A stretch of 64,000 nt of DNA from a virus (IMGVR_UViG_3300037722_000745:192001-256000); one strand, 5' to 3'; positions 1 to 64,000 are shown, counted from the stretch's first letter. The notes: a model not told the origin generated them from the letters alone. Translations and numbers: made by a program.

Positions 1-592
1 CTTCATACGTCTCCAATGAGATCCTAAGATCCCGAACGTCCTGCTCTCTGACTTTCCGTAGAGAAGCGGTGCTCTTTCGGTCCTTCTCGACCAAACGCAT
101 GGCGGTGTTGATTTGGTCCAGCTTAGCCACATCGGACAGGACGTCCGCTACCACAGTACCCGATTGATCCAAGATGAAAATTGGATGGAACTGGTCAGAT
201 ACTTGAAGGACCTCCTTGTTGGTGCCCAACTTAACCGGACCGAAGGCGCTCTCTAGGAACTCCGGAGTACCTCTACCGGCCACTGTGTACTCGGAGCCAT
301 TGAACACGTACCGATTGACAGAGTCCCCCTTCTCCCAAAGCAGATCAAAATCCTTGGCCTGGATGTGCACCGAACAGAAGCACTGACACGACTTGTTACC
401 CTTCAACGCTCGTGGGCAATCCTGCTTGTGTCTAACACAGGGATCCGCAGGAGGACCTGTCAACGCCGCCTTGATGGCCCTAACCACCGCACTCTTACCG
501 ATATTGGACTTCCCAACGACGGTAGAAAAACCATCGATCTCCACGACCTGATGGTCGATGGACTGGAAGTCTTTGATCTCTACACGGACCAT
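1..592 (-). CDS. SbcC/Rad50-like (gp46-like) ABC ATPase, N-terminal part, runs off window
   Basis: Manual translation from ATG at 592 (ATGA overlap with recA stop): MVRVEIKDFQSIDHQVVEIDGFSTVVGKSNIGKSAVVRAI, an SMC/Rad50-type Walker A. Confidence 0.8.
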   Translation of the reverse strand, partial: MVRVEIKDFQSIDHQVVEIDGFSTVVGKSNIGKSAVVRAIKAALTGPPADPCVRHKQDCPRALKGNKSCQCFCSVHIQAKDFDLLWEKGDSVNRYVFNGSEYTVAGRGTPEFLESAFGPVKLGTNKEVLQVSDQFHPIFILDQSGTVVADVLSDVAKLDQINTAMRLVEKDRKSTASLRKVREQDVRDLRISLETYE

Positions 593-1887
593 CAGGCTTC
601 CGAAGCGGCCTCACCACTGGAAGAAGCCTCATCTTCTCCCTCACTGAGGGCCTCCGTCACTTCATCTTCGAGTCCTTCTAGGTCATCATCCACACTGTCG
701 CCCTCGAGATCATATCCCTCCAACAACTCATCTTCCTCTTCCAACTCAATGGGCCCATCCACTGCGGAGGCGTTCACGGCTTGGACCAACTTGTCCCTCA
801 GAGCCGTGTAGATCTTGTGGTTCTCCACTAGAAAGGCACGAAATTTTTCCTTGCCTTGAAAGCGGTGTTCCCCGATAGAGTAATAAGCCCCCTCTTTCTT
901 GATCAACTTCTGGGCCACCCCTGTTTCAATCAGAGAGAAATGGTCGTCTATACCAGCTCCGTAGCGGATGAACACCTGCGCCGAATGCCCTTGCTTGGCA
1001 TCGATCTTAGACTTGACGACCTTGACGTCCGTCACATTCCCGTAAGGGAAGCGGCGCTTCCTGCCCGTCATCGGATCCTTGCGCTCGATGAACTCGGACT
1101 TGATGCGCTGCATCCGCAGCCGCAGGTAGGCGTAGAACTTCAGCGCCTTGCCGCCACTCGTGGTTTCGTTGTCACGCCCCGAACCTCCGATAAGCGCTCG
1201 AGTCTGGTTGACGAACACTAAGGTCGTACCTGGATGCGTAGGGTCTGGCTTCTCCTTGTTGTTGGGGTCCTTCGGGAACTTGAGAAGCCACATGGCGAAC
1301 TTGGGCAGCGCTCTCGAAAATTGACGAGCGACACCGCCAATAGCCGCCTCATCATCGAAGCCCTTGTCCAGCTCCTTTTTGGGCACCATAGCCGCAACTG
1401 AGTCGACTCCTATGATGTCAAAGCCAGCTGCCACGCCAACGAACATCATCTTGAAACCCTCCTCCATAGAGTCAGGTTGGTAGACAAGGAGCTTGTCCTC
1501 CTCGTAAGAAAGACCCAACGCCTTAGCGTAGGAATGGTCCAACGCGTGTTCATAGTCGATGAACATCGCTGCACCGCCGGCCTTCTGAGCTTGCACCATG
1601 GCTGAGATCAGCATGGTTGTCTTACCACTCGACTCGGGCCCATAGACTTCGATGATGCGACGACGAGGGAAACCTGGACAGATAGGGTTCTTACCGTCTC
1701 TCGACAAACTACCCCCGATCAGCATGTCCGTAGAAAACGATCCCGTCGACACAAAGGGAATCGTTGTAGCAGTAGGCTCCAGAGGCTTCTGTTTTGTGGA
1801 TTTCTGGATCGCAGATCGTGCCTTGGCGACCATTGCAGCTCGCGCTTCAGCTACGGGATTAACCGGTTCCTTCTTACGTGGTGGCAT
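592..1887 (-). CDS. recA: Recombinase A
   Basis: RIIEVYGPESSGKTT, DYEHALD, DSVAAMVP, GGKALKFYA, KVVKSK motifs. Confidence 0.95.
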   Translation of the reverse strand: MPPRKKEPVNPVAEARAAMVAKARSAIQKSTKQKPLEPTATTIPFVSTGSFSTDMLIGGSLSRDGKNPICPGFPRRRIIEVYGPESSGKTTMLISAMVQAQKAGGAAMFIDYEHALDHSYAKALGLSYEEDKLLVYQPDSMEEGFKMMFVGVAAGFDIIGVDSVAAMVPKKELDKGFDDEAAIGGVARQFSRALPKFAMWLLKFPKDPNNKEKPDPTHPGTTLVFVNQTRALIGGSGRDNETTSGGKALKFYAYLRLRMQRIKSEFIERKDPMTGRKRRFPYGNVTDVKVVKSKIDAKQGHSAQVFIRYGAGIDDHFSLIETGVAQKLIKKEGAYYSIGEHRFQGKEKFRAFLVENHKIYTALRDKLVQAVNASAVDGPIELEEEDELLEGYDLEGDSVDDDLEGLEDEVTEALSEGEDEASSSGEAASEA

Positions 1888-2545
1888 GTCTCAACGCCTC
1901 ATGTCTGGGGAGAATTGAAAAGCGGAAGAACCGCTGGTTTTCCTTGAAAATAGCTCCTCTGTAGACGGTCTGACCCGACCTCTTGCCTTTCGTGAAGGTG
2001 TGGATCTTGGCGAAAGCTCGAAGCTCCGCAGGAGTCAAATCTGCTTCAGTCAGCTCCCCACGAAGGAACATCCAAAAACGAGCGGTGAACTTAGCGACGT
2101 GGTACCCATCAGCCTCGTCAGAACTCCACTTAGCGATCCCGGTCTCCGCCTTGGCTGCGGAAATCATGTCCGACTTGAACATCTTGCCTTTGCGGAGCTT
2201 GGGATCCTCTTTGACCATCATCTTGACCGTGCTCGGATCGAAGTACACCACGTCCTTGCGGCGGCTCCAGAGAGCTTCGTTGACCACCAGAAACAAGGCG
2301 TAGAGTCCTTCACTGAACAGTTCTCCATACGGCGGGGATTCGACCCCCACAGCCTCGATGAGCGGGTAGTGGTCCAACAACTCCACGAGCCACTGTCGGA
2401 GCAAAACGTAGCGCTCCACCCAAATCGTCTTGGAGGTCGTGGACCACCGCCCTCGAGCAACAACACGAGCGTGGTCCACGACCGACGAATTGTGAATCAG
2501 CCAGCCAAAACCTGTGAGAGAAGGATCCAGTCCTAGCGTGAACAC
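1874..2545 (-). CDS. RuvC-like Holliday junction resolvase
   Basis: TLGLDPSLTGFGW, VGVESPP, late SSDEADG acidic motif; start re-placed at GTG 2545 because the ORF-track extension runs through a CRISPR repeat. Confidence 0.8.
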   Translation of the reverse strand: MFTLGLDPSLTGFGWLIHNSSVVDHARVVARGRWSTTSKTIWVERYVLLRQWLVELLDHYPLIEAVGVESPPYGELFSEGLYALFLVVNEALWSRRKDVVYFDPSTVKMMVKEDPKLRKGKMFKSDMISAAKAETGIAKWSSDEADGYHVAKFTARFWMFLRGELTEADLTPAELRAFAKIHTFTKGKRSGQTVYRGAIFKENQRFFRFSILPRHEALRHATT

Positions 2546-2553
2546 AGTTGAGC

Positions 2554-2659
2554 GTCTCGCCGCAGCGAGCAATCAGGATCGATTCCCAGAGGGCGTCAGC
2601 GAGACGCAACTCGGGTCTTCTGGGTCTCGCCTCAGCGAGCAATCAGGATCGGTTGCCAA
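2554..2659 (-). CRISPR. Cas12j-family mini-array: 2 repeats, 1 spacer (34 nt)
   Basis: Repeats at 2554-2589 (2 mismatches to the 25.7-kb array repeat) and 2624-2659 (loop variant CTGAGG, degenerate 5' end). Confidence 0.9.
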
Positions 2660-2670
2660 CACTGTTTGGC

Positions 2671-3558
2671 TCACACCTGATCCAGCAGGTCGTGCAAGTT
2701 GTCCGCCGAGACGTCCTCTGCCGCAGATCCGCCAAGACCCAATTTGGCCTTGAGTTGGTCGGTGGTCACCTCCCGGAACGGAATCAGCTTGTCGTACAGG
2801 TTGATAGCCTGTCGGAGGACGGCTTGCCTGAGCTGGTCGTTCTTGAGCCAGACCGCAGGCCCGGTAAAACTCACGCTGATGTTCTGGTATTGAGGCTCTT
2901 TGCACTCCAGCTTGATGTCTTGAGAAGCCAGAGCCATGCCGTTTTCACGAAGACTGTCGTTGACCTTCCAGATGTCTTCGTAAATCCGGTTGCTGAAGCG
3001 CCACGGAAGTATGTCGAGCTTGCCCTTTTTGATCTGATCAGCGAGGGCTTCCTTGTTGATGATCTTGCCCTCGCTATCCGTCGGATAGATCAGCAACAAC
3101 GTGGTGAAGTAGGTCTTCACCTCAGGCAGCCTCTTCCAGACAGCGTCGGCCTCCGCCCCGTCTTTCCCCAACCGAGACAGCACAAACCCTAGCCCCTCCT
3201 GGTAGTGCGCCTTCATGACCTTGAAATGCGCCGTGCCGATATCGAGCTTCTCAATGCCAGTCAGCTCGTCAACGCTCTTGTCCAGGCTCTCCGCCTGCTT
3301 CTTAAGAGCGGTCGAGGCCACCTGCTTGATCTCCTCTCGGCTCAGCTTCTGATCTTTCTTCTTCGCTTCTTTGACAGCTTGGCGAACGGTATTCGCGTCT
3401 ACCGTGTGGAAATAGACAAACGCGCACCGAATCGTCTGGCCTTTTTTCGTCAGCTTAAGCCAATCGTTCGACTGTCCTCCGACGTTCTTCTCGTCGGGGG
3501 CAAGAGAAACTTCACCCTCAAAGTCATACTCTTCTGGAATATCGATATTATCACTCAT
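2671..3558 (-). CDS. Putative phage ssDNA-binding protein (gp32-like)
   Basis: About 295 aa, acidic C-terminal tail, sits in the recombination cluster; family assignment is inference. Confidence 0.5.
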   Translation of the reverse strand: MSDNIDIPEEYDFEGEVSLAPDEKNVGGQSNDWLKLTKKGQTIRCAFVYFHTVDANTVRQAVKEAKKKDQKLSREEIKQVASTALKKQAESLDKSVDELTGIEKLDIGTAHFKVMKAHYQEGLGFVLSRLGKDGAEADAVWKRLPEVKTYFTTLLLIYPTDSEGKIINKEALADQIKKGKLDILPWRFSNRIYEDIWKVNDSLRENGMALASQDIKLECKEPQYQNISVSFTGPAVWLKNDQLRQAVLRQAINLYDKLIPFREVTTDQLKAKLGLGGSAAEDVSADNLHDLLDQV

Positions 3559-3663
3559 CTTATGCCTCAATGTTTGGTCGCCCCAACCACTGAGTCCGTT
3601 AGACAAGGAGGTTGAGATACGACGTATCAGGTGACAGGCTCAGGCCGACATTGCCAGGTGGTT

Positions 3664-3699
3664 GTCCCACTCTTAATGGAGGTGGGCTTCCGTTGCGAC
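3664..3699 (-). repeat. Solitary full-length family-2 CRISPR repeat
   Basis: gtcccactcttaatggaggtgggcttccgttgcgac, near-identical to the 51755-52009 array repeats; intergenic. Confidence 0.92.
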
Positions 3700-3774
3700 T
3701 CGTTGAGGAAAGCCAAAGGGCGGGTCTCCCCAAGCCTGTCAAAGACCCGCTACACCAGCGCAACAAGAAAATAG

Positions 3775-4623
3775 TCAGATGTCGTCCAATATCGAGAGAT
3801 CTAGATCCTCCAATATGGCGGCGTTTGACTCACCCACTACCCCTTGTGGTGGAACACCCTCAAACTCGTCCGTAGACTCTAGAAAACGTCGAACATCAGC
3901 TTCGGTCAACTTCGCCCTTTCTCTCTCGGTACCAGAAGATTTAGGGGTCTCTTTCTCGTCCGCACCTTTCTCGTCCCCAACATCAGATTCCTCAGATCCT
4001 GGTTGTTCAGACGTAGTCTCAACAGGTTCGGGCAGCTCATCATCCAACATCGACGCAAGGTCATCCGCGTTGAAATCATCGTCCAAACCCAAACCACCAC
4101 CGGGATCTCTGGGAGAACGCTGGCTCCTAGGAACGCGCTCATCACCGTAGAAAGCACCGGTTGAGATTTCAGTCTGCATGAGACGCCGCTGGTCCTTAAT
4201 CGAGGTCATCGTAGAATGCAGCTCTCGATTTCTATAGGTCACAGCTTTGAGTACAGCGTCGAGCATGTGCATCTGATCTTTGAGTTCGTTGATCCGAAGT
4301 CTCTGATCACGTAGAAAGAAACCCGCAGTTGACTTGCGATCCTCGATATTGGAAAGCGCTCGAACACGGTCGTCATTCGCCAACAGGTTGTCGTACTCAA
4401 GGGCGTATACCGCCTCCAACCGCCGCAGCTCCCCGCCAACCTTCATCTTGTCGCGATTCAATTCGGAAAGGACGAAACCGACCTTGTTGAGATAGTTCCG
4501 ACAGGTTGCAATGATGTCCTGGAAGTAGTTGGGACCCAGGCTGCCAGGGTCATTCGCTAGCTCCAGCGTGTAGGTGTCCATCTCAGCGAAGATGGCGTCC
4601 GCCCGTTCCTCGGTCAGGTCCAT
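3775..4623 (-). CDS. Hypothetical coiled-coil protein with acidic tail
   Basis: 282-aa ORF co-oriented with neighbours. Confidence 0.7.
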   Translation of the reverse strand: MDLTEERADAIFAEMDTYTLELANDPGSLGPNYFQDIIATCRNYLNKVGFVLSELNRDKMKVGGELRRLEAVYALEYDNLLANDDRVRALSNIEDRKSTAGFFLRDQRLRINELKDQMHMLDAVLKAVTYRNRELHSTMTSIKDQRRLMQTEISTGAFYGDERVPRSQRSPRDPGGGLGLDDDFNADDLASMLDDELPEPVETTSEQPGSEESDVGDEKGADEKETPKSSGTERERAKLTEADVRRFLESTDEFEGVPPQGVVGESNAAILEDLDLSILDDI

Positions 4624-4681
4624 AGCTGTCGCCTACACCGCGGCCCGGGTGTGGTAAAGCTTCCATGCCACCTCTCTGGAT

Positions 4682-5305
4682 GTGGAGCTATCTGCCGAGA
4701 GGGTCGCAGCCCGTTACCAGCGTGCGAGCACCGACGTCGTACTGGACCGTTGGGTCGACCTATTCCTCACGGAGTTCGGGCAGGGGACGAAAATCACGGA
4801 GAAGTCCGTAGAAAGGCTCCTCCAGACCCAAGGCATATCAGCAGACGATCTAGAGCTGCTCGATGGCAACAAACAAGCCGGCGAACGTCTGCGTGCTCTT
4901 GGAGGTTGGGTTAGACGCGGCCTTTGGTACCTACTCGTTAGGCCGTTTCTGCTGATCAACAAACTCGTCCGGTCCTCAGCCTTCCGGAACGAGGTCAAAG
5001 CCGCCTTCCACCGGGAGCTGAACCGAGAAGCTCGTTCCACTCGGCACCTGATCAATGTCGCCGGGCGCCTTGCTCGGGGAGAGGCTGTCAGCCCTCATGA
5101 ACGCAAAGCCGCGTTGAAACAACTAGGCAGCCTCATGAGCAAAGCCATCCTCATCACGCTGATCAGTTCCAGCGGGGGTCCTCTCTCGAGTGGGGTGTGG
5201 GCCCCGCTTCGAGCGCTTATGGGGCCGCTGGAGGAGATCTACCTCATCCTGCTTAACCGTCCGCTCCAAGCTACCGTCAAGAAACTGCTAACGGTCCCGA
5301 TCTGA
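4682..5305 (+). CDS. Hypothetical protein
   Basis: 207-aa ORF with N-terminal AERVAARY motif. Confidence 0.65.
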   Translation: MELSAERVAARYQRASTDVVLDRWVDLFLTEFGQGTKITEKSVERLLQTQGISADDLELLDGNKQAGERLRALGGWVRRGLWYLLVRPFLLINKLVRSSAFRNEVKAAFHRELNREARSTRHLINVAGRLARGEAVSPHERKAALKQLGSLMSKAILITLISSSGGPLSSGVWAPLRALMGPLEEIYLILLNRPLQATVKKLLTVPI

Positions 5306-5860
5306 CTTCGCTAGCAAATCCTCCGTGGAAGGCCGCTGAGCTGTTGGGTCCACACCGCACACTGCAGCCAACGACCGAATCCAACGGCTAGCCCGATCTT
5401 GGTCGGAAACGGAGAGCGACTCGAACTTAGGTTCAGGTTGGACTCCCTCCACGTAGTCAAGGTATGCCAAACGAAATTCGTCCAACGTCACCAGAATCCC
5501 CAAATGCCTAAACAGAGCCGTATTGTACTCACGGAATGAACAGTGCGGTTTCAACAGGACTGCAGGATAGACCCAGTCGACCGCAGCCCCTTCCATTGGC
5601 CGAGGTGTCCCCTCGTACTCCGCCACCTGGAAAGTCACCACTTCCCGGCCAGCGAGACATGGATGGCAGAACACGCGATGCATCTTGAGGGCTTCTACAC
5701 CGATCTCCTCACGAGTCTCCCGGAGAGCCGCTTCCACGAAAGTCTCCCCAGGCTCCACGCTGCCGCCCGGCAAGCCGAAATCTAAGTGATCATCTTTGCG
5801 TGAGACCGACAAGACTTTCCCAGAATGGTAGAAAAGAATGGCTACGCCCCTGCTCGGCAT
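5288..5860 (-). CDS. Nudix hydrolase
   Basis: Nudix box GGSVEPGETFVEAALRETREEIG. Confidence 0.9.
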   Translation of the reverse strand: MPSRGVAILFYHSGKVLSVSRKDDHLDFGLPGGSVEPGETFVEAALRETREEIGVEALKMHRVFCHPCLAGREVVTFQVAEYEGTPRPMEGAAVDWVYPAVLLKPHCSFREYNTALFRHLGILVTLDEFRLAYLDYVEGVQPEPKFESLSVSDQDRASRWIRSLAAVCGVDPTAQRPSTEDLLAKSDRDR

Positions 5861-8031
5861 GAGACTAGATCCCTGAGAATAGAATTGCGATGTACAACCT
5901 TGTCATTTGACACGGCCTTGAATACTGCCTCAACCTCACCCAGGATCCAAACCTTTCGGCGGGCCCGTGTGATAGCTGTGTAGAACAAATTCCGTTGTAA
6001 CATACTTCTCTGAGTCTTCACCAGTGGCATGATCACAGTGTCGAACTCTTCCCCCTGACACCGGTGAACTGTCACTGCGTAAGCCAGCTTGAGCATGTGC
6101 TCAGCGTCTGTCTTAGGGATCTCCACCTCCATATCAGGGACCCCCCCAACGCCATGAATCCGCAAAATCAGGTTCTCCGCCGTGATCCCAACAAGCTTCC
6201 CGATATCTCCGTTGTAGACGTTCAAATTGTAGTTGTTCTTGATCACCATCAGGCGATCGCCAATCCTCGTCACAAACTCCGGCAAGGCCCATGTGGGCTG
6301 CCCCAGATCTGGATTGAGTTCGTCTCGCAGCCTGGCATTTAGGTAGTTGACTCCTACAACCCCCTCGTATTTCGGCGACACGACCTGAAAGTTCTCGTCA
6401 CGGCTTTTGAGTTTGGCAGCCAACTGAACGACGAAATCCACAATCAGATCCTCGTCCGACGTAGCCAAGAAACGGAATTCGGAATCCTCTTTCTCCGGTA
6501 TGTCCAAAGGGGACATACCACGTCGCACCCGATGAGCTGCCAGCACGATGTCACTCGTCTCAGCTTGACGAAACACGTGCTCCAATCGTATGTGTGGGAC
6601 CGCTTCACAGGCCAGCAGTTCTCGAAGCACGTTACCAGGACCAACCGAGGGCAGCTGCGCATCGTCTCCGACCATGATCACGATGGTAGTCGGTGGTGTG
6701 GCATCGAGAAGCCGGTAGAACAACTCCTGGTCGACCATCGAAAACTCGTCAATGATGAGTGCCTGTGTCTCCAGTAGACAGTCCCGATTGTGTCCCCAAG
6801 CGAACCCATCGTACCGCAGTGCTCGGTGAATGGTTTGCGCTCCAACTCCAGTCACCGAAGTGAGCCGCTTTGCCGCAATCCCAGTCGGGGCCATCAGCAT
6901 ATGTTGGACATTCAACTGCCTAAAGAGCTGCACAAAAGAACGAACCAACGTCGTCTTACCCGTCCCCGGGGCCCCGGTAACTACCAACACTCGAGTCATA
7001 AGGATCTGCTCGACCGCTCTTCGCTGCTCCTTCGACAACTCGATGTTGTTGAACATTTCGTAATTGGACAGGAAAGCACCGAGATCTACTTGCAGCTCAG
7101 AAGGTGCCAAGAGTTGAGATAGCTTCTCGGCCGCCCCACGTTCGTACAGATACGTGCTAGGGAAGTACACCCCGACGCCAGCGTCCACCTTGACTGATCC
7201 CGCATCAGCCAGTGATGCCAGAACTTTGGAGACTTCCGAATCCAGATCAGGGCACGAGAAAGGAGCGACGTGTGAATACGACGCCACTTTCAACATCAGC
7301 CCGCTCACAGCTCCACGCTGGACATAGAGATGTCCCTGCTGAATCTGTTCCCGGAGAGTCCACAGCACACCCCCAACAACTCGACGGGGGTCATCAGGAC
7401 CGATTCCTTTCGCCACCGCTATCTTGTCCGCTCGATAGAACGAGAACCCTTCGATCTCCATCAAACGGTAAGGGTTCTCTGCAAGGACCTCGACAGCCTT
7501 CGCCCCAAAGCACTGGTAGACACTCGCTACCATTGAAGCCCCCAGCTCATACTCCTGCAGGAAATCCGAAAGAGTAGCCACCCCTCGGAGATCCAACCAC
7601 TCCTTCGAAACCCTCCGCAGCTCCCTACGCTCATCCTCGCTAGCAGCAACCTCTACGAGCCGATCAACCTCCCCGAGAGCGTCATACGATTGGGTGCCGA
7701 ACTCCCTCACAACGCGACGAAGAAGCCCGAAGTCGCCTCCAAAGATCGAAACACAGTTTGTCAGGAAGTACCTGACGTCACTCGCATTGCGACCCCACGG
7801 ACGCCACAACGTAGATCTGAATTGCAAACCGTATTTAGGGTGCCTAACCCACCCCCCTTCAAACTCAAGGACCGCCCCTGACACGAGCGTGGACACGCCA
7901 AAAAAGTGGCCTGTTACCTTCGTCTCCCTGACATTAGAGCGATCCTCGCATTCGTACACCCTGACCACGAGGATGTGAAACGTCTCGCTGGTGTGGACTA
8001 CCCGCTCGACCCGTCCGCGGAGACAACTCAC
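5842..8031 (-). CDS. recD2: RecD2-like SF1B helicase
   Basis: HhH-type N-terminus, TGAPGTGKTT, IIDEFSMVD, VGDDAQLPSVGPG, LAYAVTVHRCQGEEF. Confidence 0.92.
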   Translation of the reverse strand: MSCLRGRVERVVHTSETFHILVVRVYECEDRSNVRETKVTGHFFGVSTLVSGAVLEFEGGWVRHPKYGLQFRSTLWRPWGRNASDVRYFLTNCVSIFGGDFGLLRRVVREFGTQSYDALGEVDRLVEVAASEDERRELRRVSKEWLDLRGVATLSDFLQEYELGASMVASVYQCFGAKAVEVLAENPYRLMEIEGFSFYRADKIAVAKGIGPDDPRRVVGGVLWTLREQIQQGHLYVQRGAVSGLMLKVASYSHVAPFSCPDLDSEVSKVLASLADAGSVKVDAGVGVYFPSTYLYERGAAEKLSQLLAPSELQVDLGAFLSNYEMFNNIELSKEQRRAVEQILMTRVLVVTGAPGTGKTTLVRSFVQLFRQLNVQHMLMAPTGIAAKRLTSVTGVGAQTIHRALRYDGFAWGHNRDCLLETQALIIDEFSMVDQELFYRLLDATPPTTIVIMVGDDAQLPSVGPGNVLRELLACEAVPHIRLEHVFRQAETSDIVLAAHRVRRGMSPLDIPEKEDSEFRFLATSDEDLIVDFVVQLAAKLKSRDENFQVVSPKYEGVVGVNYLNARLRDELNPDLGQPTWALPEFVTRIGDRLMVIKNNYNLNVYNGDIGKLVGITAENLILRIHGVGGVPDMEVEIPKTDAEHMLKLAYAVTVHRCQGEEFDTVIMPLVKTQRSMLQRNLFYTAITRARRKVWILGEVEAVFKAVSNDKVVHRNSILRDLVSCRAGA

Positions 8032-9959
8032 TGGGAGCCGACGAGCGTTAGGAACGAATCTTCAGACAAGCACGTAGTGCCGTTCTTGCGTGCCGCTTTG
8101 GCTTTTGTGCTGCTCGAATTAGGATCAGCCATGACCAAGTAGGTAAGCGTCCGAGTCACCGACTTCTTCACTTCGCCCCCAGCCTGCACGACTAAAGCCT
8201 CCAGATCCTTCCGAGATTGGCTAAGCGACCCCGTGAAGCAGACACTCTTGCCCGAAAGACTGCCATAGACCTTGGGCTCGATCTCAACGCCCGACTCTAG
8301 CAGTCGATCCACCAAGCCCCGATGGGCTTGGAGCCACCTCCAAAGGGCGCTTGCCTTAACCGGTCCTAAACCACCCACCGCGGAGAGCTGCTCAACATCA
8401 GCCCCACACAACCGATCCAAAGTATCGAATCCAGCACAAGTGGCCATCTTGATGGTGCTCTCGCCACACAATGGGATGGACAGCGATCCCAACAGCGTCT
8501 CCAAGGGCACCCTGCATCGGCCCCAGAGGGTCTCCAGGACTTTCTTTGCGGACCTGGCTCCCATCCGGTCAACCTGGGCAAGCTGCCCCTCTGTGAGCCC
8601 GTAGAGGTCCGCCACGTCCTTGATGAGCCCCAAGGACACCAAACGCTCGATGAGAGTCTCACCCCATTCTTTCAGACCCATACCCGAGACGTAACGCTTG
8701 ATCCGGCCTACGGCCTGCGCCGGACAATCCGACGTGTTAGGGCAAACTAGGTACTCCCCCTCCATCTGAGTCGGTTCCTTGCACGTAGGGCACAACGCCG
8801 GAGGTTCAGCGACGGTCCCAGTCCCCCTCAATACCGAAGCAACCCGAGGAATCACATCCTGCGCACGAGCGATCAGAACCGTAGCCCCCACATCTACCCC
8901 AAGCGTCCGAATGTAAGCCACGTTGTAGAGGCTCGCATTTGTAATCTCTGCGCCTACAAGACGCACAGGATTGAAAACTGCGACAGGCGTGATCCGCCCC
9001 GAACCACCTACCTGCCAATCTATTCGCTGCAGGATCGACTCTCGCGTCATCGGCGCGAATTTGAACGCCACCGCACCCTTAGGGCGGCCATCAACCTCGC
9101 CGAGGGACAACTGCGTAGCAAGGTCGTTGATCCGAACGACCAAACCATCGATCTCGTAGTCCAATTCCTCCCGCTTGAACTGTTGGTACTCCAACCACAG
9201 ATCCTGTGGGGTTCGAACACCCGGCACCATCGCTGTCACGTACCAATTAGGCACCAACAAGCCTTGGCTTTCGAGCCAGGCGAATTGCTCCCCCTCGGTC
9301 CCAAAGTCCGGCCCCTCCGCAACCTGGTAGAACATGATGGTTAGCAGCTCACAACCGGTTCCGTCATACCGCTTGGCAATTCCGCTGGCGGCATTCCGAG
9401 GATTTGCGTATCCCGGGAAATGCGTGGCATGGTCACTCTTTTTGAGTATCACTTCCCCGCGCAACGTGATCGTGGACCGGACGGAGAGCCGCCCTGGAAC
9501 TCCCTTCATCTTGGCCACGTTCACTGAGATGTCTTCGCCCGTAGTCCCGTCCCCTCGGGTCAAAGCTCGGGAGAAAACCCCCTTCACATACTCAACCGCA
9601 ATCGAAATCCCATCAAGCTTCTCGGTCACTAAGAGGGGTGCAGACTTAGCCTCTCCCGTCCCCATAATCCACGCCGTCAACTCCTCGAGAGTGTTGACCT
9701 TACTTAGGGACCCCATGGGAATGCTGTGTTCAGACTTCGTCCACGCCGACACTGGAGGGGCACCAATCGCTGTCACCGCAGGGTTATCCCCTTGAAGCGC
9801 CGACAACTCGTCTACCCACGCATCGTAGACTTCGTCTGAAACCGCGTTGGCACCGTTACCGCCGTTGTTGTAGTAATCGTGACGAGCCCGCTTGATCCGA
9901 TCTTCCAGATCTAGCCGGCGCAATACAGTGTTCGGATCGGGGTCGGTATCCATGGCCAT
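8028..9959 (-). CDS. ligA: NAD-dependent DNA ligase
   Basis: EKLDG, RGDGTTGED, RGEV, DGLVVR, AFKF, Zn finger, C-terminal BRCT. Confidence 0.95.
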   Translation of the reverse strand: MAMDTDPDPNTVLRRLDLEDRIKRARHDYYNNGGNGANAVSDEVYDAWVDELSALQGDNPAVTAIGAPPVSAWTKSEHSIPMGSLSKVNTLEELTAWIMGTGEAKSAPLLVTEKLDGISIAVEYVKGVFSRALTRGDGTTGEDISVNVAKMKGVPGRLSVRSTITLRGEVILKKSDHATHFPGYANPRNAASGIAKRYDGTGCELLTIMFYQVAEGPDFGTEGEQFAWLESQGLLVPNWYVTAMVPGVRTPQDLWLEYQQFKREELDYEIDGLVVRINDLATQLSLGEVDGRPKGAVAFKFAPMTRESILQRIDWQVGGSGRITPVAVFNPVRLVGAEITNASLYNVAYIRTLGVDVGATVLIARAQDVIPRVASVLRGTGTVAEPPALCPTCKEPTQMEGEYLVCPNTSDCPAQAVGRIKRYVSGMGLKEWGETLIERLVSLGLIKDVADLYGLTEGQLAQVDRMGARSAKKVLETLWGRCRVPLETLLGSLSIPLCGESTIKMATCAGFDTLDRLCGADVEQLSAVGGLGPVKASALWRWLQAHRGLVDRLLESGVEIEPKVYGSLSGKSVCFTGSLSQSRKDLEALVVQAGGEVKKSVTRTLTYLVMADPNSSSTKAKAARKNGTTCLSEDSFLTLVGSQ

Positions 9960-10288
9960 GGATTACACCAAGTCTCACCGTAAATCACATCACGGAAGTG
10001 AGCACCAGGGTGGACGCTACCACTGGCAGAGCGCACACCTATCTGCTGGCCGAGGCAGGGACGAGACACATCATCTTGCCGGTAGTTCCCCGCGTAGTAC
10101 TCCATGGGGGCGACGGCCTTGAACAATTCCTCGTGCCACTTCCTCGGTGCCTGCGAGTCCGGAATGGCGACTCTTGCGTCGTGGAATGCGGCGGCTGTAA
10201 CCCGTCGTGCAACACTCTCGAAGGCAGATGATTTTCGCTCCGTGAAGTCGTCAGCCCACTCCGGACACTGAAGCGCTGGGGAAGGCAT
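9911..10288 (-). CDS. Hypothetical protein, possible Fic-like N-terminal fragment
   Basis: AGNYRQ..V segment; no Fic catalytic motif seen. Confidence 0.3.
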   Translation of the reverse strand: MPSPALQCPEWADDFTERKSSAFESVARRVTAAAFHDARVAIPDSQAPRKWHEELFKAVAPMEYYAGNYRQDDVSRPCLGQQIGVRSASGSVHPGAHFRDVIYGETWCNPWPWIPTPIRTLYCAG

Positions 10289-10290
10289 TC

Positions 10291-10551
10291 TTATCCTTCG
10301 TCTTCAAAATCCTCATCCGACAGGTCACCGCGCCACGGATTCTGCCGCCAAGCATCGAGGTTCTCACCGGCCCGCTTTATCACCTCGGCAGGGTCATCCC
10401 CTTGTTCGCGGATCAGGGCTAGGGCGTCTTCCCATCCCTGTTCTGCCGCAGCATCGAAATCAAAGTGGTCCGTACTAGGGGCCCTCTCCGAAGAGCCAGG
10501 CGAGAAGTCCTGAGGGGGAATCTGGACGATAGCGAGCACCCGGTGATCCAT
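10291..10551 (-). CDS. Hypothetical protein
   Basis: 86-aa acidic ORF in operon. Confidence 0.55.
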   Translation of the reverse strand: MDHRVLAIVQIPPQDFSPGSSERAPSTDHFDFDAAAEQGWEDALALIREQGDDPAEVIKRAGENLDAWRQNPWRGDLSDEDFEDEG

Positions 10552-10630
10552 TGTCTCGCTCTTTAATAGGTGGCAAGCTACCCTTGAAAGCCTTTAATAG
10601 ACCGCAAACCCTTCGTTGTCAACGATCCAT

Positions 10631-10951
10631 TCAATGGGTTGTTTTCGTGGCTTTCAGCCGCGGGACATCCTCAGGATCAAGCTGCCCAGACTCTACAAGG
10701 CGAGCCAAGATCTCAACCGATTTCAAAGGGGTCACGATAAAACGGACTTCCTCCCCCTGATACTGCTCGAGGATGGTCTGAACGTCCAAAAAATCGAAAG
10801 ACCCATCGGCCTGCTGGATCCGTAGGACCATGCGACCATTCATCGGATCCAGCTCTACAACACCCTCGATAAGGGCTCCCAGATCCAAACCCTCAACGGA
10901 CGGGACAGACGCCATTTGCACACTCTTCAATCTCGACATCTCCACCGTCAT
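10631..10951 (-). CDS. Hypothetical protein
   Basis: 106-aa ORF overlapping the nrdJ end. Confidence 0.55.
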   Translation of the reverse strand: MTVEMSRLKSVQMASVPSVEGLDLGALIEGVVELDPMNGRMVLRIQQADGSFDFLDVQTILEQYQGEEVRFIVTPLKSVEILARLVESGQLDPEDVPRLKATKTTH

Positions 10952-13900
10952 TCACTAGCGGATGGTCGTGTTTGATCCCAGAGAACATCTCCTGAAACTG
11001 CGATTCCGAGATCTCTTCGTACGGAGCTTGAGCATAGCCGTGGGCTTTCGCCAACAAGCTCGTGGATTTAAACCGAGGCACGTACTTCGCCAGCAGCTCC
11101 GCCGTGCGCTCCCTTTCGGTCTCGGGATTGAACGAGAGCGTAGCGGAGACAGAATTGTCCGCCCACCACTCCTGGATCAACGCCTGCCGCTCGAATTGGT
11201 CGTCAATCGTCTCAGTCTGCACAGTCACCCGCGTGTGGACCGCCTTGGTCGGGAACGAGAACACAAGCGTGTGCCCGGTCTGGTCGTAAACATCGTACTC
11301 CCACGCAACCCCAGCCTCTTGTAGCGCTCTAGTCATAGGCTCATTGACGGCCAACCGAGCCCGACGGATGTAGTACGGGGCGAAAGGTGCGTGAATGCCA
11401 GGGCTGCTGGAGTTGAGCAGGCTGATCGTCCCAGAAGGCTTGGTCGTCGTGACCGCGTTCGGGCGGGCTACCCCCAGCTCATCGGCGTAGGAGTTGGCCT
11501 CCAGCCGGCACACCTCGAACCAACGAGCGAGCTGAGGTCCGACCCAGTCGAAATCACAGATGCCACCGAGTCCGACGCCCAAACGCATGTTCTTGCGACG
11601 CACCTCGTCCGACTCCTCATCCAGCAACGGAGTCAGACGCTGGCGCAGACAATAACGGGTGAGCAGGCGGAACACAGTGCCTGGATCGGTCGAACCGTCG
11701 AATTGCGCCGGAAATGCTTCTGCTAGGTTACAAGCTTCTCGATTGTGCAAGGGAATTTCGCCGCATTGTCGCACACTTACGCCTGAAAACCAGAATTTGT
11801 CTAGATTTTTGTGCTCCTTCGTTATTACAGACACAGTGTGGTTTTCGTCCACCGTGAGGTTGTAGACCGTGTGCTCTCCTTCCAGCTCCTCCACACGCGC
11901 AACCTTGTGGTTGTAATCGGACGCAGCTTCCAAGACCTCCGAGAACTTCTTGAAGCCGTGCTTGAGTGTCGGCCCGATACGGGAAGGCACCCCTTCCCCT
12001 TTGCAAGCCAAGGACCATTCCTTGCGATTCGGGTGGCGTCCTAGCCTGAAAGCCAGATCAGAACAAACACGAGCCTGCTCCACTTTGGTCGCGACCTGCT
12101 TGGACCCGTAGTGCGTGTCCATCGCCTGAAGCCGTTTCGCTTTGACCTTCGCGTCACTGTTGATATAGGCGTTGCCACAAGCTTCTGAGCAAAAGGATCG
12201 CTCACGATAGGAATGCTCCACCTCAAACGAGGCCGAACACCCTTCACAAGACTTGACCACAAAGACCTTGGAGTCTTTGATGAAAGCTTCGTACCCTTGT
12301 TCCAACATGGAGCAGAGCGTTTTGATGACACGTGGATCGGTGTCGACGTGCTCCAAGCCAAGCTCCGAAGCACATTGCTTGGCTAGCTCCACAACAGACT
12401 TCCAGGATCGATAGCCAGAGAAGGCTTGCGGGATACCCTGTGCCGAGGCGTACTCCAGCCAATCCTTCTTGCTGAATCGGCGTCCCAATTTACGAGTCAA
12501 CGTCAGACCATGATCCTTCAACTCACCACAGGTCAAACCTGACCAACGACCATTCGCCTCGCCAGAGTTGTCTTTCTCTCCGTGCAACTTGGCGTGATCA
12601 CGAAAAGTCATGATCTGGAGGTTATCAGGAGCGTTGTTCAGCTGATCGTAGTCCTTATGGTGGACTACAAGGCCGCCAGTGTTCGCGAACCCGTTCTCCG
12701 CACATACCGAATAGACCCGATCCCAGCCATCCGGGTCCTGGAAACAAGCAATCAAGCGATGCTCAAATATCTTGTCTCGATCCGGGTGACGCGTGTTGCA
12801 GTAAATACGATAATAGTCCTTACCTCCCTTCTTAACCTTCTCCAGAGCCTTCTTGAAACGCGGCAAACTGTCCCCAGGTTGGAGATCTTTCGCCTCTACT
12901 GGAGTACCATCACGTAGCAAGAAACCGTGGTTCGGCGTGGTGTCTAGGTGACTACCATCATCCAACCACACCCGGACAAGCTTTTGGTTGTAGCCTGTGA
13001 TCCGGGGGTTACGACCCATCTTGATCTCGATCTTGCCGGTCTCCTTGTTCAGGGAGTAAACCGGCACGTCCTCGCCCTCCTCCGCGAGCTGGCGGATCGA
13101 GACAGAATTGCGACCGTCTGCCACGGCGATCTTCGTGTCTCCAGAAAAACACGGATTGATGACGGTGGCCCCAGGATCGGTCTTGCGGATGAGCGCCAGG
13201 TTCAGCAGACCGGGCTCCCCGTAGAGGATGTTGTCCTCGACCATCCCATGCCAATCGAACTCGGCAATCTGCTTGTCTGTGTAAAACAGCAGCGAGTTGT
13301 TGCTGGTGTGCCGATGAGACTTCACAGCTTCGAAGTCCTTCTTCGCGTCCCGGAAAGGCCGATCCTCCGCGTCGCCCAAAACGATCAAGGCTGACCGGCG
13401 GACATTACCGGACTTCACACAGAACCCGATCAAGTTGGTGATATCGAGGCACTCAACGCTCGTCAAGCCGCGTCCCACCGCTCCACGCACGATGTCCCAC
13501 GAAAACCTCAGCAGCATCGACAGCGGGCCCGGACCGCACGCAACACCTCCAAACGTACGAATAGGCTCGCCCCGAGGGCGGATGTCCGAAAGGTCTACGA
13601 TGATATCCCGACCTTCGAAAGCCGCCTGGAGAACGAGACGCAAGGACTCTACCCACCCCTCACGTGAGTCAGGGATCTGGTGGACCGGGGTCTGACCGTT
13701 CAGGAACTCTTTGTCATTGGGCCCCACATCCTCAACGTTAGGATGATCATGGCGGCACCACACCGCCATGCGTGAGGAACCTGATCCTGCACTGACCTTT
13801 CCCAGCAAGCCGAGGGATCCCAATCCCACCCCGACGCCTCCGCCCAACATCAACTGGTTCATCACCCAACACCAGTCGTCGATCGAGCGGAGCGTGACTC

Positions 13901-15125
13901 CCCAGCAATTGCCAGTGAGGACACCGCCTTCCAACGTAAAGGAGCGTGTCTTCGGCTCGACTACGCAAAAGACCTCCTCCTCGCGACCCTCGTCTACAAC
14001 TCTGAACACTTGGTACTCAACAGGTTCCGGGCGCAGCGTGATCGTAACCAAAGGCGCAGATCGAGGACCGTAGTTCGTGTCTCCGGTCTCCACGGAGTAT
14101 CCCGTCACGCAGTAACCCAGCAAGGGTGCACGTTCGGTTGCCCATTGGATCGCCTGTGCGTTCTGAGATCCCAACCGAGGGCCCTGCTTACTTGGATCCT
14201 TACGGTCACTACCATCCATCGCTTTCCAACCTTCCAAGAACCCAGCTTGGTAGGTCAACGATGTGGCTCTATCCGGGAGGGCTTTCAGGTTGGCTTGTGA
14301 TCGCAGGAACACCACAGAGTCGCCCTGATATGAAGGAGGGGAGCATGTGTTGTGGTGCAAAGGACTCGACTCTAACACCGTCAGATACCGCGCTTTGGCC
14401 CCACAAAGCCGAACCTGGTATTGCCCCTCTCGGCCCGTAGACTGCGACCCGTCCCCGAACACGAGACCATGCACAAACCCTGCACGGTAGAAGCTCGACT
14501 CCACATCATGTTGGGTGGGCGTGACGACAACACGATCGCCAACGGAGAGGTCAGTCACTTCACCGCGGTTTGACGTGAACCACCGATGGTCCCGCGTCGC
14601 GCAGAATTCCATAACGTACTTGGAGGCCCCAGGGAGCTTGAACCCGTAGGTCAAAAGCTTCTGCTTACCGAAGGACCGAACCTCAGCCGGAGACCACCCA
14701 CCGTCCTTGGTCAACACCTCCACCTGCTGGCCTACCAAGTCCCGAAGAGACGCAAGCTCCCCGTTCGCCCAAAAGCGAGTCTCCCCTGCAAAGCAATTGT
14801 ACCTAGCGTCCGCTGGGATCCCTTCAACACCTCCGACCCATAGCCCACGCCCAGGGGGTAGCGCCTGACCCGTCCAAAAAAGATGAAAGAGCTTCTCTGC
14901 CTCGCGTTGGGATGGCTGCTGATGAGCCAGGGCCATATTACCTTCCACTACGCGACGAATCGTATCGGTCCACGTCTCACCATTGCGGCAGTACTTTGAC
15001 AGGTATGTTGACCGAGCTAAGAGCGTGCGGAATGGATCGCCCATCTGCCGGTACAGGGCCAAGAAAGATTCCTGGAGCTTGAAAGGCTGTGCTGTCTCCG
15101 TCGAAGTGTGGCGGACGATCTCCAT
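10893..15125 (-). CDS. nrdJ: Class II (adenosylcobalamin-dependent) ribonucleotide reductase with two inteins
   Basis: Spliced motifs YN/CW and NP/CGEIPL, TTTKPSGTISLL, C-terminal ECANGVCPVR. Confidence 0.92.
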   Translation of the reverse strand: MEIVRHTSTETAQPFKLQESFLALYRQMGDPFRTLLARSTYLSKYCRNGETWTDTIRRVVEGNMALAHQQPSQREAEKLFHLFWTGQALPPGRGLWVGGVEGIPADARYNCFAGETRFWANGELASLRDLVGQQVEVLTKDGGWSPAEVRSFGKQKLLTYGFKLPGASKYVMEFCATRDHRWFTSNRGEVTDLSVGDRVVVTPTQHDVESSFYRAGFVHGLVFGDGSQSTGREGQYQVRLCGAKARYLTVLESSPLHHNTCSPPSYQGDSVVFLRSQANLKALPDRATSLTYQAGFLEGWKAMDGSDRKDPSKQGPRLGSQNAQAIQWATERAPLLGYCVTGYSVETGDTNYGPRSAPLVTITLRPEPVEYQVFRVVDEGREEEVFCVVEPKTRSFTLEGGVLTGNCWGVTLRSIDDWCWVMNQLMLGGGVGVGLGSLGLLGKVSAGSGSSRMAVWCRHDHPNVEDVGPNDKEFLNGQTPVHQIPDSREGWVESLRLVLQAAFEGRDIIVDLSDIRPRGEPIRTFGGVACGPGPLSMLLRFSWDIVRGAVGRGLTSVECLDITNLIGFCVKSGNVRRSALIVLGDAEDRPFRDAKKDFEAVKSHRHTSNNSLLFYTDKQIAEFDWHGMVEDNILYGEPGLLNLALIRKTDPGATVINPCFSGDTKIAVADGRNSVSIRQLAEEGEDVPVYSLNKETGKIEIKMGRNPRITGYNQKLVRVWLDDGSHLDTTPNHGFLLRDGTPVEAKDLQPGDSLPRFKKALEKVKKGGKDYYRIYCNTRHPDRDKIFEHRLIACFQDPDGWDRVYSVCAENGFANTGGLVVHHKDYDQLNNAPDNLQIMTFRDHAKLHGEKDNSGEANGRWSGLTCGELKDHGLTLTRKLGRRFSKKDWLEYASAQGIPQAFSGYRSWKSVVELAKQCASELGLEHVDTDPRVIKTLCSMLEQGYEAFIKDSKVFVVKSCEGCSASFEVEHSYRERSFCSEACGNAYINSDAKVKAKRLQAMDTHYGSKQVATKVEQARVCSDLAFRLGRHPNRKEWSLACKGEGVPSRIGPTLKHGFKKFSEVLEAASDYNHKVARVEELEGEHTVYNLTVDENHTVSVITKEHKNLDKFWFSGVSVRQCGEIPLHNREACNLAEAFPAQFDGSTDPGTVFRLLTRYCLRQRLTPLLDEESDEVRRKNMRLGVGLGGICDFDWVGPQLARWFEVCRLEANSYADELGVARPNAVTTTKPSGTISLLNSSSPGIHAPFAPYYIRRARLAVNEPMTRALQEAGVAWEYDVYDQTGHTLVFSFPTKAVHTRVTVQTETIDDQFERQALIQEWWADNSVSATLSFNPETERERTAELLAKYVPRFKSTSLLAKAHGYAQAPYEEISESQFQEMFSGIKHDHPLVNDGGDVEIEECANGVCPVR
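11766..13151 (-). other. Intein 2 in NrdJ (462 aa, HNH-type, Gln-terminated)
   Basis: Starts CFSGDT in the NP/C active site, VYNLTVDENHT block, ends SVRQ followed by Cys; VHHKDYDQLNNAPDNL HNH motif. Confidence 0.9.
13908..14795 (-). other. Intein 1 in NrdJ (296 aa, LAGLIDADG-type)
   Basis: Starts CFAGET, ends LTGN followed by Cys; GLVFGDGS and GWKAMDGS blocks. Confidence 0.9.
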
Positions 15126-15144
15126 GTTTGAATCCTCGTCTTGT

Positions 15145-16101
15145 CTACTGGGCGATAGTTAGCATTGTCGTCTCCACAAGAGTCCTCTTGGACCGAGACG
15201 AACCCTTTACATCTACATCTATCTGGCACAACCGTCCCATATACCCCGCCAAGGATTTGAAGCTGTGCTTACGAGCCACAGGAGCCAACAAATTCTTGTA
15301 TGGCCAGAGCTTCGTTCCCGTGAGGACTGCAATCTCTTCAGGCTCTACACCTCTATCCTGCAAAGCTCGGATAGAGGCTGTCTTCTCAACTTGCCTCATC
15401 AACGATGACACCACGGGGACAAGACAGGTGTCCCCTTCCCCGGCGTACAAGTACGAGAAGAGGCGCATAGCCTTTTTGAGGTCCTTCGCCATTACGGCTT
15501 CCGCCACCGCATAAGGCGTGGCGTCAGGTGTCGGGCTGACCACCTCCGCCACATGCTTTTTTTGGATCGAACAATCCTGCCCTACATACAACGAGAGCTT
15601 CTTCAGCTCGTTCGACAACCGATAGAGGTCCGAACCAACGTATTGGTACAGCAAGGACGCCACGTCCTTCCCCAAGGAGACCTTAAGTCGCGTAGCCTCC
15701 CCTCTAATGAAGTCAAGATACTTACCGTCTTCCCACGGCTTGTACTTACGTCGCTCGACTTTCTTACCCCTCTTCGCCGCCTCAGCCCAAACGTCAGGCA
15801 ACTTCGCACTACGGACAACCGCGATCACCACAACAGACTTATCCGACGCATCACGCTCTGAAATAAACTGACGAAGAGCTTCCTCTCCCTTCACCTTCTG
15901 AGCGTTCTCAACAACGACCGTATGAGGCTCCTGGAAGCCCTCACACATGTCCACCAAGACCGTGTCCTTTAGCCCATCCTCGGCATCAACCTTGATGACG
16001 ATTCGATCCTTTTTGAGCACAGACTCGACGTCCCGATCTAGAAAGAAGTCATCCTCTCCAAACAAGACGATAAAGGGCCTGAATATTGACTTTGCCGCCA
16101 T
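15145..16101 (-). CDS. holA: DNA polymerase III delta subunit-like
   Basis: IVLFGEDDFFLD, VGSDLYRLSNELKKLSLY, DVDVKGS; adjacent to delta'. Confidence 0.75.
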   Translation of the reverse strand: MAAKSIFRPFIVLFGEDDFFLDRDVESVLKKDRIVIKVDAEDGLKDTVLVDMCEGFQEPHTVVVENAQKVKGEEALRQFISERDASDKSVVVIAVVRSAKLPDVWAEAAKRGKKVERRKYKPWEDGKYLDFIRGEATRLKVSLGKDVASLLYQYVGSDLYRLSNELKKLSLYVGQDCSIQKKHVAEVVSPTPDATPYAVAEAVMAKDLKKAMRLFSYLYAGEGDTCLVPVVSSLMRQVEKTASIRALQDRGVEPEEIAVLTGTKLWPYKNLLAPVARKHSFKSLAGYMGRLCQIDVDVKGSSRSKRTLVETTMLTIAQ

Positions 16102-16110
16102 CCGAGCACA

Positions 16111-17073
16111 CTACAGGAGGAAAGACTCCACGAGGCGAGTCTTGAAATGGAAGGAGAGGTTAAGCGGTGTGGAACGTCTCTGTTGGAGAAGCTCACGTGT
16201 CTTCTGAGAGACTGTAAACCAGGACCTGACGCTTGCCTTGAGTCCGAGATCTTTCAGCTCGTCAAGGCAGTCAGCGTTCAGTGCTCGCATGGGATCTACA
16301 CGAACCATAAGGACATCATGAGAGATCTGCTCCAGAAATTTCAGTGCTAGAGGTAAGTCCCGATCCATCGCGTCTACTGCCGAAAAAAGTGCGGACCAGT
16401 CCCTTTGAACAGCTAGCTGTAGCACTCGTAGGACTTGGTCCCTAAGGGCTATCTTCCCTGAGTTCCAATATCCAACCGCTCGACCAACTGAACCTTCTCC
16501 CAATCGCGCACAGATTAGAGCTTTAGCGGTCTCCTCACCCTCCCCCACGGATTCAACAACTACTGATGAAACGAAGTCGTCAGGTAGGGGTCCGTACCGC
16601 ACGAGACCGCAACGTGATCGAAGAGTGGGAAGAACACGTTCCCGCTCTTCCGCTATCAAAAAAAACCTTGCACTCTCTGGCGGCTCTTCCAACGTCTTCA
16701 AAAAGGCGTCCGCCGCCGGGACCGTGAAAAGATCCGCACCGTCCACAATGAAACATCGTACGCTACCGAGACCGGGCCTGACCTGAGCGTCCGCAATGAG
16801 CTTGCGTACGCGATCTACTCCGATGTCCTTTTCGTCAGCTGATACGACGATGAGATCCGGATGCTGACCTCGCATGAGGTCATAGCAAGAAGGGCACGGG
16901 CACCCTACCTCACGGCTCCCAACGCAGAACAACTCCTGGACAGCCTTCTGAACGGAAAACCGTCGACCAACACCAGAGGGCCCCACCAGAAGTAGAGGTG
17001 TCTCAAGACTCCCTTCTACGAACCTCCGAAGGAACTTCGTCCCCTCCTCTTGGTGTTTCACTTCCGCTAGCAT
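16111..17073 (-). CDS. holB: DNA polymerase III delta' subunit-like
   Basis: LLVGPSGVG, C-x-C-x2-C Zn motif, GQHPDL, DAFLKTLEEPP, LPTLRSRC. Confidence 0.85.
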   Translation of the reverse strand: MLAEVKHQEEGTKFLRRFVEGSLETPLLLVGPSGVGRRFSVQKAVQELFCVGSREVGCPCPSCYDLMRGQHPDLIVVSADEKDIGVDRVRKLIADAQVRPGLGSVRCFIVDGADLFTVPAADAFLKTLEEPPESARFFLIAEERERVLPTLRSRCGLVRYGPLPDDFVSSVVVESVGEGEETAKALICARLGEGSVGRAVGYWNSGKIALRDQVLRVLQLAVQRDWSALFSAVDAMDRDLPLALKFLEQISHDVLMVRVDPMRALNADCLDELKDLGLKASVRSWFTVSQKTRELLQQRRSTPLNLSFHFKTRLVESFLL

Positions 17074-17233
17074 CAGACTCGAGGAAACCAACGGATCGCT
17101 GGGGAGGATCCACTGGGACGAACTGAAGGACAGCATGGTAGTGCTGTCCGCAACGCTGACAGGCGTACCGATGGACCTCTACACCAGTAGATTCCAACCT
17201 GCCCTCACACTTCATGCAACGGGTTACGATCAT
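17003..17233 (-). CDS. Small Zn-ribbon protein
   Basis: CMKC...CQRC. Confidence 0.5.
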   Translation of the reverse strand: MIVTRCMKCEGRLESTGVEVHRYACQRCGQHYHAVLQFVPVDPPQRSVGFLESDASGSETPRGGDEVPSEVRRRES

Positions 17234-17436
17234 AGAGAGATTGGACCGCCAACAGAAACGACCTGTGTTCGGTGGCACTTGACACACTGATAGACTCGAG
17301 ATCCGCTTCCTGCCGAAGTGATCTCAATCGAGGTTATGGAGTCACAGTCTTCATTCTTGCACCGCATGTTCACTTCCACGGAAGGCTTAGAGTCCTTGCC
17401 AAGTCCGGGGTTCAAAGAAGTCGGGTCAATGGTCAT
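17230..17436 (-). CDS. Small Zn-ribbon protein
   Basis: CKNEDC...CVKC. Confidence 0.55.
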   Translation of the reverse strand: MTIDPTSLNPGLGKDSKPSVEVNMRCKNEDCDSITSIEITSAGSGSRVYQCVKCHRTQVVSVGGPISL

Positions 17437-17438
17437 CG

Positions 17439-18023
17439 TTAGAACCTCGTAGGGTAGTCAACAGGGAACAACTCTTGCAACACAAGCACAAGGCGATTGA
17501 AGAACATATCCTCCTGGGTGAGCGTACCCTCTCGCTTCTCCGAAGGGATGAGATGTGAGGCGTCCGGGATCCCCCGAGAAGGTTTGAAAGGGAGAGACGG
17601 GCTCTCTCCCGCAGATAACATCGTCAGCAATCCTTGGATCTTCTGGTACTCGTCATACCGCAACCTATCGAGGAAGGACCTCAACCCGGCCGAAGGCTTT
17701 TCTGGAGGAGGCTGCATCACCCGATTGGGTTGAGGGGATACCACTGCCGATGGAGGGTTGCCTGGTGGAATGACGGGCTGAAAAACCGTCGTGCTGTACC
17801 GAAAGAACGGAAAGATCTTTCTCCAATCGTCCCCTCGAACTACCACGGTGTAGGACCTTGGCCGGACAAACTCCACGAATGAAGTGTCTCGTAGCTTACC
17901 TGACCGGACCTGAGCCCGACCCTTCGCAGCGTCTACGATGGCTTGTGCCAAACGGGGCACATCCGACCTTCGAACATGGGTAGGCCGGCTCCCCCCTATT
18001 CGCTGAAGTCGCGAATCCATCAC
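17439..18023 (-). CDS. Hypothetical protein
   Basis: 194-aa ORF in operon. Confidence 0.6.
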   Translation of the reverse strand: MMDSRLQRIGGSRPTHVRRSDVPRLAQAIVDAAKGRAQVRSGKLRDTSFVEFVRPRSYTVVVRGDDWRKIFPFFRYSTTVFQPVIPPGNPPSAVVSPQPNRVMQPPPEKPSAGLRSFLDRLRYDEYQKIQGLLTMLSAGESPSLPFKPSRGIPDASHLIPSEKREGTLTQEDMFFNRLVLVLQELFPVDYPTRF

Positions 18024-18045
18024 CTAGTGACGGCTCACAAAGACC

Positions 18046-20144
<2,099 letters not shown>

Positions 20145-20213
20145 GCCCGGGTAGTGGGGTGAATCGGATTCCGCCCACCCGGCCGGCCCCCTCCGGCCCT
20201 ACGCTGTGGTCCG

Positions 20214-20558
20214 ATGGGCATTCTACGCGAACGCGTGGTCCGCGGCAGGACCCGCCAAGACCGCGAGCCGCGCGGCTTCCAGCTCACCTCAACCGAGGCC
20301 GCCAACGTCAAGGTTGCCCTGCTCCATTTGCGGGCCCAGCACGGGTGCTGGCGCGAGGTGGCCCGCGTCATGGGTTGCACGAAGAGGGCCCTGGAGAAGG
20401 CCGCAGAGACCCGGCGGCGACCGTCCCCGGGCTTGGCGCTCCACGTGGCCCGAGCGCTGGGCTTGCCCGTGGAGGCGATGCTCACCGGGGCGCGGTCGGA
20501 GCCAGGGAGCTGCCCGATGTGTGGGCGGGCGAGTAGCAGGGCTCAACTGTCTAGGTAG
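20214..20558 (+). CDS. XRE-family HTH protein
   Basis: WREVARVMGCTKRALEKAAE...PSPGLALHVARALGLPVEAML. Confidence 0.7.
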   Translation: MGILRERVVRGRTRQDREPRGFQLTSTEAANVKVALLHLRAQHGCWREVARVMGCTKRALEKAAETRRRPSPGLALHVARALGLPVEAMLTGARSEPGSCPMCGRASSRAQLSR

Positions 20559-20830
20559 CGATGGAAGTTGCTCGGATGAATGTAGAGCCTAGCCAGCCAT
20601 GACCTGAGCACGCTCGGCATGATTCTCGTGTCGTCGTCCTCTTCGATCGGCAACACGAGTTTGATCTCCTCGTACTGTCTGTCTGTGGAGATCTCTCACA
20701 ACGCACTCCTCGCCGTTGATCATGCGCGTTGCAGACGTGACGGTCACGCCGTGCTCACGGCACACTTTCTCGACGAACTCCCGGACCGTAATCGACGGCC
20801 CGAATGGGAATGCAGGCATGACGGCCTATT

Positions 20831-21178
20831 CTAGGCCGATAGTCTCAATTTGCTAGCCGTTGCGTGGATGATCCACGGCGGCGGAACATCGGGTGCCACG
20901 GTTGGCCCCAGCAAATCCACGGCGCCGCCCAATGGGCGAGCCTCCCTGAACTTCTCAAAATAGTGGCTGGGTGCTCTCGGGACGTCTTGCATTGGGTCCT
21001 TGCCCAGCTCGATATTGGCAGCCGCTTGGTTGACAAATGCGCGCTGCCAAGATGCAAGCACGGCGTCCAAAGAAGTTCCCTGTGCCGCGACATCAAACTC
21101 TAGACACTGAGCAACCCACGTGCCTTCTTCAAGAAGGATGACAATGCTCAAGTCCTCAAACTTCCAGCTCTTTTGCAT
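20831..21178 (-). CDS. HicB-like antitoxin
   Basis: EEGTWVAQCLEFDVAAQGTSLDAVL partial RNase H fold pattern. Confidence 0.6.
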   Translation of the reverse strand: MQKSWKFEDLSIVILLEEGTWVAQCLEFDVAAQGTSLDAVLASWQRAFVNQAAANIELGKDPMQDVPRAPSHYFEKFREARPLGGAVDLLGPTVAPDVPPPWIIHATASKLRLSA

Positions 21179-21597
21179 AGTCGCGCGGTTTTCTTGACAA
21201 GAGCGAGAGCGTTCGCCCTAGTGCGTCTGTAATAGTAGGGGCCACGGCGCTCAGCGGCAAGCGCCGCTAGCATGCCGAGACCGTATGCGCAAACCATGCA
21301 CAGCCGCAAAATAAGCGAAAAAGCGCGTGCCCCTGAACATTCTGCGAGTTCTAAGGCTAGCTTGTCGCTCGCTCCAAAAGCACCGATCTCGCCCACTGGG
21401 TTACGGGCTGTCCCGCCCTCGCGGCGGCTTCCGTGATAGCCGCCCGCTCTCCGTCGCTCAGCCTGATCGCGAAGACCGACTTCGCAGCGCCCTTCGGCAA
21501 CGGCGGCCTGCCGATCCTCGCCTTGGGCGGTGACCCAGAGTCAACATTTGTTTAGAGTGTTGTCTAAATTTAGCCCTCGTGGTAATCGACTCTTGGT

Positions 21598-22827
21598 ATG
21601 ACGCCTCCCGGGTTTTCTAATCCTTTCCGTCCTGGGGCAGGTCACCAGCCTCCTTACCTGGCTGGTCGGTCGCGGGAAACTAATGAATTCAAAATCTTAC
21701 TGGATCAGGACGTGATTCTGAACAGTCTGGTCCTGACGGGGCTTCGGGGGACCGGAAAGACAGTCCTGCTAGATACCTTCAAGCCTATCGCGATCTCCTC
21801 AAAGTGGGTGTGGGTGGGAGCGGACCTCTCTGAGTCGACTAGCATCAGTGAAGAACGGATTGTGAAGAGGCTTCTAGCTGACCTCGCGATCGTCACCGCT
21901 AGCATCCAGATCAGCGAACACCAGCGCAAGCAGATCGGCTTCGGTGCTGGCACGACAACGGTCCCAATCTGTCTCGACTATTCCGCGCTTGATGCGGTGT
22001 ACAAGGCCACTCCAGGATTGCCTGCCGATAAGCTGAAAGCCGTACTGCAGCTGGCGTGGTCAGCTCTCAAGCCGCTAGGACACCGAGGGATCGTCTTCGC
22101 CTACGATGAGGCGCAGAACCTCTCAGACCATGCTGCGAAAGAGGAGTTTCCACTGTCGCTCCTCCTCGACGTATTCCAGTCGCTTCAGAAGCATCAGCTC
22201 CCATTCCTGCTTACCCTGGTTGGGCTACCAACCTTGTTTCCGAAGTTGGTGGAGGCGCGCACTTTCGCCGAGCGCATGTTCCGGGTTGTCTTTCTCGACA
22301 GGCTTGGGCGCCAGGATTGTAGGGACGCCATCCTGAAACCAGTCCAAGACGCTCAATGCCCCATCCAACTCGACGACCCGTCCGCCGAACACATCATAGA
22401 CATTTCCGGCTGCTACCCGTACTTCATCCAGTTCATCTGCCGAGAAGTCTATGACGCGTTCCTGCAAGGGCAGACACGGGTACCTGTTGACGAGATAACG
22501 CGAAAGCTCGACAGCGACTTCTTCGCCGGTAGGTGGTCGCGCGTCACCGACAGACAACGCGAGCTTCTCAAAGTAGTAGCCTCTCTGGAAAGCTCCGACG
22601 GCGAATTCATGGTGCAGGAGATCGCAGAGAAATCGAAAGAGCTGACTAAACCATTCAGTCCAAGCCACATCAACCAGATGCTAGTCACTCTCGCGAACAA
22701 CGGCATGATCAACAAGAACAGGCACGGGAAGTACTCCTTCGCAGTGCCTCTTCTTGGCCGCTTCATTCTGCGGCAGGCAACCGCTGACAGAGAGGAGGAC
22801 CCTGGAGGGCAACAGCTGCTCTTCTAG
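21598..22827 (+). CDS. AAA_16-like P-loop ATPase with C-terminal winged helix
   Basis: PPYLAGR, GLRGTGKT, FAYDEAQ, GCYPYFIQ. Confidence 0.8.
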   Translation: MTPPGFSNPFRPGAGHQPPYLAGRSRETNEFKILLDQDVILNSLVLTGLRGTGKTVLLDTFKPIAISSKWVWVGADLSESTSISEERIVKRLLADLAIVTASIQISEHQRKQIGFGAGTTTVPICLDYSALDAVYKATPGLPADKLKAVLQLAWSALKPLGHRGIVFAYDEAQNLSDHAAKEEFPLSLLLDVFQSLQKHQLPFLLTLVGLPTLFPKLVEARTFAERMFRVVFLDRLGRQDCRDAILKPVQDAQCPIQLDDPSAEHIIDISGCYPYFIQFICREVYDAFLQGQTRVPVDEITRKLDSDFFAGRWSRVTDRQRELLKVVASLESSDGEFMVQEIAEKSKELTKPFSPSHINQMLVTLANNGMINKNRHGKYSFAVPLLGRFILRQATADREEDPGGQQLLF

Positions 22828-22852
22828 CCAGGAGCTACGGAATTGAAAGACT

Positions 22853-22949
22853 GGAGGGTGACCCGCGGTTGGACCGCTCAAGGGCTCTACATCCTGATCG
22901 GGCCCGGTGTTGCAGCTCCGGTGGGGTTCGAATCCCTCACCCTCCGCCA
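22853..22949 (+). tRNA. Allo-tRNA-like (8/4) tRNA with CUA (amber) anticodon
   Basis: 8-bp acceptor GGAGGGTG/CACCCTCC, 4-bp T stem, long variable arm, loop CTCTACA (CTA at 22887-22889), G73-CCA. Confidence 0.75.
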
Positions 22950-23257
22950 CCATGATGCGTCTTGCTGCTGGCGTCCGCAAGGATGCTCGCCCGGACCGCC
23001 TCCGCAGCCCCCGTGACGGGCCCCAGCCCCAGCACCGCGAAGAACCGGCGCTTGGTGCCCGTGGTGGCCTCGCTCCACGCGTAGGCCCGGCGCGCCTTGG
23101 GGTGCCCGTCCAGCTCGAACACCTCGACGTCTCCCTCCCAGGCTGTCTCCCCCGTGGGGGCGCGCTCGACTACATGCACAGTCTCGACGTGGCGCGCGGC
23201 GCAGCCGTGAAGGTGCTTGATGGCTTCGAGCAAGGCGTCGGTTCCGGCGGGGTCCAT
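22937..23257 (-). CDS. Hypothetical protein
   Basis: 106-aa ORF inside the TIR element. Confidence 0.6.
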   Translation of the reverse strand: MDPAGTDALLEAIKHLHGCAARHVETVHVVERAPTGETAWEGDVEVFELDGHPKARRAYAWSEATTGTKRRFFAVLGLGPVTGAAEAVRASILADASSKTHHGGGG

Positions 23258-23360
23258 GCCGGAAGCCTAACCCGCCCGGCGGCCGTGCCAAGATCGGGGC
23301 GCCGATCAAATCACCCCACTACCCACGCCCGCGGAAGAGACGCCTGAGAGCCCAGTTCCT

Positions 23361-23849
23361 TCACCTGCGCGGTCCAGCACTCCCCACGCCCGCGGAAGAG
23401 ACGTTGTCTTGCAGCCTCGCCTCGCAGGCTGCTCTGTACACAGCCACGTCTGCTTCCAGCCTATCGAAGCCTGCGTCCGCAACTTTCGCGAGCCATGGAT
23501 ACGTTCGTAGCAGGCGAAGAAACGCGAGCGCCGCACCCGACTCCTCTCCGCGCTTCCACCTTGCGATGGTGCGTGACGGAAGTTGAAACACGCGCTCAAT
23601 ATAGGCGTTGCTGAGCCCACAGGCATCAAGGTAGACCAGCATCGTTGGTATCGATGCCTTCTTTGAGCTATCCAGCGCTTCTTCAATCCTCGAATCGTTT
23701 ACGTCGGCGAAATCACCGCTTTCTCCGCACATTCGGCACCTCAGCTGCTGCATCTTCCACGAAACGGAAGGGCCATATGGGACAGCGATGTTCTCGCATC
23801 GATCGATCGGTTCGAGTTGGGTAGAACCGCATGCTGGGCACTGAGTCAT
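23361..23849 (-). CDS. MqsA-like Zn-ribbon/HTH antitoxin-type protein
   Basis: CPACG...CRMCGE, HTH with TIARWKRGE; C-terminus runs through the I-E-like repeat. Confidence 0.7.
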   Translation of the reverse strand: MTQCPACGSTQLEPIDRCENIAVPYGPSVSWKMQQLRCRMCGESGDFADVNDSRIEEALDSSKKASIPTMLVYLDACGLSNAYIERVFQLPSRTIARWKRGEESGAALAFLRLLRTYPWLAKVADAGFDRLEADVAVYRAACEARLQDNVSSAGVGSAGPRR

Positions 23850-23971
23850 AGCTTCTTCCCTCCTGCTCAGGCGTCGGGTAGAGCCGGTATTTGTAATTCC
23901 GCCGGAGGTCCACTCCGAGGCCCTACACCAGTCAAGCGCGAGCTTTGCCCTTTAGCCGTGGAATTGTGGCA

Positions 23972-25375
23972 TCAATCCGCGCCCTTGAGGTTCGAGACCG
24001 GGTAAAGCCGGTGTTCAACTCTCGCAATCCCCTCCGCCTCTAGAACGGCGAGAACCGCGTCGAGATCCTTGTAGACGTGCCCGCACTCATCAAGCGGCGT
24101 CTTCTTGTGATTGCCCACGATCCCCTCGATCTGGACGCCGCCGAAGGTTCGCTTGACGCTCGCCATCTCGTTGTCGATTCGAGCCTGCTTGTGCCCCAGC
24201 CGGCGCTTCGCTTCTGAGCGGCCTAAGATCCGACCCGAACCGTGGTTCACCGAGCAGGCGGACTTGTAGGCCCCATCTCCCGGGAACAGGATCGCAGCAC
24301 CTTCGTACATCGAGCCCGGAATGAGGCACGGGTGACCCGTAGTCTCCCACGCCGTCCCTACCAGGTCAGGATGCCCTGCCGGAAAGGCTCGGGTTGCTCC
24401 CTTCCGATGCACGAAGCCCCGCTTGTGGGTCCCGTCGGGCAGCACAAGGGTCTCTTCCTGCACCAGGTTGTGGCTGATCTCGTAGTAGACTTCGAGGTCA
24501 GCGTTGAACACTTCCTGCGTCGCCTCTTGAACCCCCACCACGATCTGATGACGGTTCGCGACCGCGAAGTTGGCCGCCGAGTTGTGGTAAGCCCAGTACT
24601 CTCGACCAAGAGGCTCATCTATTCGAAGCCAGGAATCCTCTCGACGGTTCTTCGGTAACCCCCGGAGAGCGGCCCCTTCGTAGAAGAAGTGGTTCGCCGT
24701 CTGCCAACCGTAGCCCCGCGACCCACAGTGGACCATCACCCAAACCGACCCGTCATCTCGATCGACTTGCATCTCGATGAAGTGGTTGCCGCCACCCACG
24801 CTACCGAGCTGGTCGGACACCTTCGAGTAGGCTTTCTCGATGTGACTTAGATCCAACGTCTCCGGGATCGGGATGTACCGCCGCTCACAGAGCGCCTCGT
24901 TGATCCCCAAAGACTTGGCCCCATATCGAAGCACCTCGTCGACCTGACGAGAGCCCAGCCGCCTCATGAGGGCAGGCCGCTCGGACCCTACGCCGGTCGC
25001 CACCCGCTTCTCGACTTCCTCGACCCACTGCTGACGCTTGTGCCGACTCCGAACCGCCTTGGCTCCAAGGTTCACTTTCATGCAAAGAGCCCCGCACGAG
25101 ATGTCGTAGCCCGAGCCGCCCTGGATGATCGTGTCTTCAGTCACGATGACCGAGCCGACCGGCACGCCGTATCCCCTGTGGCAATCCGGCATCAGGTACG
25201 CCCCAATGACCCCCTCGTAGGACGCCCCGTTCGCGATCTGCTGCCAGACCGACTCTTCCGACGCCGCATAAAGGTCATCCGACAAAAAGGCATGAGCCTC
25301 CACCCGCATCTGCCCAACGCGGGGCAGCACGTAGTGATTGTCGCTGACCTTCTGAGCCTGGTACTTGAAAGACAT
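23972..25375 (-). CDS. rtcB: RtcB RNA ligase
   Basis: MPDCHRGYGVPVG, GYDISCG, GSVGGGNHFIE, MVHCGSRG, SHN, HRKGATRA, NHGSGR. Confidence 0.95.
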   Translation of the reverse strand: MSFKYQAQKVSDNHYVLPRVGQMRVEAHAFLSDDLYAASEESVWQQIANGASYEGVIGAYLMPDCHRGYGVPVGSVIVTEDTIIQGGSGYDISCGALCMKVNLGAKAVRSRHKRQQWVEEVEKRVATGVGSERPALMRRLGSRQVDEVLRYGAKSLGINEALCERRYIPIPETLDLSHIEKAYSKVSDQLGSVGGGNHFIEMQVDRDDGSVWVMVHCGSRGYGWQTANHFFYEGAALRGLPKNRREDSWLRIDEPLGREYWAYHNSAANFAVANRHQIVVGVQEATQEVFNADLEVYYEISHNLVQEETLVLPDGTHKRGFVHRKGATRAFPAGHPDLVGTAWETTGHPCLIPGSMYEGAAILFPGDGAYKSACSVNHGSGRILGRSEAKRRLGHKQARIDNEMASVKRTFGGVQIEGIVGNHKKTPLDECGHVYKDLDAVLAVLEAEGIARVEHRLYPVSNLKGAD

Positions 25376-25379
25376 GAGA

Positions 25380-25598
25380 CTACTTCACGTAGGAGAAGGT
25401 GCCGTCCGAAGCCGCCTCCAACCCGAGCTGCTCGCCGGGAATTCGGCTTAGCACGCCCAAGGGCTTGCCGCCCTTCGTGATGATAAAGGTCCGACCTAGC
25501 TCCACCATACGCATCACCTCTCCCGGCCGACCGCGGAGTTCAGTCATCGTGATGGTCTCTAGATCGTTCAACTGGACGGCTTCCTGAATCCTCTGCAT
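25380..25598 (-). CDS. Phd/YefM-like antitoxin
   Basis: TITMTELRGRPGEVMRMVELGRTFIITKGGKPLGVL. Confidence 0.7.
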   Translation of the reverse strand: MQRIQEAVQLNDLETITMTELRGRPGEVMRMVELGRTFIITKGGKPLGVLSRIPGEQLGLEAASDGTFSYVK

Positions 25599-25704
25599 GG
25601 GGCTCCAATTAGGAATGGGGCGACAGCCGAAGCCGCCGCCCCATACCGTCTCAGATTGACAGGGTCGGGTGGCCGTCTTCGAGCCACACTGGTTACGTTA
25701 CCGC

Positions 25705-26179
25705 GTCTCGCCGCAGCGAGCAATCAGGATCGGTCCCCAGCGGCTGATTCCTGCCGGAGGCAGTCACGCCTACTCCGCGTCTCGCCGCAGCGAGCAATCA
25801 GGATCGGTCCCCAGCTGATCATCACGATTCAGCTGCCGGCATCCGCTTCAAGTCTCGCCGCAGCGAGCAATCAGGATCGGTCCCCAGGACGTCCTCGAGA
25901 TCAACGGCAACGAGTACGACGCGAGGTCTCGCCGCAGCGAGCAATCAGGATCGGTCCCCAGCTACGGCGTCCGACGTGATGAGCGTGGCCGCGAGAACGT
26001 CTCGCCGCAGCGAGCAATCAGGATCGGTCCCCAGCAGCGTGCGAGCTGCGGATCGGTGGCTGCAGCCTTGTGTCTCGCCGCAGCGAGCAATCAGGATCGG
26101 TCCCCAGCTGCAAAAACTGGACTTCGCGTTATATGCCGTCCTCGTCTCGCCGCAGCGAGCAATCAGGATCGGTCCCCAG
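25705..26179 (-). CRISPR. Type V (Cas12j) CRISPR array: 7 repeats, 6 spacers (36-38 nt)
   Basis: Identical 36-nt repeat CTGGGGACCGATCCTGATTGCTCGCTGCGGCGAGAC with 3' hairpin CTCGC/GCGAG, 128 bp downstream of cas12j. Confidence 0.98.
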
Positions 26180-26307
26180 GGCTCCAGTGGAAGCCCAGAC
26201 ATTCCAATCGGTTATAAGCCGCATTGCGAGCGGTCCCAAGTACCACAGATTCAGATGTCAAAGAACACGGGCGGAAAGTGCCCAGGGTGTGGGCTAAACG
26301 ACCGAAT

Positions 26308-28464
26308 TCACTCAGCCGCGAGAGACTCCAGGGGGGTAGACGCCACTGAGGCTCTCGCGGCTTTCCGGAGGGATACACCAGTGATGGCTACCATCGCGAT
26401 ATTATAGGCAGCCACATCGATGTCCGCGTTCCCACGGTACCCGCAACAAACACATATGAAAGCTTCACGATTGACTCGGTCTCGATTGGCCTTGTCACAG
26501 TGCCCGCACTCGGGGCACGTCCGTGATGTATTATACGGATCCACTTTGATCACCCGATAGCCTCGGTGCACAGCCAAGTCGCAGAACGCTCCGAAGAGAG
26601 CGTCCATGAGCCACCGCCCTTCCTGTTTGGCTGCGAAGAAACCACCCCACCCTGACTTACGGCTCCCCTTCCCGCCTCTACGGAAGCTGTGATGAAGGTC
26701 CTCGACCGCTACGATGACCTTTCCGCACTGAGCCCGCTTCTCGGCTGTCCTAATGACGTAGTTGACGCAGTGTCGCGACAACTCCTTCTTGCGGATGGAT
26801 AGCTGGTGGTACTTCGAGCTGTTCCTTTCAGCCTCCCATTTGGCTTCGTTCAGTGCCTTGCGGGTCTCGGATGTCAGTTGAGGCCGAAAATGCTGAGCCC
26901 AGTTCACGTCCCATCTCTTGCGAATCTCGGTCTTCCGCTTTTTCCCTTTACCCTTGAAGAAGGGGAACATGTAGAGCGTGTCGTCCACACCACGTTCCTT
27001 CGCCAAGTCAGATAGAATAGAGCTTCGACTGTTCACCTTGTCCCAGGGTACTTCATCCACCGATAGCCCGAGATGGCCACACACCTGCATCTTGGCTTGC
27101 TCTGGTCCGAAGGTATCCAACGCCAACACCTCCGCTTGTTGTTCGGCGGTCAGAGAGCGTACGGCTGCTAACCGCAAATTCTCTTGGTGCTTGTCATACG
27201 CCTTACGAAACCGGAAGAAGTCCTCTACAGTCTGCTCCGGTAACGTAAAAGCCTGCAACCGTTCTACGCACTTCCCTGGACGAATCCGTAGCGCATTCGC
27301 AGCGATCAAGTTGTTGACGCCTAGATCGACACCTACGAGGCTAAACGTCTCCGTGGTGTCATCTAGCATCTTCGACACATAGGATCCCTTCACAACCTTG
27401 GCCTTGACGACCGGCACGACCCCTTGCTTATAGATCAACGTGGCGGTGTAACGTACCGGCTTGCCCGGCTTCTTCACTACACTCAACGTGGGGTCATTCG
27501 TCACCAGATTCAGAAGACTCTCAATCGTCACCGGCACCGATCGGTCTAACAATTTGCGGTACTGTGTGTTGCGGAGAAGCCCTCGGAGATCGAGAAGTGC
27601 CCAGTCATCAGCTACCCTAACGACCGCCAACAACATGTTGTCGTCGATCGCCCCACCACGTGAGCGTGCCCAAGAAGCCCGTTTCCGACGGTGCTTCTTA
27701 ACGGAAAGATTTTCTCGATCCCATGGGGGTACATACCCCGGTTGACCTTCAGGTATCTCTAGCCGATCTACACCACAAGCGGCGATGGGTGTTGACGGAT
27801 CTCGGCTATAACCCGTCACCCCAGGAATGGACCCAGGCACATAGGGCTTCAACTTCATATGCTGGTACCCAAACACGCTACAGTTGATCCCCGGGCGGTG
27901 CCGCAGATGACCTGTCTCATCGAGGGCCGTTTCAGGTTCGTCGAGTGTTAGAAGAGGTAGGCCACGTTCTGCCCGATGCTCGTTCCGCTGTTCAATCTTT
28001 GCTACCTTTTTGCTGTTGCGATTCTCAACCTTCTTGAGAACCCCCTCGTAGGTGGCCCGAGCGTTTTGGAAAATCAGGTTGAGACCTTGGACATTGAAGT
28101 ACCCGTCCGTGTCCACCCGCGTAGCCTTAAGCCAGGCCCTAAGCCCTGCTTCAGACTTCCCAGGATCCGTAGCCTTGAACTCCTCGTAACTCTGAGCATA
28201 GACGTACTTCTGGATCACCACCGACGCTTTGTAGATCGGCCACTCCTCCAAAGGCCGACTCATCGCCACGATGTTACACTTCACCGGAGGTTTGAAATTA
28301 GGCTGTGTTGTGCCCCCCTTTCCTTCAAGAAAGGCCACAGCAGCGCCTTCGCCTTTCGACTTGAGGATCCTACCAGCCTGCCTCGAGTCATGTTTTTTGA
28401 ACCGCAGCCCAGGGAAGGACTTCTTACAGAGGGCGACGAGTGGGGTTTCCTTTTTGTCTGGCAC
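26308..28464 (-). CDS. cas12j: Cas12j (CasPhi) type V effector, 718 aa
   Basis: Split RuvC (VGVDLG, VAVEDL, NADIDVAAYNIA), Zn ribbon CPECGHC..C..C, and NVQGLNLIFQNAR and C-terminal LAAE segments recalled from CasPhi-1; adjacent array; no cas1/cas2 in the window. Confidence 0.93.
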   Translation of the reverse strand: MPDKKETPLVALCKKSFPGLRFKKHDSRQAGRILKSKGEGAAVAFLEGKGGTTQPNFKPPVKCNIVAMSRPLEEWPIYKASVVIQKYVYAQSYEEFKATDPGKSEAGLRAWLKATRVDTDGYFNVQGLNLIFQNARATYEGVLKKVENRNSKKVAKIEQRNEHRAERGLPLLTLDEPETALDETGHLRHRPGINCSVFGYQHMKLKPYVPGSIPGVTGYSRDPSTPIAACGVDRLEIPEGQPGYVPPWDRENLSVKKHRRKRASWARSRGGAIDDNMLLAVVRVADDWALLDLRGLLRNTQYRKLLDRSVPVTIESLLNLVTNDPTLSVVKKPGKPVRYTATLIYKQGVVPVVKAKVVKGSYVSKMLDDTTETFSLVGVDLGVNNLIAANALRIRPGKCVERLQAFTLPEQTVEDFFRFRKAYDKHQENLRLAAVRSLTAEQQAEVLALDTFGPEQAKMQVCGHLGLSVDEVPWDKVNSRSSILSDLAKERGVDDTLYMFPFFKGKGKKRKTEIRKRWDVNWAQHFRPQLTSETRKALNEAKWEAERNSSKYHQLSIRKKELSRHCVNYVIRTAEKRAQCGKVIVAVEDLHHSFRRGGKGSRKSGWGGFFAAKQEGRWLMDALFGAFCDLAVHRGYRVIKVDPYNTSRTCPECGHCDKANRDRVNREAFICVCCGYRGNADIDVAAYNIAMVAITGVSLRKAARASVASTPLESLAAE

Positions 28465-28482
28465 CCGGAGGCCCTACACCAA

Positions 28483-29100
28483 TCAGATGCGAGTCTTGCC
28501 CTTTGGCCGCGGAATCGTGGCGTCATGCAGCCGAAAGCCCAGCTTTGCCTGACCCAACCACGCAAGGACCTGAAGCGTCGGATGGGCCACCAGGTTGTGG
28601 AAGGCCCACGCATGCCTGGCAACCCTGAAGCGCTTGCCTTCGATCATCGCCGGCCGAAGATCCATCACAAGGTCGAGCGCTTGCTGTCCTTCAACCACGT
28701 ACAAGCCGCTGTCTCGCGTGTAGACTTTGACCCTCAAGTGTCTCTCCAACTCTGCACAATCCACCTGGAGAATCGCCTCCCGAAGGATGAGCTGGTCGAG
28801 CACTTTCACGTGAAACGACACTACTCTGCCCCGAGGAACTGCATCACGATCCGATGTGCATGCTCCGATTCCTGTTGAAACTGCCGCCGCCAGAAAGCGC
28901 TGTCGCGCTCGTGCATTTTCCGCCGCTGACACTCCGACAGCCAGAGATAGCCAAACAGAACGGTTCCGATCCCCATCAACGCACAGAAAGCCATACTGCT
29001 CACCTACACCGGATCGTCGGAATCCTTGAAGCCGGGTAGAAACTGCACCCCAGTCGTGAATTCGATCGCCGGCCGCCAAGTCATGCCACAGTGCTGACAC
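28483..29100 (-). CDS. Hypothetical protein(s), boundaries uncertain
   Basis: Overlapping ORFs in the track. Confidence 0.3.
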   Translation of the reverse strand: MSALWHDLAAGDRIHDWGAVSTRLQGFRRSGVGEQYGFLCVDGDRNRSVWLSLAVGVSAAENARARQRFLAAAVSTGIGACTSDRDAVPRGRVVSFHVKVLDQLILREAILQVDCAELERHLRVKVYTRDSGLYVVEGQQALDLVMDLRPAMIEGKRFRVARHAWAFHNLVAHPTLQVLAWLGQAKLGFRLHDATIPRPKGKTRI

Positions 29101-29213
29101 GAATGCGTATGATGGAATTTTGTAGCGAACTCGCCTTGGTCGATATGACGCTTACCGCACTCTGGACACCACAAGAGCAGCGGTATAACCAGGGGTTCAG
29201 ATTCAGGGGTCAC
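29004..29213 (-). CDS. Small Zn-ribbon protein
   Basis: CPECG...HSCQHCG. Confidence 0.55.
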   Translation of the reverse strand: MTPESEPLVIPLLLWCPECGKRHIDQGEFATKFHHTHSCQHCGMTWRPAIEFTTGVQFLPGFKDSDDPV

Positions 29214-29294
29214 TCAATCCTCTTCACCTTCGCGGGCTTTGTTACACCCAGCACTCTATACACCGAACACCGACCGTCGGTGTACTAACACAAC

Positions 29295-29720
29295 GTGGCA
29301 GTGTCGCGAGAAGAAAGCCGGCGGCGTTATAACCAATCCCCAAAAGGGCGAGCTAACGCCAGCCGCCACGCAAAGAGCCCCAAGGCAAAAGCGAGGCGCC
29401 AGAAATGGATGCGGACGCCCAAGGGCAAGGCAGTTCAACGTCAGTACAAGGAACGTCGCCGGGCCTGGATGCAGGCAGAAAAACTTCGCCGTGGTTGTAT
29501 TGACTGCGGCTACAACAAGCATCCCGCAGCACTCGACTTCGATCACATTGTCGGGGAGAAAAAATTCGCCCTATCGAAGGTGTCGCGAAGCCTAGAGGCC
29601 CTCAAAGATGAGATTGCCAAGTGTGTAGTTCGCTGCTCGAACTGCCACCGCATCCGAACTTTCGAGATCCGGCAGTCCGCAGTGGACAAACGCACCCTAC
29701 GCATGGAGAAGGACGCAGCT
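29295..29720 (+). CDS. HNH-like homing endonuclease, reading in-frame into the vWA gene
   Basis: GCIDCG..ALDFDH..CVVRCSNCHRIRT. Confidence 0.75.
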
Positions 29721-30708
29721 ATGTCAAGTACCGCCTACACACTCAGCAGAGATCTATTTCTAATCAAGCAGGTTCTGAGCCAGAACACCCCACCAACCGC
29801 TGCCGTCGAAACGGCAATCAATCATCTCGTTGTGATTGATTGCAGCGGCAGCATGTCCTGGGATCTGCCGAAGATCCGCGAGCAACTCAAACGCAAAGTT
29901 CCGAAACTACTGAAGGAGCAGGACACCATCTCGATCATCTGGTTCAGCGGCCGGCGGCAATTCGGGACGCTGTTGGAAGCCGAGCCCGTCGCAACGCTGG
30001 TCGACCTCCAGGATGTTGAGAGAGCCATCGATCGCTGGCTCAAGCCCGTGGGGCTCACCGGATTCAGGGAACCCCTCGAAGAGGCCGCCAAGGTCGTCGA
30101 GCGCGTGTCCAAGGCTCGCAAGGGTTCGGTCGCCTCTTTGTTCTTCATGTCCGACGGCTGTGACAACCAGTGGGACCGGGCCGAGATCCTCAAGGCCACC
30201 GAGACAGCCGCTGGAGGGTTCGCTTCCACAACTTTCGTCGAGTACGGCTACTACGCCGACCGGCCCCTGCTCACCGCCATGGCCGAGAAGTCGGGCCACG
30301 GACTTCTACATGGGCAAGGAACTGAAGGTCAACCTCAAAGGGTTGTCTTCGCTGCCGAGCCTCAACGATGTCCGCAAGCAACGCGACAAGGGTAAGTTCA
30401 ACGCAGGCGGCGAACTCATGAAGCCCGTGTTGGAATTGGTCGAGAGCTTCCTCGACAGCGATGCTTACAAGCAGGCCGCGGACAAGGACGCCGTCCTGAA
30501 GGCGTGGCTCGAAGGGCAGACCAAAGCCGCCAAAGCCAAGACCCGCGAGCACCTCTACAAGATGGCCGAAGTCTCGTTCGCCCTCATCGTCGGTCAGACG
30601 TGGTTCAGCGAGTTTAACTCTCTCGATGAGAACTCGCTTACCATCACGGTCGATGGTAAGGACATCCCATGCAAGGCCGAGATGCGTGAGATCGAGGTCA
30701 AGATCTAG
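29721..30708 (+). pseudogene. vWA-domain protein with internal deletion/frameshift
   Basis: MIDAS VIDCSGSM and FMSDG; frame change near 30295 joins a C-terminal domain (MGKELKVNL...EVKI). Confidence 0.65.
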
Positions 30709-30734
30709 AGCGGTCCAACTACGGAGCGGACACG

Positions 30735-31034
30735 TTAATCACCGAGACGAGACAACACCTCAGCAAGCATGTCCTTGATGACTGGGATGTGCCGGGTATT
30801 CGTAGCTAGCTCTCGCACATCATCTCGCAAAAACTGAACTTCCTTCTGGAGTATTCGTGTTTGCGCCCCTAGAGCGGTCACATCCAGCCCTGAAGCAACC
30901 AAATCTTGACGCAACAATTGCAGTTCAGAACAAACTGCCTTCAGCGCTTCTAGCGAAGGGTTCAGCGGATCGCGTTGTTCCAAACGACGAATCTCCATAC
31001 CGACCCGGTCCGTTTCGTCACCGCTGCCGCCCAT
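30735..31034 (-). CDS. Hypothetical coiled-coil protein
   Basis: 99-aa ORF. Confidence 0.5.
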   Translation of the reverse strand: MGGSGDETDRVGMEIRRLEQRDPLNPSLEALKAVCSELQLLRQDLVASGLDVTALGAQTRILQKEVQFLRDDVRELATNTRHIPVIKDMLAEVLSRLGD

Positions 31035-31071
31035 ACTTGGTGTGGGTCAACACAAAGAATATGGTAACGAG

Positions 31072-31099
31072 AGGCGTCACCCCTCAGGGTGACGCCTTT
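31072..31099. terminator. GC-rich hairpin, putative terminator
   Basis: AGGCGTCACCC-CTCA-GGGTGACGCCT followed by TT. Confidence 0.55.
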
Positions 31100-31412
31100 A
31101 TAAGAACAACCTGAATAGGAACTCGGTGTGAGGGGAGATGCCACCTGTTTTGTCCGGTAGCCCGCCAAAGCCTAACCGAAACCAACTAGACTTTCCGTGG
31201 CGCCGCCTAGGTAGAACACCCACTCTTGCGGGCTTGCCAGCTCGGTTCGCCACGGAATACCGCCTTGGCTGCCCCCTTCGGAGCGAGGAAGGCGCCCGCA
31301 AAGCCGCGGATGGGTCTACCGCATTTGGAGGGGGTTTGGCTTTTAGGTTTTCGCTAGTTGTTCAGTGTATGAGGAGGAGAAAGCCATGATCTGAGCGAAG
31401 CAGAAGGACATC

Positions 31413-31727
31413 ATGGATGTGATGCAACGAAGAACTCAGCCGAGGTGTGCCATGGGTCAGGCGCATATTAAACAGTACAAAACACTACTCGTGGAGTTAC
31501 TACTAGAGCGTGAGATAAACGGTGGTGAGCTAGGGCAAGAGGCTGAAAGTAGCTACACCGAGCGTCTGTGGGACATTTGGCGGGAACTCACCGATGAAGA
31601 ACAAGATGAAGTCGAAGAATGGGCTGCATCGTTGAACGAGCCGCTCGATGCTCCTGAGGATTTGGGATTGGTCGACACTGTGCCGGCAAGTGGACAAATG
31701 CCCAGACGACGTAAGGACGAGACCTAA
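31413..31727 (+). CDS. Hypothetical protein
   Basis: 104-aa acidic ORF with RBS. Confidence 0.55.
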   Translation: MDVMQRRTQPRCAMGQAHIKQYKTLLVELLLEREINGGELGQEAESSYTERLWDIWRELTDEEQDEVEEWAASLNEPLDAPEDLGLVDTVPASGQMPRRRKDET

Positions 31728-31850
31728 AACAACCGTAGTTGCAGAATTCACACGGTTTCTCAGAATCCACCCCTGAGGGAGGTGAAAGCCTCCCTCGTAA
31801 TTGAAACACCACTGAATAGGAATCCGGTGTCAGGTTGTGACGTGGATCGA

Positions 31851-32396
31851 CTAACCTATCGAGATCAGTCGATCCTCACCGCCGAGGTAAAAAGCCCACT
31901 CTGCAGGAGCCTTGGCGATCGGGATCGCCGGCACCGACAGAGGAAGCTCCTTGGGCCTGTACGGGCGTCTAAGCAACTTCATCTTGGCTTGCTCCGGCGT
32001 CCGCCCCGCCTTGCGGGAGTTGCAGGAGTAACAAGACGTCACGATGTTCTCCCACACCGTTCGACCACCCAACTTCCGCGGATTCACGTGGTCGTAGTTC
32101 AGCTCCCGACGAGGAGCCCGCTTTCCGCAGTACTGGCACGTGAAATTATCTCGAGTCAGAACGTTGGTCCGAGAGAACTTTACGCCCTTCTTGTTGAAAG
32201 GGATCTTCGTCGTAAGCCGGGCTACCGACGGAATCTCAAACGACACGCTTGGGGAAGTCGCCACGAACGGCTCTCCATCCCATGTCGTTTCAAGCGGCTC
32301 GATGTGAGAGTCGAGCAGCTTGCAGATCGCGTCTTGCCACGGAACAATCCGGTGCGCTTGCATCCATGGAGTTAGGATCAGAGTGTGGAATTGCAT
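31851..32396 (-). CDS. McrA-like HNH endonuclease
   Basis: RDNFTCQYCG, DHVNPRKLGG, WENIVTSCYSCNSRK. Confidence 0.9.
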   Translation of the reverse strand: MQFHTLILTPWMQAHRIVPWQDAICKLLDSHIEPLETTWDGEPFVATSPSVSFEIPSVARLTTKIPFNKKGVKFSRTNVLTRDNFTCQYCGKRAPRRELNYDHVNPRKLGGRTVWENIVTSCYSCNSRKAGRTPEQAKMKLLRRPYRPKELPLSVPAIPIAKAPAEWAFYLGGEDRLISIG

Positions 32397-32455
32397 TTGG
32401 TTCTATCGCCTGCGTCTCTTCTTCCGCATCGGCGCCTCCAGCTAGGGTTTTTAAG

Positions 32456-32538
32456 TGCGGGTCGAGGGAGTCGAACCCTCACGTCCTCGCGGACAGTGGA
32501 TTTTAAATCCACAGCGTTTACCATTTCGCCAGACCCGC
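32456..32538 (-). tRNA. tRNA-Leu(TAA)
   Basis: Class II cloverleaf, loop TT-TAA-AA. Confidence 0.9.
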
Positions 32539-32545
32539 GTTAACA

Positions 32546-32637
32546 TGGTGCTCGGGGCAAGGATCGAACTTGCACGCCTCTCGGCAGCAAGGTCTCATTG
32601 AGACCCGGCCGTGTCTCCCTGTTTCCACCACCCGAGC
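32546..32637 (-). tRNA. Leu-like tRNA with atypical, palindromic anticodon arm
   Basis: Acceptor GCTCGGG/CCCGAGC-ACCA; arm GGTCTC-AAT-GAGACC. Confidence 0.55.
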
Positions 32638-32975
32638 ATAACCTCAGTTCAGCGCGGACAAGCCACGCTGTTGGACAGCTGTAACAGCTCCCTTTCGAAC
32701 ATACTGTACGATTCCCTGCGGGCTAATACACAGATCCTCAATAGAAAACCTGACGGCTGCCTTACAACAACTGCGACCCCAACCCGCACTCAGTGCTCGA
32801 CGACCCGCTTGATCACAAGAGCAACGACCGCAATTGAGGCACACGTAAACCTGCTCTTCAGGAACGGCCATAGCATTCCCTCTCCCACACTACACCACGA
32901 AGCACCCTATGAAAGAATTACATCAACGGTGTTCATCTTATCCCCGTGCCTAAAAGGACCGTGCCTAAAAGGACC

Positions 32976-32994
32976 GTCTCGCCGCAGCGAGCAA
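32976..32994 (-). repeat. Solitary Cas12j-family repeat (3' 19 nt)
   Basis: gtctcgccgcagcgagcaa abutting a 15-bp tandem duplication (32944-32973). Confidence 0.85.
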
Positions 32995-33009
32995 AGCTCG
33001 GGAGCATCA

Positions 33010-33576
33010 ATGACCGAAGAACCCGCCGCCCCAAAGGCCACCAAGAAGCTCAATGCATACCGAGATCTGATCCTGGCTGCTGCGGCACTCGCAACCGCCG
33101 TTGGATCCTGGCTCAAGCCCGCTGACACCACCGCAACCGAGAACACTTACGAGTGGACCGCCGAGAAGATCGAGACTCTGTCCGAGAACGACGCGAAGCT
33201 ACACGCTGACGTGGTGGCCCTCCGCGGCTTCCTGGAAGGCTATATGGCCGGCCACGAGGTCGAAGTCGAAGACGAGGTCGAAGAGACCTCTAGACGCCCT
33301 ACCCGCACGCAGAACCGCCGCACATCTCGCCGTCCTTCATCAGACAGCTCTGGCAGCGACCCTGCACGACCTGCCGCAGCGGCGGCACCGAAGGAAACGA
33401 CGGCACCGGTGGTACCAGAGAATCCGCTAGCCGCCGACGACACCCCACCTGCACCACCACCGAAGCCCGCCCTACCTGAAATGAAAGCTCACCCAGAAGC
33501 CCTGAAGGCACCTAAGTTCTCCGACATGATGCAGCAGAGGGAAGCTCCACCTCCGCCACCTCCGACGGCAAAGTAG
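33010..33576 (+). CDS. Hypothetical Pro-rich protein with N-terminal hydrophobic segment
   Basis: GGAG RBS, ATG at 33010. Confidence 0.65.
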   Translation: MTEEPAAPKATKKLNAYRDLILAAAALATAVGSWLKPADTTATENTYEWTAEKIETLSENDAKLHADVVALRGFLEGYMAGHEVEVEDEVEETSRRPTRTQNRRTSRRPSSDSSGSDPARPAAAAAPKETTAPVVPENPLAADDTPPAPPPKPALPEMKAHPEALKAPKFSDMMQQREAPPPPPPTAK

Positions 33577-33647
33577 GCCCACCCGGACTCGAACCGGGAC
33601 CTACCCGTTTATGAGACGGGGACTCTGACCAATTGAGCTATGGGCCC
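33574..33647 (-). tRNA. tRNA-Ile2/Met(CAT)
   Basis: Cloverleaf, loop CT-CAT-AA. Confidence 0.85.
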
Positions 33648-33650
33648 GCG

Positions 33651-33726
33651 TGGTGGACCTGGTCGGAATTGAACCGACGACTTCTACCGTGTCGAGGTAG
33701 CACTCTGGCCGCTGAGTTACAGGTCC
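33651..33726 (-). tRNA. tRNA-Val(GAC)
   Basis: Cloverleaf, CCA encoded. Confidence 0.9.
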
Positions 33727-34211
33727 AAGATGAGTTGGTGGGTTCGTAGTGTTCGTCGTTCCAACGCCTCGCGATCGTTGTCGTTCCGAATCACGTAGTC
33801 CGCTACCTTTAGCTTTTCCGACAAAGGAAGTTGACTCCAACCGCTTCTGAGCCTCGACTTCCGACAGCTTGTTGCGCTTCATCATCCGACGTATCTGCAA
33901 CGATGGCTCCGCCGCGACGACAATGAGCTTGTCCATGTGCTTGTAGGTGCCCATCTCGACGTGGAGAGCCGCATCGTAGACGACATAGGGGGCCGGGCCT
34001 TGTTGCGCTACGCCAACCCGTGGATAAGCGGGTGCACGTACTCTTCACCGAAGCATCTAACCAGCTCACGAAAGCCGAACGTCCCTGGGGCCGCTGCGTC
34101 GAGGGCCAGTTCGTCGGCGTCGATGATCACCACGCCTTGCTTGGCGAGAACACGCCCTACGGTACTCTTACCTGAGGCAATACCTCCCGTCAGTCCAACA
34201 ACCCGCTTCAC
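33717..34211 (-). pseudogene. coaE: Dephospho-CoA kinase pseudogene
   Basis: VGLTGGIASGKSTV..DAD; PYVVYDAALHVE..MDKLIVV and QLPLSEKLKVADYVIRN lie in shifted frames; internal segment missing. Confidence 0.8.
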
Positions 34212-34468
34212 GGAGCCCCGAACGGTTCAACGTCGATCTTCACGTCGATCTCTCGGCTACAATTCATGCAGCGGTACCGACGAACACCGTCGTCTAGAGG
34301 TTCGAGGCTTGTAATGAAAGCTTCTGATCGGTCGCAGTATTCGCAGGGCGCCAGGATGATCGTGTGGTGAGCGATCTCCGACACCAAGTCCGACAACGTG
34401 GTCACGATGGACTTCAATGCCAACCACAACCGACGCTTGGGATACCCACACTCAGAAAGCTTGATCAC
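34208..34468 (-). CDS. Small Zn-binding hypothetical protein
   Basis: CEYC...CMNC. Confidence 0.5.
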   Translation of the reverse strand: MIKLSECGYPKRRLWLALKSIVTTLSDLVSEIAHHTIILAPCEYCDRSEAFITSLEPLDDGVRRYRCMNCSREIDVKIDVEPFGAP

Positions 34469-34704
34469 TTCACGAACTCCTCCCAGAGGCCCAGATGGGA
34501 CCTTCCGCGCTCGAACTTCGGGCAGCTTCCGTGAGCGTAGACGCTCAACTGCCGTTTACCCCCAGTATGCTTCAGGTGTTGGTAGTCGTGGATCACACAG
34601 GTCCCGAAGTTGTCGTTGTTGAAATGCCCGTGGACGCACGTGCCGCAGGTACCTCGGATCGAGTACCCGATGCGAAGCAGCTCCTCTCGTTTGTTAGCGT
34701 CCAT
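34465..34704 (-). CDS. Small Cys-rich protein (truncated paralog at about 34819-34950)
   Basis: MDANKREELLRIGY..CGTC vs MDENKKRKLQEVGY..CGFC. Confidence 0.6.
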   Translation of the reverse strand: MDANKREELLRIGYSIRGTCGTCVHGHFNNDNFGTCVIHDYQHLKHTGGKRQLSVYAHGSCPKFERGRSHLGLWEEFVK

Positions 34705-34717
34705 GATGAACTCCTAG

Positions 34718-34786
34718 CTCGGGTGCAGGGACTCGAACCCCGATAAGCGGCACCAAAAACCGCTGTACCGCGGAGCTGGGTCTATT
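34718..34786 (-). pseudogene. Degenerate tRNA-Gln(TTG), 5' acceptor strand lost
   Basis: Anticodon and T arms intact. Confidence 0.55.
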
Positions 34787-34953
34787 TGTGGAATTCCTAA
34801 CGGAGTCGGACCTGTAACTCAGTACGTGTGGTACAAGCAAGTACCCCACACCCCGCTCGGGCTCGGAAAGATCGAGTGCGTGCAGAAACCACAAGCCACT
34901 GCAACCCGGTACCCAACCTCTTGCAGCTTACGTTTCTTGTTCTCATCCATGGG

Positions 34954-35027
34954 TGGCTCGGGGAGAGGGACTCGAACCCCCATTCGTGGGACCAAAACCC
35001 ACCGTCCTACCCTTAGACGATCCCCGA
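34954..35027 (-). tRNA. tRNA-Gln(TTG)
   Basis: Cloverleaf, CCA. Confidence 0.9.
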
Positions 35028-35070
35028 AAATCCTAAACTTACAACACTCCTCTTGAGGATTCCAGTTTAG

Positions 35071-35143
35071 AGCAGGTGATGGGACTCGAACCCACGACAA
35101 CCAGCTTGGGAAGCTGACACTCTACCAACTGAGTTACACCTGC
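35071..35143 (-). tRNA. tRNA-Gly(CCC)
   Basis: Cloverleaf. Confidence 0.9.
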
Positions 35144-35343
35144 ATTTGGGCAAGAAGAAACAGGAGCGAGAAAAGCACACAGTCCCTGGGAAAGCCGAAT
35201 TGCACGCCAGCCCGTACCGGGCCTCAGGAAGCGCCTCAGATGGCCCCCTTTGGGATTGCAGGTACGTTCCAGTCAATCTCTTGACTAACTGACTAGGTCT
35301 CCTTGCCCGACGACGGAACCGAAGCCCCATCGCCCCCGACCCC

Positions 35344-35880
35344 TCACTCAACGAGCGCGGGATCCAAGCCTTCGATGTCGATCAAGGTCGCGTTCGCAAC
35401 CGCAATGGTAGCCCGAACCTTGCCGGCCTTCTTCGCGTACTCGGTCGCCCGCTCCACCGCCGCCGCCGGGGTGATGGTCGGGATCGCATGGACCTGACCC
35501 ACCTGCCTCACGTCGTCGTGGTAGCTGTACCGATCCTCCTTCGGACCGACACCTTTCCGGTACATCTTCTCGGCCCGCGCCAAACTTCCGACGAGCTTGA
35601 TCAGGAAGGCCAGCGTAGTCTCCCCGTCGGGGAACACCGAATCCTCATAGGGAACCTCAACCCTGACCGCCAAGTTGTACCGCATCTGAGCTGTCTGAAG
35701 GGTTGCGATAGCCGCCTCCGCCCTGAGGTAGGTCGCCACGACCTGTTGCGGATTCTCCTTTTCCGGTTCGTCAGGGAACCTCCTGAGGGACCCATCGTAC
35801 ATCCGAGAAGCCGTATCCCTCCGCAGCTCTTGCTGCTTGATGGCCTCCCGTAGTTGATACCCTGTCATCTTCATGTTCAT
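35344..35880 (-). CDS. Hypothetical protein
   Basis: ORF from MNMKMTGY. Confidence 0.6.
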   Translation of the reverse strand: MNMKMTGYQLREAIKQQELRRDTASRMYDGSLRRFPDEPEKENPQQVVATYLRAEAAIATLQTAQMRYNLAVRVEVPYEDSVFPDGETTLAFLIKLVGSLARAEKMYRKGVGPKEDRYSYHDDVRQVGQVHAIPTITPAAAVERATEYAKKAGKVRATIAVANATLIDIEGLDPALVE

Positions 35881-35883
35881 CTC

Positions 35884-35955
35884 CATCTGCTGGGGAATCG
35901 AACCCCTGAGCGCCTGCATGCCATGCAGGCGCTCTCCCAACTGAGCTACAGCCCC
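35884..35955 (-). pseudogene. tRNA-Ala(GGC) with replaced 3' acceptor strand
   Basis: 5' GGGGCTG, D, anticodon and T arms intact; 3' end runs into an ORF start. Confidence 0.65.
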
Positions 35956-35959
35956 TTAG

Positions 35960-36031
35960 CGCCCCCGGCAGGACTCGAACCTGCGTGACCCGCTTAGGAA
36001 ACGGGGGCCTCATCCGCTAGGCTACGGGGGC
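35960..36031 (-). tRNA. tRNA-Arg(CCT)
   Basis: Cloverleaf. Confidence 0.85.
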
Positions 36032-36396
36032 AGGTTTCACAAGCTCCCGGCGGCCCTCCAGGGTCTTGAATTGATCGACAAGCCGCTGTTGCTCGGCAGT
36101 GAGCGGCAGTAACGATGATCGTTTGACATCCGTCAACGTGATACTCCACTCCCGGTCCTGGCTCTTGTACCCGAGCGTTCGGGTAAAAGGGTTGTCCGCC
36201 AATTCAACAGTTTGCCGGTTTTTCTGTATGTAGCATCGCACATCATCCAACAGGTCAAACAGATTGGTGTACATCTCGGCCCATACACCAAAAAAGACCG
36301 GGTTGTGTGTCTCATTGATTACCAAAGGTGACGGGGGCCGATCATAAGGTGGGAAAGTTTGAAGGCCGTTCGAGGTGAGAAGCTGTGAACCGGTTT

Positions 36397-36468
36397 CCCG
36401 GGCGACGGGAGTCGAACCCGCTACATCCTGTTCCGTAGACAGACGCTCTTCCAATGAGCTACGCGTGT
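36397..36468 (-). pseudogene. Chimeric tRNA-Arg(ACG), mispaired acceptor stem
   Basis: ACACGCG vs CGCCCGG. Confidence 0.6.
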
Positions 36469-36496
36469 AAGCTATCTCTAGCGGAACGGCCTTCAG

Positions 36497-36544
36497 TGTC
36501 AGGACGTGGGATCGAACCACGCTGGCTTCCAAACAAGTCCTGAC
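36497..36544 (-). other. tRNA-like minihelix (acceptor plus T arm, no D arm) fused to a repeat
   Basis: GTCAGGA...CGTGG-TTCGATC-CCACG-TCCTGAC-A. Confidence 0.6.
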
Positions 36545-36563
36545 GTCTCGCCGCAGCGAGCAA
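36545..36563 (-). repeat. Solitary Cas12j-family repeat (3' 19 nt)
   Basis: gtctcgccgcagcgagcaa. Confidence 0.85.
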
Positions 36564-36592
36564 AGCAAATAGTTGTCTGGGGTGCAGACTAG

Positions 36593-36719
36593 CGGGGCTA
36601 TTGGGAGTCGAACCCAAGCTTGTAAGGACCAACAGCGTCTCGCTTGCACGAGAGAGGGTTGAACCTGGTTTGTTTCCTCGTTATTAGCAAGGTGACGGAC
36701 CGACCGTCTGTATAGCCCC
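36593..36719 (-). ncRNA. tRNA-like RNA with large variable-region insert (Y-RNA-like family, copy 1)
   Basis: Acceptor GGGGCTA/TAGCCCC, T arm, insert with GCAA hairpin and CTTACAAGC. Confidence 0.6.
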
Positions 36720-36773
36720 AGTTCGGCCGGCCCAGACCATTCTGGACCGACCTTGGCGAGAAGAAGAAGACTC

Positions 36774-37346
36774 TCAAGTCCTAGTTACACCACCGGGATG
36801 CAATTCGAAACCAATTTTCTCCCCCGTGGCGAGAAATTCTTGGGCGGCCCTCGCCAAAAGGGTGGAAGCAACCCCTATGAAGGGTAAATGCTCACCGCCC
36901 TCGCAGGTAGCAGCCCCCGCCACGCCCTCGGAATCGATGATGAAGTTCTCGTCCCAGACAACCCGTCCGAAGGCCCCATCAGCCGCCAGGGCCCCATGCA
37001 GACACGGAATCTTGGAGTCCCGGGCGAAGCCCTGGACGAGCTGTCGTGAGGCAGCATTGTCCAAGCAATCGATGATCAAGTCGGTGTTGATGAGCAACTC
37101 CCGAACGTTGACCTCGGTGAGCTTGTGCGGCACGACCGTCGGCTTAAGACCGAACATAAACAACAGGGTTTGCCCGAGCGCCTGAGCCTTGTTCTTACCC
37201 ACGCTCGGCTTGCCGTGGAATTGGGCCAGGGTGTTCTTCTGTTCCACCCGGTCGAAGTCGATGATCTTGAGGTCGGCCTCACCCCGGAGGAACAAGGCCA
37301 AGTGGGAGCCTAGAGCGCCGGCTCCAACGATGGTTACGTACTTCAT
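36774..37346 (-). CDS. ThiF/E1-like ubiquitin-activating enzyme
   Basis: IVGAGALGS, IIDFDRVEQKN..AQ, KNKAQAL, IIDCLDN. Confidence 0.88.
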   Translation of the reverse strand: MKYVTIVGAGALGSHLALFLRGEADLKIIDFDRVEQKNTLAQFHGKPSVGKNKAQALGQTLLFMFGLKPTVVPHKLTEVNVRELLINTDLIIDCLDNAASRQLVQGFARDSKIPCLHGALAADGAFGRVVWDENFIIDSEGVAGAATCEGGEHLPFIGVASTLLARAAQEFLATGEKIGFELHPGGVTRT

Positions 37347-37365
37347 AGCGACCTCCTTGCGCTCT

Positions 37366-37800
37366 TTATCGCTTTGGCAAAAAGCGCCTAGATTCATTCA
37401 TGGCGTTTTCGTACTGACGCCATTGCACCAGCTCTTTGAGGTACTCAGCGATGCGTTCCTTGTTCGCTGGATGGTCAAGTTGTATGCCATCCTTAGTAAT
37501 CAACTCGACTACCTCATCCAGAGAGTGGTTCTCTGCTAACTTAGACACAGAACCGAAGGGGACCTTCGGCCTCAGTTGGATCAAGTTGTACGGACGAGCC
37601 TCGTTTGCCGAGAATCGGTCCACCACGAAATCCGTCAGGTCCACCTCCTGTGCGTCGATGCCGGGGATACCGCCCCGCAAGGCTTCAGAGACCCACCCTC
37701 GTACATCCCCGTCCGTTGAATCGAACGCCACCGGGTCCGGCAGGTCACCATTCTGACCGCCGTAGGTGACGTTCACCTTGGCTTCGTGTTCTGCGATCAT
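37366..37800 (-). CDS. Ubiquitin-like (beta-grasp) protein with C-terminal extension
   Basis: VNVTYGGQNGDLPDPV...LRPKVPFG followed by about 60 aa; located between JAB and E1 genes. Confidence 0.6.
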   Translation of the reverse strand: MIAEHEAKVNVTYGGQNGDLPDPVAFDSTDGDVRGWVSEALRGGIPGIDAQEVDLTDFVVDRFSANEARPYNLIQLRPKVPFGSVSKLAENHSLDEVVELITKDGIQLDHPANKERIAEYLKELVQWRQYENAMNESRRFLPKR

Positions 37801-38459
37801 GTTATACCTCCTTGTGATCCAATCTTAGGCAGCCCCGACTCTCGCCGAAGCTGTTCCATCCAGGGGGGCTTGTACAGTGCAGGTCCCTTGCGGTAATCCA
37901 AGCGTCCCGGACCGACCCAACATAATTCGCAGAATCGATCCGCCGTAGTGATCCACCAGACAAGACGCTTACCCAAAGCCGCTTCAACCGCGTGGAAGGT
38001 CGTCACATCCTCATAGGACGGGCCGGGCTCTCCAAACCCCGGGTGACTGTGAGCGAAACCCAGGACGCGCTCCCGGTGCTCCCAGATGACATCCCACAGC
38101 TCGCGGCTGTCGGGAAGGCTCCCCACGGTTCGACCCGCGGGATTGTGCCAGTAGATCGGGTTGCAATCCAGATCCACCAAAACTCCAGCTTCGACGCTCA
38201 TGTGATTCCCCGTGTTCTCCATTGTGCGGACCACTGAATGCACTGACCCAAACGGATCCACATAGCGACCCGGGTAGTCAGGATGTGTAGGGAGTTTGCC
38301 CTCCGAACAGTCGTATTGAGGATCCTCCGACCACCCGCAGTTAGAACAACCCCAAGGGCCGTAAATGACCCCAACCCCCACGTCGACCGAATCCTGCCTA
38401 CAGGGCTCGCTGCATTCCGGACATTTTAACTCTTGATGGTCCACTCGGTCTTCTCCCAT
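37797..38459 (-). CDS. JAB/MPN metalloprotease (with N-terminal Zn-ribbon segment)
   Basis: JAMM motif AHSHPG...PSYED. Confidence 0.85.
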   Translation of the reverse strand: MGEDRVDHQELKCPECSEPCRQDSVDVGVGVIYGPWGCSNCGWSEDPQYDCSEGKLPTHPDYPGRYVDPFGSVHSVVRTMENTGNHMSVEAGVLVDLDCNPIYWHNPAGRTVGSLPDSRELWDVIWEHRERVLGFAHSHPGFGEPGPSYEDVTTFHAVEAALGKRLVWWITTADRFCELCWVGPGRLDYRKGPALYKPPWMEQLRRESGLPKIGSQGGIT

Positions 38460-38912
38460 TCAGCCACGCAGTCGAGGCAGAAACTGTCTTTGCCAGCCTC
38501 CTTCGAGTAGTCTGACGCTGCGAGCCACCGATGTGCCGACGGCCACGAGTTTGGCTCACCTGCGCCGCATAGTGCCAACCCGTGCCAAAGAAGGTGGACA
38601 ACCCTCACAGCGACTGGACCTTCCAGTCGTCGAGATTACAGCCCTCGGGACCGTGTTCAATGATCTGCCTCACATGTCCGGGGCCAAACGGTACCTTGTG
38701 GTTGAAGGCAGCACCGCCCTCGAACTGGTCGTACTCATCTTGATCGGTCCATCGCCGCGACGTGCAGGTGAACTGCGTCGCCGCCCCGCCGCTGAGATCT
38801 TGGATCGTCAGCTTCAGTACCTTGGGGGTCCAGCCCTTGGTTCGCGGGGTGATCGCCCAATGGTACGTCGTACCCATGAACTCTAGTTTGCGTCCCTTGT
38901 GCAGTGCCATCG

Positions 38913-39863
38913 CTAACCCACATGCCGAAACACTACAAGACGACCTTCCCGCTCCGCCTGGCGAATGACCGGCGGCAGAGATTCTAAACTCAACCAAGCA
39001 TCCCCGCGGGTGCCGCCCGCAAAATCCGTGTCGTCGTAGTGTGCCGTCAGACAGATGCCCGCGTCGATGATCTGTAGAGTCCGAGCGTCGCATGTGCACT
39101 CGTAACGCCGCCCACCCATCCGGAACCGCACGACCATCTCGTTGCGTCGCGGGGCCTGCCGGTGATCGAGATACTCAGCCTCACCAACCGCGAGAGCCGC
39201 CCGAGCCGCGGTCCCGAAATCCTCTTGGGCCAACGCCCGCCGGCCAGCACCATCACCGAGCTGCTCCGCGATCTCCCGACGACGGGTTTCCCGCTGCCGT
39301 TCCTCTTCCTCACGCTGAAGGCGTTCCGCCAGCTCCCGCCGACGCCGCTCCGCCTCCAACCGCCGCCACCGCTCAAGCGTGAAGGCGACATCCAAAGCCG
39401 GCGACACCTCTCGGATATCAGCTAGCGTATCCTTGCCGTCCAGAAAGGCCGTCTGCACCTCGAACTCGGGCCCCAGAGGCATTTCTTGCTGGATGTAGAC
39501 CAACGGGCCGTCCTCGGACACGCGGCCCGCAGAGACCCGTACGAAGCGATCTAGGCCCGGTTCGATGAGATGGACCCGCTCCGTCTCGCTCTTAAAGGAG
39601 GCGAGCTTCCTTTGCGAAGCCGACACGAGCCGATCGCCGACCAGGTAGCCTACCTCTCGGTACTTGAGCTGCTCCGGCTCGGGATCACACACCTCCTGGA
39701 CCCGAGCCGTCCGACCGCCCACCGAGAACCGAACCCAGCCATGCTCCGCCGGCAGCCGACCCTCGATCACCCACCGACGTGGGCCCGACCGGAGGGACCT
39801 ACCCCCAATCCAAGGCGCGACAAGCGTCTCGCCTTCAGTCGCAAGTAAGTCTCTCCAACCCAT
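38913..39863 (-). CDS. Putative E2-like (UBC-fold) protein containing an in-frame CRISPR repeat
   Basis: C-terminal IIDAGICL (candidate catalytic Cys); operon with JAB, Ubl and E1. Confidence 0.6.
   Translation of the reverse strand: MGWRDLLATEGETLVAPWIGGRSLRSGPRRWVIEGRLPAEHGWVRFSVGGRTARVQEVCDPEPEQLKYREVGYLVGDRLVSASQRKLASFKSETERVHLIEPGLDRFVRVSAGRVSEDGPLVYIQQEMPLGPEFEVQTAFLDGKDTLADIREVSPALDVAFTLERWRRLEAERRRRELAERLQREEEERQRETRRREIAEQLGDGAGRRALAQEDFGTAARAALAVGEAEYLDHRQAPRRNEMVVRFRMGGRRYECTCDARTLQIIDAGICLTAHYDDTDFAGGTRGDAWLSLESLPPVIRQAEREGRLVVFRHVG
39583..39618 (-). repeat. Solitary family-2 repeat inside a CDS
   Basis: gtctcgctcttaaaggaggcgagcttcctttgcgaa encodes SQRKLASFKSET. Confidence 0.88.
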
Positions 39864-40018
39864 GGCCCAGCCACCTATTACACCGATTAGGCTGCCAGCA
39901 AACAACCAAAACGAAGGGATTCGCCCCATCAAAGTGGAATTACTACCACTGTCACGGCGTCCAAATTTTGGTTTGGGATGTCACATGAGGGTTAATTAAA
40001 CACCCTGATTTCAACGAC

Positions 40019-40300
40019 GTGTTGGGTTTGGCCTACTTCCTGCAAGCCTGGCGGAGCCCTCCTGGGGCCAAAATGGAGATGAAAATGAAAGACACAGAAC
40101 GCCTGCTGCCCTGGAACCAACACGGCGACATTCACCACACGTTCACGAACAAAGGGTCTGGAATTGTCTACCCGCACGACGAAGGCTTCCACTGGGAAGT
40201 TTTTGGTGGTGGAGACAGCTCCTGGCACGACCAGGCGGAATCTCTACACTCAGCTAAAGCCCACGTAGAAGGCACCTTTGTGGGTCGCGGCCTGATTTAG
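40019..40300 (+). CDS. Hypothetical protein
   Basis: ORF track; probable start MKMKDTE. Confidence 0.45.
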   Translation: MLGLAYFLQAWRSPPGAKMEMKMKDTERLLPWNQHGDIHHTFTNKGSGIVYPHDEGFHWEVFGGGDSSWHDQAESLHSAKAHVEGTFVGRGLI

Positions 40301-40329
40301 ATCGACAAGCGGGGCGTCGTCTAATTTCA

Positions 40330-40713
40330 CTACCAGACGACGCCCCCACCTCGTTTTTCAAGCCGGCCCGCAGAGACCCGTACAAAGCGATCTAGGCCCG
40401 GTTCGATGAGATGGACCCGCTCCGCAGCACGGAGAACCTCCCCGTCCGCTTGTCCAGCCTGAACCGAGGACGGTACGAGGCGATCTCCAACGAGATAGCC
40501 AACCTGCCTGTGCCACAGGCTTTCTAACTCAGGTTCGGCCAGAGCCTTGACCTGAGCCTTACGTCCCTCCAACGCAAACTCAATCCAGCCATGCTCTACA
40601 GGAAGGCTCCCCTCGATGACCCAGCGACGGGAGCCCGACCGGAGGGACCGGCCCCCAACCCAAGGTGCGACAATCGTCTCACCTTCTTTCTGAAGTAGGG
40701 TCCTCCAAGTCAT
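40330..40713 (-). pseudogene. Truncated paralog of the E2-like gene (N-terminal 127 aa)
   Basis: APWVGGRSLRSG, EHGW, YLVGDRLV and ERVHLIEPGLDRFVRVSAGR shared with the E2-like gene. Confidence 0.8.
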
Positions 40714-41642
40714 GACTCTCCAACCCTAATCTTCCAGGACTCCAAACTCTCACCACGTCTTCTACGTCGGGCCAACTTCAGTCTTGCTTCGGGGGTACTA
40801 AGAGCCTTCGTTATAGCCTCGCTATGTTTGGCTTTAACTTCGGGGATACTGAGTGTCTGGGCTATAGCCCTACCGCGTTTCTCTTTCTCCCCAGGTTGAG
40901 CCCATTGGCCTTTCATCCTACGACTCATAGCGGCCAGCCGTTCCAAAGTCATTGATGCTTGAACACCAATCTTATGGCGCTTCTTCACCTCAGGTAGGGC
41001 CAGTCTCTTAGCTGCCTCAATGCTTAGCTTCTTTCGCACCTCACTTGTATACCCGGCTTTTTGAAGCTTGATGCGTTGCCCCCTTTCCTCGGCCGAGTAC
41101 CCAGCCCAAGATGCCTTAAGACCCGCACTACGTTTCTCCTTCTCACCGGGTCTGGAGTAAACCTCCAACATCTTAGCTCTACGACGAGCTTTAGAATCAG
41201 GTTGACTGCAGGCCAAGATCAACGCTTCACGGTGCCTAGCCTTTACGTCGGGCCGTGCCATAGCTAACTTTACCCCAGCACTGTTCTTAGCTCGAACCTC
41301 CGGCCTATTCTGAGCCTCTTTCCCAGACACCGACATTTTCCGTCGAGTCTCTGCCGAAGGCTTCCCGTTTGACCCACCTGTCTTCAGATTGTACCCAAGC
41401 GGAGACAGAGAGGTGGCCACCCATTTAATTTCCAGCGCATCCAATTCCTCTTTCGAGGATGCCTCACCAACGACCTCAAACACGAATTTGTCTCGGCCAT
41501 ACTTGGCGATAGCCGCCCGCAAAGCGTGGCAATGGCTGTCAGTCCTGAAATGATGTGACCACCTCTCCGAAGGGTTGATGGTTTGACCGTGGTAACATTT
41601 TCCGCTGACCAAACAACGAATCCTGTAAACCAAACCGTACAC
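40710..41642 (-). CDS. GIY-YIG homing endonuclease with NUMOD3-like repeats
   Basis: GLVYRIRCLVSGKCYHGQT, GYNLKTGG, SAETRRKMS. Confidence 0.88.
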   Translation of the reverse strand: MYGLVYRIRCLVSGKCYHGQTINPSERWSHHFRTDSHCHALRAAIAKYGRDKFVFEVVGEASSKEELDALEIKWVATSLSPLGYNLKTGGSNGKPSAETRRKMSVSGKEAQNRPEVRAKNSAGVKLAMARPDVKARHREALILACSQPDSKARRRAKMLEVYSRPGEKEKRSAGLKASWAGYSAEERGQRIKLQKAGYTSEVRKKLSIEAAKRLALPEVKKRHKIGVQASMTLERLAAMSRRMKGQWAQPGEKEKRGRAIAQTLSIPEVKAKHSEAITKALSTPEARLKLARRRRRGESLESWKIRVGES

Positions 41643-41652
41643 AACCGCAGTT

Positions 41653-43590
41653 TTAGCAAAAGGCTGCTGGCTTCTGCAACAGATCCGTCTTGAGAATGGT
41701 TTCCACGAGGGTTACTCGCGGAGCGGCCTTTACCACTGCCCTACCTACCGGCGTGGCAGCGATCATGGCTCGGATGGTAGGCGGGATCGCGTAGGGATCC
41801 GCGAAGATCCCCTCGTCGATCATGAAGCACGGGATGCCGAGTTGGGCTGCCGTGTCCGTGACCGCGTGGTACATGGGGGAGCTGCGGACCTTCAAGAAGC
41901 CAAATGCAATCGGGTTGAGGCCCGAAGCTTGGACCGCCTTATGGAACGGGCCAGCCTCCTCATCTCCGACGAAGATAAACAACACATCCTCGTCCGGCTG
42001 AGGCTTATGTTGATTGAGAGCCCGAACCCCCGCTCCGTAGTCAGTCCCTCCTCCTGCATGGATCCCGCGGAACGCCTGTTCGACGCCCGCTGCGGATTCA
42101 TGCTTAAGGGCAATCTCTCGCCCCGTAGTGTTGAAGACCGAGATGTGCACCTGGTCCTTGGGGAAGCCCTGTAGGAACTTCGCCAAGTAGCGCTTGGCTT
42201 CGGTGATCGCGTTCTGCATGGATCCCGAGATGTCCACCATGAAGTAGATCCGCAAACCCTTCACGACTTCCTCGACCGCCGCCTTGAGGGCGTTGTCGGC
42301 CGCCTCGTTCAGCTTCTCTTGGGTCGCCTTCGACCGCACTCGGGTCGCGATGTTCGCTGCCCGCATGTCGTCGGCTTCCTTAGTGGCACACTCCCACCGC
42401 TCTCGAATCTCCTGGACCTCAAGAAGTCCAAGCTCTTCGAGCGTTGGGGTTGCGATCAAAAGGTCCTTGTTGGAAAGAGACCCTGCCTCGATGGCTGCCG
42501 CCACAATCGCCCGCGTCAGCCCCATACCCTTCGGCAGGAGCCCCACGATGCGCTTGAAGTTAGGCTTGGTCGCAACGATAGTCTCGCAGACCTGCTCCTC
42601 CGAAAGGCCCTCCCAGGACTCCGCAGCCTTGACAGCCTGGCCGATGGCGACGGTACGGTGACCCTCGTCGGCCTGCTGCTGCCCCCACCGCAGCGTCTCG
42701 AAGAACTTTGGTGAGGTCGGCTTGTACCGGCAGGCGATGGCGAGTTCGATCACCTTCGTCCGGAAGCCCGCCTTGACGAGGCCCTCCAACATCTGAGGGT
42801 TCTCTTCACGGTACCGGAGCCACTTCTCCGCCGCCTTGGGCCAACGACCCATGAACGGCCGACGAGCGGACTTGCCAAAGCCCAGCTCCCGGTTGATCTC
42901 GGCCACCTGCGGCAGCCGTAGGATGTCGTGGATCCGCATTAGAAGCTTGGGATCGAATGTCTTGATCTCGTTCTTCTGTTGTGCCCCGTCACCTTGAGAG
43001 CGGGACCGGGTGAGCAGCAGCATGGCCTCACCGACATCCCGGTAATCCTCGTCGAAGAACAGGACCTTGCCGTTCTCAACAACCGGGTCACCCTTGCGGT
43101 ATTGCACGAGCATGAACGCCGCGAGAATGACCTTCAGGTCCCGGTGCTCCTGCCCGAATGCGTAGCTGGCCCACTTGGCGGCGAACTCGTTGTCGAGCTT
43201 CCAGACCTCGGCGACCTGCTTGTACATCCAGATCACGACCTCCGGGTAGAGGCCGGGCGGCTGGTAGCGACCAACAGCGCGGTTGCCGTCCTTAACGATG
43301 ACATCGCCCTGAAGCACTGGGGCGAGCGTCGCGGGGTTCCGACCCGTGGTCATCTTCCCGAGCTTGACCTTGGTGCCCTTCCGACGGCCCACGCCCTTGC
43401 GAAGCTCGTAGACGATCTTGTCGCCCTCTTCCTCTGCGTGGGTCACCGGCAGCCACTTCGTGCCCACCACGGAGCCAGGATCTGGAATCACTACGCCTGG
43501 TCGGTTGTGCATTGCGTGATCAGAATACGAGAGGACCGTCTGGAGGATTCTCTCAGCCGGCCCGAGTGCGTTCTGTTCGTGATTTGGCAC
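41653..43590 (-). CDS. vWA-domain protein, possibly TROVE/Ro60-like
   Basis: C-terminal MIDAS MVDISGSM, GGTDY and FVGDEE; helical N-terminal region; TROVE assignment is inference. Confidence 0.65.
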   Translation of the reverse strand: MPNHEQNALGPAERILQTVLSYSDHAMHNRPGVVIPDPGSVVGTKWLPVTHAEEEGDKIVYELRKGVGRRKGTKVKLGKMTTGRNPATLAPVLQGDVIVKDGNRAVGRYQPPGLYPEVVIWMYKQVAEVWKLDNEFAAKWASYAFGQEHRDLKVILAAFMLVQYRKGDPVVENGKVLFFDEDYRDVGEAMLLLTRSRSQGDGAQQKNEIKTFDPKLLMRIHDILRLPQVAEINRELGFGKSARRPFMGRWPKAAEKWLRYREENPQMLEGLVKAGFRTKVIELAIACRYKPTSPKFFETLRWGQQQADEGHRTVAIGQAVKAAESWEGLSEEQVCETIVATKPNFKRIVGLLPKGMGLTRAIVAAAIEAGSLSNKDLLIATPTLEELGLLEVQEIRERWECATKEADDMRAANIATRVRSKATQEKLNEAADNALKAAVEEVVKGLRIYFMVDISGSMQNAITEAKRYLAKFLQGFPKDQVHISVFNTTGREIALKHESAAGVEQAFRGIHAGGGTDYGAGVRALNQHKPQPDEDVLFIFVGDEEAGPFHKAVQASGLNPIAFGFLKVRSSPMYHAVTDTAAQLGIPCFMIDEGIFADPYAIPPTIRAMIAATPVGRAVVKAAPRVTLVETILKTDLLQKPAAFC

Positions 43591-43635
43591 GATCCACCTC
43601 TCTCGCAACCCTCCGCATGGGAGGGGAATTGCCGC

Positions 43636-43654
43636 GTCTCGCCTCAGCGAGCAA
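43636..43654 (-). repeat. Solitary Cas12j-family repeat (3' 19 nt, CTGAGG loop variant)
   Basis: gtctcgcctcagcgagcaa, 45 nt upstream of the vWA start. Confidence 0.85.
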
Positions 43655-43781
43655 ATTACCGCTAAGGAGGATGACGGCGCCCGTGGTGTCTACTACACCG
43701 AAAAGCCAGAACTCGACCGAGTTAAAGAGAGCGGGTTTTTGCTGGACCCTGGATTCCCCCGGAAGGGCAGGTCGAGTTTAG

Positions 43782-43853
43782 TCGGGGTGACAGGGATCGA
43801 ACCTGCGACCTCTCGCCCCCAAAGCGAGCGCTCTACCACTGAGCAACACCCCG
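43782..43853 (-). tRNA. tRNA-Pro(TGG)
   Basis: Cloverleaf. Confidence 0.9.
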
Positions 43854-43905
43854 AGAAATCTGTTATACGCTGGCTAGACTACGACAACCACGTGCTCCGA
43901 GAGAT

Positions 43906-44136
43906 TTGACCGTGGATCACACCTACGACCGCCGCCCGAAGACCGCCACTGATCGCGAGTTCCAAGAGATGGCCGAGATCTACCTCAAGAAGCTCGGCTA
44001 CTCGCCTAAGCAGGTCCGCAGCTGGACTCGCAACATGGCCCAGGCCATCGAGAAGGCGTTGAAGTCCTCGCGTGAAACTCGCGAAGTTGAATACCATATC
44101 GGTCTCGAAGAGGAAGGCGAGGAACGTCTTCGCTAA
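43906..44136 (+). CDS. Hypothetical protein
   Basis: 76-aa ORF. Confidence 0.5.
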   Translation: MTVDHTYDRRPKTATDREFQEMAEIYLKKLGYSPKQVRSWTRNMAQAIEKALKSSRETREVEYHIGLEEEGEERLR

Positions 44137-44336
44137 CCATCAGACTTCACCCCGGTTCTTCGTTTTCCATACGTTCTGTATCTGTGACACAAGGCGCACA
44201 CCACGTCGCATTTGGCAGCCTCTTCCTTGGTTCGTTTGAGAGAGCCCGTCCTGCTTGCCGAGCCGAGATCGAACGCCTTAGTTCTTGGATCGCGATGATC
44301 GAAGTCCATCGCCCAATACGGATGCGAATACCACGG
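44133..44336 (-). pseudogene. HNH endonuclease fragment fused to a tRNA-Pro(CGG) 5' half
   Basis: MDFDHRDP..KCDVVCALCHRYRT, homologous to 29295-29720. Confidence 0.6.
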
Positions 44337-44377
44337 GTGTTCCCGAAACAGGCGTCCTACCAGTGGACTACACCCCG
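44337..44377 (-). pseudogene. tRNA-Pro(CGG) 5' half
   Basis: CGGGGTGTAGTCCACTGGTAGGACGCCTGTTTCGGGAACA. Confidence 0.65.
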
Positions 44378-44378
44378 G

Positions 44379-44450
44379 TACGCGCAGAAGGATTTGAACC
44401 TTCATTTCTCGCTCATCAGACGAGGGTCCTAACCGTTGGACGATGCGCGC
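44379..44450 (-). tRNA. tRNA-Ile(GAT)
   Basis: Cloverleaf. Confidence 0.88.
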
Positions 44451-44617
44451 GTGGTCTGAAATTATGCTGCAAGCCGGCACAGGTGTTCGTACTACGACCT
44501 ACGCACGGCTCAAGCTCGGAAAGCCAGTTTGAAGAGTATAGCGAGTTTTACCCAAGTTTAGCGTGATCCAGATAAACTCAGGTAAACTCGCTATACTTCC
44601 GCCCCCAAGACGACGAT

Positions 44618-44824
44618 TCAGTCCTTGTCGTCGTCGGAGTCGTCGTTCTTCTTCTTCTTCTTGATGTTCTTCAAAAACTCGGGCGGAAGCTCACCGGCTA
44701 CCCGGATACCAAGGCCCACGAGATCCCGGGCCAGCACCTTGCGGGACGGGCTCTCGGTCTGGGAGTAGGCCAGTAGCTTGCGAAGTTCCGCTTCAAGTTC
44801 ATCGGCCGATGCGATCTTGTTCAT
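44618..44824 (-). CDS. Hypothetical protein
   Basis: 68-aa ORF with RBS. Confidence 0.55.
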   Translation of the reverse strand: MNKIASADELEAELRKLLAYSQTESPSRKVLARDLVGLGIRVAGELPPEFLKNIKKKKKNDDSDDDKD

Positions 44825-45243
44825 GCCTTCACCGGCTCACAAAACGTTCAGCGGACTACTTCCCCTTGGGGGACCAACCTACCCGAAATAACCGATAGGG
44901 CCTCATAGGACTCGATCAATGCCTGTCTGGTAGGGATGGTATAACCTAGCCACACAGACAGGTCTCTTTGGCCCAAACCACCCACGATGCTGAGCAAGTA
45001 AATCACAGCGAGGAAATCGTTCATAGGACCTCTATCCCGCCCGAGTTGTCAGCCCCGCCGCTTGTTCTTGTTGCGGGGCTTCTGTGCCCCACGCTTGACC
45101 CAGCGGCCGGCATTCTCGTTCCGATGGGGCGGGCAGAACGAGCATGACAGATCGACGACCCGCTTGACGCGCTTGTATGTCCGACTGTCGTTCTCTTCCT
45201 TGAGCTGCTGTGCTGCCTTCATGTTGAGCCTCGCTAGGATGGG

Positions 45244-45326
45244 TGCAAGCGGAGGGAGTCGAACCCTCACGGGCTTTCGCCCACAACGACCTCAACGTTG
45301 CGCGTCTGCCATTCCGCCACGCTTGC
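45244..45326 (-). tRNA. tRNA-Leu(GAG)
   Basis: Class II cloverleaf. Confidence 0.9.
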
Positions 45327-45368
45327 AGTAGTATGTCATGGGTTTCTCCCATTCCGTTACTCGTGGCT

Positions 45369-45443
45369 TGGAAGCGGGAGGTGGAGTCGAACCACCGACC
45401 TCGAGCTTATGAGGCTCGCGAGCTGCCACTGCTCCATCCCGCT
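45369..45443 (-). tRNA. tRNA-Met(CAT)
   Basis: Cloverleaf, CCA. Confidence 0.85.
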
Positions 45444-45706
45444 ACGAAAATTCTACGAACTCCGGATCCACCTCGTCGTTGGGGATCGTCGTCAAGAGGG
45501 TCGCGATCGACTTCCGTTGAAGGTCGTTGGTAATATCCTCCAATGTTGGCACCGTACCCCCATCAGCACCAATGAAGATCCTACCGCGACCCCGCTTTCC
45601 GAGTTCCAACCTCCTGCGTTCGCTCGGTTCCACCCAGAAGGTGATGCCCGCGAGGTTGGCTGTGTATGTGATGCGGACTCGTGTCATGCTGAAAAGACTA
45701 CACCAG

Positions 45707-45778
45707 CTCGGGCGCAGGGACTCGAACCCCCGATTAGATGAACCAGAATCACCCGTCCTACCATTAGACGACGCCAGA
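45707..45778 (-). tRNA. tRNA-Gln(CTG)
   Basis: Cloverleaf, one acceptor mismatch. Confidence 0.8.
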
Positions 45779-45786
45779 AAAACGTT

Positions 45787-46044
45787 TCACGCTCCTGAAG
45801 CTCTGCGCTGGACCCGTTTCGACCACGCCTTGAAGCCTCCAACCCTAGCTCCCAGAAGGCTTTTAGCAATGTCGTGGCGACTCGCGCCTACCGCCATCAC
45901 ATGGCGAGGGTAGCCCCTCTGCACCATCACGTAAAAGGGCCTGCGTAGCTGCTGGTAGAAGGCCAGCCGGATCGCTGTCCGCAGATCCTCAGACCGTTCC
46001 TTGCCGTTCGCTCGGCGGATGTACGGCTGGAACTTGCTCCGCAT
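45787..46044 (-). CDS. Hypothetical basic protein (intact paralog of the repeat-interrupted ORF at 46539-46646)
   Basis: MRSKFQPYIRRANGK. Confidence 0.6.
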   Translation of the reverse strand: MRSKFQPYIRRANGKERSEDLRTAIRLAFYQQLRRPFYVMVQRGYPRHVMAVGASRHDIAKSLLGARVGGFKAWSKRVQRRASGA

Positions 46045-46538
46045 GCTAGTTCAACCGTCGCAGCAACAGCGGCACAGGAGCATCGAAGTCCCAGACATGC
46101 TGTGCGTGGCACTTACCGCAGTCGTACTGGACGAACCCCTCCGGGGTGTGCTTGAACGTGGTCGCCTCGTCAGTCACCAGCTCGTTGTTGCACTGCGGGC
46201 AATAGACCCGAGTAAACGTCTGCTGCTTGGGCTTCAACAGGTTTCGCAACCACTGGAACACGTCTGTTATCCTTTGCTCGGGCGGAGGGAGTCGAACCCC
46301 CACGGGCTCGAACGGTGAGGTCCTAAAGGAGGACTATGCTGAGCGCCTGATGGCTCTCTGCGGGACCCCAAAGCTGTTGAGTCCCATCCTGGCTTTCCCA
46401 ATGGCCTCCACCACCTGTTGTATCATGCGCAACCCAGATCCAGCCTGCTTCTTTAAGTCAATGGCCATAGGGTGGAGCTTGAAGGCAGCCCAAGCGAAGT
46501 TGCACAGCTCCTCTTACTGTTACCGCCAAACACCAACT

Positions 46539-46646
46539 TCAATGTTTCCCGCATCGAAGAGCCTTTCGATCCTGTCCCACTCTTGATGGAGGTGGGCTTC
46601 CCTTACCATTTACCCTACGGATGTAGGGCCTGTATTTGTTTCGCAC
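46539..46646 (-). pseudogene. Paralog of 45787-46044 interrupted by a family-2 repeat
   Basis: MRNKYRPYIRRVNGK, then repeat-encoded GSPPPSRVG, then early stop. Confidence 0.65.
46574..46601 (-). repeat. Solitary family-2 repeat (3' 28 nt)
   Basis: 28/28 match to the array repeat. Confidence 0.92.
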
Positions 46647-46649
46647 TAG

Positions 46650-46720
46650 CTCGGGGTGAGAGATTCGAACTCCCGTAAACAGTACCAGAAACTGCTGTCC
46701 TACCATTAGACGAACCCCGA
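46650..46720 (-). tRNA. tRNA-Gln(CTG)
   Basis: Cloverleaf. Confidence 0.88.
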
Positions 46721-46732
46721 AAAACTACCGCC

Positions 46733-46963
46733 TCACGCGCTGCCCGTATAAGCCACGCTGAAAACCATCCCCGACATCACGAGCACTTCCTGGCCGTGAG
46801 TCAAGCTCCCGTTCATCTCGTGGTACTTCTCCCGTAGCTTGCAATGAAACACCACCGTCGGGTTGTACTCCGACTTGAGTTCCGCCAGCTCAACCACATC
46901 CTCGTAGCTCAGAACCTCTGCGTCGGTCTGGAAGTCCTGTCCATTGACTTTGAAACTGGTCAC
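46733..46963 (-). CDS. Multiubiquitin-type Ubl domain protein
   Basis: FKVNG..VLSYEDVVELA..TVVF..GSLTHGQEV..GMVFSV pattern. Confidence 0.65.
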   Translation of the reverse strand: MTSFKVNGQDFQTDAEVLSYEDVVELAELKSEYNPTVVFHCKLREKYHEMNGSLTHGQEVLVMSGMVFSVAYTGSA

Positions 46964-47241
46964 GGTTCCTCCGCGATTCGGGCCAGAACATGCCCATGGC
47001 ACGGATCCGGGACACACCAGCAGCCCAGCACCTTACCACGGAGTTCCTGCTTCACTAGGCGGAGCAACGAAGGCTTACCGCGGATCCAAGTCTCGTACTT
47101 CTCGATAGCTTCCTCACGAGTCGCGACCTTGAACTGTGCCCGAGTGTTCTCTTTGTGGCTGTAAGGATTACCGTAGATCGACGGACGTCCGACGTAGACA
47201 TCGTAGCGATCTCGACGACAATGCACGACCCGAGTGCTCAT
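46960..47241 (-). CDS. DUF4326-family protein
   Basis: DVYVGRPSIYGNPY, ELRGKVLGCWCVPDPCHGHVL. Confidence 0.85.
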   Translation of the reverse strand: MSTRVVHCRRDRYDVYVGRPSIYGNPYSHKENTRAQFKVATREEAIEKYETWIRGKPSLLRLVKQELRGKVLGCWCVPDPCHGHVLARIAEEP

Positions 47242-47327
47242 CCGGCTCCCACTTGAGATATGGACTCAATGGTCTGGGGGACCATTCGGTAGCGTCGTGT
47301 CTTAGGCATGAGATCCACTACACCACT

Positions 47328-47418
47328 TGGCGGAAGGTGAGGGGATCGAACCCTCGCACGCCTCATCAGCGCGACCTCAGATTAGCAATCTGGTGTCTTA
47401 CCACTCGACCAACCTTCC
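47328..47418 (-). tRNA. tRNA-Ser(GCT)
   Basis: Class II cloverleaf, CCA. Confidence 0.9.
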
Positions 47419-47422
47419 AAGG

Positions 47423-47506
47423 CGGAGGATGAGGGACTCGAACCCCCACACGCTTTCACGTACCTCCGATTTCAAATCGGGTGCCTTGCCATTCAGCCAA
47501 TCCTCC
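47423..47506 (-). tRNA. tRNA-Ser(TGA)
   Basis: Class II cloverleaf. Confidence 0.9.
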
Positions 47507-47512
47507 AAAGAG

Positions 47513-47595
47513 CGGAAAGAGAGGGAGTCGAACCCTTGCCGTTGCCGACAACCGGTTTTCGAAGCCGGCGGCCCACCACTGAGCCTTCACCTTCC
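47513..47595 (-). tRNA. tRNA-Ser(CGA) with allo-tRNA-like 8/4 fold
   Basis: 8-bp acceptor (one T-T), 6-bp D stem GGCTCA/TGGGCC with 4-nt loop, 4-bp T stem, G73. Confidence 0.7.
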
Positions 47596-47712
47596 AAGTG
47601 ATGCGATAGCCGCCACGAGTCCCCGTCGGCCACTGCAAACCGGCAGCCCCTGACAGAATCCTCGTTGACGACTTACCCGGGTTTACCCTCGCTCGAATCC
47701 ACACGAGGCGGG

Positions 47713-47786
47713 TGGTGGCGACGAGGGGACTTGAACCCCAGCCGACAGCCTTATGAGAGCCGCGTCCTAACCCGTAGGGCGTCGCC
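47713..47786 (-). tRNA. tRNA-Met/Ile2(CAT)
   Basis: Acceptor GGCGACG/CGTCGCC-ACCA. Confidence 0.8.
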
Positions 47787-48153
47787 GTGGTGGGGCCGAA
47801 GCCCCAAGCACATCACCACCTCCACTGGATGCTGTGCCGATGTGCCCGATCATCAAAGTCATCGTACCTGCCGTGCCAGATCAGTCGGAGTTCCCTGGCT
47901 CGGTGTCCCTTCCAAAAGAACCGCCGGTCATCTCGGGGGCTCCGAGCCGCCCAATTGGAACCTTGGCCTTCCCGATTGGGGCTGTGCCGTCCGTTCTTAC
48001 GTCGATGATTCCGTCGCATGTCGCCTCCAGGTTCAAAGACCTAAAGGCGGCTCTCCTCTCGTGATCAGCATCTTGCTGCTCCTTGTTGGTTTTGACGGTG
48101 GAACGTCGCCAAAAACTCTCTTATAGGGCACCCTGCCTAAGGAGCCCCACCCC

Positions 48154-48489
48154 ATGGATCCCAACCGCATCATCCACAGATACCTAACAGCAGCATCCTC
48201 GGTCATGACGTGGCCAAAGTTAAAAGGCCACCTCATCAAGCTCACTAAACCCGTTTCTGTGAGCAAGGGTAAGCCAGGAAGGAAGAAGGTGAAATTCGAC
48301 AAAGGTGTTACCTTTGTGATGACTGGGGGAGTTGTGAAAGGCACCCTTTTGGAGTCCCACCTCTTTGAAGCCACCCTTGAAGGCGACCATTATTGGATCC
48401 AATCAAACATACATCCCTTTGGGATGTACCCGCATAAATTCATGACAAAAGGCGGTAAGGAACTAGGTCCTGAGTTCTTCGCTCAGTGA
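48154..48489 (+). CDS. Hypothetical protein flanked by 32/33-bp direct repeats
   Basis: 111-aa ORF; repeats at 48051-48083 and 48492-48523. Confidence 0.6.
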   Translation: MDPNRIIHRYLTAASSVMTWPKLKGHLIKLTKPVSVSKGKPGRKKVKFDKGVTFVMTGGVVKGTLLESHLFEATLEGDHYWIQSNIHPFGMYPHKFMTKGGKELGPEFFAQ

Positions 48490-48529
48490 TCCTCTCCTCT
48501 CGTGATCAGATCTTGCTGCTCCTACCTAG

Positions 48530-48603
48530 CGCCTCTGGAAGGATTCGAACCTTCAAGCTTCGGTTTCGTAGACCGACGATCTGTCCAATTGATCTACAGA
48601 GGC
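48530..48603 (-). tRNA. tRNA-Arg(ACG)
   Basis: Cloverleaf. Confidence 0.9.
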
Positions 48604-48618
48604 ATTCGTTTTTAGAGG

Positions 48619-48694
48619 CACCCCCGGGAGGACTCGAACCTCCGCATGACCCGGCTTCGGAGGCCGGCGCTCTGTCCAACTGAGCTACGAGGGC
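48619..48694 (-). tRNA. tRNA-Arg(CCG)
   Basis: Cloverleaf. Confidence 0.9.
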
Positions 48695-48798
48695 TTGTGG
48701 TGATTTGCCATTCGCGTGCGGGATCAACCACCAACCCGTAGACGCACTCGTAGGTCGTTCCTACGCGCAATCACCACGCTACGGTGCCGAAACACCGG

Positions 48799-48871
48799 CA
48801 CTCCCGACAGGACTCGAACCTGCATGATCCTGGTTAGAAGCCAGGCGCCTATCCAGTTAGACTACGGGAGC
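48799..48871 (-). tRNA. tRNA-Arg(TCT)
   Basis: Cloverleaf. Confidence 0.9.
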
Positions 48872-48875
48872 ATTG

Positions 48876-48911
48876 GTCTCACTCTAGAGGGAGGTGAGCT
48901 TCCCTCGCAAC
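48876..48911 (-). repeat. Solitary family-2 repeat variant
   Basis: gtctcactctagagggaggtgagcttccctcgcaac, 29/36 to the array-type repeat with compensatory stem CTCAC/GTGAG; 4 nt upstream of tRNA-Arg(TCT). Confidence 0.8.
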
Positions 48912-48944
48912 TACAACACACCGAAGGCACGCCGGCAGAGCCTT

Positions 48945-49022
48945 TGGAGGCGCAGGCGGGACTCGAACCCACGAAAATACCTGTTTTGCAGACAGGCCCC
49001 TTAGCCGCTTGGGTACTGCGCC
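48945..49022 (-). tRNA. tRNA-Cys(GCA)
   Basis: Cloverleaf, U73-CCA. Confidence 0.9.
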
Positions 49023-49067
49023 GAAACCTTCACCTACTAGAAGACGAGAACGCCGAAGCGTTACAAG

Positions 49068-49138
49068 TGCGCGTGGAGGGGATCGAACCCTCATCTGCTG
49101 GGTGGAAGCCAGCTATCCTACCATTGAACGACACACGC
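49068..49138 (-). tRNA. tRNA-Gly(TCC)
   Basis: Cloverleaf. Confidence 0.85.
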
Positions 49139-49214
49139 TTATGCCCCGTAGTTGGCGGCCTCCCAAGGCAAAAGTCAGAACTCACAAGGCGGCGGAAGCT
49201 GTACTTCTCTCAGC

Positions 49215-49442
49215 TTAGGAGGTCTTTGTGTGTCTTTTGTACTGACCGGAATTGGCTCCGTATTCACGTTTGATCCAATTAGCAGGTCCTATTTTCAAGG
49301 CACCCTTGACTTGGCCCGAGTTCGCACCGAACTCTTTCTTGATCCACGCCAAGGCTTTAGCGTCTTGTTCCTTCGTATGCGCTGCTGTTCGAAGAGCTAG
49401 CTCGACAAGCTTCGTAGCAATTTCGACCCTACTGGGATTCAC
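49215..49442 (-). CDS. Hypothetical protein with internal repeat
   Basis: WIKKEFGANSGQVK / WIKREYGANSGQYK. Confidence 0.55.
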   Translation of the reverse strand: MNPSRVEIATKLVELALRTAAHTKEQDAKALAWIKKEFGANSGQVKGALKIGPANWIKREYGANSGQYKRHTKTS

Positions 49443-50051
49443 GCCTTGGCTGTAGGCAAGAATTTAACGAAGCTCAGACTGTAACTCTTGAGGGGTCGAA
49501 ATTTTGCGCATAACACCATAGAAAAGCCATAAATGGCTTAGCAGCTTACCTTGAAGGCTGGCACCCAGGACATCGAACTCGAAGCTTATGGGGAGCAACC
49601 CCACATGGAAAGAGTGTTCGGGATCCTCTGCGCATGCTCGGGCCAATCCTTGAACTTGTCGCCGTAGTTCTCTCGACACAACCGAGTGATCGCGATGTGA
49701 GAACTGAGACACACAGACATGATCTTACGCGTCTCCCTGGCACTCAATCCAGAAGCCGTAGGCCCAGACCTCCACAGAGCCGACAACTCCTCCTCACTAA
49801 GAGGAGCTTCCAGACTCCCTCCCAAATCGGACAAGGAAGCGTCAATATCCGCTGTAGAGGCCATCTCTCGGGTTTTTGATTGTGTTTCTGATGGGCGGAA
49901 TATACACCGCAGGCAGCATGCCCCCGAGCGCCCAAAGCGGAAGCCGGAGAACTCGAATCCCAAACGACCCCGAGAGGCCGTTCCCACCGCTTTCCAAGCG
50001 GGTCCAGTCCCTAACTGGTTCAGCTTCCAAGGGGAGCCTGTTGAGGGAATC

Positions 50052-50158
50052 GTCTCGCCGCAGCGAGCAATGAGTGCATGACTACACCAAGCCAACAAGC
50101 GCTGATGGAAGCAGGCCAGTTGCGTGACTACGTAGTGGACCTGTCGGGAGTTGAACCC
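50052..50158 (-). repeat. 107-bp duplication (copy A) ending in a 20-nt Cas12j-family half repeat
   Basis: 2 mismatches versus 51439-51545. Confidence 0.9.
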
Positions 50159-50212
50159 CGATCCCGGTTACCACCGTACCAAGGTGGTGCTCTGCCACTG
50201 AGCTATACGGGC
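50136..50212 (-). pseudogene. Chimeric tRNA: Thr(GGT) 5' part plus Ala(TGC) 3' end
   Basis: GCCCGTA does not pair with CAGGTCC; T arm and 3' end match 51520-51545. Confidence 0.7.
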
Positions 50213-50547
50213 GTTGAACCGAAAGACAACCCTCTCTCTAGCTTGCCTCCTAGACTCCATATCGCGTAAGGCATGCCTCAGAATTTGAAGGTTGACGATC
50301 GCATCGTAAAGCTCCCGCTCCTTCGCTCCGCTGTCTATAAGCCTCTCTAGTTTATCGATCTCTCGTCGGATCCGATTCCGATCTTGCAAACGCTTAGGGA
50401 GCCGCAAGCCTGTGGTCCGATCCTGACGCTCAACCTTCCTAAGTTGCTGCTCGATATAGTCCACCTCTTTTGGGGTCAAGGATCGAGGCAGTAGTCCAGG
50501 CCGAGGGAAAGTCACCTCAAAAGGACGGTCCGGTTTGGGTACCGGCA

Positions 50548-51054
50548 TCAGATCTGACCTAACACCTTTCGAACCAACCGCATGAACGTCAGTCCAGCGA
50601 GTTCAGGATCTGTGCTGAATGCGGTCTCCGTGATAGACCGTTTGAAGTCAGCTCCGCTCAAGGGTTTGTGAGGCACATACCCGAACGAAAGTAACGGAAG
50701 ACCGCCCCGGATTGACAACATCAACGTGAAGGTCTCCAAAGCGGGTCGAGTGGAGAAGTAGTAGTACAGCTTCATCCGCTGCTGGGTAGCATTCATGTAG
50801 AAACGATCGCCATGGAACTTCCGCCTGAATGCTGAAAGGGCCTTGGGTAAGAGGATCTCGATAGACAACTTGGCCGCATCAAAGACCTCTTGCGCAGACG
50901 TTGGCACCCCGACTTCAGGAGGACCCCAACGAGCTTGCCGGGCCATCCTCTCGGACCACGGAACGACCCATGACGGGATTTCCGGCTGCCAGTCCCCAAG
51001 GGCTACCTGGTAACCCCACCTGGCCGCCACGCGCTTTGCAAGAGTACCCATCAC
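50548..51054 (-). CDS. Hypothetical protein
   Basis: 168-aa ORF with N-terminal AKRVAARW. Confidence 0.6.
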   Translation of the reverse strand: MMGTLAKRVAARWGYQVALGDWQPEIPSWVVPWSERMARQARWGPPEVGVPTSAQEVFDAAKLSIEILLPKALSAFRRKFHGDRFYMNATQQRMKLYYYFSTRPALETFTLMLSIRGGLPLLSFGYVPHKPLSGADFKRSITETAFSTDPELAGLTFMRLVRKVLGQI

Positions 51055-51084
51055 CTCGTGCAGTGTGATGGGTAGATTAGTGAG

Positions 51085-51158
51085 GCTACCTGACGGGACT
51101 CGAACCCGCTCTCACCGGACCCACAATCCGGCCGCCATCCTATCGGCGCTCAGGCAGC
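51085..51158 (-). tRNA. tRNA-His(GTG)
   Basis: G-1:C73, loop TT-GTG-GG. Confidence 0.8.
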
Positions 51159-51258
51159 AGAAGTATCACAACGGTCCCGGGCCGGGTGCGACGAGCTAGC
51201 CACACGCGCCGAGTAGCTAGCTCGGACGCGCTGCGTTCTGTGCCCCGTTGTGACACGG

Positions 51259-51341
51259 TGCGAACGAGAGGAGTCGAACCTCCACGACCTCGCGATCAGC
51301 TGGGTTTGAGCCAGCCGCGTCTGCCATTCCGCCACGTTCGC
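51259..51341 (-). tRNA. tRNA-Leu(CAA)
   Basis: Class II cloverleaf. Confidence 0.9.
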
Positions 51342-51355
51342 GTGAGCACTACTCA

Positions 51356-51391
51356 GTCTCGCTCTTAGGGGAGGCGAGCTTCCTTTGATCC
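51356..51391 (-). repeat. Solitary family-2 repeat variant
   Basis: gtctcgctcttaggggaggcgagcttcctttgatcc; stem CTCGC/GCGAG. Confidence 0.78.
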
Positions 51392-51438
51392 CATACAGGA
51401 AATCCTTCTTGCAAGCTACGGTGCTGGAGACAGGAGTC

Positions 51439-51545
51439 GTCTCGCCGCAGCGAGCAATGAGTGTATGACTACACCAAGCCAACAAGCGCTGATGGAAGCA
51501 GGCCAGTTGCGTGACTACGTGGTGGACCTGTCGGGAGTTGAACCC
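51439..51545 (-). repeat. 107-bp duplication (copy B) ending in a 20-nt Cas12j-family half repeat
   Basis: See copy A. Confidence 0.9.
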
Positions 51546-51591
51546 GCAAACTCTCCTTGCAAGGGAGAGCCCTGACCCGTCAGACAAGCCC
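51520..51591 (-). tRNA. tRNA-Ala(TGC)
   Basis: G3:U70, CCA, atypical D arm. Confidence 0.75.
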
Positions 51592-51596
51592 ATTTA

Positions 51597-51676
51597 GGTC
51601 CGAGGCGAATTGTCGACTCCGCGTCTCCAGCTTCCGTACGCAATAGCTGGCGCTCTAACACTGAGCTACTCGAACC
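51597..51676 (-). other. tRNA-like element with 12-nt anticodon loop and degenerate T loop
   Basis: Acceptor GGTTCGAG/CTCGGACC; stem CCAGCT/AGCTGG around ATTGCGTACGGA. Confidence 0.5.
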
Positions 51677-51678
51677 AG

Positions 51679-51750
51679 CGGAGCCGAGGGGACTCGAACC
51701 CCCCTCACTGGCGTGACAAGCCAGCCGCCTCACCCGATGCGTACGGCTCC
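51679..51750 (-). tRNA. tRNA-Asp(GTC)
   Basis: Cloverleaf, G73. Confidence 0.85.
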
Positions 51751-51754
51751 GTAA

Positions 51755-52009
51755 GTCCCACTCTTGATGGAGGTGGGCTTCCGTTGTGACCGTGCGGATT
51801 TCGGAGATGACGCTGAAGCCGTCATCGGTCCCACTCTTGATGGAGGTGGGCTTCCGTTGTGACTTCGCTCCGATCGCAATCCCGCAGGATCGCGACCAGC
51901 CGTCCCACTCTTGATGGAGGTGGGCTTCCGTTGCTGCCAGGCAGGACGGCTCGAAGTGGCTAAGATGATGTTGGTCCCACTCTTGATGGAGGTGGGCTTC
52001 CGTTGCTGC
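51755..52009 (-). CRISPR. Second CRISPR array (family 2): 4 repeats, 3 spacers (36-38 nt), no adjacent cas gene
   Basis: 36-nt repeat GTCAC/GCAGC-AACGGAAGCCCACCTCCATCAAGAGTGGGAC; leader-like region 52010-52160. Confidence 0.95.
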
Positions 52010-52356
52010 AGTGCGCTCAAAAAGACCTAAAATTTCCAAAGAGCTGAGAGCCGGATTGCGAGAGCCTCTGCAAACTCCCGCTAAATCCGACTCCATGGAG
52101 AGTACTACACTGTTCACAGAGAGCGCAAGACCCTAAATTCATTGTCTTGCGAGCGATCCCCGGGCTCCAGGCGTCACCGAGGCTCTCGCGTTCCGATGCC
52201 GTCCAACAAGGAAACTCCACGTCCCGGCGAAGAGTTGAGAGCATGGGCAGTACCGTGCCCACAAGGGCCAGTCCTCTCGCTCAACCCCGCGAAGTCGAGC
52301 TGTTTCAGGAATGTGACACGGGTTTTGGTTGATGCTGGCCAAACATGACTACCCAG

Positions 52357-52432
52357 TGGAGCCGGCGGGGATCGAACCCGCCGCAAAGCCGCATTGCAAG
52401 TGCAGCTCGCCCCCGCCAACCGATACGGCTGA
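52357..52432 (-). pseudogene. Degenerate tRNA-Ala(TGC)
   Basis: T arm and anticodon intact, 5' end eroded. Confidence 0.55.
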
Positions 52433-52440
52433 GGGGTATC

Positions 52441-52833
52441 TCACCGAAGAGATGACGGCTCATAAAGTGTCAATAGCTCCTTTGCCCAATCTACGAGGTC
52501 CGACACCCTCGCGCCGGTAGGTTGCGGACTTCGCCACAACTCCAGGTTGCACGGTCTGTTGTCGTCCCTAACCCCGTTCTTGTGGTGTACCGTCTCACCC
52601 GGCAAGAGATAGCGGCCAAGGACTTCCTCCATCACAAGGATGTGCTCAAACACGTACGGACCGCTTGTAGCCCTAGGGTGCAGCGGAACTCGCCGCATCA
52701 CGTATCGAATCGGATCGCCGCACCCAAGGCAGGGTACCTTTGGGAGAGATCGCCGCCGACACATCGGGCATTTCCGATGTCTGCTACTTGGTGTGAAAAG
52801 TCTGCAACACGAGCTACAAGTTTTGACAGCCAT
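52441..52833 (-). CDS. HNH homing endonuclease
   Basis: YVFEHILVMEEVLGRYL..VHHKNGVRDDNRPCNLELW. Confidence 0.85.
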   Translation of the reverse strand: MAVKTCSSCCRLFTPSSRHRKCPMCRRRSLPKVPCLGCGDPIRYVMRRVPLHPRATSGPYVFEHILVMEEVLGRYLLPGETVHHKNGVRDDNRPCNLELWRSPQPTGARVSDLVDWAKELLTLYEPSSLR

Positions 52834-52896
52834 TAGTCACCGAGACAGTCTCGGCGTGCAGGGTACACCACGTGCAGGTTGCCATCTTCGTACCCT

Positions 52897-53295
52897 TGGA
52901 CTCGGTGGGAATCGAACCCACGTCCTAGAAAGCTATCGAACAGCGTCTACGTGCGTAGCGTGACTTCGGACTCGGTTAAGGTCGTGCCCATGCCTCACGC
53001 CGGCTTCCACCTGGGGCGTGACTGGTTTTCCAGTCTTGCCTCCACCACCGATCTAGCGACCTAAGGTCTTGCGACCCGTTTCCCACAGCCAATCGGACTC
53101 TGTGGTGCAGCCCTGCGTTTACTTACGCCGCTCGAAATCGAAGCAGGGAATCTACCCCGAGCGACGGCTCAGGCAGCCTGAGCAAAGCCGTTATAGTTGG
53201 CTTTTCTTGTTTGGTCGGCTTGATAACCCGGCCTGCTGACCAACCGGGGCACGCTGCTGCTCGAATTACCTCCCAGTCGAAACCTTTACGAGCCC
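52897..53295 (-). ncRNA. ssrA: tmRNA
   Basis: GGGCTCG/CGAGTCC-A with G3:U70, GGTTTCGAC 5' motif, T arm; tag frame ends ANYNGFAQAA-stop. Confidence 0.92.
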
Positions 53296-53322
53296 TAAAT
53301 CTGTCATCGCATACACCAAAAG

Positions 53323-53399
53323 TCTGGAGCCCCTTCCCGGAATCGAACCGAGTTATCTGGTTTACAAGACCAGCGCATCACCAACTATGCTTAAGGGGC
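53323..53399 (-). tRNA. tRNA-Thr(TGT)
   Basis: Cloverleaf, CCA. Confidence 0.9.
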
Positions 53400-53625
53400 T
53401 TAGCTACGCCAGCAGAAAACGCTAGAGTTCTCACACCGGTCCGCACTCTAGCAGCGGCCCTACATACCCCGGGCCGCCAGCCTAGCTTGGCAGCCCACCA
53501 GGGGCCTGGTGTCAGGCGGGACGCCGTCCGAATACCTCAGAGCTTTTGACCGGGCTAGAGAGCCCAAGATGAGGGTCATCGTTCAGCATCGACCGGTGGA
53601 GAAAATGGTAGCGACGGAGGGAGTC

Positions 53626-53647
53626 GTCTCGCCTCAGCGAGCAATCA
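53626..53647 (-). repeat. Solitary Cas12j-family repeat (3' 22 nt) fused to a tRNA 3' end
   Basis: gtctcgcctcagcgagcaatca; followed on the minus strand by GACTCCCTCCGTCGCTACCA. Confidence 0.88.
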
Positions 53648-53683
53648 AGTTGGCGGCCACCGCCAAAAGCCCCGTAAAGTTTA

Positions 53684-53828
53684 GCCCGCGTTCGAGATGA
53701 GCGACCTGGTTAGCGATTGCTTGTTTTCCGAACAAGTGCGTTTGCCAGTTACGCCACAAAGGCCGGACGGCCTTCGACGGGACTCGAACCCGCATATGCA
53801 TGTAAGATCGTTCTGGCGGAACGCGAGC
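53684..53828 (-). ncRNA. Circularly permuted tRNA-like RNA (YrlA-like Y RNA candidate)
   Basis: Terminal helix GCTCGCGTTC/GAACGCGGGC enclosing T arm, loop-closed acceptor stem, D arm and anticodon-like arm. Confidence 0.7.
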
Positions 53829-53961
53829 TGGTGGGGAGTCTTGGAGTCGAACCAAGTTTGCTTGTAAGCGCCGCTGGCGGCTCCCTTGCGGGAGCGAGAG
53901 GCAGTGCTGGAGTATCGCTTTCGATTTACCGTCGAAATAGAGGCCAACCCTCCTACTCCCC
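53829..53961 (-). ncRNA. Tyr-like tRNA with about 60-nt variable-region insert (Y-RNA-like family, copy 2)
   Basis: GGGGAGT/ACTCCCC-ACCA, loop CG-GTA-AA, insert with GCAA hairpin, CGCCAG and CTTACAAGC. Confidence 0.65.
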
Positions 53962-54068
53962 AGATGCCGGTGCTCACCACACCACCGTCGTCAACGCAAG
54001 GGACCGGCGCCCCTGTGAAGCTCTCTGGCGATGATGCAGTACCCTCTCTAATACACCAAAGAAGGCGG

Positions 54069-54140
54069 AGCAGGTAGAGGGAATCGAACCCTCGCCTCCA
54101 GCTTGGCAAGCTGGCATCCTACCGACTGGACGATACCTGC
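54069..54140 (-). tRNA. tRNA-Gly(GCC)
   Basis: Cloverleaf. Confidence 0.9.
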
Positions 54141-54141
54141 A

Positions 54142-54216
54142 TGGTCGGGGTGGCGGGAGTCGAACCCGCGACCTTCTGTCCCCCAGACAGACGCCCTTCC
54201 ACTGAGCTACACCCCG
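54142..54216 (-). tRNA. tRNA-Pro(GGG)
   Basis: Cloverleaf, CCA. Confidence 0.9.
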
Positions 54217-54236
54217 TTGTTTGGTTGCGGGAGCCG

Positions 54237-54264
54237 GTCTCGCTCTTTCAGGTGGCGAGCTACC
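54237..54264 (-). repeat. Degenerate solitary family-2 repeat between duplicated tRNA-fMet 3' ends
   Basis: 24/28 to the 54941 variant; 14-bp direct repeat at 54224-54237 and 54281-54294. Confidence 0.72.
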
Positions 54265-54281
54265 ACGGTTTTTCAAACCAG

Positions 54282-54353
54282 TTGCGGGAGCCGGAATCGA
54301 ACCGACGAGGCTTGGGTTATGAGCCCGAGTTGAGGGCCAACACTCTTCCCGCG
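54282..54353 (-). tRNA. Initiator tRNA-fMet(CAT)
   Basis: C1xA72 mismatch, GGG/CCC anticodon stem. Confidence 0.85.
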
Positions 54354-54354
54354 G

Positions 54355-54427
54355 TGGCCAGAGAGGGAATCGAACCCCCGACGCCTTCATCTTCAGCGAA
54401 GCGCTCTACCAACTGAGCTATCTGGCC
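54355..54427 (-). tRNA. tRNA-Phe(GAA)
   Basis: Cloverleaf. Confidence 0.9.
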
Positions 54428-54431
54428 GTTG

Positions 54432-54472
54432 TGGTGGGTCCTCTCGGGATCGAACCGAGTTCTCCGATTTTT
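54432..54472 (-). pseudogene. tRNA 3' half (from the anticodon loop to CCA) fused to a repeat
   Basis: AAAAATCGG-AGAA-CTCGG-TTCGATC-CCGAG-AGGACCC-ACCA. Confidence 0.75.
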
Positions 54473-54508
54473 GTCTCACTCTTGTAGGGGGTGAGCTTCC
54501 CTTACTCC
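54473..54508 (-). repeat. Solitary family-2 repeat variant
   Basis: gtctcactcttgtagggggtgagcttccctt; stem CTCAC/GTGAG. Confidence 0.78.
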
Positions 54509-54535
54509 CCACTGGCCTACTAGCCAACCACTCAG

Positions 54536-54607
54536 TGCTCCTACGGGGAATCGAACCCCGGCCGCCGGGGTGAAAACCCAGCATCCTGACCACTAGACGA
54601 TAGGAGC
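54536..54607 (-). tRNA. tRNA-Glu(TTC)
   Basis: Cloverleaf. Confidence 0.88.
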
Positions 54608-54609
54608 GT

Positions 54610-54685
54610 TGGCGTCCCTACAGAGATTTGAACTCTGGTTTCCAGATTGAGAATCTGGCGTCCTGGCCGACTAGACGATAGGGAC
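54610..54685 (-). tRNA. tRNA-Glu(CTC)
   Basis: Cloverleaf, CCA. Confidence 0.9.
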
Positions 54686-54686
54686 G

Positions 54687-54762
54687 TGGAGCCCGCGATC
54701 GGGATCGAACCGACTACCTCCTGCGTACGAAGCAGGCGCCCTACCTTCAGGGCCTCACGGGC
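54687..54762 (-). tRNA. tRNA-Thr(CGT)
   Basis: Cloverleaf, CCA. Confidence 0.88.
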
Positions 54763-54826
54763 AAAGCGTGGCGAGCCTTCGGGGCCTCTTACACAGATCG
54801 CCGTACAGACGATGCGACCACACTAG

Positions 54827-54895
54827 CAGGCCGGCAGGGAATCGAACCCTGTCCTACGGATTTGGAGTCCGTTTGGCTTCCTTAGCCCCCGACCT
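54827..54895 (-). tRNA. tRNA-Trp(CCA)
   Basis: Compact cloverleaf. Confidence 0.8.
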
Positions 54896-54940
54896 AGATT
54901 TATCTCGCTCTTCCGCCAGCCAAGGCATACACGCATTGCT

Positions 54941-54976
54941 GTCTCGCTCTTGAAGGAGGCGAGCTTCCTTTGCGAG
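54941..54976 (-). repeat. Solitary family-2 repeat variant
   Basis: gtctcgctcttgaaggaggcgagcttcctttgcgag, nearly identical to the copy inside the E2-like gene. Confidence 0.85.
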
Positions 54977-55008
54977 AGTCCTGCCACACCGTCTGATTAA
55001 ACGCCTCT

Positions 55009-55084
55009 TGGCTCCAGGGGAGGGACTCGAACCCCCATCTTTCCGGTTAACAGCCGGACGCATTACCATTAGTGCTACCCTGGA
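55009..55084 (-). tRNA. tRNA-Asn(GTT)
   Basis: Cloverleaf, CCA. Confidence 0.9.
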
Positions 55085-55310
55085 ATATGACAGGTGGGGA
55101 CCCCGAAGCCTTAGGAGCCGCAAGGCCCCCACCATCGGCGAGATGATCCCCGCTACAGAGCCGCTCCCCGAAGGTCGCGGGTACCGCGTGCGAGGCTACA
55201 TTCGCCGCACCGAATTCCTATTCAGTTGTCATAGAGCTGTAGGTGCTTCCACGGGACCTGTGTCCCGAAGTGCTTTCGCCCCCTCCATTGGAGGCGCTCT
55301 TTCGCACCAG

Positions 55311-55382
55311 TGGGTGGCATGGGAATCGAACCCACCTGTGCCTGATTAAGAGTCAGGTGCATCGCCTTGATGCTAACCACCC
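55311..55382 (-). tRNA. tRNA-Lys(CTT)
   Basis: Cloverleaf. Confidence 0.88.
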
Positions 55383-55588
55383 GCTGTCTTCGCCTGGATG
55401 AGAGCCAACAGCTCGTCGAGCAACTCATCGTCCGCGTAGAGAAGTCGGACTAGGATCTGTTTCTGTGTCACCTTGCCTTTCGCGTCCTTCGTGTGGCGGA
55501 CCACGCAGCCGTTGTCGAAGTAGACCACCTGCTCGGTGAGTCGATCTTCATCCGCGTTGTCCAGTCGTCGTTCGTTCAGAACCCTCAT
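55373..55588 (-). CDS. Hypothetical protein
   Basis: 71-aa ORF between tRNAs. Confidence 0.5.
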   Translation of the reverse strand: MRVLNERRLDNADEDRLTEQVVYFDNGCVVRHTKDAKGKVTQKQILVRLLYADDELLDELLALIQAKTAGG

Positions 55589-55595
55589 GCGTCGT

Positions 55596-55672
55596 TGGTG
55601 GGGCCGACAGGAATCGAACCTGCAACCGTCGAGTTAAAAGCTCGCTGCTCTGCCTGGTTGAGCTACGGCCCC
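55596..55672 (-). tRNA. tRNA-Lys(TTT)
   Basis: Cloverleaf, CCA. Confidence 0.9.
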
Positions 55673-55747
55673 AGAAGGGTCTTCGGAGTCGTAGCTACGT
55701 TTGAGTCGAGAAGTCATCGTTCGCTTACATTCATCGTTCGCTGACTT

Positions 55748-55829
55748 TGGTGGGAGTGGAGGGAATCGAACCCCCTGCGCCTTTCGACAACCGGTTTACA
55801 GCCAGTCTCCCGTCCATCGGGTCACTCCC
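55748..55829 (-). tRNA. tRNA-Tyr(GTA)
   Basis: Class II cloverleaf, CCA. Confidence 0.88.
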
Positions 55830-55917
55830 ATGAGTTGGTTGGAGAGTGAGCCTCGATAGCTTTCGTGGATGGGCTTTGTACGTGGGCTGATCATGTGAAA
55901 TCCTTGGTCCAGAAACG

Positions 55918-55948
55918 AAAAAAGCCACCTGGGTTTTCCCTAGGCGGC
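55918..55948 (-). terminator. Intrinsic terminator or attenuator hairpin upstream of the tRNA cluster
   Basis: GCCGCCTAGG-GAAAAC-CCAGGTGGC-TTTTTT. Confidence 0.6.
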
Positions 55949-56331
55949 CTTCGTCATGCACAGAGTGTGAGTCAACGAGAGTCCGCCTAAGTATCCGCCT
56001 CCGGGTTCTGATTGCGGCGCGTAAACGCGGAGGCTTCGACATGGGTCGTAGGCTTAATGGCGCCTGCATAACCGAGTCTCCCAAAGCCCAGTCCCAGGAC
56101 ACGCCACGACCCCGACAAGGCTTTGCCTTGCTCGAAGCGTGCTGGTGTTGAAGTCCGGGACATCATGTCGATCACTCTGGTTTGGACTGTCGTTCTTTGG
56201 GGCCGTTGTCGGTGGGTTATGAACCCAACACGAGCTGACCGTTCTACCTTCCTACGGTCTACAAGAGGAAAGTGCAACCGTCCTCGCGTCGAATTCGGAT
56301 CTTTTTCTCCGAACCTCGAGAACTCAACCAC

Positions 56332-56941
56332 TTACGGTGTGATGCCTACTTGAAGGTATGTGAGGGTACCGAGAAAATCTGGGTTGCCTTCACCAAACCC
56401 AGAGCGAAGCGTGTTGAGTCGGTCTGCCAACCACCCAAAAGTGGGATCTGCATCCCACGTGCCCGGGTAAGATACCCCCTTGAAGTCCGTGAAGCGGATG
56501 TACTCCCCGCTAGCAACCGGAGCTGTCGAGTCCCACGCCAGACGGATCTGCAAACGCGTCCCCTCCGCGATGGCATCCCCTGAGCCCGCCAACGAGTTGA
56601 CCGCCGTACTACCTCCGGTGCTGTTGAAGATAGCACACTCGGGCCGGTTGGAGTCGTCCATGTCGATCCGGATCTTGCCTCCATTGCCGACCAACTCCAT
56701 CACCGTGCTCCCCGCCCCCAACGCTGGGGCGACAACCTCAACCTCGATAATTCCTCGGATCCCAGGATGATCGATCGCAGTAGCGCCTACTCGCCTAGTT
56801 GTCACCAACAACCCCGGAAGCGACCTGAAGGTGGTCCCTGGAGGGGTGTTCAGGCTGTTAGACCCAGAACTAACGAGTGCTGGATCCATCACTAGGCCCG
56901 TCGGGTAGAGAATGTGGGAGTGGTCGGGGATGTTTGGCATA
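56332..56941 (-). CDS. Hypothetical beta-rich protein (possibly structural)
   Basis: ORF from MPNIPDH. Confidence 0.55.
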
Positions 56942-57018
56942 ATCGGCTGAGCCTCGTAATTAGGAGCAAGACGGTATACCAAGCCATCCTCAAAAGTTCT
57001 TTTGCTATCGCGTAGGCA

Positions 57019-57636
57019 ATGGGACCAATATCCGCCGACGTGCAACGGATGCTGCGCCAAGCCTCCGAGAAGACCGCCACGCAGCCTTTCGTCTGCGAAG
57101 TTTTCGAAGATCCTCAGTGGAATAGCTTCGTCGAGCTGTGGGCACCTAGGATCTACACCTTCATCCGTGAAGCCCTAGGCAGTTATGCCACCGAGCCTCG
57201 TCCAACCATCATCCCCCTAGACGCCGGATTTCACATAGCCGGAGCCAACGCGAGCTTCAACATCGTGACCGGCCAGATCCAGCTCACCCCCGCCATGGCC
57301 GGCAACCCCGGAGTCATTCTAGAGAAACTCACCCACGAGATGGTTCATGGGTCGCTAGCGGCATTCCCAGAAGGTGACCCCTTCTATGAAGAGGGTATGG
57401 CTGCGGACTACGGCACCTGGATCTTAGCTCACGCTCCCGTCTGGGAGCCATACCGTGACATGATGATCAAAGCCGCCGCCGACAACATCCGCAACCGTCG
57501 AGATCGAGCCATGGCGACGGACTCCGACTACGATCGTAAAAGGTGGGCCGGAGGCGTCTACGCAATGACAGCGTTCGGGCCCCACCTCATCACCCGGCTG
57601 AGACAGAAGAAAGAGTGTGGTGATCTGACATGGTGA
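57019..57636 (+). CDS. Putative zincin-like metallopeptidase
   Basis: LTHEMVH (HExxH) followed by YEEG. Confidence 0.65.
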   Translation: MGPISADVQRMLRQASEKTATQPFVCEVFEDPQWNSFVELWAPRIYTFIREALGSYATEPRPTIIPLDAGFHIAGANASFNIVTGQIQLTPAMAGNPGVILEKLTHEMVHGSLAAFPEGDPFYEEGMAADYGTWILAHAPVWEPYRDMMIKAAADNIRNRRDRAMATDSDYDRKRWAGGVYAMTAFGPHLITRLRQKKECGDLTW

Positions 57637-57834
57637 TCTGTCACTTGCGGCCTCTATTAGCCTTGAGGCGCTCGAGCTTCGCAATCGACCGACGTAGCCA
57701 TCGCGGTGGAGTGTTCCCACTCTTGGCAATAGCTTTGAGGGTCTCCTCATACTCTCTCCGACTGTTGCAGCCGTAGGAACGATCCCGATTGTCCATGTGT
57801 AGGCCGTTAAATTTCGATAAGATACCCTTGCTCA

Positions 57835-58188
57835 TCACAACACCTTCCCGATCCAGGATTGCTTGTACGCCCAGTAGTCACACAAGGCTCTGTAGCCGTC
57901 CTCCGTGCAAGGATCGGACAGCGATCCAACCTCCTCCTTGTCGATAAACCGCAACACCCAGTACATCATCGCAGCCACCGGATCACCACGTTCTTCGTAC
58001 GCTCGGGTCCGTTCAACACAGAACTGATACCACCAGCGTGGGTTCGGTGACGGGACAAACGGCTCACGAGGCTCAACCTCTGGCTCAGATTTGGTTGTAC
58101 GCCATCGATCCTCGTCCCGAGAGCGACGCCTCTTGCGCTTCCTCTTCGCGACCTTGCGCTGCTGCCAGCGCTCTGCCCAAGTGCTCAT
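57835..58188 (-). CDS. Hypothetical protein
   Basis: 117-aa ORF. Confidence 0.5.
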   Translation of the reverse strand: MSTWAERWQQRKVAKRKRKRRRSRDEDRWRTTKSEPEVEPREPFVPSPNPRWWYQFCVERTRAYEERGDPVAAMMYWVLRFIDKEEVGSLSDPCTEDGYRALCDYWAYKQSWIGKVL

Positions 58189-58715
58189 TCGCCCTCCAAC
58201 ATCGCCGCCAACTCCAAACTGTCCCGAAACACGGGCTCACCTCCATCTGGAAGCTCCTCCAGAGTCGACAACAAAGCCCTCCACTGGCCTTTGGGTGGTT
58301 CGAAGGCTAAAAGCCCCTTCTCAACCACCCACCCTCGAATCTCGGGTAACGTAACCTTTGCCAAAAGATACGCAAGCTTCCTAAGATCGACAACATGCCC
58401 GAGCAAAACACCCTGATGTTCATAGTCAACATCACCAAGAGGAATCAACTTCGATGGTGCTTCCCCAGCCCACTCTTTCAAATCCTCAACCACGAACACC
58501 TTTGGCTCAGAAGGTGGACCCGTCAACAAGTCCTCCAGGCGCGATTTTGGGTACCCTTTCCCCTGCTTAGGACCCGCCGCCTTCACCCCAAACAGGATAT
58601 AGCTGTCTGTCGCCACTGACCACGTAATCCGTTCAATCTTAATAGAGAACGGGGCCGCGTGCCAAGGTTTGGACCCGGACGCAAATCGCATGAGCTGTGA
58701 GAGCAAAACACTCAT
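58185..58715 (-). CDS. Hypothetical protein
   Basis: 176-aa ORF. Confidence 0.5.
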   Translation of the reverse strand: MSVLLSQLMRFASGSKPWHAAPFSIKIERITWSVATDSYILFGVKAAGPKQGKGYPKSRLEDLLTGPPSEPKVFVVEDLKEWAGEAPSKLIPLGDVDYEHQGVLLGHVVDLRKLAYLLAKVTLPEIRGWVVEKGLLAFEPPKGQWRALLSTLEELPDGGEPVFRDSLELAAMLEGE

Positions 58716-58953
58716 CTGGTTTCTGTACCTGATCCAGAATTCCTCTGGGAAGATCTACACCGGCATCTCACCAGACCCTGAAAAGAGGGTGCAAGTCCAC
58801 AACACCGGGAAAGGTGCCAAAGCAACTCGTGCCGGTCGACCATGGAGGTTGGTCTATACAGAGTGCTGCGGCTCCAAAGGTCAAGCGTTGCGACGAGAAC
58901 TAGCCGTCAAGAGGTTGTCTCGAGATCAGAAACTAGAACTGATCGAGACCTAA
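58669..58953 (+). CDS. Small GIY-YIG nuclease (UPF0213-like)
   Basis: WFLYLIQ..KIYTGIS..RVQVHNTGKGAKAT..RPWRLVY. Confidence 0.85.
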   Translation: MDPDANRMSCESKTLIWFLYLIQNSSGKIYTGISPDPEKRVQVHNTGKGAKATRAGRPWRLVYTECCGSKGQALRRELAVKRLSRDQKLELIET

Positions 58954-59624
58954 TCTGCCTGAGGAAGCTTCCCCACAAGCTCGCGAATACGCTCGGCCTC
59001 CTCAGCTTCCCGTAGCTTCGCCTTCAATTTAGTTGAACGCGCCAAGTGCGATGGCATTGGCTTGTCGGCTTCCATGCCCCATGCATCCCAACCAGGTGGA
59101 CACCCTCTAGCAAACAACTCAATGCGTGAGGTATCCCCAAAAAGCTCCTCAATACGCTCCCGAACCTCTGGCGGCTTGCTAGAGTGCCCCGGTGGTCGTG
59201 GGGCGAACACATACTGGCTCTGGCTCTCGGTCCTCAATGGCAGCGTGCGACCCCGCTTCTGTGTTGAGCCTATGAGCACGATCTCGCCTAGCTGTTTCAC
59301 AAAACTCGGCCGCACCCCCTGACCTTCGATGACCTTGCCGTCCTTCGTCGTCTTGATCCAGAAATAGGCGATACCGCGGTAGTAGAAGCCCCACTGCCGG
59401 ATGAGGTCGATCGCCTCTGCGAGCTTCGGCCCGGTCGCCCACATGAACAAGACTCCCTTACCATCGATGAGCTGGCGGACTGGCAAAGCTTCAAGTTCCT
59501 CGAAGGACATCATGTTGTAATGTTTGCCAGCCGCCTGGTCCTTATCCGGGTCGCCATAGTATTCCCATGGCACGTCAATGTGTATAACCCGATAGACCGA
59601 CGGGAGAGTATCTAAGGGCCTCAT
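58950..59624 (-). CDS. MT-A70-family adenine methyltransferase
   Basis: IHIDVPW, LFMWAT, HSSKPPEV, RIELFAR. Confidence 0.85.
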   Translation of the reverse strand: MRPLDTLPSVYRVIHIDVPWEYYGDPDKDQAAGKHYNMMSFEELEALPVRQLIDGKGVLFMWATGPKLAEAIDLIRQWGFYYRGIAYFWIKTTKDGKVIEGQGVRPSFVKQLGEIVLIGSTQKRGRTLPLRTESQSQYVFAPRPPGHSSKPPEVRERIEELFGDTSRIELFARGCPPGWDAWGMEADKPMPSHLARSTKLKAKLREAEEAERIRELVGKLPQAD

Positions 59625-59777
59625 CGGAACACCCGGTAACCTCGACCCTCAAGAAAACCTACAGCGAATTCTTCAAAGTCGGCGTCGGTTAAATCACCTA
59701 AAGCTATGTTGATTCGATTACACACCACACGAACGTTGTCCTGCGTGTAACCTAGAGTCGAGTCAATACCCACGTAA

Positions 59778-59905
59778 CTACGACCTGCATGCAGGGCTGC
59801 GACGCAGGGTCGTCCCCGATCCGCAGTAGGGATCGAGCGTCACCCCACCGCGGGGCGTGACGAGTTTGACGAGCCGCTCCATCAGCGCCAACGGCTTCAT
59901 GGTCG
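59778..59905 (-). pseudogene. Duplicated C-terminal fragment of the DNA methyltransferase
   Basis: PTMKPLALMERLVKLVTPRGGVTLDPYCGSGTT vs HPTMKSLSLMEWLVKLVTPRGGTTLDPYCGTGTT. Confidence 0.7.
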
Positions 59906-59973
59906 GGACTCCCAACAAGGGCCCGCAGAAACGACCTTGTAGCGGCCCGCCAGCGTCACAAGGGAGGGCGGGT

Positions 59974-62900
59974 TCATTCCTCCGGGACCAGTTCTTCGAG
60001 ACGAGATGAGATGTCCGCGAGGTCGTCATCAAATGCTTTGTCTCCCGACTTCGTGCGGAGTGCCTTCAGGCGAGCTTCGGCCAGGGCATGGAAGTCTGGA
60101 TCCTTCTCGATTCCGACGTACTGACAGCCCGCCTGAATAGCCGCTACACAGGTTGTCCCTGTTCCGCAGTACGGATCGAGCGTTGTCCCACCTCGGGGCG
60201 TAACGAGCTTGACCAACCATTCCATGAGGGAGAGAGATTTCATCGTGGGGTGAGGGTTCTTCGCTCCCTTCATCCAACCTTCACGCTCTTGCTTGCTGAC
60301 CTTCGCTGTGTAGAAGAATGGAGCCTCAGGCTCGAACTGACCGAAGTAGCGTGAAGCCCCTCCTCCCTCACCCACTACCGATGATGGTTTTGACCCATCA
60401 GCAGTTGTGACTGCCCCGTGGTAGCCCATACCCTTTTGACATTCACCGGAGAACCATCCCGGGGCTCTAAAACCGCTCTGCTTGTCCAACGCCTTGACCG
60501 GACACCCCTCGACACACTCGTAGACGGGGATCTCCTCCATCCCATCAGCATCACCTTGCGGCTCTGACGTGTAAGAGTGTCCGGCCCCATCACCGAACGG
60601 CTTCATCCCGTCATCGAAGCGGTTGATGACGGGGGCCTTGACCCGCTTCGAACCTACGACCTCACACTCGGTCGAATGAATCATCAGAGTGTTAGCTGGC
60701 CAACGCCCATGATTGTGGACCTCCGTCTCCACACCCCCGACCATCCCCTTCACCATCGTGTTGCGAGCTTTGCCCGGCGAACTGCTGTTGGTCCGCGTCG
60801 TGTGGCCGATCCGCGTCGCATCGATATTCAGCCCGCCCGTACCGTGCTTCAGAACGTTCTGAGCAACAGTAGCCTCCGAAAGAGGCTTACGGAACACTAA
60901 TATCGGTTCCCACGAGGGTTTAAGAGCCGTGCCAAGGCCATCAAATTGTGAAGCGGCTTCGGAGTCCACCCCTGCCTTCAACACCGCTTTCTTCACATTT
61001 AAACTCTTGGGAAAACCAGAGTTACCTGTGATGAACACCCTACCATTGCGTCGAGCTACGAACGCCCCAGTCTCCACGCGAACACACCACACCTCCCCGT
61101 CATAGTCTTTCAGATGGGTCGCATGGAGATGTCTGGACTGTAATTCCGTAGTCCGATTGTCGTGCAACGAAACACAACGCTTCTTCGCGTTGTCCCGACC
61201 TTGCCACCCGATCATGTGGGCCAGGACCTGAAACCACTCACGGTCAACACCGTCTTTTTGGTAGAATTGCTTCTGGCCTACAGATCCATCCCCGTCCATA
61301 GCTGCGGATAGAAACGCCCTCTTCTCATCAAGGGTCATCCGCCACAACAGGTCGTAAGTTGGATGTTTGCCGGGCAAGATCTCTCGAACACTCAGAGCCG
61401 GTTCGCCCGAGAAGAACCACGTGTATTCTGTGTACTCCCGGCCCTTGTATGTGCGTACCCTCTCGTACTTTTTGAAGTCGGGAGCGAACTTCTGAGTCAA
61501 CCGATCAATCTCAACCACATGGTCGGGATTGACACTGCTCTGGTAAATGCGAACACCCGTCCAGGAGTTATCGAATCCGCCCTCAGTCCAGATCCACGCC
61601 AAGAAAGCAGCGTAGTCTTCCCCGCCAATCCCCGCCCCATCGTGGTACCCAGCCAATGGTAGCTTGATTGCTTGCCACCGATTGATCTCAGCAGCCTCCA
61701 TCGGAACCCACTCTTCCTCGAACCACTTGCGACGGGTTTTTGCTACCTGTCTACGGATAGCGTGTCGCTTGAATACGCGATGGTTAGGGGTCAGTAGCTG
61801 ATCGGTGTTGTCGTTACGAAAGCACACCATCGACCCCTGGTAAGGGGCTCGGAACACTTCTAAGACAGGACGTAATCCAATCCCCTCTGTGGCCGGGTCC
61901 CACGTGGCTACCGACAAACCTTCTTTGAGTTGGTCCGGTCCCACCCACCCGTGCTCAGTGAGAATCTCACTATCCTCACTGAGACACCCGTAAACCCACT
62001 GGAACACCTGGACGCTGAACTGCGCTGCTACGGTATCTCGACACTCAAAACCCGCGAATCGCAGTCCCATCGAGATTAAGTCGAACGTGCGGGTGGAGCC
62101 AAAGCTCAAGAGGTGCCCGCCGGGCTTGAGGGCGCGGTAGCATTCCCTCCATACGGCAACGGGCGGGATTTCCCAGGTATGACCCATAAAATCTTTATGT
62201 GTCTTGTGTGGTGAATGGAAACGATCCAACAGAACCCTTGGCACCGCAACGTTCAACGTAATTGCCCCGCCTGCGGGCAACCCTACCTTGCAAGTCAGAA
62301 AGCGCTTGAGAAGCGTCGTCAGACTACCTGCTCCAGACGCTGTTCCTATACACTCCGAGGAAGTCAGAAGAAGTCGAGCGTCGGCTTGGTCTGCGGGGTC
62401 TGCAAAAACGAGTTCACCAGAAACCCGAGCCACATCAAGGGTAAGCACGGCGCAAACTTCTGTAGCCCTATCTGTCACTATAAAGGGCGCTCCCTCGGGC
62501 TCTCCAAACGGATTGTGTACAAGCCGTACAACCATACGAAACAAGGCCGGGCCAACCGAAGTAAAGCAGCCGCACACCTCTACGCATCCGGTAAAGGTTT
62601 GGCTTTCCCGAAGACAGAACTGGCGGTCCTTGAGCGCCTCAAAACCCAAGGAATCAACGTTGTCCACCAGAAGGTTGTCGAACTTCCCGACAGGGCCTAT
62701 GCGGTTGACTTCTTTTTCCCCACTAGAGCCGACGGGGGTTTGATCATCGAATTGGATAACCCCGGACGACATGATCGGGGGTTGATGCACGCTGACTTTG
62801 AACGAGACAAGATCTTGAGCGAATTGGGGTTCGAGGTCGTCCGCTTGTGGGACAACGGACGACCGGAGAATGCTATTCGCGCAGTGCTGGACACCCTTCT

Positions 62901-63081
62901 TCAATGGCCCGAGAGACGGAGCGCCTCCAAGGTACCGGATGATGTCCTCTGCGGTAGGTTCTCTAGAAGATAGACCATACGGGGGGTCAGTGACGATCGA
63001 GTCAACGCTGGAGTCAGGGAGCGTCTTCAGGACTTCGAGGCAGTCGCCCAGGTGGACCTGGTTAGGTTTCAGAGCTGGCAT
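59974..63081 (-). CDS. Beta-class N4/N6 DNA methyltransferase with an intein and an antisense endonuclease insert
   Basis: GDCLEVL, TDPPYGL, HPTMK, LDPYCGTGTT, GIEKD. Confidence 0.88.
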   Translation of the reverse strand: MPALKPNQVHLGDCLEVLKTLPDSSVDSIVTDPPYGLSSREPTAEDIIRYLGGAPSLGPLKKGVQHCANSILRSSVVPQADDLEPQFAQDLVSFKVSVHQPPIMSSGVIQFDDQTPVGSSGEKEVNRIGPVGKFDNLLVDNVDSLGFEALKDRQFCLRESQTFTGCVEVCGCFTSVGPALFRMVVRLVHNPFGEPEGAPFIVTDRATEVCAVLTLDVARVSGELVFADPADQADARLLLTSSECIGTASGAGSLTTLLKRFLTCKVGLPAGGAITLNVAVPRVLLDRFHSPHKTHKDFMGHTWEIPPVAVWRECYRALKPGGHLLSFGSTRTFDLISMGLRFAGFECRDTVAAQFSVQVFQWVYGCLSEDSEILTEHGWVGPDQLKEGLSVATWDPATEGIGLRPVLEVFRAPYQGSMVCFRNDNTDQLLTPNHRVFKRHAIRRQVAKTRRKWFEEEWVPMEAAEINRWQAIKLPLAGYHDGAGIGGEDYAAFLAWIWTEGGFDNSWTGVRIYQSSVNPDHVVEIDRLTQKFAPDFKKYERVRTYKGREYTEYTWFFSGEPALSVREILPGKHPTYDLLWRMTLDEKRAFLSAAMDGDGSVGQKQFYQKDGVDREWFQVLAHMIGWQGRDNAKKRCVSLHDNRTTELQSRHLHATHLKDYDGEVWCVRVETGAFVARRNGRVFITGNSGFPKSLNVKKAVLKAGVDSEAASQFDGLGTALKPSWEPILVFRKPLSEATVAQNVLKHGTGGLNIDATRIGHTTRTNSSSPGKARNTMVKGMVGGVETEVHNHGRWPANTLMIHSTECEVVGSKRVKAPVINRFDDGMKPFGDGAGHSYTSEPQGDADGMEEIPVYECVEGCPVKALDKQSGFRAPGWFSGECQKGMGYHGAVTTADGSKPSSVVGEGGGASRYFGQFEPEAPFFYTAKVSKQEREGWMKGAKNPHPTMKSLSLMEWLVKLVTPRGGTTLDPYCGTGTTCVAAIQAGCQYVGIEKDPDFHALAEARLKALRTKSGDKAFDDDLADISSRLEELVPEE
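61021..61986 (-). other. Intein in the DNA methyltransferase (322 aa, LAGLIDADG-type)
   Basis: Starts CLSEDSE, ends FITGN followed by Ser; AMDGDGS block. Confidence 0.88.
62215..62973 (+). CDS. Zn-ribbon plus DUF559/Vsr-like endonuclease, antisense within the MTase
   Basis: CPACG, CSRRC, CGVC, CSPIC; YAVDFF..LIIELDNPGRH..DFERDKIL..GFEVVRLW. Confidence 0.8.
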   Translation: METIQQNPWHRNVQRNCPACGQPYLASQKALEKRRQTTCSRRCSYTLRGSQKKSSVGLVCGVCKNEFTRNPSHIKGKHGANFCSPICHYKGRSLGLSKRIVYKPYNHTKQGRANRSKAAAHLYASGKGLAFPKTELAVLERLKTQGINVVHQKVVELPDRAYAVDFFFPTRADGGLIIELDNPGRHDRGLMHADFERDKILSELGFEVVRLWDNGRPENAIRAVLDTLLQWPERRSASKVPDDVLCGRFSRR

Positions 63082-63108
63082 AGATCCTCCGGTAAGGCTC
63101 TATGCCAT

Positions 63109-63876
63109 TTAGACGCCTACCTGAAGGTAATCAAAGTTGTTCTGGAGTACCTTGAGGATCTTTGCCTTGTACCCGACGTGCCATAGAGAGGGTGTTAACG
63201 GTTTGCCGGTCGAGCTGTAAGGATGCTTCAACAAGGACTCCACCCCATTGGCCACATCTCCAACGATTTCCTTGTCAGAGTACCCGTCGATCAATGAGAG
63301 CTTCACATAGAGTGGCGCATCAGGATGGATAGCTCTCAACTTGCTCTGCAGCTTAGGGAGTTGTCGTTTGAGTTGCTGCTCTACAGTGTCCTCGTCGAAC
63401 ACCGAAAGCTCGTGACGACCCTCTTCCCCATCACTGAAGAAGATGTCACTGACCTCCCGCTTCTTCTTTAGGGCATTCAGCCCCTGTCGCCGGAGACCCG
63501 TATAGACATACTGCTCGGCATCACGCAAAGAAGACCCTTCACGTATCCCTTGAGATCCAGAACTGAGGAATCGAACCATGAAGTCCATCATCACCTCCTC
63601 GACAAAGTCCGGATGGCGAAATCGGCTCATCATCGAACGATAGGAGATCTTACCGAACTTCCTCGCGCGGTTCTTGTAGTCGTCAGGGATCCCCTGCACC
63701 CCTCTCTTGAGGAACTCGGCGTACATCGCTTCCCCAAAAGCATCCGTGGTTGTCACCGCCAGACGAGTGAAGAAATCCCCGAGGCGGACCTGTAAGGGTA
63801 AAGAAGCCCAAAGCTGCCGTCGGAGATCACCAGAGGCTTGGACTAGCTTCGCTATGCGATCCATCACCAGAGCCAC
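63109..63876 (-). CDS. Sigma-70/ECF-like protein
   Basis: Region-2-like VEEVMMDFMVRF..YVYTGLRRQGLNALKK and region-4-like LSLIDGYSDKEI. Confidence 0.5.
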   Translation of the reverse strand: MALVMDRIAKLVQASGDLRRQLWASLPLQVRLGDFFTRLAVTTTDAFGEAMYAEFLKRGVQGIPDDYKNRARKFGKISYRSMMSRFRHPDFVEEVMMDFMVRFLSSGSQGIREGSSLRDAEQYVYTGLRRQGLNALKKKREVSDIFFSDGEEGRHELSVFDEDTVEQQLKRQLPKLQSKLRAIHPDAPLYVKLSLIDGYSDKEIVGDVANGVESLLKHPYSSTGKPLTPSLWHVGYKAKILKVLQNNFDYLQVGV

Positions 63877-64000
63877 GACACAAAAACTAACTGAAATTCG
63901 GAGCCTCCGCCTTCAGAACGTCCACCACAGTACGGCGTACTCTAGGAGGTAACTCAGAGTCCCGAAGGGCTTGCATGAGCTTTGCACCCCCACCTAGGAA

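What the first reader, a model, noticed from the sequence alone, without database searches (positions are those of the whole stretch)
54224..54294. A 43-bp insert carrying a repeat duplicates the tRNA-fMet 3' end, again at a TTC
Seen: GTTGCGGGAGCCGG occurs at 54224-54237 and 54281-54294, flanking a degenerate family-2 repeat. On the minus strand the tRNA reads GATTC|CGGCTCCCGCAAC and the repeat reads GAGAC|CGGCTCCCGCAACCA. The downstream copy carries the CCA, as in tRNA att-site duplications. The guide would match the neighbouring tRNA for only 13 nt after a TTC flank. Inference: family 2 also uses a TTC-type PAM, and such a short match could mean binding without cleavage (regulation) or selection against self-killing.
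Basis: partly seen in the sequence, partly recalled or inferred. Interest (0 to 1): 0.7.

Follow-up and report, generated by a model that had tools for sequence, protein, structure and literature searches.

The report
CRISPR repeat inserted into tRNA end
In a huge Cas12j-carrying phage, a lone variant CRISPR-type repeat was inserted into the end of an unusual methionine tRNA gene and duplicated 14 bases of it, so the apparent guide-to-tRNA match is most simply an insertion scar and not proof of a PAM or a regulatory guide.

Summary
GTTGCGGGAGCCGG occurs exactly twice, at 54224-54237 and 54281-54294. The two copies flank a 43-bp insert that ends in a hairpin-GAC element. The upstream copy is the 3' end of tRNA-CAU 54281-54353(-). 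The downstream copy continues into CCA.

A covariance model built from the other 11 family-2 repeats recognises the insert, but only weakly (15.3 bits against 50-59 for the training repeats). It ties with one other site, 10553. That site is a sister variant, and it is also flanked by a direct duplication, of 8 nt, at a stop/start junction.

A 372-kb relative has the same odd tRNA, ending ...GCAACCG, with no hairpin and no duplicated tail. Another relative lacks this tRNA altogether. The insert is therefore derived in this lineage.

My best reading is that a solitary repeat unit was inserted with a target-site duplication. The 13-nt "guide" match would be a by-product of that duplication.

A TTC PAM for family 2 is not established:
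- This site is a single case.
- Other family-2 self-matches have TTG and TGC flanks.
- No protospacers and no dedicated effector were found.

Regulation and homing remain possible but could not be tested here. Earlier notes of this scan had already described solitary repeats fused to tRNA tails in this same genome.

The parts
54281..54353 (-). Atypical tRNA with a CAU anticodon that looks like an initiator (C1xA72 mismatch, GGG/CCC in the anticodon stem). It has a reduced D arm and a C.A mismatch at 27:41. It ends ...CCGGCTCCCGCAAC and is followed by TGG, so no CCA is encoded.
   Evidence: Found by ARAGORN. No Rfam tRNA hit even at E<=1. Sequence. The homologue in G003 has the same D arm and a covarying anticodon stem.
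54281..54294 (-). Upstream copy of the 14-nt duplication. It corresponds to tRNA positions 61-74 (T-stem 3' strand, acceptor 3' strand, A73, C74).
54267..54279 (-). Small hairpin GGTTTGAAAAACC in the 5' part of the insert, directly after the tRNA end.
   Evidence: MFE fold and the sequence itself
54238..54280 (-). The 43-bp insert between the two copies: TGGTTTGAAAAACCGTGGTA followed by the hairpin up to GAGA.
54237..54266 (-). Variant family-2 solitary repeat (GTGGTA-GCTCGC-CACCTGAAAGA-GCGAG-AC). Its stem and its 3' AAGAGCGAGAC are identical to canonical copies. Its 5' part and its loop have diverged.
   Evidence: Covariance model R1: 15.3 bits, E 0.005. Pattern match with 1 mismatch. Shares GGTAGCTYGCCACCT..AAAGAGCGAGAC with the copy at 10553.
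54224..54237 (-). Downstream copy of the 14-nt duplication. Its first C is also the last C of the repeat's GAC.
54217..54236 (-). The 20 nt between the repeat end and the 5' end of tRNA-Pro: CGGCTCCCGCAAC (matches the tRNA), CA (completes CCA) and AACAA. This is the would-be guide, or equivalently the displaced original tRNA tail plus its trailer.
54142..54216 (-). tRNA-Pro(GGG). RNase P cleavage at its 5' end would define the 3' end of the inter-tRNA RNA.
54355..54427 (-). tRNA-Phe, lying 1-2 nt upstream of the CAU tRNA.
51755..52009 (-). The only family-2 array: 4 repeats of 36 nt with 3 unique spacers of 36-38 nt. It defines the family.
10553..10590 (-). Sister variant of the repeat (GGTAGCTTGCCACCTATTAAAGAGCGAGAC). 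It lies in a 70-nt insert flanked by the 8-nt direct repeat AATGGATC (10624-10631 and 10545-10552), at the stop/start junction of two ORFs.

Best explanation
A variant family-2 solitary repeat unit, a CasPhi-like hairpin-GAC element, was inserted into the 3' end of an atypical but conserved CAU tRNA gene. The event duplicated 14 bp of the target.

Consequences of the insertion:
- The upstream copy now completes the tRNA, which lost its encoded CCA.
- The downstream copy is the displaced original tail, with its CCA and its old trailer.
- Because the repeat's 3' end abuts that tail, the 13-nt identity between 'guide' and neighbouring tRNA follows automatically from the duplication. It says nothing about a PAM.

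Inferred, not shown:
- The whole tRNA cluster is transcribed as one precursor.
- RNase Z or 3' trimming at the CAU tRNA, and RNase P at tRNA-Pro, would then release a roughly 65-nt RNA. That RNA would hold the small hairpin, the repeat hairpin and a 20-nt tail, so it would resemble a crRNA.
- I consider any guiding activity unproven and, at most, non-cleaving.
- The inserting mechanism is unknown.
For: - The 14-nt duplication is exact and adjacent, and is non-random (0.03 expected per window; P about 0.004 per random site).
- Among 24 hairpin-GAC solitary repeats in the 323-kb genome, only the two of the GGTA/CCACCT sub-type have flanking duplications (14 nt here, 8 nt at 10553). At 10553 the duplication sits exactly on a TGA/ATG stop-start junction and recreates both the stop and the start, as an insertion would.
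- G003 has the homologous tRNA (76% identity, same odd D arm, covarying anticodon stem) ending GCAAC|CGAAACC. It has no hairpin and no second tail.
- L007/L008 keep the order Glu-Glu-Phe-Pro-Gly but lack this tRNA, the insert and any family-2 repeat.
- About 52 phage Met/fMet tRNA genes carry this same tail followed by CCA; CCA was part of the search pattern, so this shows such genes are common, not how often CCA is encoded. Together with G003's GCAACC, this points to the downstream copy as the original.
- The repeat is a family member: it has the stem and 3' end, is hit by model R1, and lies on the same strand as the tRNAs, like all other copies.
- No minus-strand promoter or terminator was found inside the cluster.
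Against: - The two duplications differ in length (14 and 8 nt), and the other 22 solitary repeats have none. No single fixed-stagger transposition mechanism fits this.
- The 8-nt case alone is not significant (P 0.018 per site, about 0.4 expected among 24).
- There are no terminal inverted repeats, no conserved 5' end and no candidate transposase.
- No true empty-site allele was found. All near-identical contigs carry the insert, and the two relatives are distant.
- A perfect 14/14 identity is also what selection for a guide, or gene conversion, would maintain.
- The three family-2 self-matches all have T at position -3 (TTC, TTG, TGC), which a pure scar model does not predict.
Confidence: 0.5

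Rival explanations
1. Functional short self-guide. The unit makes a crRNA-like RNA whose first 13 nt pair with the template strand of the neighbouring tRNA gene next to TTC. A Cas12j-like effector would then bind without cutting. It would act as a roadblock or sensor, as CreA/CreR RNAs do for type I and V-A systems.
For: - The geometry is right for type V: the PAM is 5' of the protospacer on the sense strand, and the guide starts at the repeat's 3' end.
- Partial-match regulators built from degenerate repeats exist, including for Cas12a (10.1101/2023.03.10.532045; PMC8501985).
- The repeat has the same stem and G...AC frame as this phage's Cas12j repeat, and Cas12j is encoded at 26308-28464.
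- tRNA processing would trim the tail to exactly 20 nt.
- Among the self-matches, TT-flanked ones are short (13 and 8 nt), while the long one (44/45) has a TGC flank.
Against: - The adjacency of guide and target is explained by the duplication itself.
- The target is a tRNA 3' end, not a promoter.
- In family 2 the base 5' of the stem is A, where Cas12j3 contacts U-18 (PMC8298400). No family-2 effector was found.
- In Cas12j3 a hybrid longer than 12 nt already activates catalysis (PMC8298400), so 13 nt may not be safe.
- Other family-2 copies lie only 4 nt from a tRNA 5' end and cannot be guides.
- The element is absent from both relatives.
Confidence: 0.17
2. Homing cassette. The cassette consists of a replacement tRNA tail, a linker and a repeat scaffold, and it sits directly after a T-loop TTC. 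Its 20-nt guide would match the uninterrupted allele (TTC + CGGCTCCCGCAACCAAACAA) in co-infecting relatives. Cleavage there, followed by recombinational repair from this genome, would copy the cassette in. The logic is the same as for TnpB/omega-RNA and IS200/605, where the guide is the flank and the TAM lies at the empty site.
For: - The architecture is the same as the Cas12j-type units of this genome, in which a hairpin-GAC is joined to tRNA tails directly after T54-T55-C56 (earlier notes e1-5376848, e1-5376853).
- The cassette restores the tRNA it interrupts.
- The resident copy matches only 13 of 20 nt.
- The flanks TTC and TTG precede the two duplicated targets.
Against: - No empty allele is known.
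- The only other tRNA genes seen with this tail mostly have ATC or CTC where TTC is needed.
- No effector was identified, and the repeat is the most degenerate of its family.
- The 39583 unit coexists with a 44/45 match 800 nt away, so efficient cutting by family-2 guides is doubtful unless TGC is not a PAM.
Confidence: 0.13
3. Remnant of a second, tandem copy of the tRNA. The 5' 60 nt of that copy would have been replaced or deleted when a solitary repeat landed in its T arm. The same would explain the other repeat-plus-tRNA-tail junctions (54473 and the Cas12j-type units).
For: - Other repeats in the cluster are followed by tRNA tails that have no upstream duplicate.
- The cluster is full of tRNA fragments and chimeras.
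Against: - It needs more steps: a duplication, then an insertion, then a deletion that ends exactly at the repeat.
- It does not explain why identity stops exactly at C74 of copy 1.
- It does not explain the parallel 8-nt case at a protein-gene junction.
Confidence: 0.12
4. A chance 14-nt repeat lying next to an unrelated hairpin.
For: Isolated 12-15-nt matches are common genome-wide.
Against: Local 14-nt direct repeats are expected 0.03 times per window. This one starts exactly at the repeat's last base and equals the tRNA's 3' end.
Confidence: 0.02

Closest known systems
Viral solitary repeat units (SRUs), mini-arrays and RNA anti-CRISPRs (Racrs) (PMC10651486; review PMC11656645)
   Same: A lone copy of a CRISPR-type repeat in a phage genome. 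It lies away from cas genes, is co-oriented with transcription, and keeps the hairpin and the 3' end.
   Different: - Racrs mimic host repeats. This repeat family was not found as an array in 185,579 species genomes, and it has its own array in the phage.
- This copy sits inside a tRNA cluster, is flanked by a target duplication, and is followed by a tRNA tail.
crRNA-like regulators CreA/CreR/crlRNA (PMC8501985; 10.1101/2023.03.10.532045; 10.1101/2024.10.29.618823)
   Same: A degenerate repeat followed by a short sequence that matches a nearby PAM-flanked site only partially. In those systems this gives binding without cleavage.
   Different: - Those RNAs have two flanking pseudo-repeats and target promoters of cas or toxin genes.
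- Here there is one repeat, the matched site is the 3' end of a tRNA gene, and the match is explained by a duplication.
tRNA-gene attachment-site duplications of integrative elements
   Same: A direct repeat of the tRNA 3' end flanks the inserted DNA. The proximal copy completes the tRNA and the distal copy is the displaced original.
   Different: The insert is 43 bp, with no integrase and no cargo other than the repeat hairpin.
IS200/605-TnpB omega-RNA arrangement and delocalised homing crRNAs of CASTs
   Same: An RNA scaffold lies at the right edge of an inserted segment, so the adjacent host DNA becomes the guide. A T-rich motif precedes the uninterrupted target. tRNA genes are the preferred targets of CAST homing guides.
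   Different: - IS200/605 elements make no target duplication.
- No transposase is linked to this unit.
- The IS607-type TnpA/TnpB at genome 292.8-294.6 kb is unrelated to it.

Membership tests
Family-2 CRISPR repeat of this phage (array 51755-52009) | Recognised by a covariance model built from the other members | tested here: met
   R1 scores 15.3 bits, E about 0.005. This is the best non-training hit, but far below the training members (50-59 bits) and tied with the sister variant at 10553 (15.0 bits).
Family-2 CRISPR repeat of this phage (array 51755-52009) | 5-bp covarying stem plus the 3' AAGAG-stem-AC end | tested here: met
   The stem is CTCGC/GCGAG and AAGAGCGAGAC is identical to canonical copies. 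Stem covariation across the family is shown.
Family-2 CRISPR repeat of this phage (array 51755-52009) | Conserved 5' half (GCAA-N-GGAA) and CCTCC loop | tested here: not met
   The 5' half reads CCGTGGTA and the loop reads CACCTGAAAGA. Only GG.A and CC are kept.
Functional crRNA / CRISPR guide unit | A cognate effector is encoded | tested here: inconclusive
   Cas12j is present and its repeat has the same stem. No second Cas12-like protein was found apart from an IS607-type TnpB. The record is about 68% complete.
Functional crRNA / CRISPR guide unit | PAM inferred from independent protospacers | tested here: not met
   No protospacers were found for the array spacers in the phage's own genome, GenBank phages or IMG/VR. 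The self-matches have flanks TTC, TTG and TGC.
CreA/CreR-type regulatory crRNA-like RNA | Partial match to a PAM-flanked site in a cas or toxin promoter | tested here: not met
   The match (13 nt after TTC) lies in the 3' end of a tRNA gene, not in a promoter.
Transposable element / MITE with target-site duplication | Flanking direct repeat of the target | tested here: met
   14 nt here and 8 nt at the sister copy.
Transposable element / MITE with target-site duplication | Constant duplication length, conserved ends or terminal inverted repeats across copies | tested here: not met
   The lengths are 14 and 8 nt, and 22 other solitary repeats have none. Only the 3' end is conserved, and no inverted termini are visible in the sequence.
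tRNA att-site duplication by an integrative element | Integrase or recombinase within the insert | tested here: not met
   The insert is 43 bp.
Bacterial initiator tRNA | C1xA72 mismatch and three G:C pairs at the base of the anticodon stem | tested here: met
   Read from the sequence. The G003 homologue lacks both features, so the family as a whole may not be made of initiators.
Bacterial initiator tRNA | Canonical cloverleaf recognised by the Rfam tRNA model | tested here: not met
   No RF00005 hit at E<=1; only tRNA-Sec at 18.9 bits. ARAGORN accepts it.

The most novel reading that the evidence does not exclude
The unit is a CRISPR-guided homing cassette. It consists of a minimal segment (replacement tRNA tail, linker, repeat scaffold) inserted right after a T-loop TTC. 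It turns the displaced tail into a 20-nt guide against the uninterrupted allele. A type V nuclease would then cut competitors' copies, and repair would spread the cassette. This would be a Cas12-level analogue of TnpB/omega-RNA transposon retention, acting on tRNA genes.
Probability: 0.12. Interest if true: 0.85.

Novelty: new variant of a known kind. Interest (0 to 1): 0.48.

Why it matters
Solitary CRISPR repeats in phages are known, but how they reach new places is not. Here two sister copies are each bracketed by a duplication of their target. One of them lies in a tRNA gene that a relative has in uninterrupted form. This is direct sequence evidence that such repeats can arrive as small insertions.

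An insertion of this kind automatically makes the neighbouring DNA a 'guide' that matches the site next door. That matters in two ways. First, it is a caution for anyone inferring PAMs or regulatory targets from self-matches. Second, it is a possible route by which crRNA-like regulators or homing guides could arise.

The inter-tRNA position also suggests that ordinary tRNA processing could release a crRNA-like RNA. That would be a natural counterpart of engineered tRNA-gRNA arrays.

Tried and rejected
- **Searches for relatives that found nothing.** GenBank phages near-match with the locus gave nothing. IMG/VR and JGI metagenome scans with the family-2 pattern, a neighbouring protein, its alignment and a conserved trailer motif also gave nothing.
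- **Other contigs.** L001-L005 are identical to the window, so they provide no empty allele. L009 and L010 are too short to reach the site.
- **Sequencing runs.** No RNA holder was listed. Laying contigs of four runs gave only fragments of the same phage (one piece, 54201-54351, is identical) plus tRNAs of other organisms. No joint across the insert was seen.
- **Test of the 10553 site.** Relatives L016-L019 lack the downstream gene, so an empty site could not be checked there.
- **R1 hits in G001 and G003.** These score 16-19 bits, lie in coding-like context and lack the family motif. I judged them to be chance.
- **Idea that L007's 36-nt Phe-Pro spacer is a deleted remnant of this tRNA.** Rejected: it resembles the common CTGAGTGGT trailer found after other tRNAs.
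- **Idea that G003 carries a decayed hairpin and tail.** Rejected by alignment against shuffles (p 0.18 and 0.96).
- **Idea that the guide is a weapon against other phages' fMet genes.** Weakened: those genes mostly have ATC or CTC, not TTC, before the match.
- **Origin by Cas1-type integration or reverse transcription.** No Cas1 or RT gene was found in the 323 kb, though the record is incomplete.
- **Fill-in of a Cas12j staggered cut as the source of the duplications.** Overhangs are 9-11 nt in Cas12j3 (PMC8298400). The lengths are roughly compatible, but such cuts lie far from the PAM, so the idea is kept only as speculation.
- **Cas-lambda-type scaffold.** Rejected: the 5' and 3' ends of family 2 do not pair as they do in Cas-lambda2 (PMC12141684).
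- **Second covariance model including 10553.** Abandoned because MAFFT misplaced the 2-nt loop indel.
- **Plus-strand terminator-like hairpin at 54251-54264.** It is within chance expectation.

Full report
**Setting**

The window lies in a 323-kb virus record, estimated about 68% complete. It carries a Cas12j gene (26308-28464, minus strand; TNB domain). Next to that gene is an array whose repeat ends ...GATTGCTCGCTGCGGCGAGAC. Positions 32-56 kb hold 42 tRNA genes and a tmRNA, all on the minus strand.

A second repeat family, 'family 2', forms one four-repeat array at 51755-52009 (36-nt repeat GCAGCAACGGAAGCCCACCTCCATCAAGAGTGGGAC, spacers 36-38 nt). It also occurs as dispersed single copies. 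I found 12 in the window and 2 more elsewhere in the genome, plus shorter-loop and variant forms. Every copy is co-oriented with local genes. The stem covaries: C-G to U-A and A-U to G-C, with 98% of cells paired and no shuffle reaching the observed score. The stem plus the terminal AC is the same as in the Cas12j repeat. The loop is 11 nt instead of 4, and the 5' flank is GGAA instead of GATT.

**The observation**

GTTGCGGGAGCCGG occurs only at 54224-54237 and 54281-54294. On the minus strand the locus reads, in order:
- tRNA-Phe;
- tRNA-CAU, ending ...GGTTCGATTCCGGCTCCCGCAAC;
- TGGTTTGAAAAACCGTGGTA;
- GCTCGCCACCTGAAAGAGCGAGAC;
- CGGCTCCCGCAAC, then CA, then AACAA;
- tRNA-Pro.

The duplication is exactly 14 nt and its first C is shared with the repeat's GAC. 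The insert is 43 bp. The downstream copy completes CCA. Local direct repeats of this length are expected 0.03 times per window; all the others found are CRISPR arrays or one tandem repeat.

**Is the insert a family-2 repeat?**

I built a covariance model from the other 11 repeats. With filters off, it finds 54237-54266 as the best non-training hit (15.3 bits, E about 0.005, rough calibration). The training copies score 50-59 bits.

The next hit, 10553-10590 (15.0 bits), is not noise. It reads GGTAGCTTGCCACCTATTAAAGAGCGAGAC, against GGTAGCTCGCCACCTGAAAGAGCGAGAC here. The copy at 54237 therefore belongs to a sub-type. It is not merely a unique wreck.

**A second flanked insertion**

I scanned all 24 hairpin-GAC solitary units of the genome for a duplication of the bases just after GAC within 140 nt upstream. 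Only these two sub-type copies have one: 14 nt here and 8 nt (AATGGATC) at 10553.

At 10553 the upstream copy begins with the A of the stop codon of ORF 10631-10951. The downstream copy contains the ATG of ORF 10291-10551. Removing the 70-nt insert and one copy gives ...CATTGAATGGATCACC..., an ordinary abutting stop/start.

On its own the 8-nt repeat is not significant (P 0.018 per random site, about 0.4 expected in 24). The 14-nt repeat is significant (P 0.004, and that figure is inflated by arrays). The placement of the 8-nt repeat is what makes it persuasive.

**The tRNA**

The tRNA has C1xA72 and GGG/CCC, like bacterial initiators. It also has a three-pair D stem, no U8 and a C.A mismatch at 27:41. 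Rfam's tRNA model does not find it even at E<=1.

It is nonetheless conserved. The 372-kb IMG/VR relative G003 has a 76%-identical homologue with the same unusual D arm (GGGAAGRGTGTTGGCYCYCAAC). Its anticodon stem covaries at four pairs and keeps the 27:41 mismatch. The RNA is therefore under selection, although the G003 version lacks the initiator marks.

About 15 of the 42 tRNA genes here encode CCA. About 20 have discriminator-C-T trailers (CTGG, CTAG, CTGAG). A CCA-less end is therefore common in this phage. No CCA-adding enzyme was found in the record.

**Polarity of the event**

- G003's homologue ends ...CTCCCGCAAC|CGAAACC. It has no hairpin and no second tail, and local alignments to our trailer or to its own tail are no better than shuffles.
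- G003 has no Cas12j and no convincing family-2 repeat.
- L007/L008, a Logan relative with 72% identity in the neighbouring protein, keep Tyr-Lys-Lys-Asn-Trp-Thr-Glu-Glu-Phe-Pro-Gly. They have only 36 nt between Phe and Pro: no CAU tRNA, no insert and no family-2 repeat.
- Fifty-eight IMG/VR contigs carry TCCGGCTCCCGCAACCA. About 52 of them are genuine phage Met/fMet tRNA genes. CCA was part of the search pattern, so this shows only that such CCA-encoding genes are common.

The CC-bearing downstream copy is therefore the ancestral end, and the insert plus duplication is derived in this lineage. Contigs from five other samples are identical across the site, so no empty allele was seen.

**What it most likely is**

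The simplest account is an insertion of a solitary repeat unit with duplication of 14 bp of target. Formally this cannot be told apart from a 57-nt cassette that brings its own copy of the tRNA tail and lands after C61. Either way, the sequence after the repeat must equal the sequence just before the insert. The '13-nt guide match after TTC' follows from that.

The TTC is T59-T60-C61 of this tRNA and is also present in G003. Most other phage tRNA genes with the same tail have ATC or CTC there.

The two other family-2 self-matches have flanks TTG (8 nt) and TGC (44 of 45 nt, 39583 against 40423). All three have T at position -3. With three cases chosen after the fact, this is a hint of a T-rich preference and nothing more. 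It does not single out TTC.

No protospacers were found for the three array spacers. Beyond Cas12j there is no candidate effector. The only other TNB-domain protein is a split IS607-type TnpB with a serine recombinase. The repeat family is not found as an array in 185,579 species genomes, only as eight single chance hits, and it is absent from IMG/VR. No Cas1 or reverse transcriptase is present.

**How it may work (inference)**

No minus-strand promoter or terminator signal interrupts the cluster, so the spacer is probably part of a polycistronic tRNA precursor. Established tRNA maturation would then act: 3' processing after the discriminator of a CCA-less tRNA, and RNase P at the next tRNA. 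That would free about 65 nt holding a small hairpin (GGUUUGAAAAACC), the repeat hairpin and exactly 20 nt of tail.

If a Cas12j-like protein binds it, the RNA is sense to the tRNA. It could pair only with the template DNA strand, with TTC in the PAM position. Published thresholds differ. Cas12j3 is activated by hybrids longer than 12 nt, uses a TTN PAM and leaves 9-11-nt overhangs (PMC8298400). Cas-lambda2 needs at least 16 nt (PMC12141684). So 13 nt is borderline.

Other family-2 copies sit only 4 nt (48876, 51755) or 14 nt (51356) before a tRNA 5' end, which leaves no usable guide. This argues that guiding is not the general role of these units.

**Rivals**

I considered four rivals:
- a CreR/CreA-like short guide, which has precedents including V-A (10.1101/2023.03.10.532045; PMC8501985);
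- a homing cassette aimed at the uninterrupted allele, with the same logic as TnpB/omega-RNA. This is consistent with the Cas12j-type units of this genome, in which hairpin-GAC abuts tRNA tails right after T54-T55-C56;
- a truncated second tRNA copy;
- chance.

None of the first three is excluded. Each needs either an empty allele or RNA and protein data.

**Verdict**

The structural part of the interpretation (an insert that duplicates the tRNA end, with the distal CCA-bearing copy as the original) is supported and now has outgroup evidence. The PAM inference and the functional readings are not supported by anything beyond the duplication itself.

This is a new variant of a known kind: a phage solitary CRISPR repeat, here caught as a small insertion with a target duplication inside a tRNA gene. 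Earlier notes of this scan had already described repeat-to-tRNA-tail junctions and dispersed solitary repeats in this same genome. The flanking-duplication pattern and the outgroup comparison are added here.

Noticed in passing
window 10545-10631 (-): A 70-nt insert ending in a variant family-2 repeat lies between two ORFs. It is bracketed by the 8-nt direct repeat AATGGATC. The upstream copy supplies the A of the TGA stop and leaves a mini-ORF, ATGGATCGTTGA. The downstream copy holds the real ATG. It looks like an insertion into an abutting stop/start.
   Followed up: partly
G000:C1:291395-294592 (about 36 kb beyond the window's end; L011): An IS607-type element: a serine recombinase with a MerR HTH (203 aa), followed by a TnpB split into an 82-aa HTH_OrfB piece and a 282-aa OrfB_IS605+TNB piece. 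This is a second RNA-guided-nuclease relative in the phage, possibly frameshifted.
   Followed up: partly
window 3664-54976, all canonical family-2 copies: The 11-nt loop of family 2 always contains CCTCC (CACCTCCATCAAGAG / CGCCTCCTTTAAGAG). This resembles the anti-Shine-Dalgarno end of 16S rRNA (recalled, not checked). The complementary strand reads AAGGAGG. The two GGTA/CCACCT variants have lost it.
   Followed up: no
window 32455-55829 (-); L007 3880-4180: About 20 tRNA genes lack CCA and share trailers that start C-T-(G/A)-G, such as CTGGTG, CTAGTG and CTGAGTGGT. CACTGAGTGGT follows two different tRNAs in the relative L007 and one tRNA here. This may be a conserved 3'-processing or trailer element.
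   Followed up: no
window 54897-54964 (-): The family-2 copy at 54941 is followed after 26 nt by GGAAGAGCGAGAT. This looks like a repeat that has lost its 5' stem strand and its loop, so the unit may be a decayed repeat-spacer-repeat. Upstream of it lies a tRNA fragment (TTTAATCAGACGGTGTGG) whose counterpart in L007 still has a full T arm.
   Followed up: partly
window 54428-54534 (-): The family-2 copy at 54473 is followed by a complete T arm, an acceptor 3' strand and CCA (CTCGGTTCGATCCCGAGAGGACCCACCA). This matches no tRNA of the phage by more than 15 nt. L007 has a T-arm-like hairpin at the aligned place but no repeat.
   Followed up: partly
window 23972-25375 (-): An RtcB RNA ligase gene (Pfam E 7e-87) lies directly beside the Cas12j array, in a genome full of tRNA fragments and tRNA-like RNAs.
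   Followed up: no
L028 1654-1729 (-) (G003): In the relative G003 the odd CAU tRNA sits next to a second, canonical-looking Met tRNA with GGG/CCC in its anticodon stem. The odd tRNA family may therefore not be the initiator in these phages.
   Followed up: no
G000:C1:49886-49935 (+), outside the window: A short-loop family-2 variant (GGAAGCCCACCTCCCTTGAGTGGGAC) lies immediately before an RBS and an ATG. This is another solitary repeat in an mRNA leader.
   Followed up: no
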